A DNA stretch of 64,000 nt, taken from NCBI GenBank assembly GCA_035292605.1, contig DATDPT010000155.1, forward strand, positions 1,408 through 65,407. Direction: 5' to 3'. Origin of the DNA: Acidimicrobiia bacterium. GTDB taxonomy: Bacteria > Actinomycetota > Acidimicrobiia > Spongiisociales > ZC4RG35. Positions 1-64,000 of this stretch are shown one piece after another. Every line of letters begins with the position of its first letter. The first letter of the stretch is position 1. The translations under genes and the position numbers were made by a program. The notes under the pieces are model-generated. The model was not told the origin of the DNA. It worked only from the letters and a program-made list of their open reading frames with translations, and searched no databases.

Positions 1-1
1 G

Positions 2-418
2 ATTCACGGCACCGACATCGGGGGGAACGCCTCGAGGATTCCGTTGAAGACGGGCTCAGTCTCGAAGATGTCGTTACACAACTCGCTCGAGCATTTTGAG
101 GGCAGGAGCGACATCAGGTTCTTCCGAGAGGCGCAACGTCTGCTTCGACCCGGTGGCAAGCTGCTCGTGGTTCCCCTGTTCATACGCGATGAGTACTCAA
201 CGGTGAACGACGCTGGTTGGGTGGATGAGGGTGGCGTGAAACACCTCTGGGGGGTGGGGGCCCGGTTCGCCCGCTGGTACGACCCGGCCCAGTTCAAGAC
301 TCGGATCATCGACAACAGCAACAAACTGGACCTCCACCTGTACCACGTCGACAACGCAGTCGAGGTCGACCCGAGCTGTTACCCGTACTTCGCGCTGTTC
401 GAGAAACGGGCTAGTTAG
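2..418 (+). CDS. SAM-dependent methyltransferase, C-terminal part (5' end lies left of the window)
   Basis: Track ORF 44..418. The same frame stays open back to base 2 (IHGTDIGGNASRIPLKTG...). The LLRPGGKLLVVP segment resembles class I methyltransferase core strands. Family call is from memory. Confidence 0.5.
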   Translation: MHGTDIGGNASRIPLKTGSVSKMSLHNSLEHFEGRSDIRFFREAQRLLRPGGKLLVVPLFIRDEYSTVNDAGWVDEGGVKHLWGVGARFARWYDPAQFKTRIIDNSNKLDLHLYHVDNAVEVDPSCYPYFALFEKRAS

Positions 419-516
419 AGCCCAGGCGATTCCTGGGTTCCCTCTCGAATCTGTCACTGCTATCCGACACACTCGTGACATCCGCATTTCCCCGATCGAT
501 GGAATGGGGGAGTGTC

Positions 517-846
517 ATGGATCTCAATCTGATCGTCCTTTGTGGGCGGCTCGCGGTTCCACCGGAGATCAAGATCTTCGAGTCGGGAACCCGTCTGATC
601 CGCTACCTGGTGACGGTGCGCAGCGAGGAGCCGCGGCGACGGGTCGATGTGATCCCGGTTTCGATGTGGGACCCGCCCGAGGAGCTCATCGAGGAGACAC
701 CGGAGACCGGCCGCCGGATCTGGGTGTGTGGCTCGGTGCAACGGCGGTTCTGGGAGGCGCCCGATGGTCGCCGCAGTCGCATCGAGGTGGTGGCCGAGCA
801 GGTCCAGCTGCGCGACGTCGAAGAGTTGGAGCCGGTGCAGGTCTGA
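517..846 (+). CDS. single-stranded DNA-binding protein-like OB-fold protein (short, no acidic tail)
   Basis: Inside track ORF 475..846. ATG 517 sits 6 nt after GGGGGAG. The N-terminus MDLNLIVLCGRLAVPPEIKIFESGTRLIRYLV matches the N-v-L-GrL-dPe SSB pattern. Confidence 0.6.
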   Translation: MDLNLIVLCGRLAVPPEIKIFESGTRLIRYLVTVRSEEPRRRVDVIPVSMWDPPEELIEETPETGRRIWVCGSVQRRFWEAPDGRRSRIEVVAEQVQLRDVEELEPVQV

Positions 847-934
847 ATCCCCGCGGTCATTGGCGATTTTGGCTGGCTGGTTCAGAGGTACAGTGACCGA
901 CGTCCCCGTCCTGTCGGATTCCTGGAGGTGTCCC

Positions 935-1114
935 ATGCCCTGGTACTGGAGCGATGACCTCGCCCGTGTCTTGCTCGCCGCCGGGAAGATCGAGCCCAGG
1001 CTGGCGGATCAGCTGGTCAGGACACCGGTCGCCATCCGTCGACCCGAGCCCGATCTGGAGACGGCAGCACTTGCCATGCAAGACGACGACAACGAGATCC
1101 CGTTAGCGGCCTGA
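935..1114 (+). CDS. small hypothetical protein (59 aa)
   Basis: Internal ATG of track ORF 728..1114, preceded by GGAGG at 7-nt spacing. It ends 3 nt before the SURF1 start. No family recognised. Confidence 0.4.
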   Translation: MPWYWSDDLARVLLAAGKIEPRLADQLVRTPVAIRRPEPDLETAALAMQDDDNEIPLAA

Positions 1115-1117
1115 GTC

Positions 1118-1849
1118 TTGCGGGCCCTGCTCACCCCGCGGTGGATGATCGCCCACGTGGTGCTGCTGGTCATCTCGGTCGTCTTTGTGAATCTGGGGAT
1201 GTGGCAACTCCATCGGCTCGACGAGCAACGTCTGGCCAACACGGTGGGGGAGTCCCGGTTCGAGGCCGAGCCGGTTGACGCCACTCTGTTGGTGTCGGCC
1301 GCCGGCTCCGACCTCGACTCCCTCAGTGATCGCCGGGCTCTGGCGACCGGCATCTTCGTCCCCGAATCCGAGGTGCTGATCCGGAGCCAGGTCTATCGCG
1401 AGGTCGCCGGCTTCCATGTCATCACTCCGCTGCTGACGGAGGACGGTTCAGCGATGCTGGTCAACCGTGGGTGGGTGCCCCTGGAAATGGACCAAGTGCC
1501 GGTGACGGCGGCGCCGCCCCCGACCGGGGTGGTCACCGTGGAAGGGTGGCTGGCCCCTACCCAGGAGAGACGGGCGCTCGGGCCTCTCGACCCCGCAGAC
1601 GGCCGGCTGGTGGCCTTGAACCGGGTTGACATCGATAGGATCCAGGACCAGGTTTCCCTGCCTCTATCACCGGTGTACCTGGTGGCGATAGGGGAGTGGG
1701 AGGCCGAGCTCCCGATCCCGGTCGATCCGCCGACATTCGACGACGAGGGGCCCCATCTCGCCTACGCCGTCCAGTGGTTCTCGTTCCTTGTCATTGGGCT
1801 GGTGGGCTATGGCTTCCTGATCAGGAAGTCGCTTCGCAGCTCAGGCTGA
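1118..1849 (+). CDS. SURF1 family cytochrome oxidase assembly protein
   Basis: Track ORF, TTG start. N- and C-terminal TM segments. Motifs GMWQLHRL, GFHVITPL, LVNRGWVP and HLAYAVQWF are typical of SURF1. Confidence 0.8.
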   Translation: MRALLTPRWMIAHVVLLVISVVFVNLGMWQLHRLDEQRLANTVGESRFEAEPVDATLLVSAAGSDLDSLSDRRALATGIFVPESEVLIRSQVYREVAGFHVITPLLTEDGSAMLVNRGWVPLEMDQVPVTAAPPPTGVVTVEGWLAPTQERRALGPLDPADGRLVALNRVDIDRIQDQVSLPLSPVYLVAIGEWEAELPIPVDPPTFDDEGPHLAYAVQWFSFLVIGLVGYGFLIRKSLRSSG

Positions 1850-2332
1850 GACCGGGAGCGCGAGGTCGTCGACAATCTCGACCCCCTCGAGCCCGACGAA
1901 CTGACGGGGGTCGAGCTTGATCTTGGCCGAGCGGGACCCGGCGCCGATGATCACCCATTCCGGGGCCAGCACCTGGCCGTCGATCCAGACCGGTATCCCG
2001 CTGGGGAGCCCGAACACGGTGACGCCGCCGATCTCCATCCCGGTGAGCTCCTTGGTCTGCTCGGCGGAGGCGAAACTCGCCTTACGGACCCCGAGCCGGC
2101 GGCGGACCATCCCATTGACGTCGAGACGGGTGGTGGCGAGCACCAGACAGGCGGCAACGTGTCCTTCCGGCTTCCTCGAGGCGACGAGGATGGTGTTCGC
2201 CGATCGATCCATCGGGACGTCGTAGGCAGCGCAGAATTGGGCGGTGTCGGCCAGATCGGGGTCACACGCCATTTCCTCATACCGGATCGAGTTGGCATCG
2301 AGGGCGGCGATCACACTCAGATCTGCAGACAT
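1841..2332 (-). CDS. YbaK/EbsC-type aminoacyl-tRNA editing (deacylase) domain protein
   Basis: Track ORF of 163 aa. TILVASRK...ACLVLATTRLD...GMEIGGVTVFGLP resembles the YbaK/ProX family. Confidence 0.75.
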   Translation of the reverse strand: MSADLSVIAALDANSIRYEEMACDPDLADTAQFCAAYDVPMDRSANTILVASRKPEGHVAACLVLATTRLDVNGMVRRRLGVRKASFASAEQTKELTGMEIGGVTVFGLPSGIPVWIDGQVLAPEWVIIGAGSRSAKIKLDPRQFVGLEGVEIVDDLALPVSA

Positions 2333-2392
2333 GCCGGGGGAGAGTAGGCAAATCCTGGCAAGTCTCCACCCGGAACTGCCAGAGTTGGGGTC

Positions 2393-3145
2393 ATGAGTGA
2401 ATACGACATCGGAACCTACGGGCAGCGATGGGCGCCTTTCTACGACTCGATCTATGAGGAGATCGACACCGCCACCATCGGGTTCCTCCGGGCCTTGGCC
2501 GGCACTCCGCCCCGGGCACTGGAGCTGGCGATCGGGTCGGGGAGGGTGGCAATGCCTCTGGCGGAGGCAGGCGTCTCGGTCACCGGGATCGACATCTCAG
2601 AGGAGATGATCAGCCTGTTGCGGGCGAAACAAGGAGGAGATCGCATCTCCGTGGCGGTGGGTGACTTCGCCGACGTCGAAGTAGACGGGCAATTCCCCCT
2701 CGTCTATCTGACATTCAACACGCTGTTCGCCCTGCTCGATCAGGGGAGACAAGTGGAGTGCTTCCAGAACGTCGCCCGCGCCCTGGAGCCCGGAGGCCGA
2801 TTCGTGTTGGACACCTTCGTCCCCGACCCGAGCCGTTACGACCATCTCGGGACCCGAATCGGGGTTTCCAGCATCAGTTCCAACGAGGCCCACGCCTACG
2901 AGCTGGCCATCCACGACCCACTCGGCCAGACGGTGATCTCCCACCAGGTGCGACGTCTCGAGGACGGATCGACGGTCGTGTTGCCGGTGACGATCCGTTA
3001 CGCCTGGCCGACGGAGATGGATCTGATGGGACGGCTAGCCGGGCTGGAGTTGGAGGAGCGCTGGGGTTGGTATGACCGCCGACCGTTCACCGAGCGATCG
3101 GGACAGCACGTGTCGGTCTACAGGAAACCGCGGGCTCAAAGCTGA
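2393..3145 (+). CDS. class I SAM-dependent methyltransferase
   Basis: Track ORF of 250 aa. Motif I-like ALELAIGSGRVAMPLA, then VTGIDISEEM and LEPGGRFVLD. Confidence 0.8.
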   Translation: MSEYDIGTYGQRWAPFYDSIYEEIDTATIGFLRALAGTPPRALELAIGSGRVAMPLAEAGVSVTGIDISEEMISLLRAKQGGDRISVAVGDFADVEVDGQFPLVYLTFNTLFALLDQGRQVECFQNVARALEPGGRFVLDTFVPDPSRYDHLGTRIGVSSISSNEAHAYELAIHDPLGQTVISHQVRRLEDGSTVVLPVTIRYAWPTEMDLMGRLAGLELEERWGWYDRRPFTERSGQHVSVYRKPRAQS

Positions 3146-3154
3146 CCGTGCCCC

Positions 3155-3577
3155 TCAGTGGGCGTGATCGTGATCATGGTTATGAGCGTGGTCATGGTCG
3201 GGGTCGGCTGCCAGCTCCGCCTCGTGGGCGGCCAGTTGGGCCCGTACCTCGTCCATGTCCACCTCGCGTACCTGTGAGATCAGGTCCTCCAACATGTCGG
3301 GGGGCAGAGCGCCCGGCTGTGAATAGAGGACTATCTGGTCCCGGAACACCATCAGAGTCGGAATCGAGCGGATCCCGAACGCCTGGGCCAGCTCCTGCTG
3401 GTCCTCGGTGTCGACCTTGGCGAACACCATGTCCGGATTGCTCGCCGACGCAGCCTCGTAGTTCGGCGCGAATGAACGACACGGGCCGCACCATTCAGCC
3501 CAGAAGTCGACGAGCACGGTCGCGTTGTCCTGGATCGTCTGGTCGAATGTCTCTTTGTTGAGTGCCACTGTGGCCAT
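3155..3577 (-). CDS. trxA: thioredoxin with C-terminal His/Asp-rich tail
   Basis: Internal ATG (aa 49 of track ORF 3155..3721), preceded by AGAGG. WCGPC active site in VLVDFWAEWCGPCRSF. The tail is DPDHDHAHNHDHDHAH. The upstream part of the track ORF is the repeat/promoter region, not coding. Confidence 0.9.
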   Translation of the reverse strand: MATVALNKETFDQTIQDNATVLVDFWAEWCGPCRSFAPNYEAASASNPDMVFAKVDTEDQQELAQAFGIRSIPTLMVFRDQIVLYSQPGALPPDMLEDLISQVREVDMDEVRAQLAAHEAELAADPDHDHAHNHDHDHAH

Positions 3578-3609
3578 TTCAAAACCTCTGCTGTCTAGTC
3601 GGACAGGAG

Positions 3610-3635
3610 AACCATCTGAATTGTTCCGGGATTCC
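3610..3635 (-). promoter_or_regulatory. SigH/SigR-type ECF promoter for thioredoxin (GGAAT-N18-GTT)
   Basis: The minus strand reads GGAAT cccggaacaattcagatg GTT, with exact 18-nt spacing, about 30 nt upstream of the trx ATG. trx genes are classical SigR/SigH targets in actinobacteria. Confidence 0.6.
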
Positions 3636-3705
3636 CCTTTGGTGGGGTTGTGATGAAGGGGGAGTGGGAGGGGACGGGGAGTGATGTGGGAGTGAGGTGA
3701 ATGGA

Positions 3706-3733
3706 TTGACTCATAATCCACGTTCTCTCCACT
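3706..3733 (+). other. dif-like site S1: good left (XerC-type) arm, degenerate right arm
   Basis: TTGACTCATAA|TCCACG|TTCTCTCCACT. The left arm and 6-bp centre are identical or near-identical to S2. Similarity to S2 and S3 stops exactly after the centre. Confidence 0.6.
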
Positions 3734-3760
3734 GATTCTCTCGGTTTCTTAGGAGACGGT

Positions 3761-4462
3761 GTGAGAAACGAGCTGAACGACCTGATTCGAGCAATCGTGG
3801 ATACCCGATTCGCAGTCACCAACGTGGCGAACCGTGTGATCCAGGATCTGCGTCAAGGATACCGGACTTCTTACCGGGACCACACATGGGGCAAGGAGCA
3901 CTACGAGGCCATGGAGAAGGTGCACCTAGGAGTGGAAGCCGCATGGCACTACGCGAAGTGGCTGCAGATTCCAGAGGCTGACTTCCGACTGGAAGAAGGA
4001 TCTGCAGCACTCGCAGGACTACTGGACGATCTGGAAATGTTCTTCGGAGATCGCTTGACCAGTCCCGAACTATCCATAGCGTCGCCCGCCGTCATCCGCC
4101 ATACAGAAGGAGCAGAGATGGCAAGCAAACACACAGTGGCGAGCCTGGCCGAGTGGATCCAGGACCTGTCCGACAGAATCGATGAGGCAGTCGGGAACCT
4201 GAACGACCAGCTGTCAGAGCTGGAGCGAGGTCTCGACCATGCGATCGAGTCAGCAGAGAGCGGTCAGAAGGACGGTCGCAAGAAGCGGACCATGACCGAC
4301 GAGCAACGGAAGGAAGTTGGACGTCGTCTACAGCAGGCCAGAGCCGACAAGCTGGGCTTGCAGACGATTGAGCAGCTGCATGCCCTGAAGTTGAGACCAG
4401 GTCAGCAGCCCACCAAGGCGCAGATCACGAAGGTGAAGAAAGAGCTCCCAGTCAAGAGCTGA
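3761..4462 (+). CDS. hypothetical protein (233 aa, helical, basic C-terminus)
   Basis: Track ORF, GTG start 7 nt after AGGAG, followed by a clean terminator. No family recognised. Confidence 0.6.
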   Translation: MRNELNDLIRAIVDTRFAVTNVANRVIQDLRQGYRTSYRDHTWGKEHYEAMEKVHLGVEAAWHYAKWLQIPEADFRLEEGSAALAGLLDDLEMFFGDRLTSPELSIASPAVIRHTEGAEMASKHTVASLAEWIQDLSDRIDEAVGNLNDQLSELERGLDHAIESAESGQKDGRKKRTMTDEQRKEVGRRLQQARADKLGLQTIEQLHALKLRPGQQPTKAQITKVKKELPVKS

Positions 4463-4483
4463 GCGAAACCGACTGGGAAGACA

Positions 4484-4518
4484 GAGGCCTCGCCGAAAGG
4501 CGGGGTCTTTGCCTCTTT
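4484..4518 (+). terminator. rho-independent terminator
   Basis: The CCTCGCC-GAAA-GGCGGGG stem is extendable to about 10 bp and is followed by TCTTTGCCTCTTT, 22 nt after the stop at 4462. Confidence 0.65.
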
Positions 4519-4783
4519 GATCGTTACCTATCGCAATCTACTGCTATCATCCAGAGGATGCGAAACATGATCGCCCGAATGTTCTGCAGGCTGGCCGACC
4601 ACTTCGGCGGCTGCCCTGAGCCATCCGGCCCTGTCCTTTACGAACGAACCATCACACGGCTCTAGTTCTGGGCTCCTCCTGACCCAGGAGCCTCTTGCTC
4701 TGTCGGATGCGTCTTTACCATCCCCGGGACTTCTGTATTACGCGCTTGTAATTTGCCAGGACCCAATGCATCATTGGTGAGTT

Positions 4784-5422
4784 GTGAGTGACTACGTAGC
4801 GCCTGAGTTCAAAGTTGAAGCCTTCAACTGCCCGTATTGCGGTGCATACGCACATCAAGAATGGGACGTGCTGATTGTTCGGCAATACACAAGCTGGGAG
4901 TCGACGGTCGTCTGGATGTCCTCCTGTGCTCATTGCACCCGAAACTCGTTTTGGCATGAAGAGGAAGGGGCGATGGTCTATCCCCGTTACTCGACCGCAC
5001 CACCGCCCAGTCCAGACATGCCCGAACCGTCGGCGCGGTTCTACAACGAAGCACGCGATGTGCTGGATGCTTCGCCGCGTGCCGCTGCAGCCTTGCTCCG
5101 GAGTTGCGTGGAGCAATTGCTGGTTGACCTGGGATTCGAGAATGGAACGCTTAACGACAAGATTGGGGCCCTCGTGAAGGATGGGCTTCCTGAGCGTTAT
5201 CAGAGAATCTTTGATGCGGTGCGGATTACGGGCAACGGCATTCATCCCGGGCAGATCGAGAGTGACAACCGGGAGATGGCTCTTGCACTCTTCCAGCTCG
5301 TCAATCGCATAGTCGATGAGCGCATCACCCAGATCAAGACGGAGGAAGCAATCTGGGACGTGCTCCCTGAGGGCGCAAAGGAAGCGGTGGCTCGTCGGGA
5401 TAAGCCGCCGGTGGAAAGCTGA
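4784..5422 (+). CDS. DUF4145 domain protein with N-terminal zinc-ribbon (CPYCG...CAHC)
   Basis: Track ORF, GTG start after GGTGAG. ARFYNEARDVLDASPRAAAALLRSCVEQLL...LNDKIGALV...FDAVRITGNGIHPG fits the DUF4145 pattern (A..l.R..lE..l...L...I..L...l..iR..GN...H). Confidence 0.65.
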   Translation: MSDYVAPEFKVEAFNCPYCGAYAHQEWDVLIVRQYTSWESTVVWMSSCAHCTRNSFWHEEEGAMVYPRYSTAPPPSPDMPEPSARFYNEARDVLDASPRAAAALLRSCVEQLLVDLGFENGTLNDKIGALVKDGLPERYQRIFDAVRITGNGIHPGQIESDNREMALALFQLVNRIVDERITQIKTEEAIWDVLPEGAKEAVARRDKPPVES

Positions 5423-5447
5423 GGAACCTATTCCTGCCGTCTGGGAC

Positions 5448-5972
5448 ATGAGTATCGAGAGCGACAACCGCAAGGTTGCTGAATGCGAATTTCAAAAGTT
5501 GTCAGCCTTGCTTGGATCAGACGGGCTTGATGGACTCAGATTCAGCGTCGAACTGCATGAGTTCGCGTACGTCGTGTTCGGACGATTTCACGAGGAAGGC
5601 GACAAACACTGGCTTGATGTAGCGCCGAAGACCCTGGAAACCTGTTCCCCCGAAAAGGTCGAGGACGTGGTTCGTCACGAGTACGCCCACTACCTGCACT
5701 GGCGGGAGATGGGACAGGTCAAGAATGACCACGGACCAGAATGGCAAGCTCTCTGCCTTCTAACAGGAGCCGTCCCGACATACCTAGGGATCGACGAGCA
5801 GCCTCCCGATGAAGTCTGGTTCGACCTCTACATCCGATGTGACAACTGCTACGGGCACCAGACTCCTGATTTCTGCAATGAAGGTGACATCAGAGTGCGG
5901 GAGTACATCTGCCCTTTGTGTCGCCAGCACTTCTGGGCTAGGCCTACATCAGAACTGCGCACACAGCATTGA
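5448..5972 (+). CDS. SprT-like zinc metalloprotease domain protein with C-terminal zinc ribbon
   Basis: Internal ATG of track ORF 5316..5972, 25 nt after the DUF4145 stop. HEYAH (HExxH) is followed by DHGPEW, and CDNC...CPLC lies at the C-terminus. Confidence 0.6.
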   Translation: MSIESDNRKVAECEFQKLSALLGSDGLDGLRFSVELHEFAYVVFGRFHEEGDKHWLDVAPKTLETCSPEKVEDVVRHEYAHYLHWREMGQVKNDHGPEWQALCLLTGAVPTYLGIDEQPPDEVWFDLYIRCDNCYGHQTPDFCNEGDIRVREYICPLCRQHFWARPTSELRTQH

Positions 5973-5992
5973 GATAGTTAGCTAACCGTGGG

Positions 5993-6025
5993 GCTGCCGG
6001 GCCGGACACGATAGGGGCCGGCAGC
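5993..6025. terminator. hairpin between convergent genes (possible bidirectional terminator), degenerate copy of the GGCGGAYGGGATAGAGCC loop motif
   Basis: GCTGCCGG / CCGGCAGC 8-bp stem with a 17-nt loop GCCGGACACGATAGGGG. It lies between stop 5972 (+) and stop 6045 (-). No clear U-tract. Confidence 0.35.
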
Positions 6026-6044
6026 TGCTCGTTGAACCCGCCTG

Positions 6045-6245
6045 TTAGCGGGGTCGAGTTCTCTCAAGCTCCGTATGGGCTTCGTCCAGAGCGTCGTTTA
6101 GCTTGTCGTAGCCAGAAAACTTCAGATCGACTGCTAGCGCCATCATGTCGATGATGAGGTTGAAGTCGTTCTCCCATTTCGTGTCCCGCTCAGGATCGAC
6201 GTAGTCTTCCCTCTGCTCAGGGGTGCGGTAATCGCGGTAGGACAT
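6045..6245 (-). CDS. hypothetical small protein (66 aa)
   Basis: Track ORF with a helical, acidic sequence. Weak RBS. Confidence 0.4.
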   Translation of the reverse strand: MSYRDYRTPEQREDYVDPERDTKWENDFNLIIDMMALAVDLKFSGYDKLNDALDEAHTELERTRPR

Positions 6246-6399
6246 ATATCTACGGTAGTCAGCTAAACGGCGGATGGGATAGAGCCCGGTAGCTAGTCCG
6301 CCTCAGATTCAGCGTTACCATGCCCGGGGTCAGCTGTCACATGTTCCCGAGCAGCTGGCATATCTCCTTGTGACTGGAGCTGTTGCGCACTGCCTTCGG

Positions 6400-6606
6400 C
6401 TAGACCTTCGTTGCGATCCTCGGCCGGACAATCAGGGGCAGTTTGTGTGTCGGGCAGGAGTTGACCGTCGAATCGAGTGGCATCCACCCGCAGGTTGGGC
6501 ACTGACGTTGTGTGGCCCTGGACTTCGGCGCTAGGTAAATCAGGGCCTTGCGTGGCGGATCCACCTGGTTCTGGAACTCTTCGATGTCATCCTCGAGATC
6601 TCGCAT
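6400..6606 (-). CDS. hypothetical small protein with CPxCG...CPxH zinc-ribbon-like knuckles (68 aa)
   Basis: Track ORF containing CPTCGW...SCPTH. It competes with overlapping ORF 6293..6502, so the call is uncertain. Confidence 0.35.
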   Translation of the reverse strand: MRDLEDDIEEFQNQVDPPRKALIYLAPKSRATQRQCPTCGWMPLDSTVNSCPTHKLPLIVRPRIATKV

Positions 6607-6648
6607 GAGGCTGAAGACACTCTCACCATCTGGTAGCCAATGCTGGCC

Positions 6649-6885
6649 CTAAGCTTCCAATATTCCCAACTGGCGATGCTCCTCCCGAAGAAGTCGGAGG
6701 TGGTCGTCGAGATGTTCCTGCGCCTCAACCGTGCGACGCAAAGCCTCTGTGTTGACGGCACACTCATCACTGCCCTTGACCGGGCGTTGTAGCAACTCAC
6801 ACTTCAAGAGGCTGTGAGGCCACCCGTTCTCGGCATAGCGGCATTCATCACAAGTCCATCTCGACGCAGTCATCGCCTTCTCCAT
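6649..6885 (-). CDS. hypothetical Cys-containing small protein (78 aa), first gene of the leftward operon
   Basis: Track ORF. ATG is preceded by GAGG and lies directly downstream of a palindrome overlapping a TAAACT -10-like hexamer. Confidence 0.5.
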   Translation of the reverse strand: MEKAMTASRWTCDECRYAENGWPHSLLKCELLQRPVKGSDECAVNTEALRRTVEAQEHLDDHLRLLREEHRQLGILEA

Positions 6886-6892
6886 GCCTCAG

Positions 6893-6910
6893 AACTACAC
6901 ACTTGTAGTT
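6893..6910. promoter_or_regulatory. perfect 7-4-7 palindrome (operator candidate) overlapping the leftward promoter
   Basis: AACTACA-CACT-TGTAGTT. The minus-strand TAAACT (6912-6907) overlaps it. A second palindrome GCGCATC-G-GATGCGC lies at 6930-6944. Confidence 0.4.
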
Positions 6911-7267
6911 TACAGAGGGCCACGCTGTCGCGCATCGGATGCGCACGCTCAGGGTGTGGCGCGGAGAACACAGACCAGTCGGTGACAACACACAGGAGGA
7001 GGGGCTGCTGGCGGACGGGATAGAGCCAGCAGCCTCTTCGCCTCGTAGCGGGTTCGTAGTCCATACGTAGCTAGTTCAGGTAGCTATGGCGTCTGTATCT
7101 GTATGTATGCGTAAGTTTCGTTAGCTTCTGGTGCGTATTTGGCTGCGCGTATATGCCATCGGCAGAAATACGAAAAGAAATCTGATATAGACACGACATA
7201 GACAGGGGCGTTTCAGAAGCCCTAACTAAGGCTAGGCGAAACTAACTCGACGGTCGACGTGGAGCGT

Positions 7268-7296
7268 TTGACCATATTGTGACCGTGGTATACGGT
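7268..7296 (+). promoter_or_regulatory. rightward promoter, probably giving a leaderless mRNA
   Basis: TTGACC, 17-nt spacer, TACGGT (TANNNT). ATG 7303 lies 7 nt after the -10 element, which is the usual geometry of leaderless actinobacterial transcripts. Confidence 0.45.
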
Positions 7297-7302
7297 CGCC
7301 TT

Positions 7303-8673
7303 ATGTCATCTGAACGCTTCTCGACGGAGGGATACCGACAGATACCGCGCCCACCCGGCCTGCCACCCATCATGGCCGATGAAGCCTTCCATGGGCTAGC
7401 CGGCGACATAGTGAACGCCATTGCCCCGTACACCGAAGCCTCCAAGGAGGCTCTCCTGATGCAGCTGCTGGCCGGCATCGGCAACATCGTTGGATCGGGC
7501 ACTCACTTCGTGACGGAAGATGATCGTCATCCCGCACGCCTATTCGTGTTGCTGGTGGGAGACACCAGCCTCAGTGGCAAGGGCACTTCTTGGAGTCGCG
7601 TAAGGGCGGTTCTACGAAAGGTGGATGCACCGTGGACGAAGGATCGGGTTCTCGGCTCGCTTTCGTCTGGTGAAGGGCTGATTAAGTACATCAAGCGAGT
7701 GCAGGGCGATCCGGATGAAGTCTTTGCTCAACTCCGACGGGCCAAAAGCAACGAAGAAGTAAGCGGAATCTTACAGGCCCACCCAGTCCTGGACGTCGGA
7801 AACAGCCAGCACCCTTCGCTCAACGGGCGCTTGATGCTTGTGCAACAAGAGTTCGCCAGGACTCTTCGGGTCATGAAACGGGAGAACAACACCCTGCCGG
7901 ATGTGTTGCGTGAAGCCTTCGATCAATCGGAGCTGACCAACCCGACTGTGAAGGCGGACTTTGTAGAAGGAGTCCACTTCTCCGCTGTCGGTCACATCAC
8001 CGAGGAAGAGCTGCTCCAGTTGTTCGCCAAAATTGACATCGTCAATGGGCTAGGCAATCGCTTCCTGTTCGTGATGACCTCCCGTCGACAGGAAGTCCCG
8101 AGAGGCATGCCTGTTCCTGACGAAGACATGGAGCCACTGATCGACAAGTTGCAGAAAGTCGTCGAATTAGCTCAAACGGAACAGCTCATAGATTTCGACG
8201 ACGACGCCAAGGAGTATTGGGACGAAGCCGTATACCACGTCATAACAGGTCCAACTCCAGGGCTTGTCAGTAAGTTGCTGGACCGGGCCCGAGCCCATAT
8301 TCGTCGCTTGGCCTTGCTCTTTACCATCCTGGATGACAACGCTGAGGCCACCACAATAGAACACCTTGAAGCGGCTCTAGCTGTATGGGAATACTGCGCC
8401 AATTCTGCCAAGTACCTCTTCGACTACGAGAACAGCACCGGAGACCCGGATCTGGACTTGGTAGTGCAAGCCTTGGGAAGTGCAGGTCAGTTGAGGCGGT
8501 CTCAGATCACAAGCGAGGTGTTCAAGGGAAACAAGGGTCGCTACACGACTGTCAAGCTGCGAGTCGAATCCGTCCAGAAACGCGGCGAAGAGCTTGAGGT
8601 GCTCGAGGTTCGGGCAGGTAAGCGCAAAGGCAAGAGGGGTGCCATACCCCAGATATGGATACTGAAGGAGTAG
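7303..8673 (+). CDS. DUF3987-type replication protein (primase/helicase-associated family of phages, plasmids and satellites)
   Basis: Track ORF 7279..8673. GTG 7279 lies inside the predicted promoter, so ATG 7303 is preferred. EAFHGLAGDIVNAIAPYTEASKEALLMQLLAGIGNIVG...ARLFVLLVGDTSLSGKGTS matches the DUF3987 N-terminal signature as I remember it. Confidence 0.7.
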   Translation: MSSERFSTEGYRQIPRPPGLPPIMADEAFHGLAGDIVNAIAPYTEASKEALLMQLLAGIGNIVGSGTHFVTEDDRHPARLFVLLVGDTSLSGKGTSWSRVRAVLRKVDAPWTKDRVLGSLSSGEGLIKYIKRVQGDPDEVFAQLRRAKSNEEVSGILQAHPVLDVGNSQHPSLNGRLMLVQQEFARTLRVMKRENNTLPDVLREAFDQSELTNPTVKADFVEGVHFSAVGHITEEELLQLFAKIDIVNGLGNRFLFVMTSRRQEVPRGMPVPDEDMEPLIDKLQKVVELAQTEQLIDFDDDAKEYWDEAVYHVITGPTPGLVSKLLDRARAHIRRLALLFTILDDNAEATTIEHLEAALAVWEYCANSAKYLFDYENSTGDPDLDLVVQALGSAGQLRRSQITSEVFKGNKGRYTTVKLRVESVQKRGEELEVLEVRAGKRKGKRGAIPQIWILKE

Positions 8674-8675
8674 GC

Positions 8676-9053
8676 ATGGACAACAGCATGTTGGACGAAC
8701 TCGACGTCAATTGGGAGCAGATGGCCAAGACTCTGAACAGTCACTACAACGCAACGTTCACGCCGGCCGCCGTCAAGGGAATGGTTCGGAGGTCGTTCGA
8801 CAAGACCTACTCAGAGGCCGTTCTGAAGAGCTTGCGGGAGCAGTTTCGTGCCCTTGGTCTCAACGAAGCACAGGTGGAAGAAGCGACCTTGCGGGCAATA
8901 GCTCTGCCGCAGGCAAAAGTCATTGAGACAAAGGCTGTGCAGAAGGCCGTTGACACGCTGGGAGACGGGCCTGTAACGAAGAGCACACGCCGGTCGAATG
9001 GGCACAAGTCCGGTACAAATCGAGACATGTACGGGCGCAACAGAGAGTTCTAG
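8676..9053 (+). CDS. hypothetical protein (125 aa), paralogous to the C-terminal half of 10363..10998
   Basis: ATG 8676 follows GAAGGAG, 3 nt after the previous stop. It shares the W-x-Q-[MI]-A...Y.A..T block and the C-terminal RD[ML]YGRNR motif with the 211-aa protein. Confidence 0.55.
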   Translation: MDNSMLDELDVNWEQMAKTLNSHYNATFTPAAVKGMVRRSFDKTYSEAVLKSLREQFRALGLNEAQVEEATLRAIALPQAKVIETKAVQKAVDTLGDGPVTKSTRRSNGHKSGTNRDMYGRNREF

Positions 9054-9125
9054 TGATGACTGGCTATATATTTTTGCTCGTAGTGCTCGCGATACTTAGC
9101 GTTGCGCTAGCCACAGTTAGTTTTC

Positions 9126-9183
9126 GAGGCAGCTTCGCCGTTGTTCGGGTGTCACGTCCTTTCCTCCTCGGCGGAGCTGCCTC
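9126..9183. repeat. long imperfect inverted repeat (15-bp stem, ~28-nt loop)
   Basis: GAGGCAGCTTCGCCG ... CGGCGGAGCTGCCTC (14/15 complementary), in the intergenic gap upstream of the small-ORF/terS pair. No U-tract. Confidence 0.5.
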
Positions 9184-9204
9184 GACTAGAGACTGCCAAA
9201 GGCG

Positions 9205-9435
9205 ATGGGGGAGCGGATGACTGATTCGGTGATCGTTGCCGTACCGCGCAAGGCGGTAGTCAGTCTGACCCAAGCTCTTGAGCGCAGCACTGGCGAGACA
9301 TGGGGTGAGCAGAGAGTCAAAGACGAGTTCTTACTGCCAGTGACCAGGGACCTATGCGAAGGCACCTCCCTACTCGAAGCTGAAGCCAAGGTCTGGAGGC
9401 AGCTGGGCCTTCTACACGAGGACAGCGATGTCTAA
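9205..9435 (+). CDS. hypothetical small protein (76 aa; alternative start 9217)
   Basis: Track ORF. Its end overlaps the terS start by 8 nt, suggesting translational coupling. Confidence 0.4.
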   Translation: MGERMTDSVIVAVPRKAVVSLTQALERSTGETWGEQRVKDEFLLPVTRDLCEGTSLLEAEAKVWRQLGLLHEDSDV

Positions 9436-10006
9436 GCGGTCGCTGGCTGAGCTGCGGAGTAGGGGAGCGCGGGTACGGACTAAGAAGCCGCCTGCTACGG
9501 CAAATGGGACAGCAGTCGACTCTCGCTATGCAGATCGTGATGTATTTGGCAGCTTCGGCCTGACCCGCCGTCAAGCAATGTTCGTACTTGAGTACATCTC
9601 TGACCCGGGCAGTCAGACTCACGCAGCTGTGCGTGCGGGATATTCGCCGCAGTCCGCTGCAGCACAAGCGACTGAGCTCTTGAAGCAACCCAACGTTAAG
9701 AGGGCTGTTCAGCAGATACAGGAGAGGTTGAGGGAGAACACGGAGATAACTGCAGAAGCCGTCCTCAAACGACTCAGTCAGATCGCCTTCGACACTCGAC
9801 CCAAACCGCGAAGTGCTGATCAGGTCAAAGCACTGGAGCTAATGAGCAAGTGGCTCGGACTCGAAGTGTCTAACGGCAATGTCCAGGTTGAGCTTGTCGT
9901 TCACTATGAGAGCGATCGAGAGCGCGAGCTGTACATAGAGGATGTGGAGCTCGAAGAAGAGGGTATCCAAGATGCGCACATGATCGGGATGGGTGCCGAT
10001 GACTGA
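9428..10006 (+). CDS. terS: phage terminase small subunit (Terminase_2/P27-like)
   Basis: Track ORF of 192 aa. LTRRQAMFVLEYISDPGSQTHAAVRAGYSPQSAAAQATELLKQPNVKRAV is the classic terS HTH signature. No large terminase gene is present in the window. Confidence 0.75.
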   Translation: MSKRSLAELRSRGARVRTKKPPATANGTAVDSRYADRDVFGSFGLTRRQAMFVLEYISDPGSQTHAAVRAGYSPQSAAAQATELLKQPNVKRAVQQIQERLRENTEITAEAVLKRLSQIAFDTRPKPRSADQVKALELMSKWLGLEVSNGNVQVELVVHYESDRERELYIEDVELEEEGIQDAHMIGMGADD

Positions 10007-10009
10007 GTT

Positions 10010-10037
10010 AGTTGACATAAGAAAGGTTATGGACCAC
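10010..10037 (-). other. dif-like site S4, inverted relative to S1-S3, with a different centre
   Basis: The plus strand reads AGTTGACATAA|GAAAGG|TTATGGACCAC. The minus strand reads GTGGTCCATAA|CCTTTC|TTATGTCAACT, and that right arm is identical to the right arm of S3. It starts 4 nt after the terS stop. Confidence 0.5.
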
Positions 10038-10362
10038 TCCTGTGATTCGCGGACATTCCTGTTCCGAGTTGGGACCCATCGAAGTTCGCGTCGCACTTCA
10101 TGGACGGCGGAGCATCTAGCGAACGGCGCATTCGCCTATTCGCTCCAGTCCGGGCCACAGCGTTCAGATAACACGATCTTTGATAGCGGTCCGCACCCCA
10201 TCCGCGGAATCAGGAAATCGAATCCGTGTAGCTCCACATCGCGTCTCCGTTTAGCTCGGCAAGGATCCGCGGTCCATCCGATTTTCGCGATCCGGAACCC
10301 ACCGCATGCCTGCTCGATTCAGCTTCGCCTATGTCCCGTTGTCTAAGTAAGGAGATACAGCA

Positions 10363-10998
10363 ATGAACTTGCCATCAAATCCGTGTTCAACATGCGGCTC
10401 CGTCTTGTTCTGGAAACGAGCAGGTGAGTTCACGTGTGCCAAGCATGATCCGCCGGCTGACCCAATCGGAGAGCAGTTCTACGTAACGAAGGCTGCCATG
10501 GAGACTGCGAAGAGCATTGTGCAAGCTGCGAGTAAGGACAGCGTGCTCGATGCAGCTGCAGAGAGACCGACTGCACCCTGCCCGATAGACAACAGCGAAG
10601 TGTTCTGGCTGAGCAATGCGACCGACTTGTGGTCCTGCCTGCAGCACAACTATCCGTCCGACAAGGAACTGGTTGCAGAGACCTGGAACGTGAGGACACA
10701 ACAGAGACCGAGCATCAAGACAGGAGACGACATGGACTGGAACCAGATAGCGGCAAGCATCAATGACGAATACGGAGCGAAGCTGACTGCCAGCGAAGTA
10801 GAAGTGATAGCCAGCAACGTGGAGAAGGCTCAGTCGCTACTGACTCCGCATTCCTCTGTGACAGCTGTCCGAGCCATGACCGGAGGCCTACCCGCTGCCG
10901 TGACCATTGCTCGACGTATGACGACTGCTCAGAAGGGAGCAGCGAAACCGAGTTCAGATCGAGACTTGTACGGACGCAATAGGAAGGAACGCGAATGA
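10363..10998 (+). CDS. hypothetical protein (211 aa) with two N-terminal Cys/His modules and the RDLYGRNR tail
   Basis: Track ORF. ATG is preceded by a strong RBS (TAAGGAG). It contains the internal repeat PC..C....FW......C..H.(P). Confidence 0.6.
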   Translation: MNLPSNPCSTCGSVLFWKRAGEFTCAKHDPPADPIGEQFYVTKAAMETAKSIVQAASKDSVLDAAAERPTAPCPIDNSEVFWLSNATDLWSCLQHNYPSDKELVAETWNVRTQQRPSIKTGDDMDWNQIAASINDEYGAKLTASEVEVIASNVEKAQSLLTPHSSVTAVRAMTGGLPAAVTIARRMTTAQKGAAKPSSDRDLYGRNRKERE

Positions 10999-11519
10999 CC
11001 ACGACCACTAGAGCAGACATATCGTTGCAGTACGTCCGGGACCGGCTCACGGATCCGCACTCGGACGCTGTGTATCAGCAGGAGAGCGAGAAGCTTGAGC
11101 TGCTTGAGATGGAGCTGAAGAAGATCGAACGCAAGGCGATCGGTACTCAGAAGCGTCGACGAGACATGCAGATGGAGACTTCAGAGGACGTTGTCAAAGC
11201 ATCCAAGCTGGAAGCAGAGGTCGACTTGCTGCATCGTCAAGCAGAGAATCAGCACTCGCTCGTTCTGTCTCAACAGCTGAAGGTGAACGAAGCTCTCAGT
11301 GATGCCAAACGAGTGACCGCTGAAGAAGCCGCAGCTCTATGGCACGAGGAAGTGCTCCCAGAAGTGATTGATGTAGTGGAGCGCTTGAAGGAGCTGCAGA
11401 GTATCTACACCACGTTGCGTCATGCTGGTGGAAAGCTCAGTCCCGAGTTCCCGGTCTATCGGTTTCCTGAGCTGTGGCTGAAGAAGCGACTGCAAGAGCG
11501 AGACGATCGGGACAGCTGA
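10995..11519 (+). CDS. hypothetical coiled-coil protein (174 aa)
   Basis: Track ORF with an ATGA overlap to the previous gene. Heptad-rich sequence (ELLEMELKKIERK...). Confidence 0.55.
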   Translation: MTTTTRADISLQYVRDRLTDPHSDAVYQQESEKLELLEMELKKIERKAIGTQKRRRDMQMETSEDVVKASKLEAEVDLLHRQAENQHSLVLSQQLKVNEALSDAKRVTAEEAAALWHEEVLPEVIDVVERLKELQSIYTTLRHAGGKLSPEFPVYRFPELWLKKRLQERDDRDS

Positions 11520-11854
11520 ACCCATGACCGATTGGGTGAAGCGCTGTCCTCATTACGACAAGCTGCGAACTCCGTAAGGCCCTTCGATTTCCGTGATTCT
11601 TTCGGATCGATCCGCAGAACCTGCAGGATATCTAACGACTCCATCTGCACGACGCTTACATTCGCATCGCTGAAAGTGGTCGATTCCCGTGTCGGTTATC
11701 CCATTCTCTTGGTAGATGGGCTGCGTTACCCGAACAATGGGAGAGCTGAACCGAATCTTCGCTTGACCAGTTGAGGATTCTCAGTACGTTCGCTGGCTAA
11801 TTGACAACCGAATACTGAGAGATGAAGTGATCGGCCAGCGTGGTCGGACAGGAG

Positions 11855-11880
11855 AACCACCTTATTTGACTCCGGATTCC
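11855..11880 (-). promoter_or_regulatory. second exact SigH/SigR-type promoter (GGAAT-N18-GTT), reading into the right end of module A
   Basis: The minus strand reads GGAAT ccggagtcaaataaggtg GTT. No convincing ORF lies downstream on the minus strand. A CTCAGTA...TACTGAG inverted repeat follows at 11781-11818. Confidence 0.5.
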
Positions 11881-11954
11881 CTTCCCTTTGGTGTTTCTTG
11901 TGGGGATGCGAGAGGTTTGAGCTGTGGTCGTGGCGTGGGTTGGTAGTTCGTGAG

Positions 11955-11982
11955 TTGACCCATAATCCACGTTATGTCAAGT
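11955..11982 (+). other. dif-like site S2, complete (best candidate for a functional dif)
   Basis: TTGACCCATAA|TCCACG|TTATGTCAAGT. CATAA-N6-TTATG with near-palindromic outer arms (TTGAC...GTCAA). Compare E. coli dif GGTGCGCATAA|TGTATA|TTATGTTAAAT. Confidence 0.6.
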
Positions 11983-12114
11983 TGGCTCAGGTAGGGCTAG
12001 AAAAGTCAACCACCGCTCTCCCAGCTTTGACCCACCTCATACAAACTTGAGGCCCGATCACAGGGAGGGAGCCCGAGAAGGAAGTGTGGAACAGGTGGCA
12101 AGTCAGTCGACGTG

Positions 12115-12547
12115 TTAACCGCACAGGGTTTCGGCGTCGATGAGGCTGGTCGAGGCTTCGGCGATGGTTGCGTTGCCATCCTCGGCGGCCGCTGCGATCC
12201 CCAGCACTCGGGAGATATCGTCGACTAGCACTTGACCCATGGCGGCGGATCCGGTCATCGAATTGACACAGGAGAGGGCGAGGTCATTGATTATCCCTGG
12301 CGCAAACTCTCCGTCCCGCCATGCCGCCATCTCGGACATGGTCAACAACGCCCAGTCGTAGGGGCTCAGGGGCAGCCTTCGTGGTGGTGGTCGGGCGGGT
12401 AGTCGTGGTCGTCGGAGGCGCTGTTGTCGTCGTGGTGGCTTCGGATGTTGTGCTGACGGACCCTGTGGTGGTCGTAGTGGCAAACCCACTACATCCCACC
12501 GTCACGACAAAGAGGGTCCCGGTGGCGACGACTCTCAGCGCTCTCAT
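12115..12547 (-). pseudogene. Thr-linker lipoprotein, frameshifted at a C4/G4 run (~12361-12364)
   Basis: Signal and lipobox (MRALRVVATGTLFVVTVGCSG) plus the Thr linker are in track ORF 12284..12547. The globular C-terminus (YDWALLTMSEMAAWRDGEF...) is in the frame of ORF 12115..12489. Removing one C of GAGCCCCTAC joins them. The ATG overlaps the upstream stop (ATGA). Confidence 0.6.
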
Positions 12548-13185
12548 TCCGGGAACGCCTCGATGGATCCTGTGAACGTCAACGCCCAGTCGGACTCACT
12601 GACAATCACGATCAGTGGGCCCTCTGCGAGGTCGTTGTCGTTGATCTCTCGGTGGTCGTCGAGACGGGCCCAGTAGGCGTGGCCGCCGGCTTCGACTGGA
12701 GTGACCCGATATCGACCAGGAGCGATGTCAACTCCGACCAGGTAGGTGCCCTCCGTGAACCCCGAAGCGATGGGGTCGAGCACAGGGAGGTATTGGATCG
12801 AGATCATTTCACCGTTGACCTCGATGTAGGCGTCGGACTCAAGAACGTTGACCAGGCCCAGACCATTGTCGTAGACGCCGTCGTTGTCGATGATCTCAAC
12901 GGCATCGTCGAGACGTGCCCAGTACCCGGCAACCCGGTAAACGCCGGGCTCGACCTCTGATCCGACCACCCAAACCCCACTCGAGATCGTCGGGATCGTG
13001 GTGGTGGTTGTGGGCGGCAGTGTTGTCGTGGTCGGCGGTGGAACAGTCGTTGTCGTCGAAGCTTCCGAGGAGCTGGTGGTAACAGCCCCAGTCGTGCTCG
13101 TTGTGCTGGTGTCGTCAGTCTCGGTGGCCACGGCGCAGGCACCGACAGCAGCGGCGATGAGAGCAACGAGGATGCCTCGTCTCAT
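12544..13185 (-). CDS. lipoprotein with Thr-rich linker and two tandem repeats (G.YRV....YWARLDD..EI.DND)
   Basis: Internal ATG of track ORF 12544..13215, after AAAGGA. Signal MRRGILVALIAAAVGAC. No family name recognised. Confidence 0.65.
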   Translation of the reverse strand: MRRGILVALIAAAVGACAVATETDDTSTTSTTGAVTTSSSEASTTTTVPPPTTTTLPPTTTTTIPTISSGVWVVGSEVEPGVYRVAGYWARLDDAVEIIDNDGVYDNGLGLVNVLESDAYIEVNGEMISIQYLPVLDPIASGFTEGTYLVGVDIAPGRYRVTPVEAGGHAYWARLDDHREINDNDLAEGPLIVIVSESDWALTFTGSIEAFPE

Positions 13186-13337
13186 CTTGGTCCTTTCGTC
13201 TCCGCCGACGACCATTGGACCTTAACGGTCAGCTGACGGCATCCCTAGTAGCAGATCACCCGACCAGCACTGGAAGGAAATGTGGAAGCGATGGAATCCA
13301 AGGGAGCATGGCCCCGTCGAGGCCGGGGTGAGGGTTC

Positions 13338-13829
13338 TTAGGGCCCGAGGATGAAACGGGGGCCTTCGGCCTGAAGCATTTGGAATGGATTCTGGTAGTT
13401 GATGCCGAGCGCTTCGCATGCGTTGGGTATTGGGATTCTCTTCCGGGCGTCGGGGTGTGAAGCCTCGTGAGTCACGATCTGCTGGCCGTGAGCGAGAGCT
13501 TCGGCGACGAGGTAGTAGTCCGCTCCGTTGAGGAAGGTCGCTACGGCCGCCTGGTCGTATCCCGCTCCGTTGGCCCAATGACTCACCGTGCCGAGAGTTG
13601 CGACGGTTGCCGGGTCGGGCTGGATGAAGAATTCACCGTGGTGATTCTGGGCCCATGTGGCAAGCTCGTCACTGCCTGCGATCAGCTCGACTCGAACCCG
13701 GTCGACGCTGAAGACCTGTCCGTTCCCGTTCTCTCGGTCGATCCAATCCCAGAATGCGGGAACTACCGCAAAGGGGTAGTGGTCGTTCTTGGCTTGGATA
13801 AACACGTTGGCGTCGAGGAGATATGCCAT
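13338..13829 (-). CDS. DUF4411 family (PIN-like) protein
   Basis: Track ORF of 163 aa. MAYLLDANVFIQAKNDHYPFAVVPAFWDWI...VDRVRVEL matches the DUF4411 N-terminus as I recall it. The start overlaps the stop of the ImmA/IrrE gene. Confidence 0.65.
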   Translation of the reverse strand: MAYLLDANVFIQAKNDHYPFAVVPAFWDWIDRENGNGQVFSVDRVRVELIAGSDELATWAQNHHGEFFIQPDPATVATLGTVSHWANGAGYDQAAVATFLNGADYYLVAEALAHGQQIVTHEASHPDARKRIPIPNACEALGINYQNPFQMLQAEGPRFILGP

Positions 13830-14974
13830 CAGACGACTCCGAGCTTCTCGCCCATCTCGGCAAAGGTGGAGGTCTTCCTTACGCCGAGGAGGTGGAAGGC
13901 CTCGCTATAGGTAGTGCGCCCTTCGAGGGTGTCAGCGATCACCGCTCTGGCGAAGGTCTTACTGACACGACGAGGCTGGGTGTTGTAGAAGTTGCCGCCA
14001 TCCCCGCCACCTTCGTCGGACAAGGAGAGCACCCGATCGAGTTCTTCTTCATATGCCGTTCGGAAGGCAGCCCACTCGAGAAAACCGGCTTCATAGACCC
14101 TTCGAAGGATGACGAGGGTGCTCACCTTGAAAATGCGTGCGAGTCGATTCAGTTCGTCGGTCAACTCCTCCTCGGGCTGATATCGACCCACGATCTCGTC
14201 GAGCGGGACCAAGAACTCGGCGGCGACTTCGTTACACCACGTCTCGACATCGCCAACAAATGGCCGTCCGAGGTTCACGTTGTCCAAACCGGATCGGCCA
14301 AGCCAGATGTGGGCCAGCTCGTGGGCGAGGGTGAATACCTGAGCAGCCTTGGTATCCGCCCCGTTCACGAAAACGGTGGGGGCGAGAGGATCGACCAGGG
14401 CGAAACCCCGGAATTCTCTTGGATTGAGCTTGCGTCGGGTGTTGCTTCCGACCACCCCGTTGACCATGACAAGGCACCCGATTTCCTCGGCGTTGTCGCT
14501 CAACCGTCGAAACGCATCGCTCCAGGTGTTGCCTCTCTGCTCGAGCCCAAACCCGAGGGCAGCCCGCATCTGGGTGGCCCCTTCGACCGGCGGCGTGTTG
14601 GTCGTGAAGGCCTCGACGAAACCAAGGGGATTGAACCCGACGGCCTCGGCGTAGAGGCGATACCACTCCTGGCGCTGCTGACACTGGTAGATGGTGTCGA
14701 GGAGATCAGGAGTCGGACGTCGGGCGGCGGCAGTCATCCTCCGAAAATCCCGGATCGGGAGCGGCTCCTCGGGTGGCTCGGCGAGGAAGAAGTATCCGAC
14801 CGGGGTAGCCGTGGCCTGGGCGAAGTTCTCGAGCTGTCGGAGCGTTGGCTGCCGCTCACCCGCCAGCCAATCGACGAACTGGGGAAAGCGGTCTCTTAGC
14901 TCCCCCTCATCGATTCGGGACCGCTCGGCTGCCCAAGCGATCAGCTCGGTCGGCACGTCCACTCGAACAACCAC
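13829..14974 (-). CDS. XRE-type HTH fused to ImmA/IrrE family metallopeptidase
   Basis: Track ORF of 381 aa. HTH-like N-terminus (PTLRQLENFAQATATPVGYFF) and HExxH in FTLAHELAHIWLG. Confidence 0.7.
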   Translation of the reverse strand: MVVRVDVPTELIAWAAERSRIDEGELRDRFPQFVDWLAGERQPTLRQLENFAQATATPVGYFFLAEPPEEPLPIRDFRRMTAAARRPTPDLLDTIYQCQQRQEWYRLYAEAVGFNPLGFVEAFTTNTPPVEGATQMRAALGFGLEQRGNTWSDAFRRLSDNAEEIGCLVMVNGVVGSNTRRKLNPREFRGFALVDPLAPTVFVNGADTKAAQVFTLAHELAHIWLGRSGLDNVNLGRPFVGDVETWCNEVAAEFLVPLDEIVGRYQPEEELTDELNRLARIFKVSTLVILRRVYEAGFLEWAAFRTAYEEELDRVLSLSDEGGGDGGNFYNTQPRRVSKTFARAVIADTLEGRTTYSEAFHLLGVRKTSTFAEMGEKLGVV

Positions 14975-15038
14975 TGTGTCATTCTTGCCGACGAAACGCA
15001 GAGGGGGGCGACTCCGCCCCTAGCGAGCCACCCCGGAG

Positions 15039-15530
15039 CTAGATGGCTGGAGGTCCGGTGTGTGGTGTCAGCGCTGCCGGCGGGCGGTGGAGATCACGGA
15101 TCCGGCCGTCATCGCCGCAGCAGTCAGATCCGCCGAGCTTGCCCGAGACTTGAGCTGGTCGGTGGTGAAGAACTCGATCTCGGCCAATCTGAAGTCTGAA
15201 TGCCGGCGCCCCAGTCAGGTCAGCGACCTGAACTCTCAGCTGACCGCCGCCAGCTCGGCCTACCCCCTGTGCATGGAGAATGGGCATTGTCTGCAGCTGA
15301 AGCGCTCGTTGGGCTGCGGTGGCGGATGCAGCAGGACTGGCGGCCGACGATTTGGCATGGGCGGAAAGGCGAGCGGTGTATACGACGTAGGCGATCGTCA
15401 CAAGAACCAAGGCGATTGTGGGGCCGACTTGCCACCACTGCTCTTCGTTCAAACCTAGAAACTCCTCCACCAGCCACCGTACCTCATCGAGTGCTCTCGT
15501 CTCGAGCGTCGGTGCCGTTTCCGGTGCCAC
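15039..15530 (-). CDS. hypothetical membrane protein (163 aa)
   Basis: Track ORF, GTG start. One clear TM segment (VGPTIALVLVTIAYVVY). The second half is Arg/Gly-rich and may not be genuine coding. Confidence 0.3.
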   Translation of the reverse strand: MAPETAPTLETRALDEVRWLVEEFLGLNEEQWWQVGPTIALVLVTIAYVVYTARLSAHAKSSAASPAASATAAQRALQLQTMPILHAQGVGRAGGGQLRVQVADLTGAPAFRLQIGRDRVLHHRPAQVSGKLGGSDCCGDDGRIRDLHRPPAALTPHTGPPAI

Positions 15531-15552
15531 TCAACAGCCTCGACGCAGGGAA

Positions 15553-15674
15553 CGGACGGAAACAGATCGACATGGAGAGTGACGACATTCCCCTATTTGG
15601 TGGTTCTTTGGGCATGAATTGGGATGGACCGGAAGCAACGGTGACTTCTATATACCTTCCACGTTATGTCAACT
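15553..15674. repeat. copy 3 (degenerate) of the triplicated dif-flank block
   Basis: Shares ATTCCCCTATTTGGTGGTT and CCACGTTATGTCAACTTGG with the other copies. The promoter-like element is GGAAT-N18-GAT, so the -10 is spoiled. Confidence 0.6.
15647..15674 (+). other. dif-like site S3: degenerate left arm, good right (XerD-type) arm
   Basis: TCTATATACCT|TCCACG|TTATGTCAACT. The centre is identical to S1 and S2, and the right arm differs from S2 at one base. Confidence 0.55.
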
Positions 15675-15723
15675 TGGTTGAATGGGAGCTCAATGGTGTC
15701 GATCTGGAAACAAAGCTAAGCCC

Positions 15724-16848
15724 CTACCCCAGCGCCGGGTCCTCACAGCTGCCGGCACTGATCCCGGGCAAGGGATTGAAGAAACGGGGCTCGTCTACAT
15801 AGCCGGCGCCCACATCATCGGCTTGGAGATAGGCCTGGATCGCGTCGGCGAGAGCGAGCGATGCGGTCTCGACGTACTCACGAGTGGCGATCATCTCTGC
15901 TTCGCTGGGACTGGAGACATAGGCCAGTTCCGCCAGCACGGACACCGTTTCGGGAAGCCGTACCATCCCGTAGGCGTCCTCTCCGTTGCTGTTGATCACC
16001 TGGAGTACACCGGAGTCGGGCGCCGCCGACCACTGGACGTCTTCTATGTGAGACAGGGCATCGACCACATGCTCCCAGATCAGCCCGCCCAGGCGTCGTG
16101 AGCGCTCGGAATCGCTCTGGATGAAGATCTCGGTGCCTGGAGCGGTTGACGGCCCCGGTGTTGGCGCATTGTGATGGATCGAGACCATGATCTTGGCACC
16201 GAGGTCGTCGGCGAGTTGGGACCTCACCCCGATGCGGACCGCATAATCGGCGGTGCGGGTCAGGATCACCGATATCCCCCTTTCCACGAGCAGACGCTCG
16301 GTGGCGAGGGCCAGAGTCAGGTTGGCGTCGGCCTCTCTCAGGCCATTGGAGCCGACCGCCCCCGAGTCGATCGAGCCGCCATGCCCGGGGTCGAGGACCG
16401 CCGTGACCTGACCTACCGGCTCTCCGTTGCCGACCGTGGCCGTGTTGTCGCACGGGGTCCGCACAATGAAGCCGGTGTTGCCTCGATCGAGAATCGCCAC
16501 CACTACCCCGGTTGGCGTGACCAGGGCGCCGGCGGCCAGTTCCTGGAAAGCCGAGGTAGTAGTTGTGGTCTCGACCATTGAGCTGGTCGTGGTGATCGGG
16601 CTGGTCGTGGTCGTGACCAGGGCAAGGGTCGTGGGACTGGTAGAGCCAATGACATCCCCTGTGGCATCAGCGCAAGCCGTGGAGATCGACAGCACCGTCA
16701 GGGCCATCACTACCCTTGCCCCGTGTTTGGCCCTCTCAACGGCGCCCGGGTTGCCCTGGTCGGGACTGCTTGTCTCGCGGGTCTGGTCGCTCTGATTGCC
16801 GGGTATCCGGAGGCGAGCGTCGTGCTTTTCGCGGCGGTGGTGGTACAT
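15724..16848 (-). CDS. N-acetylmuramoyl-L-alanine amidase (Amidase_3 family), Thr-rich linker; start uncertain
   Basis: Track ORF. VLDPGHGGSIDSGAVG...EADANL...MVSIHHNA are Amidase_3 motifs. Confidence 0.85.
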   Translation of the reverse strand: MYHHRREKHDARLRIPGNQSDQTRETSSPDQGNPGAVERAKHGARVVMALTVLSISTACADATGDVIGSTSPTTLALVTTTTSPITTTSSMVETTTTTSAFQELAAGALVTPTGVVVAILDRGNTGFIVRTPCDNTATVGNGEPVGQVTAVLDPGHGGSIDSGAVGSNGLREADANLTLALATERLLVERGISVILTRTADYAVRIGVRSQLADDLGAKIMVSIHHNAPTPGPSTAPGTEIFIQSDSERSRRLGGLIWEHVVDALSHIEDVQWSAAPDSGVLQVINSNGEDAYGMVRLPETVSVLAELAYVSSPSEAEMIATREYVETASLALADAIQAYLQADDVGAGYVDEPRFFNPLPGISAGSCEDPALG

Positions 16849-16908
16849 GGTCTGGGATGGCTCTATCTCTATCGTCAGCAGCGGGGCGGTCGCCCCGGCT
16901 GACCTCGC

Positions 16909-18615
16909 TCAGAATGTAAGCCCCTCCCCCACTTCCTCGGCCATCTCGGCGGCTCGGGCCGTCAGCTGACGGTGTCCCGCGTCGGGATCGGATCCAGGAT
17001 CCCCACGGAGATCGACGTAGACCTTGAGCTTGGGCTCGGTGCCCGAAGGCCGGACCAGGACCCTTCCCTCATCGGTCAACCTGATCTCGATCAGGTCCTG
17101 CTCCCCCAGCCAGATCGGGCGTGCATCGGCGCCGACCCGGTAGTCGGTCACCGACACGACCTCATGACCACCAACGGTGGTCGGGGGCCTCTCAGCCAGG
17201 ACTTCGACAGCCCTCCCGATCTCCTCCTGACCGGTGGGGCCGATGCGGCCAATCGAATATTGAGCACTGACCCAAAGGCCCACTTCGTTCCACAGGTCGT
17301 GGAGCCGGTCCAGAAGTGTCCGTTCCTGGGCTTGCTCCTCTGCGACCAGGTCGCAAAGGACGAGCGCGGCCGAGATGCCGTCCTTGTCCCGGACCGTCCT
17401 CCCTATCGAGTAGCCGAGGGCCTCCTCGTAACCAAAGGCAATCCGGCCCTCTCCCCTCGCCTCGAGGATGAGCCCGGCATTGATGATCCATTTGAACCCG
17501 GTGAGGGTCACCGCGTGGTGGGCTCCCCGTTTCCGGGCGATCTCACCCAGCATCGGGGAGGAGACCACCGAGTTGACCACTATCGGTGGTTGGGGATCAC
17601 GCCAATAACGCAGCACGTAATCTCCCAGAAGCACGCCCAACTCGTTGCCGCTGAGCAATCTCCACTCCCCTGCCGAGGGCACGGCGGCAGCGAGACGGTC
17701 GGCGTCGGGATCATTGGCGATCAACAGGGCAGCCTGTTCCTTCTCCGCCAGGGCAAGGGCCAGGTCGAGTGCGCCCGGTTCTTCCGGGTTGGGAAAGCTG
17801 ACCGTCGGGAATCTGCCATCCGGCGCCGCCTGCTCGGGGACCGTGAGGATGCCACTGTGATGGGCCTGGGCGCACAGCCGATTGAGAATCCTGGCCCCGA
17901 CACCGTGGAGTGGTGTGTAGACGATCCTGAATTCCGAAGTCTGAGGATTGGGTCTCGACCGGTACACCTCCTCCCGGTAGCTCTCGAAGATCTCCTCCGG
18001 CACCGGTGTCACCAGATCGGAGCTTCCGGCAAAAACCCCTTCGAGCCGGGGAACGTCGACGGCCGGCCCGGCCTCATCGATGGCAGCGGCGATCGCAGTG
18101 TCCGCCGGAGGGATGATCTGGGCCGCGTTGGATCCGTAGACCTTGTATCCGTTGTCCGCCGGGGGGTTGTGGCTGGCGGTGATCACCACCGCCGCCGGAG
18201 CACCAACATGCTTGGCGGTGTAGGCCACCAGTGGGGTTGGAGTCACCTCGGGGAAGAAACCGACCTGGATTCCCGCTGCCGCCAGGACACCGGCCACGTC
18301 TTCGGCAAATTGCCGGCTCGAAGGCCGGGCATCGAACCCCAGGATCACAGGGGCATCGGGTAGCCCCCCGCCCTGTTCTATCAGGTAATCGGCGAGCCCG
18401 CGGGTCGTCTTGATCACCACGGCTCGATTCATCCGGTTCGAGCCAGGCCCCACTTCGCCTCGAATCCCCGCCGTGCCGAAGCTGAGCGTCCCGCCCATCG
18501 CTCTCTCCAGGGCGGATAGATCCCCGGAGTCGATCATCCTTTGCAGGGCGGCGGACGTCTCCGGATCGGGGTCACCGGCGATCCAGGCGCGTGCTGCCTC
18601 GAGGATGTCAGTCAC
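16909..18615 (-). CDS. phospho-sugar mutase (phosphoglucomutase/phosphomannomutase family)
   Basis: Track ORF of 568 aa with the active-site loop TASHNPPADNGYKVY. Confidence 0.9.
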   Translation of the reverse strand: MTDILEAARAWIAGDPDPETSAALQRMIDSGDLSALERAMGGTLSFGTAGIRGEVGPGSNRMNRAVVIKTTRGLADYLIEQGGGLPDAPVILGFDARPSSRQFAEDVAGVLAAAGIQVGFFPEVTPTPLVAYTAKHVGAPAAVVITASHNPPADNGYKVYGSNAAQIIPPADTAIAAAIDEAGPAVDVPRLEGVFAGSSDLVTPVPEEIFESYREEVYRSRPNPQTSEFRIVYTPLHGVGARILNRLCAQAHHSGILTVPEQAAPDGRFPTVSFPNPEEPGALDLALALAEKEQAALLIANDPDADRLAAAVPSAGEWRLLSGNELGVLLGDYVLRYWRDPQPPIVVNSVVSSPMLGEIARKRGAHHAVTLTGFKWIINAGLILEARGEGRIAFGYEEALGYSIGRTVRDKDGISAALVLCDLVAEEQAQERTLLDRLHDLWNEVGLWVSAQYSIGRIGPTGQEEIGRAVEVLAERPPTTVGGHEVVSVTDYRVGADARPIWLGEQDLIEIRLTDEGRVLVRPSGTEPKLKVYVDLRGDPGSDPDAGHRQLTARAAEMAEEVGEGLTF

Positions 18616-18634
18616 AGGGCGAGGCTACCGATGG

Positions 18635-19633
18635 TCAGCGAGGTTGCTGCTGCCACCGCCAGGAATCGGCGCACATCTCGGCCAGATCCCTGGTCGTCTT
18701 CCAACCCAGCTCCACGCCGGCCTTGGACACGTCCGCATAGCTGGAGGCAACGTCGCCGGGCCGGCGGTTGGCGATCTCATAGGGAATCGGCCTTCCCGAC
18801 TCCTGCTCGTAGGTTCTAATCACTTCGAGGACGCTGTGGCCCTCCCCTGTGCCCAGGTTGTAGGTGAATACCCCGCTTTCCTCGCCATGACGATCGAGGG
18901 CGCGGACGTGGCCTTCGGCAAGGTCGACGACATGGATGAAGTCCCGCACGCCGGTTCCGTCAGGCGTGGGGTAGTCGTTGCCGAAGACACGCACCCTGGG
19001 GAGAAGCCCGGCTGCCACCCGGGCCACATAAGGCATCAGGTTGCTGGGTTCTCCCGCCGGGTCTTCCCCGATCAACCCGGACGGGTGCGCCCCCACCGGG
19101 TTGAAATAGCGGAGCAAGGAGACCGACCAATCCGGATTGGCCCGTTGCAGGTCACGGAGGACCTGTTCCATCATGATCTTGGTCCACCCGTACGGGTTGA
19201 CCGCGATCCCGGTCGGCATCGATTCGAGCAAGGGAAGCTCGACTGGGTCTCCGTATACCGTTGCCGACGAGCTGAACACGAGACATCTGACGTCGTATTC
19301 GAGCAGGGTCTCGACCAGCGCGATGGTCCCTCCGACGTTGTTGTCGTAATAGAGGAGGGGCTGCTCGACGGATTCGCCGACGGCCTTGAGAGCCGCAAAA
19401 TGCAGGCAGGCGTCGAATCCCCGGCTCACCACTTTCCTCATCGCATCGTGGTCCCTGATGTCAGCCTTCACGAACTCGGGTTTGGTGCCGGCTATCTGGC
19501 CGATGCGAGCGATCACCGAGGGATGTGAATTGGACAGGTTGTCGACGATCACCGGCTCGTGGCCGGCCCCGATGAGGGATATGGCGGTGTGGCTGCCGAT
19601 GAACCCGGCGCCCCCGGTGACTAGTACGCGCAT
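18635..19633 (-). CDS. galE: UDP-glucose 4-epimerase
   Basis: Track ORF of 332 aa. MRVLVTGGAGFIGSH, with YxxxK context, and GalE-like over the full length. Confidence 0.9.
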   Translation of the reverse strand: MRVLVTGGAGFIGSHTAISLIGAGHEPVIVDNLSNSHPSVIARIGQIAGTKPEFVKADIRDHDAMRKVVSRGFDACLHFAALKAVGESVEQPLLYYDNNVGGTIALVETLLEYDVRCLVFSSSATVYGDPVELPLLESMPTGIAVNPYGWTKIMMEQVLRDLQRANPDWSVSLLRYFNPVGAHPSGLIGEDPAGEPSNLMPYVARVAAGLLPRVRVFGNDYPTPDGTGVRDFIHVVDLAEGHVRALDRHGEESGVFTYNLGTGEGHSVLEVIRTYEQESGRPIPYEIANRRPGDVASSYADVSKAGVELGWKTTRDLAEMCADSWRWQQQPR

Positions 19634-19659
19634 GACTTGAGGTTAGAGGCCAGCCGTGA

Positions 19660-20757
19660 TCAGGCCGTCGGAACCGAGAGGACGAAGCTCGACCAACCGT
19701 CCTCGTAGCGATAGGTGAGGTCGCCTCCCATGAGACGGGCCAGCCGACGCGCCACCGTCAGGCCAAGACCAACAGAGTTCGGATGGGCGCCTCGACTCCC
19801 CATTTCGAAGGCTTTGAAGATCCGCTCCACGTCGGAGTCGGAAATGGCTACTCCGGAGTCCCTGATCTTCACCTCGATCCGATCACCGACTTTGGTCAGT
19901 GCCACGCTCACCGTCGGTCCTCCGTGGCGCAGGGCATTCGAAACCAGGTTCTTCAGGATCTGGCGGGTTCGCCTCGGGTCGGCTCGCACCTGTGACGAGG
20001 CATCGAACACCTGGAGGTCGATGGGATGGTCCTCCACTTCGAGCACCCGCTCGATCTCCTTGACCACGTCGAACACCTCAGGATGGACACTGACCCCATT
20101 CAGATCGTCCCCATATGCGACCAGGAGATCCTCGATCAGCCATGAGGCGTCGTCGGCCTGGCGAGCGATCATCTGTGCCATCTCACGGCGATCCTCATCG
20201 GTGAACGAGTCGTAGTTGTTGGCGAGCTCCTGACCGAGCCCCAGCATCGCAGCGATCGGGTTTCTCAACTCGTGGGACACCGTGGCAATGAACTCGTCTT
20301 TGGCCTTCTGGGCTTCGATCTTGTCCGTCACGTCGACCAAGGAGCCTTCGTAGAACATGACCTCCCCCGCCTCGTCACGGATGGCTCTCGCCGAGTCTCG
20401 AGCCCAAATCGTGGTCCCGTCCGGTCTTCTCAGCTCGATGTCGAAGTCGTAGACGACGCCGGTTGCACCGATCTCCTCGATCCAGCGCAGACGTCGCTCC
20501 GGGCTCACATATACGCTCTCGACCGATGCCACCTCGCTCTTCAGCTCGTCGACCGTCCCATATCCGAGAAGGGTCGCCAAGGCCGGATTGGCCGCCACCA
20601 ACTCGCCGTTGAGAGCGCTCCGATAGAAAGCGACAGGCATGCGCTTGAAGAAAGCGTTCAGGTCACCGACGTCGATCGAGTCGCGGACGATTTCCTCCCT
20701 GGGCTTGGCCCCGCTGCGAATCTTGGCCCTTGTCCCCCGGACACTATTCCCATTCAA
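19660..20757 (-). CDS. cytoplasmic PAS-domain sensor histidine kinase (no adjacent response regulator)
   Basis: Track ORF. H-box SHELRNPIAAMLG, plus N and G boxes (NLVSNALRHG, GLGLTVAR). Confidence 0.85.
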   Translation of the reverse strand: MNGNSVRGTRAKIRSGAKPREEIVRDSIDVGDLNAFFKRMPVAFYRSALNGELVAANPALATLLGYGTVDELKSEVASVESVYVSPERRLRWIEEIGATGVVYDFDIELRRPDGTTIWARDSARAIRDEAGEVMFYEGSLVDVTDKIEAQKAKDEFIATVSHELRNPIAAMLGLGQELANNYDSFTDEDRREMAQMIARQADDASWLIEDLLVAYGDDLNGVSVHPEVFDVVKEIERVLEVEDHPIDLQVFDASSQVRADPRRTRQILKNLVSNALRHGGPTVSVALTKVGDRIEVKIRDSGVAISDSDVERIFKAFEMGSRGAHPNSVGLGLTVARRLARLMGGDLTYRYEDGWSSFVLSVPTA

Positions 20758-20829
20758 TCTTCGTCACTTCCGGCGACTTCTCGCAATCGAGATCGAGCCC
20801 TGTGGAGTGCGCTTGTAGCGTGAGCCGGC

Positions 20830-21030
20830 ATGCGACAGCTGGTCGACTATGTCGTGATCGGTGCCGGTTCGGCTGGATGTGTGGTCGCCGAGGAGCTGTC
20901 AAGTCGTCACAGCGTCGCCCTCATCGAAGCCGGCCGCAGCGATCGGGCGCTGGAGGTGGCGATTCCGGCCGCGTTCTACAAGTTGTTCAAGACCGAGCGC
21001 TATTGGGCATACGAGTCGGAGCCCGAACCG
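20830..21030 (+). pseudogene. N-terminal remnant (~66 aa) of a GMC-family oxidoreductase
   Basis: DYVVIGAGSAGCVVAEEL...VALIEAGRSD...IPAAFYKLFKTERYWAYESEPEP is the FAD-binding start of choline-dehydrogenase-like enzymes. Similarity stops near 21027, and the rest of track ORF 20830..21156 looks non-coding. Confidence 0.6.
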
Positions 21031-21737
21031 TCGGGAAACTCGAGCTCGAATGTGAGCTGCGGCAGCGGTCGCTGGAAGCGCGCCAGCCCGTTCCACATCA
21101 GGTGGTCCATGAACACCCAGGACCGGCGGTGGATCGAGGTTGGCCCCCATGCCTGAAGGGCCGCCTTGTGCACCGGGCACGGATAGCCCTTGTTGGCTTC
21201 GAAGTTGTAACCGGGATAGTTGACAGCAGTCTCTCGCATGATCCGATCCCTGCTGACCTTCGCCAGGATCGAGGCTGCGGCGATCGACAACGAGCTGGCA
21301 TCCCCTCGGACGATTCGTTTCGCTCCTCCGACGAAATCCCAGTTGCCGTCCACGAGCACCTGGTCTGGTTTGACACCCAGCCGCTCGAGGGCGCGCCGGG
21401 CGGCCAGACGCTGTGCTTCGGACATCCCCAACTCGTCACATTCGGCAGGGCTGGCGTGCCCAACGGCCCAGGCGGCGCACCATCCTGCAATTCGATCGAA
21501 GAGGGCTTCACGTTCGTCCTCTTTCAGCATCTTGGAGTCACGGATCTTGTAAACCCTCGTCGTGGCAGGGATCACCGCGGCGCCAACGGTCAGTGGGCCG
21601 GCCCAGGAGCCACGCCCAACCTCATCGACGCCAACCACGATTGGAGCCCCCGCGGCCCAGAGCGCACGCTCCACTTCCAATCCCGGTGCTCTTCTTTTCA
21701 GGCTCGGCCTCAGCTTGGGCGCGGTGACAACGGTCAT
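21000..21737 (-). CDS. rnhB: ribonuclease HII
   Basis: Internal ATG of track ORF 21000..21881. Contains the VGVDEVGRGSWAGPL motif. Confidence 0.9.
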   Translation of the reverse strand: MTVVTAPKLRPSLKRRAPGLEVERALWAAGAPIVVGVDEVGRGSWAGPLTVGAAVIPATTRVYKIRDSKMLKEDEREALFDRIAGWCAAWAVGHASPAECDELGMSEAQRLAARRALERLGVKPDQVLVDGNWDFVGGAKRIVRGDASSLSIAAASILAKVSRDRIMRETAVNYPGYNFEANKGYPCPVHKAALQAWGPTSIHRRSWVFMDHLMWNGLARFQRPLPQLTFELEFPDGSGSDSYAQ

Positions 21738-21802
21738 CCAATGGGCAGAGTAGGTGTCCCCGGCCCGACGCAGCGGTCTTGGTGTCGTTTGCTTGCGGTG
21801 GC

Positions 21803-22381
21803 TCAATTCAGCGCAACGTCGTCGGGAAAGGTGGAGACCAGGGAGAGATATCCATTCTGGCGGCGAAGAACTCTCGCCCATTGGCCCTCGGGCCGGTCGA
21901 ACGGGTCATCGGGCGCCGCCTGGACCAAATACCAAGATCCTTCTGCGATCTCGGCTTCGAGCTGGCCGGCGCCCCACCCCGCATAGCCGGAATAGATGCG
22001 AATCCGGCTCGGATCACCCGGTGGGCTGGTTGAGAGATCGACCAGTGTCACCCCGGGGAGGGGTGTGGGATCACCGCCTCCTCGCGGCCCCAGTGCGATC
22101 GCCATCTCCGGCTCCACCGGCCCCCCGTAGAAGACACGCTGTGGCTCATTCGACTCCGCAAACCACTCGGGCAGGTGATCGACGACGAGCTCCGGTGTCG
22201 GGCGGTTGAGCACGAGCCCAACGGTGCCCTCGTCGTCGTGTTGAAGCATGAAGATCACCGTCCTCCAGAAGTGAGGATCCATCAGAAGTGGTGTTGCGAC
22301 CAGGAGCTTTCCGGCGTGGGTCTCGATCACGCGGTCATCGTGCCATACGTCTTTGATTGCCGCATTACTGATCTCCCGCAA
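21803..22381 (-). CDS. YqgE/AlgH family (UPF0301) protein
   Basis: Track ORF. LLVATPLLMDPHFWRTVIFMLQHDDEGTVGLVLNRP. Confidence 0.85.
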   Translation of the reverse strand: MREISNAAIKDVWHDDRVIETHAGKLLVATPLLMDPHFWRTVIFMLQHDDEGTVGLVLNRPTPELVVDHLPEWFAESNEPQRVFYGGPVEPEMAIALGPRGGGDPTPLPGVTLVDLSTSPPGDPSRIRIYSGYAGWGAGQLEAEIAEGSWYLVQAAPDDPFDRPEGQWARVLRRQNGYLSLVSTFPDDVALN

Positions 22382-22449
22382 TTCGAATGGGCGGATAGTC
22401 TGTCGGCATCAAGATTCGATTCTCGTCACGCTCCGTAGGTCATCTACTC

Positions 22450-23067
22450 GTGCTGGCGGCCACGGGTCTTTTGGTTTCGGCCTGCGGGGGTGATTCTGGC
22501 GACGTGGTCACCTACACGGACACCGAGCGCTTGGGGCGGTTTCAGATCCCCGAACAATGGCACACGTACGAATTGTCCGAGCTCTCGGCCCTCGATGACC
22601 TCCCCTTCGACGAGCCGGTCCAGGGGTTCACCTTCCCGGCGGTTAGCAGCATCGCCTTCGACGGCGACCCGGTCCGCGATGTCACTCACCTCAGCCGAGC
22701 CCTCCCCGAGGCGGAGTACCCGATCGGATTGATGTCGGTTCGCCAAATCGGCGAGACGGAGAAAGACTTCCTCTCACGGGCAGTGCTCACGCAATCCGTC
22801 CTCCCCTACTACAACCTGACCAACAGCCAAGAGCTGCAGAAGGAGGACTTCACCTTTGGCGGAGGGTTCGACGGGGTTAGGGTCCTGGTGGCCTACGAAG
22901 ACGAGGCCGGCCAGAACCAGGGAGTGGCCTATCTGATCACGGTGTCCAACCCCGAGGACACCAGGATGTACTCGATGATTGCCGGCTGTAGCCGGGAATG
23001 TTTCATTACGCACCAAAACACGATTGTGGGAGTTGTTGATTCATGGCTGGTGAACAAGAGAGCCTGA
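22450..23067 (+). CDS. lipoprotein, function unknown
   Basis: Track ORF with GTG start, giving MLAATGLLVSACGG (lipobox). The frame is open from 22399 and would supply a basic n-region only from a non-canonical start. Confidence 0.6.
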   Translation: MLAATGLLVSACGGDSGDVVTYTDTERLGRFQIPEQWHTYELSELSALDDLPFDEPVQGFTFPAVSSIAFDGDPVRDVTHLSRALPEAEYPIGLMSVRQIGETEKDFLSRAVLTQSVLPYYNLTNSQELQKEDFTFGGGFDGVRVLVAYEDEAGQNQGVAYLITVSNPEDTRMYSMIAGCSRECFITHQNTIVGVVDSWLVNKRA

Positions 23068-25388
23068 ACACAAGAAAACGAGACGTCCGCCAGACCAGGC
23101 GACGCTTGGACACGTGGGATCGGATCAAGTTCCTCGTTTTCCTCGCGGTCATCATGACCGCGATAATCGCCGGCTCCGACGAGCTGGGGTTCGTCAGCCT
23201 CTGGGACGTCATCGTCGGGTTCTTCTCCACGACGACCGGGCGCGTACTCGGCATCATCTTCCTGCTGGAGTGTCTCCGCCAGGTCCATTACTGGTTGTCC
23301 GAGCGCTCCGCCGGCTACAACTCTTTCTGGAAAGACAGCCTCTTCGGGGGCATCGAGCACTGGACCCAGGCTCATTTCAAGCCGTGGACCCGATTCAGGG
23401 TCGGCAGGTTCTTCCGTTGGGCCCTCTACGTGTTCATCATCGGGCTGCTGGTCGACTACTTCGTAGCCGAGGTCCAGGGCCCAATCCAGGCCATTGTGGA
23501 GTTGCCCCGTCTCATCGTCGGCATCCTCCCCTTTGCCCTCCAGTTGATGTTCGGTTTCCTCTTTGTCGCGATCCAGTTCGTCGGGATCTTCTGGTTGCTG
23601 ACTCGGGGCGGGATGGACGTGATCCTCCCCGAGGAAGTGACAACCCGCTTCGATGACGTGTGGGGCCAGGATCACGTGCTCGATCTGATCAAGGAGAACA
23701 TCGCTTTCCTCGAGAAGCCCGACGAGATCGAGAAGAAGGGCGGTTACATCCCGGGCGGGATCCTGCTCTGGGGCCCGCCGGGCACTGGCAAGACTCTCAT
23801 GGCCCAGGCGATTTCCGGTGAGACCGGCCGCCCGTTCGTCTTCGTGGAGCCGGGGTCCTTCATCAACATGTTCATGGGAATCGGTGTCCTCAAGGTAAAG
23901 AGCCTCTACCGCAAGCTGCGCAGACTCAGCCTCCGTCACGGAGGTGTGATCGTCTTCTTCGACGAGGCCGACGCCCTCGGCTCTCGAGGTGGCATGGGGG
24001 CTCCTCAGGGCCAGTTCGGGCAGTCCCTTCGCAATGATCTTGGTTTCACCTGCAACGGGTTCAGTTACCTGGGGTCTCACACCCAGATGGCCCTGGTCGA
24101 CTATTGGAGCCAGACCGGGCTCATCAAAGCCGAGGAAGCTCCAAAACCGGGTTGGGTCAACCGGATCATGATGGGTGGCATGATGGGTGGAGGAGGGATG
24201 GGCACTCTGCAAGCGCTGCTCACCGAGATGAACGGTCTCGCCAAGCCGCGAGGGCTGATCAACAGGATTCGCAAGACGTTCGGGTTCCGTCCCAAGCCCC
24301 CGCCCAAGTACCGAATCCTCCACATCATGGCCACCAACATGCCCAACGCCCTGGACGAGGCGATGCTGCGCCCGGGACGGATCGACCGGATCTACAAGGT
24401 CGGGTACCCCTCGAAGGAGGGCCGCAAGCAGACCATCGTCGGTTACCTGGAGAAAGTCGACCACCAACTGACACCGGAGCAGGTGGAGCATCTGGCGGTG
24501 ATCACTCCCTACTACTCCGGAGCCAGCATCAAGGACCTGGTCAACGAGGCGCTGATCATCGCGGTCCGCGCCGGCCGGGAGTCGATCGAGTGGCCCGACG
24601 TGTGGCGGGCAAAGTCGCTCAAGGAACTTGGCCCCCCCGAGGATGTCGACTACATCCAGAGGGAGAGGCACGCGGTGGCGGTCCACGAAGCCAGTCATGC
24701 GGTGACGGCACATCTCCTTGGCGCACATCGGCGGATCGACATGGTGTCGATCGAGAAACGCGCCTCCACGCTGGGGATGGTCAAGTCCATGGGTGAGGAG
24801 GAGCGCTTCACGCAGTGGAGGTCGGAGTTCGAGAGCGACATCATGGTCTCTCTCGCCTCCCTGGCCGGTGAGCGGCTCTTCTTCGGTGGGGACAACAGCT
24901 CCGGTGTCTCCAGCGACCTCCAGTCCGCTTCGACCGTGGCCGCCCTCATGGAGGGCGTCTACGGCATGGGCGACAGCCTGTCCTCGACCATGGGAACCCG
25001 ATCCAACGAGGCCGGTGGGCCCGCCAATCCCGTGTCTACCGCCTTGAGAGAGCGCAGGAAGCAGATCGAGGAGAGACTGGCCGTCCTCTACGACCAGGTG
25101 GCCCTGCTGCTCGGCGAACACGAGGACAAGGTCTTGGAACTTGCTGCTGTTCTCGAGGAGAAGAAGAACATCTCCGGTGAGGAAGTGGCTGAGATCATGG
25201 GTTCCGCCCCGGGCTCGCGCACCATGAGAGAGCCTCGAGGATGGCAGGCGATGTCGGACGAGATCGCCTCAGACCGTCAGCGCGATGCCCTGACCAAGGC
25301 CGGTCGGGAGGTAGCGGCGAACAGGCCCGGCAATGGACAGGTGACGCCGCCCACACCGGTCGAAGCCGAGTCCGGCCAGGGCGACTGA
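23043..25388 (+). CDS. FtsH-like membrane AAA+ ATPase / Zn-metalloprotease paralogue
   Basis: Track ORF of 781 aa with several N-terminal TM segments. Walker A GPPGTGKT, Walker B VIVFFDEADAL, protease HEASHAV. A Gly/Met-rich insert follows Walker B. Confidence 0.8.
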   Translation: MAGEQESLNTRKRDVRQTRRRLDTWDRIKFLVFLAVIMTAIIAGSDELGFVSLWDVIVGFFSTTTGRVLGIIFLLECLRQVHYWLSERSAGYNSFWKDSLFGGIEHWTQAHFKPWTRFRVGRFFRWALYVFIIGLLVDYFVAEVQGPIQAIVELPRLIVGILPFALQLMFGFLFVAIQFVGIFWLLTRGGMDVILPEEVTTRFDDVWGQDHVLDLIKENIAFLEKPDEIEKKGGYIPGGILLWGPPGTGKTLMAQAISGETGRPFVFVEPGSFINMFMGIGVLKVKSLYRKLRRLSLRHGGVIVFFDEADALGSRGGMGAPQGQFGQSLRNDLGFTCNGFSYLGSHTQMALVDYWSQTGLIKAEEAPKPGWVNRIMMGGMMGGGGMGTLQALLTEMNGLAKPRGLINRIRKTFGFRPKPPPKYRILHIMATNMPNALDEAMLRPGRIDRIYKVGYPSKEGRKQTIVGYLEKVDHQLTPEQVEHLAVITPYYSGASIKDLVNEALIIAVRAGRESIEWPDVWRAKSLKELGPPEDVDYIQRERHAVAVHEASHAVTAHLLGAHRRIDMVSIEKRASTLGMVKSMGEEERFTQWRSEFESDIMVSLASLAGERLFFGGDNSSGVSSDLQSASTVAALMEGVYGMGDSLSSTMGTRSNEAGGPANPVSTALRERRKQIEERLAVLYDQVALLLGEHEDKVLELAAVLEEKKNISGEEVAEIMGSAPGSRTMREPRGWQAMSDEIASDRQRDALTKAGREVAANRPGNGQVTPPTPVEAESGQGD

Positions 25389-25392
25389 ACCA

Positions 25393-26628
25393 TCACGGGC
25401 GCCAGCCCGTGTCTCCAATCCGGCCGATCGAGCAGTTCTCGGCGAGCACGCGAACCTCGCCGGCGGCGGTGAGGTCGTCGATCAACAGAGATCGATCGCT
25501 CACTGCGAGCACACTCCGACTGTCGGCGACGGCGTAGAGCGGGACGCCCTCCAGGCTTGGATCAAGGACGATCTCATTCACTTCCCCGGTGACCGCGTTC
25601 ACAGTGGAGACATTGGTTGCCGAGGTCCGGAAGACGGCAGTCTCCTCGTCCAGCCAGCCGATAGGTGTTCCCAACGCGAGGAGTTCGTCCAAACCTGCTG
25701 TCAAACCGTCTGCTGTCAGCATCTCGACTCCGGTCAAAGAGGCGTCGCTCGGCTCGACACCGGCCACGGTGATGAAACGTGACTCCGGGGAGCCCCAAGC
25801 AGTCAGCGGGATCCCGAATCCTTCACTGATCGGCTCGGTCCACTCCGTGTCACCGGTCTCGGGGTCGAACCGCGAGATGGCGACGGCCACCAAGTCGGGC
25901 TGGTCGGGAACCTCTTGAGTGACAGTCAGCAGGAGGTCATCGTCGATGGCACCGATCAGGCGCGCCGGTATCCAACCTTCGACTGGGTAGTTGACCACCT
26001 CATCGCTCAGAACATCGGTTAGCACACGTTCCTCGCCGGTGCTGAGGGCGTAGACGCTGTCGCTGGTCGCCACCCAGTTGGTGTCGTCTCCGATGGCCAC
26101 ACCGGTGTTGAGCCACAGGGATTCGGCCGGCTCCGCCCCGTAGAGGAGACCACCGATGACAACGGCGCGGGTAGTAGGCAACTCGGGGATCGCCTGATCC
26201 GCCGCGGTCGCCAGAAGGCGCTCGTAGGCGGTTCGGATCATGACACCCATGAATGGCCGCTCCGGGTCTTCCGGATTCGCTCCAAGAACGATCTCGGCCG
26301 ACTCCTCGACGCCGTCCCGTCGTAGATCGAGCACCACCGGATCACCTATCGACTGCTCGCTCAAAGCCTGTCTCAGATGCTCCGAATCGGCGGTCCCTTT
26401 CCCGTTGAGCGCAACGATGACATCCCCCGCTTCGAGCACCCCATCCGCACCGGTGTCCTCCAGGACTTCGCTCACCTCGACCCCCTGTGGTTCGCCGATG
26501 AAGAACGAACAGGCGACCGGGAGCTCGAGCACTTCCCCGACATCGGGCAGGGCGCTTCGGTCCGGCGGCGCCGTGGCGCAGGCGCTCATCAGGCTGGCGA
26601 TGAGCGTCAGCAGAAGGGCTTTTGACAC
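25393..26628 (-). CDS. lipoprotein with PDZ domain and repeat-rich C-terminal region
   Basis: GTG 26628 inside track ORF 25393..26784 gives VSKALLLTLIASLMSACA. PDZ-like GADGVLEAGDVIVALNG. Confidence 0.7.
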   Translation of the reverse strand: MSKALLLTLIASLMSACATAPPDRSALPDVGEVLELPVACSFFIGEPQGVEVSEVLEDTGADGVLEAGDVIVALNGKGTADSEHLRQALSEQSIGDPVVLDLRRDGVEESAEIVLGANPEDPERPFMGVMIRTAYERLLATAADQAIPELPTTRAVVIGGLLYGAEPAESLWLNTGVAIGDDTNWVATSDSVYALSTGEERVLTDVLSDEVVNYPVEGWIPARLIGAIDDDLLLTVTQEVPDQPDLVAVAISRFDPETGDTEWTEPISEGFGIPLTAWGSPESRFITVAGVEPSDASLTGVEMLTADGLTAGLDELLALGTPIGWLDEETAVFRTSATNVSTVNAVTGEVNEIVLDPSLEGVPLYAVADSRSVLAVSDRSLLIDDLTAAGEVRVLAENCSIGRIGDTGWRP

Positions 26629-26681
26629 GCCAACAGCGTACCGGCGGCATGGTTGATAGCCCTTCTGACTAGCGTGTCGAT

Positions 26682-27749
26682 ATGCCGTTTCCGTCGGTGC
26701 TTCTCCACGACCATCTTGATGGTGGGTTGCGGCCGCAAACCGTTTTGGAACTGGCTGAGGAGCACGAACATCCCGGTCTCCCATCAGACACCGCGCAAGG
26801 GCTCGCAGCTTGGTTCGACCAGTCCGATTCCGGCTCGCTGACCAAGTATCTGGAGGCCTTCACCCACACCATCGGTGTCATGCAACATGCGGGGGCGATC
26901 GAACGGATCGCCTACGAGGCTGCCCTCGATCTCAGCGCCGACGGTGTCGTTTACGCAGAGATTCGGTTCTGCCCGGCGTTGCACACTGTTGGGGGAATCA
27001 ACCCGCGACGGGTGGTCGAGGCTGCGGCCTCCGGCCTGGCAAACGGCACACGGGAGACCGGTCTCCGCTGGGGGATCATCGTCGACGCTCTCAGAAACCG
27101 TGACGACAGTCTCGAGATGCCCCGACTCGCCGCGGAAACGCGACATCTCCGAGTCGTGGGCTTCGACCTGGCGGGACCGGAGGCGGGATACCCACCCCAG
27201 GATCACCTCGCCGCATTCCGCCTGGCCCGAGCCCAAGGTCTGCGTCTGACCATCCACGCCGGAGAGCACGCCGGTCGGGACGGGGTCGCCTTCATGGCAG
27301 CTGCGATGGATCTCTGTGGTGCCGAGCGTCTGGGCCACGGTGCTGAGTTGATCAATGACTGCGTGGTGCGTGACGGCGAGATCGTGGAGCTGGGCCGGAT
27401 TGCCAGACGCATTAGGCAGCGCCGGATCGCGCTGGAGATGTGCCCCACATCGAACCTCGCCACCGGCGGCCTCGAGCCGGAGGCCCACCCGGTTGGGGCC
27501 CTCTACCGCGCCGGCTTCAATGTGACCCTGAGCACCGACAACCGCCTGATGAGCACGACCGCCATGTCCGACGAGTTCGACTTCGTCAGCAAATACCACA
27601 GGTTCGAGACCCTCGATCTTGCCCGAACCACATGGCGAAGCCTCGATGCGGCGTTCTGTCCCTGGGAGACCAAGGCCGAGTTGTGGGAAGACTTGATCGC
27701 TCCGGCGTACGCCGCCGATGGGGCGGACCTCGAGTTGGTGTGGCGATGA
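26682..27749 (+). CDS. add: adenosine deaminase
   Basis: Track [18 protein letters not shown], and [10 protein letters not shown]-type motifs. Confidence 0.9.
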
Positions 27750-28780
27750 GAGCGCTGGTCAAGCATCCTGATGAGACCGGGCTCCGGCTCGACGAGGTCG
27801 AGGTCCCGCGTGTCGGTGCCGACGACGTGCTGGTCAAGGTGCATACCACCGGTATCTGCGGTACCGACCTCCACATCTACAACTGGGACGATTGGGCCCA
27901 GGCCACCATCCCGGCTCCGATGACGGTTGGGCATGAGTTCGCCGGTGAGATCGTCGAACTTGGCTCGAACGTCTCCGGATTCGAGGTCGGTGAGGTGGTC
28001 GGCGCCGAAGGTCACGTCGTCTGCAATAGGTGTCGCAACTGTCTGGCGGGCCGGCGCCATCTGTGTCACGACGCGCGCGGCATCGGTGTCAATCTCCCGG
28101 GAGCATTCGCCGATTACGTCGTGCTCCCTAAGAGCAATATCTGGCGACACATACCGGGGATCGACTTCGATGTCGCCGCCATCTTCGACCCGTTCGGGAA
28201 CGCGGTCCACACCGCCCTCGAGTTCCCGGTACTCGGTGAAGACGTGTTGATCACCGGAGCGGGGCCGATCGGGCTCATGGCCTCTGCCGTGGTTGCCCAG
28301 GCCGGGGCACGCAACGTGGTGATCACCGACGTCAACCCCTACCGGTTGGAGCTGGCAAAGCGGATGGGAGCCACCAGAGCCGTGGACGTGCGGTTCGAGG
28401 ATCTTCAGGACGTGCAGGACGAGCTGGGGATGACGGAGGGATTCGACGTCGCCCTCGAGATGTCAGGGACATCGGCGGCTCTCGACGACATCTTGCAGAA
28501 TACGATCCACGGGGCCAACGTCGCCCTCCTCGGGATCCCCTCGGACCCCTTCCCCATCGACTGGAGCATCGTCATCTTCAACATGCTCAACCTGAAAGGG
28601 ATCTATGGGCGTGAGATGTTCGAGACCTGGTACAAAATGAACGTCCTCATCGGCTCAGGGCTGGACATCTCTCCGGTGATAACCCATCGTTTCGGCGTCG
28701 ACGACTTCGAGGCCGCCTTTGACGTTGCCGCCTCCCACGAGTCGGGCAAGGTCTTGATCAACTGGGTGGGGTCGGGCTGA
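27746..28780 (+). CDS. tdh: L-threonine 3-dehydrogenase (Zn-dependent MDR family)
   Basis: ATG 27746 overlaps the add stop (ATGA). [16 protein letters not shown] and [12 protein letters not shown]. The upstream part of track ORF 27440..28780 is a spurious extension. Confidence 0.85.
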
Positions 28781-28803
28781 CCAATCCCTAGGTTTGGGGT
28801 CCT

Positions 28804-29613
28804 TCAAATGTGAGCGGACACCCAAGCCACGATCTCGGCCACGATCTCCGGGCCCTCGGGCTCGTTCAGGATCTCGTGTCGAAGCTCCGGGTGCAGACGG
28901 CGCTCCACACCAGGCACCTCTCCCAATACCGCCGTTGACTGTGGAGGCACGATGGTGTCCATCCCCCCCTGCAGCACCAGAGTCGGGATCTGGATGCGAC
29001 CGGCATTCTGGGTTACCTCGGACATGGCCGCAAACAACGCGGCGCCAAGCCGTGGCGTTGTCTTGGCGTACACGAGGGGGTCGACGAAGTAGGCCTCCCC
29101 CACCGCCGGATCGCGAGATAGCTGCTCGCCTTTCAGGGAGTTGGAGATGGCCATGGATGGAGCGATCTTGCTGAACACACCGGCCAGAGCCCGCTGCCAC
29201 CCCGCACCACCCCCCAGCGCTGGTGCGCTGAGGACGAGCAGGTCAGGCGCCGGACGGCCGGCCAGGACGTAGCCCGCGACGAGGTTGCCGCCCATGGAAT
29301 GTCCCATGAGAACCAGCGGCACGCCCTGTTCCCGCGCCCACACCACATGTCGCTCGATCTGGTCGTGATACAGGCTCCAATCGGAGATGTCGCCACGAGG
29401 GCCACCCGAAGCTCCGAACCCGATCAGATCGAAGGAACGAACCAAGAATCCGGCGTCAGACAGCAGCGAACCGGTCCGCTCATAACGACCCGAATGCTCG
29501 GCGATGCCGTGAACCAGGACCACGACCGCCTTCGGTTCCGATTCCGGCGCCCATTCCCTGACCTGTTCGATCCCGAAGCCCGGCATCGGCTCGGGTCGTG
29601 ACACGCTTCGCAA
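28804..29613 (-). CDS. alpha/beta hydrolase (lysophospholipase / monoacylglycerol lipase-like)
   Basis: Track ORF with the nucleophile elbow GHSMGG. Confidence 0.8.
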   Translation of the reverse strand: MRSVSRPEPMPGFGIEQVREWAPESEPKAVVVLVHGIAEHSGRYERTGSLLSDAGFLVRSFDLIGFGASGGPRGDISDWSLYHDQIERHVVWAREQGVPLVLMGHSMGGNLVAGYVLAGRPAPDLLVLSAPALGGGAGWQRALAGVFSKIAPSMAISNSLKGEQLSRDPAVGEAYFVDPLVYAKTTPRLGAALFAAMSEVTQNAGRIQIPTLVLQGGMDTIVPPQSTAVLGEVPGVERRLHPELRHEILNEPEGPEIVAEIVAWVSAHI

Positions 29614-29758
29614 ATGAGTCTCCTCGCTCTCGTCGTTCTCAGTGTGGTCAGTCGAATTCGAAACGAGTCACATCCCTGGGGAACTGTGACCAGGCGATGG
29701 CGGAGGTCCCTCCGGCATCACGGGCCGGCCGGCGCGTCGCACAGCCATGGCCCCGATC

Positions 29759-30838
29759 CTAAGGGGCCGCGTCGGGGGTGGGCTCCGCGGCGGCCTGCTT
29801 GTGAAAGGGCGGCTTGCTGATCGTGGCCGGTGTCCAGCGATTCCGGATCTCGACCTCCAAGCCGGTTTCCTCCGGAGGAGGCGGGGGCGAGATATATGCC
29901 AAACCCACCCCCCTGTCCAGCATCGGGCTCAGGTTCCCGGAGGTGACGACCCCGGTGCCATGGGCGGTGCGAGCCCGGTGCCCGTGACGGGGGATCCCGC
30001 GCTCATTGACGACAAAGCCGGTGAGCCGACGTGGCACTCCCCCATCGGACTGCTCCACGAGAGCCTCTCTTCCCACGAAGGAATGGTCCAGAGCCACCGC
30101 AAAGCCAAGATCTGCCTCCAGAGGCGTGGTCGTCTCGTCCAGATCTTGGCCCCACAACGGAAGACCGGCCTCGAGGCGAAGGGTGTCCCTGGCCCCCAAT
30201 CCGCAGGGTTTCGCCCCCGATTCCAGAAGCGCCTCGAAGAGCCTGCGCCCGGTCGCAGGATCGCAGATGATCTCACCACCACGCTCCCCGGTGTACCCGG
30301 TTCCCGCCATCGAAACGGGCTGTCCCTCCCAAGTCGCCGTGGTGACACGAAACCTGCCTGGCGACTTTTCGAGTACCGAGTCCAGGGTCTCCAGGGCGGT
30401 GGGGCCTTGGACCGCCATCAGCACCGTGTCCTCCCGGAGGCTTCGAGTAAGGCAGCCGGGCTCGGCCGAGAAAGCGGCCATCACCCGTTCCTGGTTGGCC
30501 GCGTTGGGCATCACCCAGAACCGATCAGGCTCCCACCACCAGACGATCAGGTCGTCGATGATCCCCCCCGACGGATTGAGGATCATGGTGTATTGGGTCT
30601 GTCCGGGCGCGATCTTGTCGATGTCGTTGCAGAGGAGGCGGACCAGGGCGTCATGGGCGCCGGGCCCGGACAACTCGAATCTCCCGAGATGGCTCACATC
30701 GAAGACCCCCACCCCGACCCGGACCGACTTGTGCTCGGCGAGCACCGATTCGTATTGAACCGGCATCTCCCATCCACCGAAACCGACGAAGCGCGCCCCC
30801 AGCCGACGGTGGAGGTCGTCCAGCGGGGATCGGTTCAT
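29759..30838 (-). CDS. gcvT: glycine cleavage system aminomethyltransferase (T protein)
   Basis: Track ORF. GARFVGFGGWEMPVQY...GVFDVSHLGRFELSG. Confidence 0.92.
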   Translation of the reverse strand: MNRSPLDDLHRRLGARFVGFGGWEMPVQYESVLAEHKSVRVGVGVFDVSHLGRFELSGPGAHDALVRLLCNDIDKIAPGQTQYTMILNPSGGIIDDLIVWWWEPDRFWVMPNAANQERVMAAFSAEPGCLTRSLREDTVLMAVQGPTALETLDSVLEKSPGRFRVTTATWEGQPVSMAGTGYTGERGGEIICDPATGRRLFEALLESGAKPCGLGARDTLRLEAGLPLWGQDLDETTTPLEADLGFAVALDHSFVGREALVEQSDGGVPRRLTGFVVNERGIPRHGHRARTAHGTGVVTSGNLSPMLDRGVGLAYISPPPPPEETGLEVEIRNRWTPATISKPPFHKQAAAEPTPDAAP

Positions 30839-31272
30839 CCCGTCAGCCGCTCTCCCCTGTCTTCGAGACGCACGATCTCGGGTCTCCCCGGAATCCGGGT
30901 GGGCGCCACCACATCCTCGAGGTGATCGGGCTCCTCGAGCCCGTACTTGACCACCAGGTTGAGGTAGTCGCGTTGATAGAAGACCTTGCAGTTGACCTCC
31001 GGGTAGAGCTCTTTGAGCGTTCTCACCTTGCGGTTCTTCTTGGTGACGAGTTTCTGGTTCATCGTCGTGATCTCGATGTAGAGGTCGTCGTCGGGAAGAT
31101 AGAAGTCGGGTGTGAAGAACTGGGTCGGGGTGCCGTCACGGTCCCAGGCTATGGGGAAGGATCGAGGCTCATAATCCCAAGGGACGCCATAGAAATCTAG
31201 GAGGAGTGCGAACTGCCGCTCACTGTTGTGAGCAAACTCGGTCTCGGCGGCCGAATGGAGTTCGGTGATCAG
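30835..31272 (-). CDS. conserved-looking protein with a PD-(D/E)xK-like motif; no canonical start for its N-terminal 70 codons
   Basis: The track gives only 30835..31062 (ATG). The frame is open to 31443, and the upstream 70 codons read ITELHSAAETEFAHNSERQFALLLDFYGVPWDYEPRSFPIAWDRDGTPTQFFTPDFYLPDDDLYIEITT. CTG 31272 overlaps the merR stop (CTGA). The 3' end is certain and the 5' end is not. Confidence 0.5.
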   Translation of the reverse strand: MITELHSAAETEFAHNSERQFALLLDFYGVPWDYEPRSFPIAWDRDGTPTQFFTPDFYLPDDDLYIEITTMNQKLVTKKNRKVRTLKELYPEVNCKVFYQRDYLNLVVKYGLEEPDHLEDVVAPTRIPGRPEIVRLEDRGERLTG

Positions 31273-31727
31273 GGTGCTCCTGCCTCGACGACTCCAGCCA
31301 GCTCGCTCTCCGGGAAGAGACGGTGGAGCTCTCCTTCCACCTCGTCCTGAACCGGGCCGATGGCGATTCCAAAAACCCCTTGACCCCGTCGAAACACGTC
31401 GACGACTTCTTGCTCGGAATGGGCTGCGTAGATGGTCTGGCCGTCACTGAGGAGGGTGACGTCGGCGAGCGGCCGGTCGGAGTCGAGCTGCTCGGCCAGG
31501 ATCTCGACGGCCGATCGGATCTTCTTCAGGCTCATCCCCGCGTCCAGAAGGCGTTTGATCACCTTGAGCTGCACCACGTCCGAGAAAGAGTACAGCCGCT
31601 GGGATCCTGAGCCATTCGCCTGCTGCAGCGATGGCTTGATCAGGTTGGTTCGCGCCCAATAATCCAGTTGTCGGTAGGTGATCCCAACCAACTTGCAGAC
31701 CTGTGGAGCGCGATAGCCTTGGATCAT
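31269..31727 (-). CDS. MerR family transcriptional regulator
   Basis: Track ORF. YRAPQVCKLVGITYRQLDYWARTNLIKPS...RLYSFSDVVQLKVIKRLLDAGMSLKKI. Confidence 0.85.
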   Translation of the reverse strand: MIQGYRAPQVCKLVGITYRQLDYWARTNLIKPSLQQANGSGSQRLYSFSDVVQLKVIKRLLDAGMSLKKIRSAVEILAEQLDSDRPLADVTLLSDGQTIYAAHSEQEVVDVFRRGQGVFGIAIGPVQDEVEGELHRLFPESELAGVVEAGAP

Positions 31728-31738
31728 CGGTCCTCCGT

Positions 31739-31799
31739 GTTACAAGCGTGTAACTCCGCCGTTGGCAGCAAGCTACCCATGTACAGGAGGCAATGTCAA
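31739..31799 (-). promoter_or_regulatory. candidate promoter (TTGACA-N18-TAGCTT) and 6-4-6 palindrome GTTACA-CGCT-TGTAAC in the merR leader
   Basis: Minus strand: -35 at 31799-31794, -10 at 31775-31770, perfect inverted repeat at 31754-31739, then GGAGG and ATG 31727. Confidence 0.4.
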
Positions 31800-31928
31800 C
31801 GTAATCCTGTGGATAAGTCTTCAGGGAGCGATTCGGCTGTGCGAGATCAGCCTCCGTAATTGGGATCCACAGCTCCGAATGTGACCCGTGACGGTCCCGA
31901 TTTGCGGACGGCCGACCGGGTGCGGGAG

Positions 31929-32441
31929 TCACTCCCCGGGCTCGCCCCCCAGAAAGTCCTCGACCGTCACCTCTTCGAGAAACTCCCGAAATCGTGCGAC
32001 CTCGTCCTCTTCGTCGGCCTCTTCCTCGAAGACCACCCCTGCGTCTTCGAGGACACCGGGAAGGGCGAACACCGGGGTCCCGGTGCGAACGGCGAGGGCG
32101 ATCGCATCAGACGGGCGTGACGAGACATGCACCTCCCGTCCCGAGATGTCGAGGGAGAGATCGGCGTAGAACACCGAGTCCCGCATCTCGGTGATGACCA
32201 CCCGCACCGCGAAAGCCCCCACGGCATCTATCACCGACCGCATCAGATCGTGGGTCAGTGGGCGTGGCGGGTTCACTCCCTCAAGGGCAGTGGCGATGGC
32301 CGTGGCCTCGGAGCCTCCGATCCAAATCGGGAGGTAGCGGTTGCCCTCCTGTTCCCTCAGGAGGACGATCGGCTGGTTGGACGGGAGCTCGACCCGAACT
32401 CCGACGACTTCCATCGCGATGGGTGATCCGTTACCCGGCAT
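31929..32441 (-). CDS. bifunctional nuclease family protein (DUF151)
   Basis: Track ORF. VVGVRVELPSNQPIVLLRE..GNRYLPIWIGGSEATAIA...RPLTHDLM. Confidence 0.85.
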   Translation of the reverse strand: MPGNGSPIAMEVVGVRVELPSNQPIVLLREQEGNRYLPIWIGGSEATAIATALEGVNPPRPLTHDLMRSVIDAVGAFAVRVVITEMRDSVFYADLSLDISGREVHVSSRPSDAIALAVRTGTPVFALPGVLEDAGVVFEEEADEEDEVARFREFLEEVTVEDFLGGEPGE

Positions 32442-32453
32442 GACCCGAGGTTA

Positions 32454-33056
32454 TCACCGGGCCTCTGAATCCGAACTTGGAGGCCCATGCCAACCCAAGG
32501 CCTCGGTCAGGATCCTGGGGTCGTTGACGAAGGCCTCCATGTCGAGCACCGCCCACACCGACCGCAGATTGCGGTAGTAGCCCTGCCAATCCATCCCGTA
32601 TCCGACCAGATACTCGTCCCCGACTTCGAACCCGCGGTACTCGATGGGCACATCGGTGACCCGGCGACGGGTTTTGTCGATCAGCGACGCGGTGGCAACG
32701 CTGCCGGCGCCCCGATCGAGGATGGTGCGCCGCAGAACGGAGAGGGTGAGGCCGGTGTCGGTTATGTCCTCCACGATCACGACCTCGCGATCGGTGACCG
32801 GTGTCCACAGGTCCATGGCGATGCCGATTCGCCCCCCCTCACCGAATCTGTTGAGTACCAGGAAATCGACCTCGGACCGCAACTCGACTCGCCGCACCAG
32901 ATCGGCGGCAAAGGGCACCGACCCCATCATGACCACCACGAACAAGGGGTCGCGACCCGAGTAGTCGGCTGTGATAGCTCTTCCCAACTCGGTCACCCGT
33001 GACTTGATATCAGCTTCGGTGATTGCCTCCACGGCAGGCTGGGAACCTGACGTCAC
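32454..33056 (-). CDS. hpt: hypoxanthine phosphoribosyltransferase
   Basis: Track ORF with the PRPP loop VVIVEDITDTGLTLS. Confidence 0.88.
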   Translation of the reverse strand: MTSGSQPAVEAITEADIKSRVTELGRAITADYSGRDPLFVVVMMGSVPFAADLVRRVELRSEVDFLVLNRFGEGGRIGIAMDLWTPVTDREVVIVEDITDTGLTLSVLRRTILDRGAGSVATASLIDKTRRRVTDVPIEYRGFEVGDEYLVGYGMDWQGYYRNLRSVWAVLDMEAFVNDPRILTEALGWHGPPSSDSEAR

Positions 33057-34177
33057 GCCCCGAGGACCCGGTCGATCCAGTAGAGAAGAGCACCGGCCAC
33101 CGAGGTTTCGCTGCCTTGCGAGCGACGGGTCACCTCGAAGACCGGTGGGGGCTCCGGCTGCGGAATCTCACCCAGCGGGGACGGCTGATCGAGCATCAAG
33201 CCCTGGCTGGCCAGGTGAAGGTAGGTCTCGACCCGCCCCATCGTCACCACCGGCTCAGGCTCGACCCTGGCCTGGGCTGCCGCGTAGGGAGTCGCCAACA
33301 GCGCGTCGCCAAAGAAGCCGAGATCGCGAAACCCGTAATCGAACAGCCGTTTGGCGTCGGCGAAATGCCCAAAGTTCTCAGGAGAACCGAGGACCACCGC
33401 ATACAGCCTGCGCCCTTCACGTTCAGCGACACCGACGAACGTGAAAAGGGCCCGCGGGGTGAGCCCGGTTTTGACTCCCAGCATCCCGTCGTACGAGCCC
33501 AGCATGAGATTGGTGCTGATCCCCACTCTCTGTGTGCCATCCGGGGCCGGCGTCATGACGATCACCCGGGAGCGCACTGCATCTGCGAACTCGGGATGAC
33601 TCATGGCCACCCTGGCCATGGTCAACAGATCCCTTGCGCTGGAACGATGACCCGGCGCATCCATACCGTGAGGATTGGCAAACGATGTCTGTTCGAGGCC
33701 CAACTCGTCGGCCCGGTCGTTCATCAACTGGACGAAGGCGTCGACGCTCCCGGAGATGTGCTCGGCGAGCGCCGTGGCAGCATCGTTGGCGGACCGAACC
33801 ATGAGGGCCCTGAACAGCGATGCCACGGTCATCTGCTCGCCGGCCACCAGGCCAATCTCCTGCCCCCCGGTTTCGGCCGCCTCCTCTGAAACCGTAACGA
33901 TGTCATCGAAATCGGCATTCTCGAGAACGAGGAGACCGGTCATGATCTTGGTCGTCGAGGCAATGGCCCGCTCATCCGACGCCCCAGCCGACCCCAGGAT
34001 CATGTCGATCGACTCGTCATAGAGGATCCAGGAGGGGGCTGATATGGGGGGCAGGCCCGACCCGGGGAAGGTTTGGAACACGGGGGCGGGATAGGCAAAC
34101 GGTGCCGCCGATGCCGGTACGGCGAACAGGAGGACCAGCACCGTGACCGGTGCGAGGACACGGAGCAGTCTCATCAT
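33053..34177 (-). CDS. D-alanyl-D-alanine carboxypeptidase (peptidase S11)
   Basis: Track ORF with a signal peptide. SxxK (ASTTKIMT), SxN (RSANDAA) and KTG (VKTGLT). Confidence 0.88.
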   Translation of the reverse strand: MMRLLRVLAPVTVLVLLFAVPASAAPFAYPAPVFQTFPGSGLPPISAPSWILYDESIDMILGSAGASDERAIASTTKIMTGLLVLENADFDDIVTVSEEAAETGGQEIGLVAGEQMTVASLFRALMVRSANDAATALAEHISGSVDAFVQLMNDRADELGLEQTSFANPHGMDAPGHRSSARDLLTMARVAMSHPEFADAVRSRVIVMTPAPDGTQRVGISTNLMLGSYDGMLGVKTGLTPRALFTFVGVAEREGRRLYAVVLGSPENFGHFADAKRLFDYGFRDLGFFGDALLATPYAAAQARVEPEPVVTMGRVETYLHLASQGLMLDQPSPLGEIPQPEPPPVFEVTRRSQGSETSVAGALLYWIDRVLGA

Positions 34178-34851
34178 GGTGTTGTCTGCTGTTTCAGCTC
34201 TCCCTCGAGCATCGCACGGTGCATGGCCTGTACCGAGCCGGCGCTCAGTTCGAGAACGTCCCTCGCCCTGGCCCTGGCTTCTGCGTTGCTAGCCCGCATC
34301 AACGGGGCCGTGAGTTGCCGGAGCAGGTCTGCTTCTCGATCCACCGACAATCGGATCGACCTCAGATGCCTTGCCTCCAGACCCTGATCCATCAACCGCT
34401 TCGCTTCCAGGGCCACCACCCCGGCTTCGACCGGATAGACGTCAGAGTCCCCGATGGGTCGCATCACACCCGCGGCGACCAGGTCATCGAGTTGACGCGA
34501 CGAGAGGCCGGATCGTTTCAGCACGTCGTCCCTCCCCAGCGGGGCACCGGTGTCCGCGTTCTGACGCGGCTCGGGTTGCCGGGCCGAGATCGAATCTTCC
34601 CCGCGCTCCCAGAGGGTCAGCTTCGACTTGATGACCTTGAGCGGAAGGAAATGGTCGCGCTGCTGCTGCAGGATGAACCGCAACCTCGCCAGGTCTTCAC
34701 CGTCGAACTGGCGGTATCCGCTGTCGGATCGGCCGGGGTCGATGAGCCCCTGCGATTCGAGAAACCTGATCTTGGACACCGAGACGTCGGGAAAATCGTC
34801 GCGGAGGAGGTTGATGACCTCACCGATGCTCATCGAATCCTGATCAGGCAT
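34174..34851 (-). CDS. MerR family transcriptional regulator (long form)
   Basis: Internal ATG of track ORF 34174..34899 (alternative 34833). MSIGEVINLL...VSKIRFLESQGLIDP.RS.SGYRQF. Confidence 0.8.
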   Translation of the reverse strand: MPDQDSMSIGEVINLLRDDFPDVSVSKIRFLESQGLIDPGRSDSGYRQFDGEDLARLRFILQQQRDHFLPLKVIKSKLTLWERGEDSISARQPEPRQNADTGAPLGRDDVLKRSGLSSRQLDDLVAAGVMRPIGDSDVYPVEAGVVALEAKRLMDQGLEARHLRSIRLSVDREADLLRQLTAPLMRASNAEARARARDVLELSAGSVQAMHRAMLEGELKQQTTP

Positions 34852-35284
34852 CGCCGTGCGCGACGAGAAAGTGAAACCGTCCCACCACCACCTCGTCACC
34901 CGCTCTCAGCTGCGCTTCGTCGACCCGGGCGTCGTTGACGTAGGTCCCGTTCGTCGATCCACTGTCCTCGACCACGAGCTTGCCATCAGCCAGGAGGAAT
35001 CGACAGTGCTGGCGCGAGATCGTGACGTCGTTGAGGAAGATGTCGCTCTCGGGATGCCTTCCCACCGTGGTGTTGCCCGGGGAGAGCACGTAGGTCATGC
35101 CGGTCTGGGGCCCGCGCTCGATCACCAGTGCGTACCCGGTGAATCCTTCGACGCTTCCGGCCTCCTCGCGGGTCAGAGGATGGTCGGCTCGATCCTGGAT
35201 CGGCACATAGACAACCGTGGGATCGCTCTCCACCTCAACTTGAGGGTCTGGTTGACCCGGGGCGCGCTCACTGTCCTCGGTCAT
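34844..35284 (-). CDS. garA: FHA domain protein (GarA/OdhI-like)
   Basis: Track ORF. TVGRHPESDIFLNDVTISRQHCRF...DSGSTNGTYVN. Symbol assigned by synteny with gcvH/merR. Confidence 0.8.
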   Translation of the reverse strand: MTEDSERAPGQPDPQVEVESDPTVVYVPIQDRADHPLTREEAGSVEGFTGYALVIERGPQTGMTYVLSPGNTTVGRHPESDIFLNDVTISRQHCRFLLADGKLVVEDSGSTNGTYVNDARVDEAQLRAGDEVVVGRFHFLVAHGDA

Positions 35285-35329
35285 GAGGCAAGATGATAGG
35301 GAGTGCCCGGCGTTGCGCCGAGCCTCAGT

Positions 35330-35710
35330 TCATTCGGTCAGTTCACGGTATGCGGCAGCGTCGAGCAGACCGGAGGTGTCCACTTCGTCGTCGACCTCGA
35401 TCTCCACAAACCAGGCTTGGTCGTACGGGCTCTGATTGACCAGCTCCGGGGTGCTCGCCAAAGCCGTGTTGACCGCAGCTACTCGGCCCGAGAAAGGGGC
35501 GTACACCTCCCCCACCGACTTGGTGCTCTCCACTTCGACCAGGATGTCGTCCTTGCTCACCGTGGCGCCGACCTCGGGCAACTCGACGAAGACCACATCC
35601 CCCAACTGGTCTTGGGCATAGTCGGTGATCCCGATCCGCACAGTGGAATCCCCGACACGCCGAATCCACTCGTGCTCTTCTGTGTAGAGAAGATCATCGG
35701 GTACCTGCAT
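35330..35710 (-). CDS. gcvH: glycine cleavage system H protein
   Basis: Internal ATG (126 aa) of track ORF 35330..36220, overlapping the upstream stop (ATGA). Lipoyl-lysine motif VESTKSV. Confidence 0.92.
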   Translation of the reverse strand: MQVPDDLLYTEEHEWIRRVGDSTVRIGITDYAQDQLGDVVFVELPEVGATVSKDDILVEVESTKSVGEVYAPFSGRVAAVNTALASTPELVNQSPYDQAWFVEIEVDDEVDTSGLLDAAAYRELTE

Positions 35711-36306
35711 CAAACCTCCTGAGAGCCGGTGGGCGACTTTAACGCTGCCAGACGCTGCCGAGTGTCTCCGACATACAGCACGGCAACGTACCAGTAGAGA
35801 CCGATGCCGACCACCGCCGTCAGCCAGGCTGCGGGGCGCATCAACCATTCCAGGAACCCGGCATCGGCCAGATAGAACCCGGGAATCGCCCCATAGAGGA
35901 GGAATGTCGCCAGCTTGCCGTAGTAGCGGACTTCGATCGTTCCCCCACCTCTGGCCGCCAGGTAGAGGGCGACCACCCCCATGGCCACCTCCCGGACCAA
36001 GAGCAGGACTCCCACCACCACCGGGATCGCCCCCACGATGAGGCCGCCCACCACGGCCGAGGCGATCATCAGACGGTCGGCGACCGGATCGAGCACCTTT
36101 CCCAATTGGCTGACCTGATCGAGACGACGGGCCAGATAGCCGTCGATCCAGTCGGTCAATCCGATGATGAAGATCAGCCACGCCGCCAGCGCGATGTCGT
36201 CCTGTATCACGAGAACCCACCAGAAGACGCCCACACCAACCAGGCGCACGAAAGTCACCAGGTTGGGGATGGTGAGGACTCGATTGGCAGTAACGACCTC
36301 GGTCAC
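35710..36306 (-). CDS. CDP-alcohol phosphatidyltransferase (PgsA / cardiolipin synthase type)
   Basis: Track ORF. DWIDGYLARR...GKVLDPVADRL motif and multiple TM segments. Confidence 0.88.
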   Translation of the reverse strand: MTEVVTANRVLTIPNLVTFVRLVGVGVFWWVLVIQDDIALAAWLIFIIGLTDWIDGYLARRLDQVSQLGKVLDPVADRLMIASAVVGGLIVGAIPVVVGVLLLVREVAMGVVALYLAARGGGTIEVRYYGKLATFLLYGAIPGFYLADAGFLEWLMRPAAWLTAVVGIGLYWYVAVLYVGDTRQRLAALKSPTGSQEV

Positions 36307-36336
36307 CGGAATCAGGCTAACCCTGGGGCATGGGCC

Positions 36337-38139
36337 TCACTCACCTGGTGTCAGGTCGCTCAGACCTCCGAGCCTGCCCTGGATCCCACCGAGGACGTCG
36401 CGGATCCCGAAGTCGAGCCTATCCGAGCGAAAGGCCTCCGCTATCTCGGGGTGATATAGAACGAGATAGGGCAGATCCTGGGCGAGGATGCGCTCCATCT
36501 GCCATAGCGCGCTCTTCGCCACCTGGAGATCGCTCGCTTCCTCATACTTGGCGAGCTCGGCTGCGAATTCCTCATCGGAGTAACCGGTGGAGTTGGCTGG
36601 CCCGTCGGGAGCGAAGAACCACCGGTAGTAGGCCGGAAGTGAAGGATTGCCGAGGGTCCACCCGAGCAGGTACATGTCGTAATGGCGGGCCCCGTCCTCA
36701 CCGGCATTGAAGGCGAGATCGACCACGGTGTCGAAATCGGTGACCACCGGCCGGACATCGAATCCGAGCGTCTCCAGCGTCTTCTCGATCTCCCCGGCGT
36801 ATTCGGGTCGATCCGGGTCGTATTCATCCCCCGGGGTCAGGATCGTCAGCGGTGCCGGAGTGAGACCGGAGATGGTCAGCCCCTCGCCGGCGACGATCGC
36901 TCCGTCTGCCACCGAGGGTTCCTTGGTCCACACATAGCCAGCCGACCGCAGCGAATCGAGAGCCTCCGCAAGACGGGCGTCGAGGGTCCCGCCGAACCCG
37001 GCTGCGATCTCGGCAGCCACCGACTCGTCGAACCACGTCTCGTTAAACGGCGACATCATCGTGAACGCCGCATCGGAACCGGGAGCGAAGCGGGCAGCCG
37101 TCTGCTGTCGGTCGAGAAGGAGGGCCAGCGCCCGCCGGAATTGAGCCGAAGCCATCGGCTCACGATTCAGGTTGAATCCCAGATAGCGCACAGAGTTGGC
37201 CGGGCTCTCGTCGACGGTGACTCCTGGAACGCCGGCCAGAGAGCTGAGACTGGTGTCGGAGAGTCCGGTGGGGCTGAGGATGGTGTCGATGGCACCCGAC
37301 GCCAATTCGGCGACCGCAGCCGCCTCGTCGGGATAGATGCGGTATTCGACTCGATCCAACCCCGTCTCGGTGTACCCGGGGTTGGCCACGGCGACAATCC
37401 TGTCCTCACCGATCTCGGTCAGGGTGAGAGGGCCACCCGAGGCGTCAGGCGCCCCGCTCATCGCATAGAGAGCCTCCGAAGTGCTCACGGCTTGAAGAAG
37501 CGGCTCCCAGACGTGGGAGGGCATGATCGGCGCCAACCCGACCCCGTAGGGCCACACGCTGAGACTGGGGCGTTTGGTGAACTCCACCTGAAGCCGTGAC
37601 GGCGACAGCGCAACGACTGAGCTGACGTCGGGCGGGAATACCTCGGACCATCCCCCTTGGAGCCCGAGACGTCTCACCGTTTCGAAGGTGAAGACGAGAT
37701 CCTGGGCGGTGACAGGGACTCCGTCACTCCAATCGAGCCCGGATCCAAGGTCGACCTGCACCATCCACCCGGTGTCGTCGCCGGTGGGCAGGACGGGCTC
37801 GGCGGCCGCCAACTCGGTTACCAGTGAGGTCTGGTGGGCGTTGAGTGCGAAGAGGGCCGGTTTGGTTGGCCCGAGCACATAGGCATTCCACACCGTCGGC
37901 TGTTCACCGATGTAGGCCCAGAAGTTGTCGGTGGTCAATCCCGAAAGCAGCCCCACCCGGTATTCGAACGGCTCGGGTGCGGTCGTGGCCTCCGACCCGT
38001 TTGAACCGATGCCGATGTCGATGGGTGCCTGGACCTCCGTCGAGGGAGGCTCGCCGTTCCCGATCTCGACAGCAGCGGCGATGGCGATCCCCGCAAGGAC
38101 CACGGTCGCACCAATGGCTCTCAGTGTTTTGCTCGACAA
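36337..38139 (-). CDS. ABC transporter substrate-binding protein, family 5 (peptide/nickel type), orphan
   Basis: Track ORF of 600 aa with a signal anchor. Family-5 SBP-like throughout (VRYLGFNLNREP...). No permease or ATPase genes are adjacent. Confidence 0.75.
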   Translation of the reverse strand: MSSKTLRAIGATVVLAGIAIAAAVEIGNGEPPSTEVQAPIDIGIGSNGSEATTAPEPFEYRVGLLSGLTTDNFWAYIGEQPTVWNAYVLGPTKPALFALNAHQTSLVTELAAAEPVLPTGDDTGWMVQVDLGSGLDWSDGVPVTAQDLVFTFETVRRLGLQGGWSEVFPPDVSSVVALSPSRLQVEFTKRPSLSVWPYGVGLAPIMPSHVWEPLLQAVSTSEALYAMSGAPDASGGPLTLTEIGEDRIVAVANPGYTETGLDRVEYRIYPDEAAAVAELASGAIDTILSPTGLSDTSLSSLAGVPGVTVDESPANSVRYLGFNLNREPMASAQFRRALALLLDRQQTAARFAPGSDAAFTMMSPFNETWFDESVAAEIAAGFGGTLDARLAEALDSLRSAGYVWTKEPSVADGAIVAGEGLTISGLTPAPLTILTPGDEYDPDRPEYAGEIEKTLETLGFDVRPVVTDFDTVVDLAFNAGEDGARHYDMYLLGWTLGNPSLPAYYRWFFAPDGPANSTGYSDEEFAAELAKYEEASDLQVAKSALWQMERILAQDLPYLVLYHPEIAEAFRSDRLDFGIRDVLGGIQGRLGGLSDLTPGE

Positions 38140-38230
38140 AGATCGACCTCCCGATATGAAGAATCGGCAGGCCGCCGGGGAGCCTTAACGGTGATGTCAG
38201 CCCGCGGGGAGCGGTTAGCATCAAGTTCTC

Positions 38231-38304
38231 CGGGCTGTGGCGCAGTTTGGTAGCGCACTTGGCTGGGGGCCAAGGGGTCGTGGGTTCAAATCCCGCCAGC
38301 CCGA
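38231..38304 (+). tRNA. tRNA-Pro (anticodon GGG)
   Basis: Cloverleaf read by eye. Acceptor CGGGCTG/CAGCCCG, D-arm GCGCAGTTTGGTAGCGC, anticodon stem CTTGG/CCAAG with loop CTGGGGG, T-arm GTGGGTTCAAATCCCGC. CCA is not encoded. Confidence 0.9.
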
Positions 38305-38435
38305 CGAAGAAACTCGACCGGTCAGACTGGTCAACCGATCTGGTATAGATACCTGCCGAACCACTCTCGGACGGTCGGTGCGGTCTCCGATTCAGGTTTT
38401 GGACGAGACCGGCCGCCCGTTTGACGACGACTCGG

Positions 38436-39758
38436 TCAATCGACCGGCGAAGGCGTCAGCCAATGACGGGCCGGTTCACCAAGCGAGACCACAGTGAGGT
38501 CAACCACCGGATCGGTGAACTGGATGCTGGGCCGACCGTTGAAGGAGAGCACCACATCGGCAACCACCTCGACGTCTCCCAAATCATTGGCGATCAGGTC
38601 GGCGGTCTGTTTGATCATGACCGGGTCGGTGGCCATCACCACCTGCTGACGGGCCGTGAGATAGCTCGGCGGCGGCACCCTCCAGGTGTCGCCAGTGTCG
38701 GCATCGGTGACGAGGAAGGTGGCCGATCCCGACTTCTCCGACAGCATCACCTGCCATGAGCCGAGATAGCCCTCACCGGTCCACTTCACGTCGCCGGGTA
38801 TCAGGTAGTGGCGCAAGGGCACCATGACCATCAGCGCCAGATAGAGCACGGTCACCCCGATCCAGACGCCACGGATCCGGAAGCGCGGCTTGGGCTCGAC
38901 TTCGACCTTCTGCGGCTCCGGGATGAAGCGCCCCGGCCAATCCGGCTCGAAGAAGATCAGGGCCGAAAGGGTCATCAGCAGCGGGAACAGGCCAATCGAT
39001 GGGAAGAGGACCCAAGTGAAGGTGTGGAACGCCGCCACGACCACAAAGGCGACGAGCCTGGTCCGGCGATAACAGAGCCAGAACACGATGCTCAGGTCGA
39101 ACACCGCCCCCATCCATGATGCGACCAGAGCGGTGGCGGGGACCGCCAACAGAGGCCCGATCACAGGGAGATCGGCTCGGGCCGGGAGCCAGGTAGCCAG
39201 CGGCTCGCCATGTAGCAGCCAGTCCGAGTTGATTTTCGCCAACCCGGCGAAGAAATAGACCATCCCCACCTGGAATCGGAGTAGCCACACCACCCACACC
39301 GGGATCCATCCCACCCCTGCTTCTCCCTGCCTTCGGCGGGAGCCGACCGAGTAGGCCCGATCCACGGGAAGGACCGCCAGGACGGCAGCAGTGAGAATCA
39401 ACCAGTAGTAATGATTCAGGTAGAGGGTGCGGTCGATCAACTCCACGTAACCGAGCAAGACCGCAAACGCCGCAACGCAGATGCGGGTCCGATAGCCGAG
39501 CAGGATGCCGACCGCAGCCAACCCGATCAGGGCGAAATGTGCATACATCCCCCACGCCGGCCAAACCTTGACCCATTCGAAACCCGGGTACGGGAAGTGA
39601 TAGGTGGGCTCGACGAAGAGCGAGCTCACCCATCCCTTGGCAAAGAAGCGCCATACCAGCAGCAACCCGCCGAGCCCGAATCCGATTCGGAAGACCGCGG
39701 CCGACCTCGGGTCGACCGGCCTCAGAGCTCGCCGCACCCCCCGCCCCCAACCGGTCAT
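38436..39758 (-). CDS. HTTM domain (vitamin-K-carboxylase-like) membrane protein
   Basis: Track ORF of 440 aa. AAVFRIGFGLGGLLLVWRFF...EPTYHFPYPGFEWV is the HTTM N-terminal signature. Many TM segments. Confidence 0.75.
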   Translation of the reverse strand: MTGWGRGVRRALRPVDPRSAAVFRIGFGLGGLLLVWRFFAKGWVSSLFVEPTYHFPYPGFEWVKVWPAWGMYAHFALIGLAAVGILLGYRTRICVAAFAVLLGYVELIDRTLYLNHYYWLILTAAVLAVLPVDRAYSVGSRRRQGEAGVGWIPVWVVWLLRFQVGMVYFFAGLAKINSDWLLHGEPLATWLPARADLPVIGPLLAVPATALVASWMGAVFDLSIVFWLCYRRTRLVAFVVVAAFHTFTWVLFPSIGLFPLLMTLSALIFFEPDWPGRFIPEPQKVEVEPKPRFRIRGVWIGVTVLYLALMVMVPLRHYLIPGDVKWTGEGYLGSWQVMLSEKSGSATFLVTDADTGDTWRVPPPSYLTARQQVVMATDPVMIKQTADLIANDLGDVEVVADVVLSFNGRPSIQFTDPVVDLTVVSLGEPARHWLTPSPVD

Positions 39759-40798
39759 CCGGAGTCGCCGTCGGCGTCGGAGAACCCGAGCGTGATGTCG
39801 AGCAGGGACACGACGTCGGCCTCGAAGATCGTGAGCAACTCCGAAAGGTGGTCATAAAGAGTGACCAGGAGGCTCCGGTCGTCGACAGCCACCTGGCGCA
39901 GCGGGGCGTCGATCCCCGCCAGCTCTTCGATCGCAGCGTCGAGGTGCTGGTTGATCTGGGCTGAGACCTCATCGGATCGGGCCCCGATCAGAGCGCCCAA
40001 CCCACTCTCCCCTCCCCCGTTGAGCAGAGACCTGATGCCTTCCAATTGCGCCAGATAGGTATCCGCAGCGGCCCCGGCGCGTCCCTCCGGGATCGATTCG
40101 ACCAGCGGCTCTTGGGAGGAGATGCCAAGTGCTTTCCCCAGCTCGAACAAAGACATCTGTTTCAGCGTCTCGACGATTGCCGACACCGAGTCTGCCATGG
40201 CGTCGTCGCTCGTCATCGTCCCCCCGACGAAGCGGTCCAGGAACGGGGTCCCCTCCTGATAGCTCACCGTCCACGCCTCCTCGAGGGCGAGTGTCTCCGA
40301 CGCCACCACCTCGGCGGTCGCCACCAACAGGTCACAAACCCGACCATCGCCGGCACGGTCGACGGGGTCGAATAGCAAGTACTCGATCGCCCCCAATCCA
40401 CGCTCGGTCGAGGCCGCCTGGTTCAGCATGTAGTCGGCGTCGAGCACCTCTGTGGAGGCGAGAAGTTCCTCGATTGCCTCGGGGTTCACCGGCTGGTAGT
40501 CGACACGCGAGACGGTTCTCAGCATCTGCGCCGGGCCGAACCAGGTGGCGAGTATCGCCTGCTGCCACGATTCCTTCGCCCTTCGCCATGCTTCCTGGGT
40601 CGTCACCATGCCACTGGTGGAGGGGTCGGCGCACAGGTTGGCCAGTTCTGCGGCCAATTCGGCACTGGCGGCTGAGGAGGCTGTCAATGAGGGGACCAGG
40701 GCGCTGACTGCCATCGACCGCACCACATCTTCGGATCCTGGCGCTGAACTACAGGAGACAACCAGCATGGCCAACACAAGACTGCCCAGCTTCCTCAC
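39755..40798 (-). CDS. imelysin-like lipoprotein
   Basis: Track ORF. Lipobox LVVSCSS and RGLGAIEYLLF motif. 4-nt overlaps with both neighbours. Confidence 0.65.
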   Translation of the reverse strand: MRKLGSLVLAMLVVSCSSAPGSEDVVRSMAVSALVPSLTASSAASAELAAELANLCADPSTSGMVTTQEAWRRAKESWQQAILATWFGPAQMLRTVSRVDYQPVNPEAIEELLASTEVLDADYMLNQAASTERGLGAIEYLLFDPVDRAGDGRVCDLLVATAEVVASETLALEEAWTVSYQEGTPFLDRFVGGTMTSDDAMADSVSAIVETLKQMSLFELGKALGISSQEPLVESIPEGRAGAAADTYLAQLEGIRSLLNGGGESGLGALIGARSDEVSAQINQHLDAAIEELAGIDAPLRQVAVDDRSLLVTLYDHLSELLTIFEADVVSLLDITLGFSDADGDSG

Positions 40799-42183
40799 AA
40801 CGACTCCAGAAAGGAGATCAGTTGGGAGCGTTGGTCGGAGGAAAGCGCGACAAAAGCGTCCCTGGCTGCTGCGGCCTCACCCCCGTGCCACAAGACCGCC
40901 TCCTCGAGGGATCGAGCCCGGCCGTCATGGAGGAAGAAGGTGTGACCGGTGACCGTCTCGGTGAGACCGATTCCCCAGAGCGGGGCCGTCCGCCATTCTG
41001 TTCCCGAGGCTTGCCCATCCGGCCGATTGTCGGCGAGCCCCGGGCCCATATCGTGCAACAGGAGATCGGTGAACGGGTAGATCGTCTGGTTGACCAGAGC
41101 TGGGATCGGGTCGTCCCCCGTTTGCTGCACGGGTTGGTGACAGCCCGAGCATCCGAGGTCATCGAACCAACCGGCACCGGCGACCACGTCCGGAGAGTCG
41201 AGGTTCCTCCGGGCAGGCACGGCCAGGGTCCTGCTGTAGAAGACCACTTTCTCCATACGATCGGCCGGGATCTCCGGATCGCCTCCACCGAGGGCTGCGG
41301 AGCATTCTGTCTCTGCATCCGTGCAGCTCTCATCGGGAAATACCGGGTTGGTGATCCCGATGTCCCCGCTGAAGGCGCCGGCCACCTGATGCTCAACGGA
41401 AGCCACGTTGGCCTTCCACCCGAAACGGCCCAGGGCCGGCTCGCCGCTCACCGGGTCCGTGACCCAATTGGGGCGACCGGAGATCCCATTCCCGTCGGCG
41501 TCCTCAGGATCTGACCCGGCCAGGATGTCGCCCTCGGGTATCGCCTCCAGTAGACCGACACCGAACACCGGGGGGGCAATCCTCGGCGACACCTGAACGT
41601 CGATGGAGACCGAGCCATGGGCCAGGTCCTCGAACTCGTACATCGGCCTGCGCAAGGTGTACTCCTCGCCGTCACCAAAGACACCCGGCTCTTCGACGTA
41701 CAGCCTGACCATCCGGCCCTCCGCAGGAACCCCGAGAATCGACCGATCCTGGAGTTGATCGCCGTAAACCGGCTCCGGAACCGAGAGCTCACCGTCCGGC
41801 ACGCCAAGCCGGAACAACAGGCCGGGTTGATCCTCCTCGGGCGTTCCACGCCCGTCCCGGACATGGCAAGAAGCACATGCCTGGGCGTTGAACAGAGGGC
41901 CGAGGCCGTCCCGGGCCTCGGTCGAGGACGGTGCAATCACCCAGTTCTGGGTGAAGAAGCTGTCGCCGACCTCGAACACCCTTCGCTCGTCCGTGGTGAG
42001 ATTGCGCGCCGACATCCCGAATGCCTCGCGATTGGCGGCGGTCGTGGTCCCCTCTCCACCAGTCGCTTCGACCAGGAGGTCGCCCCGCGCCGAAACACAG
42101 GCCGCCACCGCCAAGATCATGCCGAGAGCCGGCCAAATCGCGGCCCGGCCCGGCTGGCTCCTGGATCTGGAGACCGAGGTCAC
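40795..42183 (-). CDS. di-haem cytochrome c oxidoreductase (DUF1111 / peroxidase-like)
   Basis: Track ORF with two CxxCH motifs (CASCH, CSGCH). Confidence 0.8.
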   Translation of the reverse strand: MTSVSRSRSQPGRAAIWPALGMILAVAACVSARGDLLVEATGGEGTTTAANREAFGMSARNLTTDERRVFEVGDSFFTQNWVIAPSSTEARDGLGPLFNAQACASCHVRDGRGTPEEDQPGLLFRLGVPDGELSVPEPVYGDQLQDRSILGVPAEGRMVRLYVEEPGVFGDGEEYTLRRPMYEFEDLAHGSVSIDVQVSPRIAPPVFGVGLLEAIPEGDILAGSDPEDADGNGISGRPNWVTDPVSGEPALGRFGWKANVASVEHQVAGAFSGDIGITNPVFPDESCTDAETECSAALGGGDPEIPADRMEKVVFYSRTLAVPARRNLDSPDVVAGAGWFDDLGCSGCHQPVQQTGDDPIPALVNQTIYPFTDLLLHDMGPGLADNRPDGQASGTEWRTAPLWGIGLTETVTGHTFFLHDGRARSLEEAVLWHGGEAAAARDAFVALSSDQRSQLISFLESL

Positions 42184-42184
42184 G

Positions 42185-43336
42185 TCAACTCAGATTGAGC
42201 TCGAGACCCAATGTGTTGGCCGCCTCCACCAGGGTGTCGGCTTGAAGCTCCAAGGCGACGATTGTCTCGAAGATGGCAACCCGGCCAGGATCGTCGTCAG
42301 GGACACCCGGCGCCAGGCTCTTGTCGAAGGGTGCAGGAATCGCCCCCGCTGCCGAGACGCTGAAGACGATTTCGTCTCGGAGCTTGGCTGCCAGGTCGGC
42401 ATCGGTGGCTGCCAGGAGCTCGTCGATCCCGGGACCTTCAACCCCGTTCAGGTCACCCAGATACGCTCGCTGAATACCGGCGGCGTTGGCGACGATGTCC
42501 GAGGTCGTGTTGTCCGAGAAACAGGAGTGCTCGTCTTCCTGGGAATGTTCCTCGTAGGCGACGGTGAGACGCTCCCCCGCCAACTCACCCCGGCTCAGTT
42601 CGCCGATACCGGTCAGAATCATCCCCAACGCCTCAGCCGGCGGCAAGGCCAGGAATTCGGCGCGGTAGTTGTCCTCCACATCAGGCGCCCACTCATCGAC
42701 CAGAGACTGCAGATGCCCGAGCAGGAGATCCGAGGCGACGGTCAGATAGCCGATCCGCCGATTGGCATTTGGGGCCGTGGTGAAGTCTTCCAGGGAACGA
42801 GCTCCGGCCCCGTCGGGAGATAGGTCCTGACCCCAGAGCAGGAACTCGATCGCATGCCAGCCGGTGGAGACGTTGGTCTCACCCCCGACCTCGTTGAGAG
42901 AACCCAACAACTCGGCGTCGATGGTCGGGTACTCGTCGGGGAGATTGACGATGCCTGATTCCGGTGCCCCCTCGACGTAGTCGATGTACGCCTCGTCCAG
43001 GGGCCAGGCATTGACCAGGCCTTCGACACCGGTCTCGTCGGCGTCGATGGGGCCCCCGTAGAAACGAAAGGCCTCGGTGGGCCCGTAGTCGTCACGTGCC
43101 GCGATCCAGGCTTGGCGCGCCGCCTCGAGGTTTGCCTGGCTCGGGTCGGCGGCCAGCGCATCGATCGCTGCATCCATCTCTGTTGCCGACGCCAGACTCA
43201 TCGAGTACGACTCGTGAACGACGTACGCATACTGCTCCACTACCTCATTTTGTAGACCCTCGTCGGCATCGCTGCCGCAGGCGGACAACGCCAATATTCC
43301 TGCAATCAAGGCGGTGAAGCTCCTCTTCCGGTCCAT
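42185..43336 (-). CDS. imelysin family lipoprotein (iron-regulated protein A-like)
   Basis: Track ORF. Lipobox LALSACG and the GWHAIEFLLWGQD motif. Confidence 0.75.
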   Translation of the reverse strand: MDRKRSFTALIAGILALSACGSDADEGLQNEVVEQYAYVVHESYSMSLASATEMDAAIDALAADPSQANLEAARQAWIAARDDYGPTEAFRFYGGPIDADETGVEGLVNAWPLDEAYIDYVEGAPESGIVNLPDEYPTIDAELLGSLNEVGGETNVSTGWHAIEFLLWGQDLSPDGAGARSLEDFTTAPNANRRIGYLTVASDLLLGHLQSLVDEWAPDVEDNYRAEFLALPPAEALGMILTGIGELSRGELAGERLTVAYEEHSQEDEHSCFSDNTTSDIVANAAGIQRAYLGDLNGVEGPGIDELLAATDADLAAKLRDEIVFSVSAAGAIPAPFDKSLAPGVPDDDPGRVAIFETIVALELQADTLVEAANTLGLELNLS

Positions 43337-43425
43337 GAGTCCTCCTAGGCTCCCAAACTCGTTCGGTAGCTAAAGATATTTCCACTATCCTCGTAGTGCA
43401 AATTATTTCAGGAGGATTTGCAGGA

Positions 43426-43563
43426 CTAGCCGATGCGGTCGATCAACCACAGGACGCCCTGCACCAGGCGCCACCCGAGGTAGATCACCACCAGCACCAC
43501 CATCAGCTTGAAGCCGAAGGGCGCCTTGAGCTCCTCGCCTTCCGGGGGTTGGGGCCCGCTCAT
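43426..43563 (-). CDS. small membrane protein (45 aa), not in the ORF track
   Basis: The ATG overlaps the der stop (ATGA). Translation: MSGPQPPEGEELKAPFGFKLMVVLVVIYLGWRLVQGVLWLIDRIG, with one clear TM segment. Confidence 0.45.
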   Translation of the reverse strand: MSGPQPPEGEELKAPFGFKLMVVLVVIYLGWRLVQGVLWLIDRIG

Positions 43564-44873
43564 CGTCTCTCGCCCATGCGGGACACGATGTGGATCGGAC
43601 TTCCGGTGAAGTCCGCCTCCTGGCGGATCCGGTTCTCGAGAAACCTCAGATAGTCATCTCCGAGCTCGCCACCCGAGAGGAAGACGACGAAGGTGGGAGG
43701 CGCAGTGCCCGCCTGGACGACATAGTGGATCTTGGGCCGGCGCCCCTTCCGCACCGGGGGCGGATGGGCTTCGATCCACTCTCTGACCACCCGATTGAGC
43801 TGCCCGGTGGGGATACGGGTGGTCCGCGAATGGAGGACGGCCTCTATGACCTCGGGCAGACGCCCGACACGTGACCCGGTGCTCGCCGAGATCCGGACCA
43901 CCGGCGCCCAGCCGACGAAGCCGAACCGATCTGGCAAGGATCGCTCCGTGATCTCCCGTTGCTCCTCGTCGATGGCGTCCCACTTGTTCAAGATGATCAC
44001 CAAGCCCACACCGGCATCCACCACCTCGCGGGCGATCCTCTGGTCCTGATGGGTGACGCCGTCCTCCGCATCCACCAGGAGCAGGGCGACATCGGCGTCG
44101 GCAAGCGCCTGGCGGGCCCTGAGCACCGAGTAGAAGTCGGCATCCTCGGTAATCTGGGGCTTGCGGCGGATCCCTGCGGTGTCGACCAGGCGGTATGGCT
44201 TGCCATCCATTTCGACATCGGTGTCGATCGGGTCCCTCGTCGTGCCAGGGATCTCGGAGACGATCACGCGATCCTCCCCCGCCAGCCGGTTGAGGAGCGT
44301 GGACTTCCCCACGTTCGGTCTCCCCACGATCGCGATCCTGGGAATCTCGTCGTGCTCCGGCTCGACGCGGCCCTCGGGCAGGGCATTGACCACCTGGTCC
44401 AGCAGGTCTCCAACCCCACGCCCGTGGTAGGCACTGATCGCATTGGGCTCGCCCAGGCCCAGTCTCCAGAACCTGTCGATGTCGGCCTCCAGCCTTGCGT
44501 CATCGATCTTGTTGGCGGCGAGGATCACCGGCAGGCCAGAGGCACGGAGAATCGAAAGGACCCCGGTGTCGTCATCGGTCAGGTCGGCAGTGCCATCCAC
44601 GACGAGGATCACCACGTCGGCCCCGTTCACCGCGGCTTCGGCTTGTTCCTTGATCGATTGGTTGATGCCACCAACCGGTTTGATCTCCCAACCGCCGGTG
44701 TCAACCATGAGGAACTGTCGTCCCGTCCAATCCGCCTCGAACTCGCGGCGATCCCGGGTAACCCCTGGGGACTCTTGGACCACGGCTGAGCGTGACCCGA
44801 TCACACGGTTGACCAGGGTCGACTTGCCGACATTGGGGCGGCCGACAATTGCAACTACGGGAAGAGTGCTCAC
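43560..44873 (-). CDS. der: ribosome biogenesis GTPase Der (EngA)
   Basis: Track ORF with two GTPase domains (GRPNVGKST twice) and a KH-like C-terminus. Confidence 0.95.
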   Translation of the reverse strand: MSTLPVVAIVGRPNVGKSTLVNRVIGSRSAVVQESPGVTRDRREFEADWTGRQFLMVDTGGWEIKPVGGINQSIKEQAEAAVNGADVVILVVDGTADLTDDDTGVLSILRASGLPVILAANKIDDARLEADIDRFWRLGLGEPNAISAYHGRGVGDLLDQVVNALPEGRVEPEHDEIPRIAIVGRPNVGKSTLLNRLAGEDRVIVSEIPGTTRDPIDTDVEMDGKPYRLVDTAGIRRKPQITEDADFYSVLRARQALADADVALLLVDAEDGVTHQDQRIAREVVDAGVGLVIILNKWDAIDEEQREITERSLPDRFGFVGWAPVVRISASTGSRVGRLPEVIEAVLHSRTTRIPTGQLNRVVREWIEAHPPPVRKGRRPKIHYVVQAGTAPPTFVVFLSGGELGDDYLRFLENRIRQEADFTGSPIHIVSRMGERR

Positions 44874-44918
44874 CTCAGCATGCCTCTGGAGGCTGACATT
44901 CTCGCCAGACGCCGGCCG

Positions 44919-45977
44919 TCAGGTGCTGACGAGGTTCAAAGCCTCGCTGGCGGTCCACTCCCGATCCCGTTCCAGCCAACCCTCCTGTGCCGGTTGACGG
45001 GCGGTGACCCCGGCTTCCACCAGGCCCTGCAGTGTCGAGACAAAAGCGCGCAGCTGGGGCGGGAGCGGGAAGTACTCCTGTTCCTCAGTAGAGGACCAGA
45101 GCTCGAATCCTGAGGTTGGTGCCAACCGCTCAATGACCTCCTGCACAAGATGGTCAGGAGCTGATGCCCCTGCGGTGAGGCCTACCGTGGCCACGCCCTC
45201 GAGCCACTCGTCCTTGATGTCGGCTGCCGAATCGATCCGATGGGCAGACACGCCGTTCTCCCGGGCCACCCTGACCAGAGCCTGTGTGTTCGAGGAGTTG
45301 TGCGACCCCACCACCAGGATAAAGTCGCAGGATTCGGTCAGTTCTTTCACGGCGTCTTGGCGATTGGTCGTTGCGTAGCAGAGGTCGGATTTGCGAGCGA
45401 TGTGAAGCTCGGGGAATCGATCCCTGGCATCGTCCATGACTGCCATCCACTCATGGACTCCCAGTGTGGTCTGGGCAAGCAGCGCCACCTTCCCGGCATC
45501 AGCCGGTTGATATCGGCCCAGCCCGGTCTCGGGCTCAACCAATGTGATCGCGCTTGGTGCCTCAGCAATGGTGCCCACCGCCTCGTCGTGGCCGGAATGG
45601 CCGACGTAGATGATCTCGTAGCCATCACCGGCCATCCGCTTCACCTCATGGTGGACCTTGGTGACGAGCGGGCAGACGGCATCGATCACCACCGCCGCCC
45701 GATCCGCGGCGCCCTGCACCACTTCAGGCGCCGAGCCGTGGGCCGAGAGCATCACCGGCGCCCCCAACGGCACTTGTCCGATGTCGTTCACGAACACAAC
45801 GCCCACTCCCTCGAAGGCGCGAACCACCCATTCGTTGTGGACGATCTCGTGATAGCAGTAGACGGGGCCGTCGAATATGCGGGTCATCCACGTGAGAGCC
45901 TTGATCGCCATCTCCACGCCGGCACAGAACCCCCTGGGCTCGGCGAGCAACACACGTTCCACCGTCATGACGGTCAT
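44919..45977 (-). CDS. ispH: 4-hydroxy-3-methylbut-2-enyl diphosphate reductase
   Basis: Track ORF. LAEPRGFCAGVEMAI, and LytB-like over the full length with a C-terminal extension. Confidence 0.92.
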   Translation of the reverse strand: MTVMTVERVLLAEPRGFCAGVEMAIKALTWMTRIFDGPVYCYHEIVHNEWVVRAFEGVGVVFVNDIGQVPLGAPVMLSAHGSAPEVVQGAADRAAVVIDAVCPLVTKVHHEVKRMAGDGYEIIYVGHSGHDEAVGTIAEAPSAITLVEPETGLGRYQPADAGKVALLAQTTLGVHEWMAVMDDARDRFPELHIARKSDLCYATTNRQDAVKELTESCDFILVVGSHNSSNTQALVRVARENGVSAHRIDSAADIKDEWLEGVATVGLTAGASAPDHLVQEVIERLAPTSGFELWSSTEEQEYFPLPPQLRAFVSTLQGLVEAGVTARQPAQEGWLERDREWTASEALNLVST

Positions 45978-45996
45978 GGTAGGTCGGGCCCGAGAC

Positions 45997-46647
45997 TCAG
46001 ACGGATCGGTCGCGCACCAGTTCGACCACCCTGGCCACCACGTCGTCGAATGTCAGATCCGAGGTATCGATGACCACCGCGTCCTCGGGGATGGTGAGCG
46101 GAGACACAGCTCTGGTGGAGTCGAGATGATCTCTTCGGCCCAGGTCCTCCATCACTGAGACGTGATCGCGACCGGTTTCGACAGCCCGGCGACTCGCCCG
46201 CACCTCGGGCCGGGCGTCGAGGAAGATCTTCAATGTGGCGTCGGGAAAGACAACCGATCCGATGTCCCGGCCCTCGATCACCGCTCGCCCCTCATGATGC
46301 CGCACCCATTCACGTTGGTGCGACACCAGGGTCCGCCGGACCTCGGGGTTGGCGGCAATTCGGGAGACGATCGCCGTCACGTCCGGCCCCCTGATCTCTT
46401 TGGACACGTCGTCGCCGTCGAGGAACATCTTGCCTCCCTCCTGATCAAGGCCGGAGTTGTCGACGACACCGGTTACCGCCTCGTCATGGTCAGGGTCAAC
46501 CCCGGCCCTGATCACCGCCAGGGTGGCCGCCCGATAGAAGGCGCCTGTGTCCAGATGAGGGAGCCCCGTCTTCGCTGCGACCGCCCGACTGACTGTGCTC
46601 TTGCCGGTTCCACTCGGCCCGTCGACGGTCACGATGAGATGGCTCAC
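45997..46647 (-). CDS. cmk: cytidylate kinase
   Basis: GTG 46647 inside track ORF 45997..46812. VTVDGPSGTGKSTVSRAVA...LDTGAFYRA. Confidence 0.9.
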   Translation of the reverse strand: MSHLIVTVDGPSGTGKSTVSRAVAAKTGLPHLDTGAFYRAATLAVIRAGVDPDHDEAVTGVVDNSGLDQEGGKMFLDGDDVSKEIRGPDVTAIVSRIAANPEVRRTLVSHQREWVRHHEGRAVIEGRDIGSVVFPDATLKIFLDARPEVRASRRAVETGRDHVSVMEDLGRRDHLDSTRAVSPLTIPEDAVVIDTSDLTFDDVVARVVELVRDRSV

Positions 46648-46842
46648 GACGTGCGAGGTTATCGGTGGTCTCGGTGTGAGAGGACCCCGGCCCACTGAGG
46701 GGCGTCCTATTGGGGATTCGGACAATGGGGCTGTGGGACCGGGAATCCTCTCCGCGCCGGCCAACCTAGCGAACCCGGCCGGTGCGTGACGGTTGGAGCT
46801 GCTGTCTCCCATGTAATTGAGACAAGGAGGGGGTGGCTCAGA

Positions 46843-48102
46843 TCACAGAGAGTCGAGCATGTCCCAGAAGCCGGGCCAGGTCTTGTCGACCACCTCGGGA
46901 CCCTCGATCTCGATCCCCGGCTGGGCCAGGCCGACCAGGGAGAACGCCATCGCGATCCGGTGGTCGCCGTAGGTGTCCACTGTTGCGGGATGCAAGTCAC
47001 CAGGCACGATCACCAAACTGTCTCCTTCGAGCCGAGCTTCGCCACCGACATTCCGCAGTTGGTCGGCGAGCGCCTGGAGCCGATCAGACTCCTTGTGACG
47101 CAGCGAGCCGAGACCGTCGAGACGGCTCTCGCCGTGGGCGAAGAGACAGGCCACGGCCACCGCCAGCGCCCCGTCCGGCATCTCCGAGAGATCGATTTCG
47201 ATCGGCTCGAGGGGGCCGCCACTCGAATCGATGGTGGTCGACTCGAGCTCCAGGGTGACACGGCATCCCATCGCGGTCAGCACCCGGGCGATCTGAAGGT
47301 CGGGTTGTCGTGACGAAGCCCCTAAACCGTTGATGGTCAGGCTCCCACCCTGAATCGCCGCCGCCACCAACGGATAGACAGCAGCGGAGGCGTCCGGCTC
47401 GACTTCTAAGTCGACGGCCCGATACCCGGTGCAGCCCACGTGGAACTCCTGGCCGGAACGTTCGACAAGGGCGCCGAAACTCGTCATCACGGACAAGGTG
47501 AGGTCGAGATACCCGGTCGACCCGTGGAGGCCATCGAGGGCAATCGTCAGCGGCTCCGTGGCCAGCGGCGCTACCAGGAGAAGAGCCGTGGCAAACTGGG
47601 TGGTGTCCTGTGCGGGGACTCTCACGTAGCCCCCCCGGAGCGATCCTGACCCTTCGACCACCAATGGGAGGCCGCCCTGGTCCGATCGAACGGTCACTCC
47701 CAACGCGGCCAGCGCCTCGACCAGGCCGCTCATCGGTCGCTGGGGCAGACGACCGTGTCCCACGATGTGGGTCGGGCCGGGCACCAGGGCTCCCAAGGCG
47801 ATGAGAGATCGCGCGGTGAGACCGGACTCCCCCACGTCGATCGGGGCAGGAGACGGGACCAGGGCGCCACCCGTCCCCTCTACCGTCCAGTTGCCGTCGC
47901 CCTCCCGTATCCCCACCCCGAGAGAGCGCAGAGCTCCCCGGGCGGCCTGGGTGTCCCCCGAATCCGAGGGGTCGCCGAGATGCGAGGTCCCCTCGGCCAA
48001 CCCGGCGGCGAACAGGGAGCGAATGGTGAGTGACTTCGAGCCGGGCGGCCTGATGGTCGCTTCCAGCGGCCCCTCCCTCACCGGGACCAGGCGGCTGCTC
48101 AT
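46843..48102 (-). CDS. aroA: 3-phosphoshikimate 1-carboxyvinyltransferase (EPSP synthase)
   Basis: Track ORF. PGSKSLTIRSL...LGNAGT-like regions, and the expected length. Confidence 0.92.
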   Translation of the reverse strand: MSSRLVPVREGPLEATIRPPGSKSLTIRSLFAAGLAEGTSHLGDPSDSGDTQAARGALRSLGVGIREGDGNWTVEGTGGALVPSPAPIDVGESGLTARSLIALGALVPGPTHIVGHGRLPQRPMSGLVEALAALGVTVRSDQGGLPLVVEGSGSLRGGYVRVPAQDTTQFATALLLVAPLATEPLTIALDGLHGSTGYLDLTLSVMTSFGALVERSGQEFHVGCTGYRAVDLEVEPDASAAVYPLVAAAIQGGSLTINGLGASSRQPDLQIARVLTAMGCRVTLELESTTIDSSGGPLEPIEIDLSEMPDGALAVAVACLFAHGESRLDGLGSLRHKESDRLQALADQLRNVGGEARLEGDSLVIVPGDLHPATVDTYGDHRIAMAFSLVGLAQPGIEIEGPEVVDKTWPGFWDMLDSL

Positions 48103-48827
48103 GTGTCGGCCTTCCCCGACGCCAAAAGGCGGCTGACCTCGTCGATGGACAACAGCCTCGACTCGCCAGGCTGGAGGGACTGATCGGAGATAGGGCCGAT
48201 CGCAGTCCTCACCAACTGAATCACCTCGTGGCCGATGGCCTCGAACATCCGGCGGATCTCTCGATTCCGCCCCTCTCCCAGGATCATCTCGACCATGGTC
48301 TCATCTTCGCGGCCGCCCAAGATGCGTGCGGAGAGGGCGCGGGCCGGCCCATCGCTGAGCTCGACGCCGATCGTGAGACGGCGAATCTCTGCGGCCGTCG
48401 GGCGACCCGCAACCACCGCGACGTACTTCTTCGTTATCCCGTATCGGGGATGGGTCACCCGGTTGGCAAGCTCTCCATCGTTGGTGAGGAGGATCAACCC
48501 CTCCGAGTCGGAGTCGAGGCGACCCACCGGGTACAGACGATGAATGCTGGGGACGAGATCGACGACCACTGACCGACCCTGAGGATCCGACGCAGTGCTG
48601 ACGACGCCCACCGGTTTGTACACGAGATAGGTCTCCAACTCGGGATTGAGAGGAATCGGGACACCGTCGATCGTGAGGAGCTGCGCCGAGACGTCGACTC
48701 GGTCACCAAGTCCGATGGTGCGCCCGTCGACGGCCACCCGCCCGGAGGCGATGGCCTCCTCCGCCGACCGACGCGACATCAGACCGGAGTGGGCGATGGC
48801 TTTCTGAGCGCGGACCGGCTCCGCCAC
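48099..48827 (-). CDS. rluB: pseudouridine synthase (RsuA/RluB family) with S4 domain
   Basis: Track ORF with the catalytic motif VGRLDSDSEGLILLTNDG. Confidence 0.9.
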   Translation of the reverse strand: MAEPVRAQKAIAHSGLMSRRSAEEAIASGRVAVDGRTIGLGDRVDVSAQLLTIDGVPIPLNPELETYLVYKPVGVVSTASDPQGRSVVVDLVPSIHRLYPVGRLDSDSEGLILLTNDGELANRVTHPRYGITKKYVAVVAGRPTAAEIRRLTIGVELSDGPARALSARILGGREDETMVEMILGEGRNREIRRMFEAIGHEVIQLVRTAIGPISDQSLQPGESRLLSIDEVSRLLASGKADT

Positions 48828-48830
48828 GTC

Positions 48831-49403
48831 TCACCCATTCCCAGGGCGGAGGGTCTCCTCGAGGGAATCGACGATCTCGGCCGGCGGGATGTGATCGGCG
48901 AGGGGCGGCAACTGGCTGAGTGATTCGAGTCCCAGCTTCTCGAGGAGGAGTCCCGTCGTCACGTATACCGCAGGATTTCCCGGTAGGTCGAGACGCTCCT
49001 TCTCCTCGATAAGCCCGAGACGCTCCAGGGTGCGCACTGCCGAGTCGGAGTCGACGCCCCGGATCTCTGAGATCTGGCTCCGGGCCACGGGCTGGCGATA
49101 GGCAATCACCGACAAGGTCTCGATGGCAGCCGGCGAGAGCCTGCGGGCAGTAGCCGATGACGAGAACCGTTCCAGATAGGGGTAGGCGTCAGGGTGGGAG
49201 TACAAACGCCAACCTCCGGCGACAGAGCGCAGGACAATCCCCGAGCCCCGCTCCTCCAAGTCTCTGCGGAGATCCTCGAGCAACTCTTCAACCCTTTGCT
49301 TTGGGATCTCCAGGACCTCCGCCAGCTCCCCAATGGGCACCGGCGCCTCGGTGACGAAGAGCACAGCCTCCAAAGCGGCGGTCTCGTTCACGGCGCAGCC
49401 CAT
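48831..49403 (-). CDS. scpB: segregation and condensation protein B
   Basis: Inside track ORF 48831..49550. ATG 49403, or GTG 49391 which overlaps the scpA stop (GTGA). ALEAVLFVTEAPVPIGELA. Confidence 0.88.
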   Translation of the reverse strand: MGCAVNETAALEAVLFVTEAPVPIGELAEVLEIPKQRVEELLEDLRRDLEERGSGIVLRSVAGGWRLYSHPDAYPYLERFSSSATARRLSPAAIETLSVIAYRQPVARSQISEIRGVDSDSAVRTLERLGLIEEKERLDLPGNPAVYVTTGLLLEKLGLESLSQLPPLADHIPPAEIVDSLEETLRPGNG

Positions 49404-50152
49404 TCCGAGGTCAGGTCGACACCGCCGATGTCCCGATGCTCGACACGGATCTCGCCGAGCCAGTCCGGCTGAGAGATGGCAATCAGCCCCCATCGGGCCA
49501 GCTCGAGCAGGGCCAGGAAGTAGGCGGCCACCTCGACCCGGCGCCGGCAATGTTCGGTGAGGTCGTCGAAGCTCGCCATCGTCAGTTCGGCGACCCGGCT
49601 TCGCAACTCGTCGATCGCCGACTCCACGGAGGGAAGGTCGAGATCCAGATGATCGAGATCGGGCTCGGCATCCCTCCTGCTGAACACTCTGAAGGCGGTA
49701 GCCGCCAAGCCCGATGAGTCAACCGGGATCGTGAGGTCGGGTGGCACTGCCTGGATCCGCTGATCCAGGCCCGACGTCCTAGGCACATACCGATTTGCCT
49801 CCTGCAGTCGCCGGAGGAGGACCGCACCCACATCCTTGAAGGTCACGCACGCCAGCAGACGGGAAAGAAGACGGTCACGTTCCTCGATCAGGGCCAGCTC
49901 CTCGTCCATATCGAACTCTCCGCGGCCCGGCAGCAATGACTGCGCCTTCAACTGGATCAGGGTGGCGGCGATCAGTGCGAACTCCGAGGTGACGTCGAGA
50001 TCCATGTCTCTCATCTCCTCCAGAAACGAGACGTACTCGGTCACCACCTCGGTGAGCCCGACCGCGGTCACCTCGACCTGGTGCTTGGAGATCAGCTGCA
50101 GCAGCAGGTCGAGAGGCCCTTCGAACACGGTGGTTTTCACATGGAACGACAT
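49388..50152 (-). CDS. scpA: segregation and condensation protein A
   Basis: Track ORF. FEGPLDLLLQLISKHQV. Confidence 0.9.
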   Translation of the reverse strand: MSFHVKTTVFEGPLDLLLQLISKHQVEVTAVGLTEVVTEYVSFLEEMRDMDLDVTSEFALIAATLIQLKAQSLLPGRGEFDMDEELALIEERDRLLSRLLACVTFKDVGAVLLRRLQEANRYVPRTSGLDQRIQAVPPDLTIPVDSSGLAATAFRVFSRRDAEPDLDHLDLDLPSVESAIDELRSRVAELTMASFDDLTEHCRRRVEVAAYFLALLELARWGLIAISQPDWLGEIRVEHRDIGGVDLTSEWAAP

Positions 50153-50163
50153 CAGCTGCCAGA

Positions 50164-50679
50164 TCAGGATATTCCGGGCCGGGTCCTGGCCAAGGTCTTT
50201 GGAGGTTGGTCGGCGCTTAGGAGCAGGTCCCAGGTACGGGCGTCGATCGTCACCGGGCGACTCTGGTGATGATGCCGGGCGAACTCGATCACCAACGGCT
50301 CGGCACCCACCAGCGCCAATTCCCCGGCTGCGATCTCCCCGTGGTCCCGATAGGAGAGGAAACGTCCTCGCAACGGCACCCGAAACAGAATAAGCAGTGT
50401 GGCCAGGACTCTCCCGATCACCCCCAGCCTCGCATGTCGTTTCCCGATGTCATGGAGCAGGCCGGCCCTGATCGATGTCCGGTCGTCGACTCCCGCGGCG
50501 ACCACGGTCAATGCAGCGTTGTATCCGTGTCTCTGGTCGACACTCGGTTGGGCGAAGAAGATCGGGGGCTCCCCCTCGTTGAGCCAATGACGCACCGCCG
50601 CCCGCTCGGATTCGATCAGAGGTCGGGCCCACAACACGTCGAAGAAGCGTCGTGTCAGATGGCTCAGAGAGCCCGGCAC
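50164..50679 (-). CDS. HD domain phosphohydrolase-like protein
   Basis: GTG 50679 inside track ORF 50164..50826, 5 nt after the preceding stop. LLHDIGKRH motif. Confidence 0.7.
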   Translation of the reverse strand: MPGSLSHLTRRFFDVLWARPLIESERAAVRHWLNEGEPPIFFAQPSVDQRHGYNAALTVVAAGVDDRTSIRAGLLHDIGKRHARLGVIGRVLATLLILFRVPLRGRFLSYRDHGEIAAGELALVGAEPLVIEFARHHHQSRPVTIDARTWDLLLSADQPPKTLARTRPGIS

Positions 50680-50683
50680 TCGA

Positions 50684-51037
50684 TCAGCCCGCGACCTTTG
50701 ACTTGCACTCGACGCAGAGAACCGACTCAGGGCGGAATTCGAGGCGCGCCGGGTCGATCTTGTTCCCGCAGTTGTCACAGATCCCATAGGTGCCGGCTGC
50801 GATGTGTGCCAGCGCCTTGTCGACATTGTCCAGCTGGATCTTCAGCGAATCAACCAGCCCCAGAACCTCGGTTCGCTCCGCCGTGACCGCGGCGGCGTCG
50901 GCGAAGCTCCCCCCGAAATCGATGTCGGCGCGAAGATCACCGGTCTCGGCAGCACCGAGCTCGTCCAACTGATGGACGAGATGAGCGCGCTCCTCTCGAA
51001 GCGCCTTCTCCGCTCTGGCGATGTCCAAGGACATCAT
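50684..51037 (-). CDS. DksA/TraR family C4 zinc-finger protein
   Basis: Track ORF. CDNCGNKI...CVECK. ATGA overlap with the xerD stop. Confidence 0.85.
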   Translation of the reverse strand: MMSLDIARAEKALREERAHLVHQLDELGAAETGDLRADIDFGGSFADAAAVTAERTEVLGLVDSLKIQLDNVDKALAHIAAGTYGICDNCGNKIDPARLEFRPESVLCVECKSKVAG

Positions 51038-51930
51038 CGGCTCCTCGGGTGTGCCTGGATATAGACCTCCACGAGATGGGTAGCACTGACCTTCGTGTAG
51101 ATCTGGGTAGTACTGATCGTAGCGTGACCCAGGATTTCTTGTACGGTCCGGAGATCGGCACCCGACTCCACCATGTGGGTGGCGGCCGAGTGCCGGAGCA
51201 CATGTGGTGACACCTTCTCGGGCTCGAGCCCGGCTCTCGATGCGTTGACACGCACCACGTCGAAGGCTCCTTGTCGGGTCAGCCGCCGGCCCCTCATATT
51301 GAGGAATAGTGGGTCACCGCGCTGACCCCGAGCAAAGATGGCCAAGCGATCAGGGAGCCAACGGGAGATGGCAGTGACCGCCTTGCTCCCCAACGGCACC
51401 AACCTCTGTTTCGACCCCTTTCCGGTGACCAGGGCCACCCGGTCCTCGAGGTCGATCTTCCCCAGATCGATCCCCACGGTCTCGGATACTCGGGCCCCCG
51501 TACCATAGAGGAACTCGAGAAGGGCCGAATCACGCCGCCCTTTGACGGTCGCCAGGTCCGGCGCCTCGATCAGGCGAAACGTCTCGTCGATGGTCAGAGC
51601 CTTGGGAAAGGGATCGGGGCGACGCGGCGAGTCGAGTAGGAGCGTTGGGTCGGCTCGACGCATTCCCTCGACGACCAGGAAGCGATGAAGCCCACGCACC
51701 GCGGCGATCTTGCGGCTCACGGTCGACATCGCCAGGTCCCGGCTGTGGAGATGACTGACGAACCCCTCCACCAAGTCCTGGTCGGGCTCCCTGCCCTCGA
51801 GGAACGCCAGATATTGGTCTAGGTCCCGGCGATAGGCGCTGATCGTGTTCTGGGCAAGACCGCGCTCGACGCGGAGTGCAACCAGGTATTCCTCGACACA
51901 TTCAGGGAAACTCGGCGAGCCTGGGCTCAC
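51034..51930 (-). CDS. xerD: site-specific tyrosine recombinase XerD
   Basis: GTG 51930 overlaps the ald stop (GTGA) inside track ORF 51034..52434. Core-binding and catalytic domains (LLEFLYGTGARVSE, HVLRHSAATHM, LGHATISTTQIYT). Confidence 0.9.
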   Translation of the reverse strand: MSPGSPSFPECVEEYLVALRVERGLAQNTISAYRRDLDQYLAFLEGREPDQDLVEGFVSHLHSRDLAMSTVSRKIAAVRGLHRFLVVEGMRRADPTLLLDSPRRPDPFPKALTIDETFRLIEAPDLATVKGRRDSALLEFLYGTGARVSETVGIDLGKIDLEDRVALVTGKGSKQRLVPLGSKAVTAISRWLPDRLAIFARGQRGDPLFLNMRGRRLTRQGAFDVVRVNASRAGLEPEKVSPHVLRHSAATHMVESGADLRTVQEILGHATISTTQIYTKVSATHLVEVYIQAHPRSR

Positions 51931-53048
51931 CTCGAGGCGAGAGCCTCTGCGGGAGGTACGTGGGCCACGCCGAGGCTCTCGGCCACCGCTGGATGACAGA
52001 CGTCTTCTCCGACGACATTGACACCGGCCAGAAGCTCGGGATGGATTGTCATGGCCGGCCCCACCCCTTTGGTAGCCAGGCTCACCGCATAACGGAGCGT
52101 GGCGTTGGTCAGGGCATAGGTGGAGGTGTGGGGCACTGCTCCAGGGATGTTTCCCACCGCATAGTGGACCACATCGTGGAGCTGATACACCGGATCGGTG
52201 TGGGTGGTCTCCTTCGAAGTCTCGAAGCATCCACCCTGATCGATGGCGACATCGACCAGGACCGCTCCCTGCTTCATCCTCCTGACCATGTCCTCGGTGA
52301 CCAGTTTGGGAGCGGACGCCCCTGGCACCAGGACGGTCCCGATCACGAGGTCGGCGTCCAAAACCTGTTCCTCGATGGTGAGTTTGTTGGAATGGAGGGT
52401 CAGCACCCTTCCCTTGTGCAGAGAGTCGAGCCAACGGAGCTTGTCGATATCGGTGTCCAATACCACCACGTCCGCCTGCATCCCGACGGCGATCAGAGCG
52501 GCGTTGGAACCCGCCATTCCGCCACCGATCACCACGACCTTGCCCCTGCGGACCCCGGTGACACCCCCGATCAACACACCGCGCCCGCCCTGTGGCCGCT
52601 CGAGGAAGTAGGCGCCCACCTGGGGGGCCATTCGCCCGGCGATCTCGGACATAGGAGCCAGCAGCGGCAGTGACCGGTCGGGCATCTGCACGGTCTCGTA
52701 AGCGATGGCGATGACGTCGCGCTTTTGGAGCCCGGCGGCCAGGTCGGGATAGGCGGCCAGATGGAGATAGGTGAACAGGATCTGACCAGGCCGGAACATC
52801 TCGATCTCAACCGGCTGGGGCTCTTTGACCTTGAGGATCATCTCGGCGCCGGCGAACACGTCGGCGGCGGTGGGGACGATGGTCGCTCCCTGGGTCTGAT
52901 ATTCCTCGTCGTGAATGCTCGAGCCCTGGCCGGCCATCTCCTCGATGAGCACCTCATGACCACGATCGGTCAATTCACGGACCCCAACCGGAGTGATGGC
53001 TACACGGTGCTCGTCGGTTTTGATCTCTCTGGGCACACCGACGATCAA
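51927..53048 (-). CDS. ald: alanine dehydrogenase
   Basis: Track ORF. MIVGVPREIKTDEHRVAITP, and NAD fold VVVIGGGMAG. Confidence 0.92.
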   Translation of the reverse strand: MIVGVPREIKTDEHRVAITPVGVRELTDRGHEVLIEEMAGQGSSIHDEEYQTQGATIVPTAADVFAGAEMILKVKEPQPVEIEMFRPGQILFTYLHLAAYPDLAAGLQKRDVIAIAYETVQMPDRSLPLLAPMSEIAGRMAPQVGAYFLERPQGGRGVLIGGVTGVRRGKVVVIGGGMAGSNAALIAVGMQADVVVLDTDIDKLRWLDSLHKGRVLTLHSNKLTIEEQVLDADLVIGTVLVPGASAPKLVTEDMVRRMKQGAVLVDVAIDQGGCFETSKETTHTDPVYQLHDVVHYAVGNIPGAVPHTSTYALTNATLRYAVSLATKGVGPAMTIHPELLAGVNVVGEDVCHPAVAESLGVAHVPPAEALASR

Positions 53049-53111
53049 GGTCAGGTCCTCCTGTGGGTCATCAAACGTCGTTCAGGCTATACGTCGGGAG
53101 TGATCCCTGCC

Positions 53112-54824
<1,713 letters not shown>

Positions 54825-54860
54825 TCAATGTAGCACGAGTTGCGGCTCCGACCCGCAACC

Positions 54861-56456
54861 TCAACCGTTGAGAGTCAGCTCCAACAGCTCGGCCGCCGCC
54901 TCCTTGCCCCGTGCGCTTTCGGGAAGACCGGCCAGCATCCGGGACAGCTCCTCCAACCGCTGTTCGCCCTCCACCTTCATCACCTCGGCCCTGTCGCCGT
55001 CCCTTTTGACCACGTAGTGAGATTCGGCGTGAGCCGCCACCTGGGGCAGATGGGTGACGCAGAGAACCTGGCTGACCTGTCCCAGGTCGGCGAGCTTTCG
55101 TCCCAAGGCGAGAGCGGTGACCCCACCAACACCGGCATCCACCTCGTCGAAAACGAGCGTTTCGGCACCCCCCGCCCTGGTCGCCAATCGCAACGCGAGG
55201 ATGAGACGGGATAGCTCCCCGCCTGATGCCACGTCCTGGATGGCTCCGCTCTCGAGCCGGTCATCCGATGCGAACCGAAGCTCGATTCGGTCAGCGCCGC
55301 CGGGACCGGCTTCCATCCCCTCCAGGACGAACACAAGAGAGGCTTTGGGCATGCCCAATGCCCGAAGATGGGTGGCGGTCTCATCCTGAATAGCGGCCAC
55401 CGCACGCTGTCTGGCGGCGCGCAGCCGAGAACCCGCCATGAGGAGATCCTCATAGGCCCGGGCCACCTCGGCGTCGATGACCGAGGAGCGCTCGAGCAGG
55501 GCACCCAGCTCGTCAGTTCGGGCCCGGGCCCCGGCCCCGAACTCGATGACCTCGGCAATCGTCTTCCCGTACTTCCGTTTGAGGTCCCCGAGGGCAGTGA
55601 GTCGCTCCTCCACCTCGGCGAGGGTCGCCGGGTCCGCCCGCACCTCTTCTGCGGAGTCACGAACCGATCGGAGCATGTCCACGATCTGGTCGGCCACGCT
55701 CTCCCAGCCTGCCGCCGACGCGGCGAGACCGGGATCCATGTCGGCGATCTTGCGCAGCGAGGAGACCACCTCGCCGGAGAGATCGGCCATGAGCTCGGCC
55801 TTGTCGACCGCTATGGCGAGATGGGTCTGGATCGCTTCGGCATTGCGCAGTCTCGACGCCAGCAACTCGGCAGCCTCGTCGTCTCCGGCTCGGAGGCCGG
55901 CGCCTTCGATTTCGCGCGCCTGATGGGACACCAGGTCGAGCTCACGTTCCAGAGCCATTAGGTCGCCACCGAGGCTCTTCTGATCGTCGAGTGAGGCCCG
56001 ATAGGCCTTCCAACTCAACTCGTAACCCGACTTGGCGAGAACCCCTTCCTCGTCGAGCACCTTGTCCACCAAACCAAGGACGGCGGCCGGGCGTCTCAGA
56101 CGCATTTGATCGTGTTGGCCCACTATCTCGACCAGCTTGGCGACTCGAGCTTCCAGGGCTCCGGCCGACACCAAGGCGCCCTCCAGGTATGCCCGGCTCC
56201 TCCCATCACGAGGGACTACACGACTCGCTCCCACCTCGTCGGGGCCGTCGTCGAAGAGGCCGTCTGCCTGGGTCTCGGTGGCAAACGGGCCGACCGCATC
56301 GGGGCGAGGCTTGTCACCCGTGAGAAGCCGGAGTCCCCCGAGGAGCAGCGTCTTTCCGGCCCCGGTCTCGCCGGTGATGACCGTGAAGCCCGGGTCGGGA
56401 TCGATCTCGGCGTCTCCGAGCACACCGAGATTGCGGACACGCAGGTGTTTCAGCAT
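54861..56456 (-). CDS. recN: DNA repair protein RecN
   Basis: Track ORF. ITGETGAGKT, coiled-coil centre, and C-terminal SGGELSR signature. Confidence 0.92.
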   Translation of the reverse strand: MLKHLRVRNLGVLGDAEIDPDPGFTVITGETGAGKTLLLGGLRLLTGDKPRPDAVGPFATETQADGLFDDGPDEVGASRVVPRDGRSRAYLEGALVSAGALEARVAKLVEIVGQHDQMRLRRPAAVLGLVDKVLDEEGVLAKSGYELSWKAYRASLDDQKSLGGDLMALERELDLVSHQAREIEGAGLRAGDDEAAELLASRLRNAEAIQTHLAIAVDKAELMADLSGEVVSSLRKIADMDPGLAASAAGWESVADQIVDMLRSVRDSAEEVRADPATLAEVEERLTALGDLKRKYGKTIAEVIEFGAGARARTDELGALLERSSVIDAEVARAYEDLLMAGSRLRAARQRAVAAIQDETATHLRALGMPKASLVFVLEGMEAGPGGADRIELRFASDDRLESGAIQDVASGGELSRLILALRLATRAGGAETLVFDEVDAGVGGVTALALGRKLADLGQVSQVLCVTHLPQVAAHAESHYVVKRDGDRAEVMKVEGEQRLEELSRMLAGLPESARGKEAAAELLELTLNG

Positions 56457-57232
56457 CAGCGAAGCCCGAATTTCTCGGTGAGCAAAGACGGGAAGGTCCG
56501 GTTCCCGAACGTCACGAATCGGGCCGGTGACGACCCTCTGGCGACCAGTACCCGGTCACCCATGGCCAGGTGTCCAAGGCTGATCTTGTCGACCGAGACC
56601 TTGACCGGCCGGTCGGTCCCCACGATGATCCCGATCTGAGTAGAGGCAGGAACGACCAGGGGCCGGTCGAATAGGGAATGTGCAGCCACCGGGGCCAACA
56701 CCAGAGCATCCAGGTCGGGGTCGACCAACGGACCGCCCGCGGAGAATGAATACGCGGTGGACCCGGTCGGGGTGGACACGATGAGACCGTCGGCCCGATA
56801 GGTGAGGAATCGGGAGCCATCGATGGTCACTTCGAGATCGATCAGACGTTGACTGTCCACTTTCTCCACAACCACGTCGTTGACTCCGGTGGCTGTCTTG
56901 TCACCCACGGTGGCGCTGACCGTCATTCGCTCGTCCAACTGGTAATCCCCGACGGTCAGCCGCCGCACAATCGTCTCGGCTTGGCTTGGCTCCGCTTCGG
57001 TGAGGAATCCGATGGTGCCGAGGTTGAACCCAAGAACGGGCACGTCGGATCGGAGCGCAACCTGAACCGCCGCCAGCATCGTCCCGTCTCCACCGACGGC
57101 CAGGACCATGTCGGGCTCACCGGCCGCCGCGTCGACGACCTCCCCTCCACTGGAGTCGATGATGGTCTTGAGGACTGCCGCGAACTCGAGCGCCTGCTCA
57201 CGACCCTGACGCACCTCGAGGGCAAACCTCAA
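56456..57232 (-). CDS. nadK: NAD kinase
   Basis: Track ORF, TTG start. GGDGTML motif. Confidence 0.9.
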   Translation of the reverse strand: MRFALEVRQGREQALEFAAVLKTIIDSSGGEVVDAAAGEPDMVLAVGGDGTMLAAVQVALRSDVPVLGFNLGTIGFLTEAEPSQAETIVRRLTVGDYQLDERMTVSATVGDKTATGVNDVVVEKVDSQRLIDLEVTIDGSRFLTYRADGLIVSTPTGSTAYSFSAGGPLVDPDLDALVLAPVAAHSLFDRPLVVPASTQIGIIVGTDRPVKVSVDKISLGHLAMGDRVLVARGSSPARFVTFGNRTFPSLLTEKFGLR

Positions 57233-57966
57233 GCCGGAACCTCCATTCTCAGGCTGTCTTCCCCTTTGCGAAGCCAGAGTAGGTACTCGACGTTGCCGCC
57301 CCCGCCATCGATGGGAGAGCGGATGAGGCCACGTGCTCCCAGCCCGGCGCCGACCAGACAGTCGATCGCGGCCAGCACAGCCCGGGATCGAAGCGCAGGA
57401 TCACGCACGATCCCCCCATGCCCCAATCCGCCCCGTCCCACCTCGAACTGAGGCTTGATCAGAATGACGAGATCGGCTCCGTCCAAGGCGAGGGCGGCGA
57501 GCGACCCGGCCACGACACAGAGCGAGATGAACGAGAGATCGACGACCACGACCGGGAAGGGCCCACCGAGCCCTTCGGCGGACACGGTCCGAATGTTGGT
57601 CTTCTCGATCGAGATCACCCTCGGATCCACGGAGAGTCGTTCGTGAAGCTGACCCCGACCCACGTCCAACGCCACCACCTGCGCTGCCCCGGCGTCGAGC
57701 GCCACCTCGGTGAACCCACCGGTTGAGGCGCCGACGTCGAGAACTCGTCGGCCCCTCACATCGATGGGGAACGCCTGAAACGCTGCCACGAGCTTCTCCG
57801 CGCCACGGGAGACCCAGCGTCGCTGGGCTCCGATGACTTGAATCACGGTCTCGGCGGCGACCACCGACGAAGGTCGGGCCGGCGTCCCCCCCACGATCAC
57901 CACCTGTTGGGTGATGATCAGTCGCTTCGCCTGAGCACGGCTCGAAGCCAGCCCGCGTCTCACCAA
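57229..57966 (-). CDS. tlyA: TlyA family rRNA 2'-O-methyltransferase
   Basis: Track ORF. S4-like N-terminus, WVSRGAEKL, and LDVGASTGGFT. Confidence 0.9.
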   Translation of the reverse strand: MVRRGLASSRAQAKRLIITQQVVIVGGTPARPSSVVAAETVIQVIGAQRRWVSRGAEKLVAAFQAFPIDVRGRRVLDVGASTGGFTEVALDAGAAQVVALDVGRGQLHERLSVDPRVISIEKTNIRTVSAEGLGGPFPVVVVDLSFISLCVVAGSLAALALDGADLVILIKPQFEVGRGGLGHGGIVRDPALRSRAVLAAIDCLVGAGLGARGLIRSPIDGGGGNVEYLLWLRKGEDSLRMEVPA

Positions 57967-57989
57967 CTCGACGTCGAGACGTTTTCTGG

Positions 57990-58151
57990 TCAGGGAGTCT
58001 CCTGTTCCTCGAGGATCGAACCGAGGAGACTGGCCAGCTCGGCGGCAGGCTCGGGCAGCTCCGCCGGGTCGATCTCGGCGAGACGGGCCAGAACGGCCTC
58101 GAGCTGATCGATCTGGTCTTGGGTGAGATCCATGTGTGGATTATCACCCAT
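57990..58151 (-). CDS. small acidic hypothetical protein (53 aa; alternative start 58133)
   Basis: Internal ATG of track ORF 57990..58214. The position upstream of tlyA matches a small conserved ORF in related gene orders (from memory). Confidence 0.45.
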   Translation of the reverse strand: MGDNPHMDLTQDQIDQLEAVLARLAEIDPAELPEPAAELASLLGSILEEQETP

Positions 58152-58247
58152 TTCTCCCCCCAGCGAACAGAGTGAGCGTTGGGGGGAGAGCCGGCGAAGC
58201 CGGGAGGGGGGCATGGTGTCACGCGGCGCGCTTTGCCCGTGCCTGCG

Positions 58248-58997
58248 CTACGAGAGCACCAGGTCCACGGCGGCAGCCAGGTCGGGGACGACGAAGTCGG
58301 CGTCGCCTCTCCCCTCGGGCCCGGTGACACCGGTCAGCACCAGGATCGAGGTCCAATCGGGCTCGGCCCGGGCCAGGGCGACATCGGTGTCCACCCGATC
58401 CCCGATCACCCAGGCCTCACCGATCCCTTTCGCCCTCAACAAGGCCCGCATCGGGGCATTTGGCTTGCCGGCGACCTCCGGCTCCACCCCGGTGGTGGCA
58501 CGGACCGCGGCCACGATGGCACCTCCCCCTGGGAGCAGCCCGTCGGCCACCGGGAAGGTCGGGTCGGTGTTGGTGGCGATGAAGCGCGCCCCGAAGCGAA
58601 CCGCGTCGGCGGCCCGGGTCAAACGGTCGTAGGTCAGGTCGAAGTCGAGCCCCACCAGTAAGGCCTTGGCGACAGACGGATCCTCGGTCAACCCGATCCC
58701 GGCTTCGGCGAGCGCAGCCAAGATTCCTTCCGATCCCAGGACCATGACGGGGCCTGGATCGTCGCCCAGCAGGCCAACCGCGGCCTGTGAGGAGGTGACA
58801 ATCGACTCGGGCTCGATGTCGACCCCGGTGATCCTCGTGATCTTCTCGCTGACCGTCAGCGGCGACTTGGCGCTGTTGTTGGTAGCGAAATGAACTGTCA
58901 CCCCGGCGTCACGAAGTCGTCGCAGGGCAAGGTCCGAGCCGGGCAGTAATCGATCACCGCGATAGATCACGCCGTCGATGTCACAGATGACGTTCAT
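58248..58997 (-). CDS. HAD-IIA family hydrolase
   Basis: Track ORF. ICDIDGVIYRG, TNNS, and GDRVDTD motifs. Confidence 0.85.
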   Translation of the reverse strand: MNVICDIDGVIYRGDRLLPGSDLALRRLRDAGVTVHFATNNSAKSPLTVSEKITRITGVDIEPESIVTSSQAAVGLLGDDPGPVMVLGSEGILAALAEAGIGLTEDPSVAKALLVGLDFDLTYDRLTRAADAVRFGARFIATNTDPTFPVADGLLPGGGAIVAAVRATTGVEPEVAGKPNAPMRALLRAKGIGEAWVIGDRVDTDVALARAEPDWTSILVLTGVTGPEGRGDADFVVPDLAAAVDLVLS

Positions 58998-60322
58998 GAG
59001 TCAGCGAAGAACCTGTCCAGGACTGTCTCGTAGAGGGCGGTTGTGCGCTCCACCGACTCGACCGAGACCCGCTCGTCGTGCCCGTGAAACAGTGTCAACA
59101 TCTCCGAGAAGGTCATCCTGTCGTCGAAGAGGCCCACGCCGTAACAGACCGTGCCTCGGGCGCGCCAGAATCGGGCGTCGGTCGCGACCGTCATCAAAGT
59201 GGGGGCGAGGTTGCGATGCCCGTCGTGAGCCTCAACCGCATCGCCGATCGCCTCCCAGAGCGGGTTCCCGATTGGTGAGACAGTCGCATCCGCATCCATG
59301 ATCGGCAGGATCTCGACATGGCCGGCTGCGGAGCCCATCGCCTTCCTCAGATGCGAGTCGACGAACTCCCGGTCCATCCCTGGCAGCCCTCTGATGTCGA
59401 CCTCGGCATGGGCCCGATCGGCGACGACGTTGGTCTTGGTCCCGGCTCGCAAGATGTTCGAGGAGATCGTGAGGTGGGTGGCGGCGTGGATGTACCTGGC
59501 CATCGCCGGGTCGGATACGGCGATCCGGTCGATCTCGTCGTCGAGTTGGTCCACATCGGTGAGACGCCGGGTCGACCTGTCGTCCAGCCCCAGGTTCCTC
59601 ACAAAGGAGATCCACTGCTCGGTGACAGCGGCCGGCACCGGAGAGTCGATGACTCCGGCCAGGGCGGTCACCATCTTGTGCAAGGCATTGTCGGTGCCAT
59701 AGGGAAGCGACCCGTGCCCCGGAGCACCCGCCGTCTCCAGAATCGACCAGTAGGCACCTTTCTCACCAATCGACACCGGAACCGCCTTGTGGCCTTCAAC
59801 AGACAACCCGGGGTAGGCAACCTCGGTGAGCAGATAATCCGCCCTGACCAGGTCCCAATGCTCGTCGACCAATGACATTGCGCCCAAAGAGCCGCCGTTC
59901 TCCTCGTCGGCCACCGCACAGAACACGAGGTCGCCACGAGGTCTCTTCTCCCCCACCAGGTAGGGTCGAACGGCAACCGCCATCGCCGCCGTCACGTTCA
60001 ACATGTCGACGGCACCCCTTCCGAACACGAATCCGTCGACGATCTCGGCCGCGAACGGGTCGACCGACCAGCCGGCTCGATCGACCGGGACCACGTCGAG
60101 ATGAGGGACCAGGGCAAGGGACGGTGCACCCGGATCGGTCCCGGATATGCGGTAGACGACCGACTGGCGGCCTGGCAACGGCTCGAATACCTCGCCTTCA
60201 ACGCCGAGGTAGTCGACGACAGTTCCGACCGAGCGCATTTCGAAGCCGCTCTCGGGCGTCCCGTCGTTGACACATTGGTTGCGTATCAGCGTTTGGAGCA
60301 GTGCGACCGCGTTGTGACTCAT
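58994..60322 (-). CDS. M20 family metallopeptidase (ArgE/DapE/ACY1-like)
   Basis: Track ORF. HLDVVP, ADEENGG, and a dimerisation-domain-sized insert. Confidence 0.85.
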   Translation of the reverse strand: MSHNAVALLQTLIRNQCVNDGTPESGFEMRSVGTVVDYLGVEGEVFEPLPGRQSVVYRISGTDPGAPSLALVPHLDVVPVDRAGWSVDPFAAEIVDGFVFGRGAVDMLNVTAAMAVAVRPYLVGEKRPRGDLVFCAVADEENGGSLGAMSLVDEHWDLVRADYLLTEVAYPGLSVEGHKAVPVSIGEKGAYWSILETAGAPGHGSLPYGTDNALHKMVTALAGVIDSPVPAAVTEQWISFVRNLGLDDRSTRRLTDVDQLDDEIDRIAVSDPAMARYIHAATHLTISSNILRAGTKTNVVADRAHAEVDIRGLPGMDREFVDSHLRKAMGSAAGHVEILPIMDADATVSPIGNPLWEAIGDAVEAHDGHRNLAPTLMTVATDARFWRARGTVCYGVGLFDDRMTFSEMLTLFHGHDERVSVESVERTTALYETVLDRFFADS

Positions 60323-60331
60323 CCGGTCAAC

Positions 60332-60742
60332 CTATCGAGTCGGGCTTTTCTGCAAGACCTCTACCAGGTCGTACATGGTGGGCGTCAGGTCGTAATCCGC
60401 GACCTGGTTCAGGCCCACCCAACGCGCTTGCTCTGCGTCGTCGGCGGCAGCGAGCTCACCACCCACAACATGTCCTTCGAAGTCGATGATCACGATGTGG
60501 CCATGTTCGGAGATGTGCTCTCCTACCCAGACCACCTCACCGATCTCCACCTCGAGCCCGGTTTCCTCGAGCACCTCTCGAACGGCTGCGTCGCGAAGAG
60601 ACTCGCCCGGGTTCACCTTGCCTCCGGGAACCGCCCAGAGGCCTCGGCTCGGCTCGTGACCCCGTTGCACAAGGAGCAGGCGGTTGTCGTCGATCAACAC
60701 CACTCCCACCCCGACCACCGGTGAGTCACTCACGACTGTCAT
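60332..60742 (-). CDS. NUDIX hydrolase
   Basis: Track ORF with the Nudix box [24 protein letters not shown]. Confidence 0.9.
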
Positions 60743-61238
60743 CGTGGTGCATCACGATCGATCTGGCACTGAAGCCACCGGCCTCGAAGAAGTTCTTGAC
60801 CAGACGATGCCCGGGCAAGACATGGGCGTCGAACTTCGAGATTCCCCTCGCCCGCATCTGCTCCATGGCGAAGTCCCGCATCACCTCCCCCACCGACACC
60901 TCTCGGGCCTCGGGCACGACGAACACCAGGCGTATCGAGCAGATCTCCGCACCACCTGCCTGGGGAAGCAGGCCTTCGACTCGGGCCACCATGAACCCGA
61001 ATGGATAATCCTCGATCTCCCCGATGACAACCACCGTGGCCTCGTCGTCCAATGCATCCAGGAGCGACTCCGGAACCGGCTCGGCGAGCCCATCGGCGAG
61101 AGGCCACATGGGGTGCAGCTCGGTCATCTCGGTCTCGAGGCCTCGGTAGAGGCTCTCCAGGGTCGCCAAATCGCCCGTTTCGGCTCGTCGCGCCGAGACT
61201 CTCATCGCTTCCAGGGCCGCAAGCGCCGAAGCCCCCAT
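60726..61238 (-). CDS. GNAT family N-acetyltransferase (probable)
   Basis: Track ORF. Size and an acetyl-CoA-loop-like [13 protein letters not shown]. Weak motif evidence. Confidence 0.55.
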
Positions 61239-61924
61239 ACTGTGACCAGCTTCATCGCCTCGAGCACGATGCCGGTCCCCATCTTCGAGGTCCCCCTGGT
61301 TCGGTCGTGAAAGCTGATCGGGACCTCGACTATGGCCACCCCCTGTTCGTGGGCACGCCAGGCCATCTCGACCTGAAAGCCATAGCCGGAAGCCTCAGCG
61401 GTCCGGTAAGGCAGTGTTCGCAATGCCTCCGCACGAAATGCTCTGAACCCGGCTGTGGCGTCCCTCACCGGGATCCCCAGCATGAGGCGGGCGTAGAGAT
61501 TGCCGCCACGGGAGATGGCTCGTCTCAGCAGTGGCCAATCCGGGGTCGAGCCGCCTGCCACGTAGCGGGACCCGATGGCCATGTCCGCTCCCCCTTCGAT
61601 GGCAGCCACGAGACGGGGCACATCGGCGGGGTCATGGGAGAAGTCGGCGTCCATCTCGATCACGATCTCGGCCCCGGCCCCGAGCGCACGGTCGAAGCCC
61701 GAGGCGTACGCCGGCCCGAGACCTTCCTTCTCGGGTCTATGGATCACGCCAACCAATGCATCTTGGGCTGCAATACGGTCGGCCAACTCCCCGGTGCCGT
61801 CCGGGGACGAGTCGTCCACGATCAACACCCGATAACCCTGGTTGGTCACCGCAGCCACTATGTGTGAGAGGTTCTCCCGCTCGTTGTAGGTGGGGATTAC
61901 GACCGTGACCCGATCAGTAGGCAC
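61202..61924 (-). CDS. polyprenol-phosphate mannosyltransferase (GT2, Ppm1/Dpm1-like)
   Basis: Track ORF. VVIPTYNERENL, DDSSPDGT, and DADFSHDP. Confidence 0.88.
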   Translation of the reverse strand: MPTDRVTVVIPTYNERENLSHIVAAVTNQGYRVLIVDDSSPDGTGELADRIAAQDALVGVIHRPEKEGLGPAYASGFDRALGAGAEIVIEMDADFSHDPADVPRLVAAIEGGADMAIGSRYVAGGSTPDWPLLRRAISRGGNLYARLMLGIPVRDATAGFRAFRAEALRTLPYRTAEASGYGFQVEMAWRAHEQGVAIVEVPISFHDRTRGTSKMGTGIVLEAMKLVTVWGLRRLRPWKR

Positions 61925-62357
61925 AGTCGGCGCACAGCATCTTCTTGCGATTGGCGAGCTGGCTCGTTCTCTTCACCATGAAACAAGCCTGGCAGACAAA
62001 CTCGTCGGATCGCTGGAGCTGGGCATCGACGTTCATGGTCAACTCCTCGCGACGGATCGCCCGCAGCTCCTCGACCTCGTCGACCAGGAGCGTTTCTCCC
62101 ACCTCCTCGTCCATCAGCTGGAGCTCCTCGCTTTCCAGCTCCTCGAGGGCTTCTGTCGTCTCCTCGTCGTGCTCTTCCTCGTCGTCTTCCCGGTCGAATT
62201 CCTCGGCGTCCGCTTCCGGCTCGAACTCCTCTTCGAACTCAGGGACGAGCTCCACCTCTTCGAGCTCTTCGACCAGGACCTCGTCGAGTTCTTCTTCGTC
62301 GATGTCGACTTCTTCAGTGAGCTCTTCGGCGAGCTCGTCTAGTTCTTCAGTGGCCAT
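61914..62357 (-). CDS. DUF4193 family protein (acidic N-terminus, C-terminal zinc ribbon)
   Basis: Track ORF. FVCQACFMVKRTSQLA...CADC. Confidence 0.75.
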   Translation of the reverse strand: MATEELDELAEELTEEVDIDEEELDEVLVEELEEVELVPEFEEEFEPEADAEEFDREDDEEEHDEETTEALEELESEELQLMDEEVGETLLVDEVEELRAIRREELTMNVDAQLQRSDEFVCQACFMVKRTSQLANRKKMLCADCAY

Positions 62358-62407
62358 TCTCTGCTGTATCGGGTGGCTCGGGGGCGGGCAGTATAAGTCG
62401 ATGCGCC

Positions 62408-63292
62408 TCAGATCTTGAGGCGTACCGCGGCCCGGATAACCCGACCCTTCAACGTCGTATTCCCGATGAGGTCACCGTCGGCCTCCACCGGCCAAAACGG
62501 CTCCGTCACCAAGGTGAACTCCGAAACAGAGAGACGCCGGACTCCGGGCTCCCGAAGGTGGGTGCCCTTCACCACCTTGGGGACCAACGCGGCTGCCTGT
62601 CGTTTGAGGACGTCGAAAATCTGGATATCGAGCACACCGTCGACAAGTGTCGCCTTCGGCGCCACGTTCCAACCTCCGGCGAAGAACTGGGCGTTGGCGA
62701 AGATCACCGCGAGTGCGTCGGATTCGATGACCTTCCGCTCCGTGGTCAGGGTGATCCGGGCCCGGGGAAATCGGGGCAAGCGAGCCCCAAACGCCATCGG
62801 ATAGCGAAGGGAACCCAGCCATCGCGCGATTTTGACGGCACTCTGGGCCGCGGCGGCACCCACGCCCGCCTGGGCCACATTCACGAAGTAGCGCAGCCCC
62901 CACTCCCCTTCCAAAGCTCCGACGTCGATCGGGTAGACGTTCTCGGTCATCAAATGCCGCGCTGCCCCCGGCAGGTCCTGAGGCAGTCCAAAGGTCCGCA
63001 ACAGATCACAACCCGTTCCTGCCGGCAAGACACCGATCACCGGCGGGTGCTCGAGGCCAAGGGGAAGCAGGGCGTTTACCGCCAGATTCACAGTCCCGTC
63101 GCCACCGGCCAATGCGAAATGCTCGAAGCCGCGCCGTGCCCCGGCGACGAGTGCGGCTGCCATTTCGCTCGGGGAGTCGGGGGCGACAAGTTCGAAATCG
63201 AGCCCGACAGCCCCGACCACCTGGGCGATGAGCGACGGATCAGTGGTCAACCGGCCCGCACTGCGGTTGACGGCAACCAGCCATCGGGGCAT
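62408..63292 (-). CDS. diacylglycerol/lipid kinase family protein
   Basis: Track ORF. LAGGDGTVN motif and a YegS-like layout. Confidence 0.85.
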   Translation of the reverse strand: MPRWLVAVNRSAGRLTTDPSLIAQVVGAVGLDFELVAPDSPSEMAAALVAGARRGFEHFALAGGDGTVNLAVNALLPLGLEHPPVIGVLPAGTGCDLLRTFGLPQDLPGAARHLMTENVYPIDVGALEGEWGLRYFVNVAQAGVGAAAAQSAVKIARWLGSLRYPMAFGARLPRFPRARITLTTERKVIESDALAVIFANAQFFAGGWNVAPKATLVDGVLDIQIFDVLKRQAAALVPKVVKGTHLREPGVRRLSVSEFTLVTEPFWPVEADGDLIGNTTLKGRVIRAAVRLKI

Positions 63293-64000
63293 CAGCCCAC
63301 CCCCTGGGCCGCCACCACGCCTCGATCCACGGTCTTGAGCGCCTGAGTGGCCTCGTCTCGCATTCCGGGAGCTGCCTCCCGAAGCTGACGCAACAAGTCC
63401 ACCAACTGGCGGGATACCCGCACGAAGTCACCAGGGGCCATTCCCCTGGTTGGCAGATCATCGAAATCGGTGCCGGATGCCCAGGCATGGGCAAGCACCC
63501 CGAACCCTGGATCGGGGCGACGGGTCGGGGTGAGGCGGAGTCGTCGTTCCCTCTCCACCAGGCCCTTCCAGATCCCGTCGAGCTGCTCCCAGCGCTCGCC
63601 AAGCAGCGCGGTCGGGAACTCGGCCACCGACGTCGTGTCAGTCCGTGGCTCATAGACGAACACAGAGGCCAGTGCGGCGAGCTCCGCCGGCTCGAGCCCG
63701 TAGAACAACCCGTTCTCGATGGACTCCGCCAGGAGCAGGTCCGACTCGTTGTAGATGGCGCGTAGCCGCTGCCCGCGGGATGTGAGAGCCCATCCGTCCA
63801 GGTACTCCAGCTCATCGAGCAGCTGACGAATGGAAGCAAACTCCTCGACCAGGCCGTGTCCCGAGCTGCGACGCGCCGTCTGCTGGGCCTCGACTCGGCG
63901 CCGGGTCCGTGCCGCCCGCCGGGCCGCCGCCAGATGACGTGACGCATCGGGACACGTTGCCACCGGGTGATCCACCGTCGAATGTGCCCGAGGTGCGCGG
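63292..64000 (-). CDS. helY: Ski2-like RNA helicase (HelY-type), C-terminal DSHCT region; 5' end right of the window
   Basis: Track ORF 63292..63975, with the frame open to the window edge. LDELEYLDGWALTSRGQRLRAIYNESDLLLAE...FVYEPR resembles the HelY/DSHCT C-terminus. Confidence 0.7.
   Translation of the reverse strand, partial: RAPRAHSTVDHPVATCPDASRHLAAARRAARTRRRVEAQQTARRSSGHGLVEEFASIRQLLDELEYLDGWALTSRGQRLRAIYNESDLLLAESIENGLFYGLEPAELAALASVFVYEPRTDTTSVAEFPTALLGERWEQLDGIWKGLVERERRLRLTPTRRPDPGFGVLAHAWASGTDFDDLPTRGMAPGDFVRVSRQLVDLLRQLREAAPGMRDEATQALKTVDRGVVAAQGVG

What the first reader, a model, noticed from the sequence alone, without database searches (positions are those of the whole stretch)
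4784..5972. Two-gene cargo: zinc-ribbon DUF4145 protein plus SprT-like Zn-metalloprotease (candidate defence or abortive-infection pair)
Seen in sequence: two co-oriented genes lie 25 nt apart. They have their own upstream region (after a terminator at 4484-4518) and a hairpin downstream, and they sit at the accessory end of module A. Gene 1 has CPYCG...CAHC followed by a DUF4145-like helical domain. Gene 2 has HEYAH...HGPEW (SprT-like) followed by CDNC...CPLC. Established knowledge: DUF4145 is frequently fused to or next to restriction and abortive-infection components, and mobile-element accessory slots are hotspots for anti-phage systems. Inference: this could be a sensor plus protease effector pair. 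I do not recognise this pairing as a named defence system.
Basis: partly seen in the sequence, partly recalled or inferred. Interest (0 to 1): 0.6.

Follow-up and report, generated by a model that had tools for sequence, protein, structure and literature searches.

The report
Known RAZR defence gene plus unrelated protease
The first gene is a clear relative of RAZR (PD-T7-4), a known one-protein anti-phage RNase, and the SprT-like protease gene after it is an orphan neighbour found next to no other RAZR gene, so this is a known defence gene with a passenger and not a new two-gene system.

Summary
Both genes exist as described: 4784-5422 (212 aa) and 5448-5972 (174 aa), 25 nt apart, with every quoted motif present.

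Gene 1 is a full-length homologue of RAZR/PD-T7-4. PADLOC gives E=1.4e-68. The solved E. coli RAZR (PDB 9y9c) matches at E=3.4e-47 with 40% identity. The four zinc cysteines and the catalytic Arg/His of the HEPN (DUF4145) RNase are kept. RAZR works alone: its zinc finger binds ring-shaped phage proteins such as portals, it assembles around them, and the RNase then shuts down translation (abortive infection).

Gene 2 is a real but very divergent SprT-like zinc protease with a C-terminal zinc ribbon. Its best relative among 1.84 billion representative proteins is 36% identical.

The pairing is not conserved. No SprT-like ORF lies within 4 kb of any of 83 other RAZR genes. No protein family recurs among 146 immediate RAZR neighbours. 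The nearest related element has RAZR but no SprT.

The pair is cargo of a low-GC, integrase-less, satellite-like element in an Acidimicrobiia-type genome.

Verdict: new member of a known system plus an unexplained passenger. This scan has met RAZR genes before on other DNA.

The parts
4482..4518 (+). Intrinsic terminator of the preceding 233-aa gene. It separates that gene from the RAZR transcription unit.
   Evidence: 13-bp stem plus T-rich tail. Fold -28.9 kcal/mol, z=-4.64, 0 of 200 shuffles as good.
4519..4783 (+). 265-nt non-coding leader, the presumed promoter region of gene 1. It holds no conserved small partner ORF.
   Evidence: No sigma-70-like site found. Only ORFs of 35 aa or fewer. 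Not conserved at the DNA level in the related element L001. No Rfam match.
4784..5422 (+). Gene 1: RAZR (PD-T7-4) homologue, 212 aa. N-terminal Cys4 zinc-finger domain (C16, C19, C48, C51; nt 4829-4936), a linker, and a C-terminal DUF4145/HEPN RNase domain (residues 88-169; nt 5045-5290).
   Evidence: PADLOC PDLC04109: E=1.4e-68, residues 1-207 against model positions 1-208 of 211. PDB 9y9c_OA: E=3.4e-47 over residues 2-208, 40% identity. Pfam DUF4145. All 23 invariant family columns are kept.
5222..5245 (+). HEPN catalytic motif R147-ITGNGI-H154 (Rx6H). It corresponds to R146 and H154 of E. coli RAZR.
   Evidence: Alignment to 9y9c. R147, N151 and H154 are invariant in 26 homologues. R146A and H154A abolish defence in E. 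coli RAZR (PMC13017515). It is one residue shorter than in the other 25 aligned homologues. The same RITGNGIH is present in the nearest relative L001.
5448..5972 (+). Gene 2: orphan SprT-like zinc metalloprotease, 174 aa. HEYAH (nt 5676-5690) and a third ligand in HGPEW (5730-5744). C-terminal Cys4 zinc ribbon CDNC...CPLC (5838-5921).
   Evidence: Pfam SprT-like E=9.5e-9, above the cut-off. NCBIfam SprT E=3.7e-7, below its cut-off. H77, E78, H81, H95 and W99 are conserved in 26 relatives. The profile matches the human Spartan protease domain 6mdx at E=9e-7. The AlphaFold model (pLDDT 77 overall, 80-93 over residues 1-110) has Spartan 6mdw as its best fold match: E=6.9e-4, TM 0.51. No PADLOC hit.
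5992..6026 (.). GC-rich hairpin between gene 2 and the convergent 66-aa gene (6045-6245, minus strand). A possible bidirectional terminator.
   Evidence: 9-bp GC stem, -28.4 kcal/mol, but z=-0.65 against shuffles and no T tail. This is weak.
3706..11982 (+). Context: low-GC (54-58% against 62-65%) integrase-less element that carries the pair near its left end. Left to right it holds a 233-aa unknown gene, RAZR, SprT-like, three small leftward genes, a DUF3987 replication protein, a small terminase and two unknown genes. It is bounded by direct dif-like 28-bp sites.
   Evidence: GC profile and per-gene GC/GC3. Pfam and PHROG calls. Repeats D3 and D4 and the site sequences. The boundary interpretation comes from earlier notes e1-2854126 and e1-2854127 and was only partly checked here.

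Best explanation
Gene 1 is a self-sufficient RAZR (PD-T7-4) abortive-infection gene carried as cargo on a satellite-like mobile element.

By homology to the E. coli protein, it forms resting oligomers. Its N-terminal zinc-finger domain binds a ring-shaped phage protein, such as a portal dodecamer or a Gp77-like ring. RAZR then assembles around that ring, and the curvature switches on the HEPN (DUF4145) RNase through R147 and H154. The RNase cuts tRNA, rRNA and mRNA, translation stops, and the infected cell fails to release phage.

Gene 2 is a separate passenger: a divergent phage/MGE-type SprT-like zinc protease with a zinc ribbon. It is probably co-transcribed with gene 1, but RAZR does not need it. 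Its own target is unknown. The most likely target is a DNA-bound or nucleic-acid-associated protein, as for Spartan/Wss1-type enzymes.

Shown here: the homology, the conserved catalytic and zinc residues, the lack of any conserved partner, and the mobile-element context. Inferred: activity, the trigger, co-transcription and the role of gene 2.
For: - Family membership: PADLOC PD-T7-4 matches end to end at E=1.4e-68. The solved RAZR chain 9y9c_OA (24 copies in the entry) matches at E=3.4e-47 over residues 2-208 with 40% identity.
- Key residues: C16, C19, C48, C51, R147, N151 and H154 fall in invariant or near-invariant columns of 26 homologues.
- Mechanism and single-gene sufficiency: PMC13017515 and PMC9519451.
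- No partner: 0 SprT-like ORFs within 4 kb of 83 RAZR loci, even at E<=10, while the positive control in the window scores 5.7e-41. Among 146 flanking ORFs, the commonest Pfam families occur only 3 times each: integrase, HTH_3, HTH_19 and HNH.
- Nearest relative: L001 has the same dif-like end, the 233-aa gene homologue and RAZR (68% aa), followed by an unrelated 83-aa membrane ORF in place of SprT.
- Gene 2 is an orphan: the best relative among 1.84 billion representatives is 36% identical at E=1e-7, and the word-indexed search of 5.8 billion proteins found nothing else. The three relatives whose contigs were looked up sit in a phage-like contig or in ordinary chromosomal settings, none beside DUF4145.
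- RAZR as mobile cargo elsewhere: Streptococcus prophages and a Vibrio filamentous phage.
Against: - No experiment or expression data exists for this locus.
- The 25-nt spacing, the shared orientation and the lack of a terminator between the genes fit an operon, so a local functional link cannot be excluded.
- The HEPN motif is one residue shorter (Rx6H) than in the other 25 aligned homologues.
- Two E. coli oligomer-interface residues differ: V21 is A and R184 is Q. Q is common at the second position in the family.
- The clade is thinly sampled. Only one relative above 50% identity was found, and that copy appears frameshifted near its 3' end.
Confidence: 0.8

Rival explanations
1. The two genes form a lineage-specific two-component module. 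The SprT-like protease modulates RAZR, for example by cleaving RAZR or its phage trigger, by acting as a second effector, or by switching RAZR off when the element itself is packaged by its helper phage.
For: The genes are co-oriented and 25 nt apart with no terminator between them. Both have the element's low GC. Earlier scan notes report that some distant RAZR-like prophage genes have a small conserved partner, so RAZR relatives can acquire regulators. A satellite that needs a helper's capsid has a plausible reason to tame a portal-sensing suicide RNase (inference).
Against: The pairing appears nowhere else: 0 of 83 RAZR loci, 0 of the 3 contexts of SprT relatives that were looked up, and not in the closest related element. 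E. coli RAZR is non-toxic and fully functional alone (PMC13017515). Gene 2 has no PADLOC match. The head-to-head small partner described in those notes is absent here.
Confidence: 0.08
2. Gene 2 is an independent element-borne factor directed at phage or host proteins. It could be a counter-defence or takeover protease of the kind suggested for phage SprT-like peptidases, or a DNA-protein crosslink protease that helps replication of the element. It happens to sit next to RAZR. This is compatible with the best explanation and refines the role of gene 2.
For: The zinc triad and catalytic Glu are intact and a zinc ribbon is present. The fold and profile match the Spartan DNA-protein-crosslink protease domain. 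SprT-like proteins are widespread in mycobacteriophages (PMC12363180). They are patchy and multi-copy in jumbo phages, where host-protein cleavage was proposed (PMC7824862). One relative lies in a phage-like contig with a tandem SprT-like gene. The host genome has a separate, unrelated SprT-like gene.
Against: No substrate, phenotype or close homologue is known. tblastn against 50,697 phage records finds nothing at E<=1e-3. The PHROG hits are weak (4.9e-5, unknown function).
Confidence: 0.55
3. The RAZR copy is a decaying, non-functional remnant on a degenerate element that has no integrase or capsid genes, and the pair has no current function.
For: The element lacks an integrase. The motif carries a one-residue deletion. 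The closest relative's RAZR appears frameshifted. The gene is rare in the phylum: full-length matches in 2 of 401 genomes.
Against: Both ORFs are intact and full length. Every invariant family residue is retained. Rx6H lies within the canonical HEPN Rx4-6H range (PMC13017515). The same RITGNGIH in a relative of about 68% identity argues for a conserved clade feature and against a recent lesion.
Confidence: 0.1

Closest known systems
RAZR (ring-activated zinc-finger RNase), formerly PD-T7-4, of E. coli UMB1727. PDB 9y9c. Vassallo et al. 2022 (PMC9519451) and Nature 2026 (PMC13017515).
   Same: Same length class (212 aa against about 211). Same architecture: Cys4 zinc-finger domain, conserved linker, DUF4145/HEPN domain. 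End-to-end alignment at 40% identity. Catalytic Arg/His and the zinc cysteines are conserved. Single gene with no conserved partner. Carried on a mobile element.
   Different: The host is an Acidimicrobiia-type actinobacterium, where the family is rare (2 of 401 sampled genomes of the phylum). The HEPN motif is one residue shorter (Rx6H). The zinc-finger insert region, which sets specificity in E. coli and Klebsiella RAZR, is divergent, so the trigger is unknown. The carrier is an integrase-less satellite-like element bounded by dif-like sites. An SprT-like gene follows it here.
SprT / Spartan / Wss1-type zinc metalloproteases (Pfam PF10263). Includes bacterial SprT (NCBIfam PRK04351, PRK04860), the human SPRTN protease domain (PDB 6mdw, 6mdx) and the 'SprT-like protease' genes of mycobacteriophages and jumbo phages.
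   Same: HExxH plus a downstream HGxxW third ligand. Predicted minimal zincin fold, with Spartan as the best structural match. C-terminal Cys4 zinc ribbon, as in bacterial SprT. Small standalone protein of about 170 aa.
   Different: Scores far below the NCBIfam equivalog cut-offs (29.9 against 113 bits; 21.5 against 175). At most 36% identity to anything in 1.84 billion representatives. No match in the phage collection. The host has a different SprT-like gene elsewhere. No function can be transferred.
Distant RAZR-like prophage genes with a small head-to-head partner
   Same: Zinc-ribbon plus DUF4145/HEPN gene as cargo of a phage-related element.
   Different: Here no divergent small ORF overlaps the start codon. 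The window's protein is a close, full-length match to bona fide PD-T7-4 rather than a distant relative.

Membership tests
RAZR / PD-T7-4 | Full-length match to the family profile (PADLOC PDLC04109) | tested here: met
   E=1.4e-68, 228.5 bits, residues 1-207 against model positions 1-208 of 211.
RAZR / PD-T7-4 | N-terminal Cys4 zinc-ribbon domain (the infection sensor) | tested here: met
   C16, C19, C48 and C51 align with the family's invariant or near-invariant cysteines and with the zinc-finger domain of 9y9c.
RAZR / PD-T7-4 | C-terminal DUF4145/HEPN domain with the catalytic Arg and His (R146 and H154 in E. coli) | tested here: met
   Pfam DUF4145 at 50.5 bits against a cut-off of 23.1. R147 and H154 align to R146 and H154. 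The spacing is Rx6H instead of Rx7H.
RAZR / PD-T7-4 | Works as a single gene, without a conserved partner | tested here: met
   No family recurs in more than 3 of 146 flanking ORFs of RAZR loci. Experimental sufficiency of the E. coli gene is reported in PMC13017515. Sufficiency of this copy was not tested.
RAZR / PD-T7-4 | Higher-order oligomerisation and activation by ring-shaped phage proteins; RNase activity; abortive infection | not testable with these tools
   Needs biochemistry and phage assays. Interface residues are partly conserved: D179 is D, D180 is E, R184 is Q and V21 is A.
SprT-like metalloprotease (Pfam PF10263) | Profile match above the gathering threshold | tested here: met
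   35.5 bits against a cut-off of 25.6, E=9.5e-9.
SprT-like metalloprotease (Pfam PF10263) | HExxH plus a third His ligand (HGxxW/F) | tested here: met
   H77, E78, H81, H95 and W99 are invariant or near-invariant in alignments A3 and A4.
SprT-like metalloprotease (Pfam PF10263) | Spartan/Wss1-type minimal zincin fold | tested here: met
   Model pLDDT 77. Best PDB match is 6mdw (Spartan): E=6.9e-4, probability 1.00, TM 0.51 over 124 columns.
Bacterial SprT proper (NCBIfam PRK04351 / PRK04860 equivalogs) | Score above the equivalog cut-off | tested here: not met
   29.9 bits against 113, and 21.5 bits against 175. It is not an orthologue of the housekeeping SprT.
   0 of 83 RAZR loci have an SprT-like ORF within 4 kb, which puts a rule-of-three upper bound of about 3.6% on the pairing. 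None of the contexts of 3 SprT relatives holds DUF4145. The nearest related element lacks SprT.
   No PADLOC model matches gene 2 at E<=1. The full-text search found no paper describing an SprT-like defence component.

The most novel reading that the evidence does not exclude
On this satellite-like, integrase-less element the orphan SprT-like protease is a dedicated controller of RAZR. It might cleave RAZR or the helper phage's ring protein, so that the element can be packaged by its helper without setting off its own portal-sensing suicide RNase, while RAZR still aborts infections by non-helper phages. That would be a protease-gated variant of a single-gene defence, seen so far only here.
Probability: 0.06. 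Interest if true: 0.55.

Novelty: new member of a known kind. Interest (0 to 1): 0.2.

Why it matters
- It removes a false lead. The 'unnamed pair' is a named, mechanistically solved single-gene system (RAZR) plus an unrelated neighbour.
- It extends RAZR to an Acidimicrobiia-type genome, where the family is rare. There it rides on an integrase-less element bounded by dif-like sites.
- Together with a RAZR gene on a Vibrio filamentous phage, this hints that Xer-dependent elements also ferry this defence.
- It raises a modest question: how does a satellite that depends on a helper phage's capsid machinery tolerate a defence that fires on portal rings?
- The orphan SprT-like protease is one more example of the large, functionally uncharacterised set of phage/MGE SprT-like peptidases.

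Tried and rejected
- **Close homologues of gene 2.** The word-indexed search of 5.8 billion proteins found only the protein itself. Full phmmer over 1.84 billion representatives found nothing above 36% identity. tblastn against phages found nothing. No co-evolution or dN/dS analysis was therefore possible.
- **Single-sequence AlphaFold of gene 2.** It failed (pLDDT 34). It was repeated with a 23-sequence alignment.
- **An independent copy of the pair.** L110 looked promising but is 100% identical to window 4016-11989, so it is not an independent copy.
- **Related element backbones with other cargo.** I searched 401 genomes of the phylum. The 233-aa gene was found only in the window's own genome. 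The DUF3987 protein has only distant relatives, at 39% identity or less. No hotspot comparison could be made beyond L001.
- **A head-to-head small partner ORF**, as reported for distant RAZR-like prophage genes. None is present.
- **Known RNA families** in 3400-12200. None found.
- **Sigma-70-type promoter.** None found. This is uninformative for this high-GC host.
- **The 218-aa reading of gene 2.** Considered and rejected: it overlaps gene 1 by 107 nt and has an Arg-rich extension that relatives do not support.

Full report
**Observation**

Gene 1 runs 4784-5422 (+) from a GTG, the first start codon after the upstream in-frame stop, and gives 212 aa. Gene 2 runs 5448-5972 (+) from an ATG and gives 174 aa. 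The gap is 25 nt.

Every quoted motif is present: CPYCG and CAHC in gene 1, and HEYAH, HGPEW, CDNC and CPLC in gene 2. Pfam confirms both domain calls above its curated thresholds: DUF4145 at E=2.2e-13 and SprT-like at E=9.5e-9.

The terminator after the preceding gene (4482-4511 plus T tail) is strong, with z=-4.6. The hairpin after gene 2 exists but is no better than shuffled sequence (z=-0.65). No terminator-like site separates the two genes, so one transcript is plausible but unproven.

**What gene 1 is**

The PADLOC library identifies it end to end as PD-T7-4, at E=1.4e-68 over residues 1-207 against model positions 1-208 of 211. PD-T7-4 was found by functional selection in E. coli (PMC9519451). 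In 2026 it was renamed RAZR, ring-activated zinc-finger RNase (PMC13017515).

According to that paper, RAZR is a single protein. Its N-terminal Cys4 zinc-finger domain senses infection by binding ring-shaped phage proteins: Gp77 of SECphi27, or the portal of T7-like phages. It assembles as a 24-mer around the ring. Its DUF4145 domain is a divergent HEPN RNase whose R146 and H154 are essential. Activation leads to RNA cleavage, translation arrest and abortive infection.

The window's protein matches the solved chain 9y9c_OA at E=3.4e-47 over residues 2-208, with 40% identity. In an alignment of 26 homologues from many phyla it keeps all 23 invariant columns, including C16, C19, C51, R147, N151 and H154, and also the near-invariant C48.

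Two details differ. The motif reads R-ITGNGI-H (Rx6H), one residue shorter than in the other 25 sequences. This is still within the canonical HEPN Rx4-6H range, and the closest relative has the same motif. Of the E. coli oligomer-interface residues, D179 and D180 are kept as D and E, R184 is Q (common in the family) and V21 is A.

**What gene 2 is**

It is a genuine but extremely divergent SprT-like zinc metalloprotease with a C-terminal Cys4 ribbon.

- The catalytic set H77, E78, H81, H95 and W99 is invariant or nearly so among its distant relatives.
- A profile of those relatives matches the protease domain of human Spartan (6mdx) at E=9e-7.
- An alignment-based AlphaFold model (pLDDT 77; 80-93 over residues 1-110) has Spartan 6mdw as its best PDB match, at E=6.9e-4 and TM 0.51.
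- It is not an orthologue of housekeeping SprT: it scores 29.9 bits against the 113-bit NCBIfam cut-off.
- The genome has a different SprT-like gene on another contig.
- It matches no PADLOC model.
- It has no relative above 36% identity among 1.84 billion representative proteins, nothing in the word-indexed 5.8 billion proteins, and nothing in 50,697 phage records.

**Is the pair a system?**

I fetched 80 RAZR loci from one-genome-per-species prokaryote assemblies spanning many phyla and archaea. I added the nearest metagenomic relatives and the only other full-length hit in the phylum. An HMM built from gene 2 and its 27 distant relatives finds the window's ORF at E=5.7e-41. It finds nothing in any of the 83 loci within 4 kb either side, even at E<=10. 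A rule-of-three bound puts any such pairing below about 3.6% of RAZR genes.

A Pfam scan of the 146 ORFs immediately flanking these RAZR genes shows no recurrent partner. The most frequent families (phage integrase, HTH_3, HTH_19 and HNH) occur three times each. This fits RAZR's experimentally shown self-sufficiency.

The converse also holds. I looked up the contigs of three relatives of gene 2. They lie in a phage-like contig with a second SprT-like gene in tandem, or in ordinary chromosomal neighbourhoods, and none is near a DUF4145 gene.

The most direct evidence comes from the closest relative of gene 1, at about 68% amino-acid identity, on contigs L001 and L002. It belongs to the same element family. 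The contig opens with a near-identical dif-like site, then a homologue of the 233-aa gene, then RAZR. What follows RAZR is an unrelated 83-aa membrane ORF, not an SprT-like gene.

**Context**

The pair lies near the left end of a low-GC block. Its genes have 54-58% GC and GC3 of 0.59-0.70, against 62-65% and 0.76-0.80 for flanking host genes.

The block also carries a DUF3987 primase/helicase-like replication protein and a lone small terminase. It has no integrase and no capsid genes. It is bounded by directly repeated dif-like sites.

The host is an Acidimicrobiia-type genome. Full-length RAZR is found in only 2 of 401 sampled genomes of the phylum, which is consistent with horizontal acquisition.

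RAZR is also cargo on Streptococcus prophages and on a Vibrio filamentous phage, where the deposited record itself labels the gene PD-T7-4.

**Mechanism and confidence**

I put 0.8 on the reading that gene 1 is a stand-alone RAZR defence and that gene 2 is an unrelated passenger.

Gene 2's most likely role, at about 0.55 and compatible with the main reading, is that of a phage/MGE-type protease acting on DNA-bound or host/phage proteins. This has been proposed for SprT-like genes of mycobacteriophages and jumbo phages (PMC12363180, PMC7824862).

A lineage-specific functional coupling gets about 0.06-0.08. An example would be the protease gating RAZR so that the satellite survives its helper phage's portal. 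Only adjacency supports it.

A decayed, non-functional locus gets about 0.1.

**Limits**

- There are no expression data.
- No multimer prediction was available.
- The clade is thinly sampled. The apparently second copy, L110, is 100% identical to the window and so is not independent.

**Earlier findings of this scan**

The scan has met RAZR homologues repeatedly on other DNA. Some distant prophage versions were reported to have a head-to-head small partner gene. No such ORF is present here.

Noticed in passing
L001 1-2818 (Logan SRR18218240) and L002: This is a smaller relative of the element. It has a dif-like site (GCGCCCATAATCCACGTGATCTCCACT) almost identical to the window's left site 3706-3733. 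A homologue of the 233-aa gene follows, split over two frames (69-581 and 442-822). Then comes a RAZR homologue whose last ~50 codons read in another frame after about nt 1475. These are either frameshifts or assembly errors. The linkage of the dif-like site, the 233-aa gene and RAZR is conserved, while the rest differs.
   Followed up: partly
L109 (PQ189324.1) 9123-9788: A Vibrio filamentous phage (Tubulavirales, 11.5 kb) carries a PD-T7-4/RAZR gene as cargo next to a DUF2726 gene. Filamentous phages are the classic Xer/dif-integrating elements, which parallels the dif-like sites that bound the window's element.
   Followed up: no
window 3761-4462: The 233-aa gene just inside the left dif-like site has no Pfam or PHROG match. 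It was found in none of 400 other genomes of the phylum. It is conserved next to the dif-like site in L001, which suggests an element-specific function tied to that end.
   Followed up: partly
L110 (Logan SRR3989295, 7974 bp) = window 4016-11989: An independent assembly of the same sequence breaks just past the right dif-like site (11955-11982). This is what an assembler does at a repeated boundary. The gene caller there started RAZR at an internal Met (149 aa), which drops the zinc-finger domain. The 212-aa form is the one supported by homology.
   Followed up: yes
G000:C50:25128-25316 (-), locus L095: This is a second SprT-like gene in the same genome (150-aa open frame, HELAH motif), unrelated in sequence to gene 2. 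It is presumably the resident chromosomal copy.
   Followed up: partly
L088 2804-3861: A phage-like metagenomic contig, packed with small co-oriented ORFs, carries two SprT-like genes in tandem. One of them is among the nearest relatives of gene 2 (31% identity).
   Followed up: no
window 6269-6286 and 7010-7027: An 18-nt direct repeat (GGCGGAYGGGATAGAGCC, 94% identical) lies at two non-coding positions of the element's leftward operon and control region.
   Followed up: no
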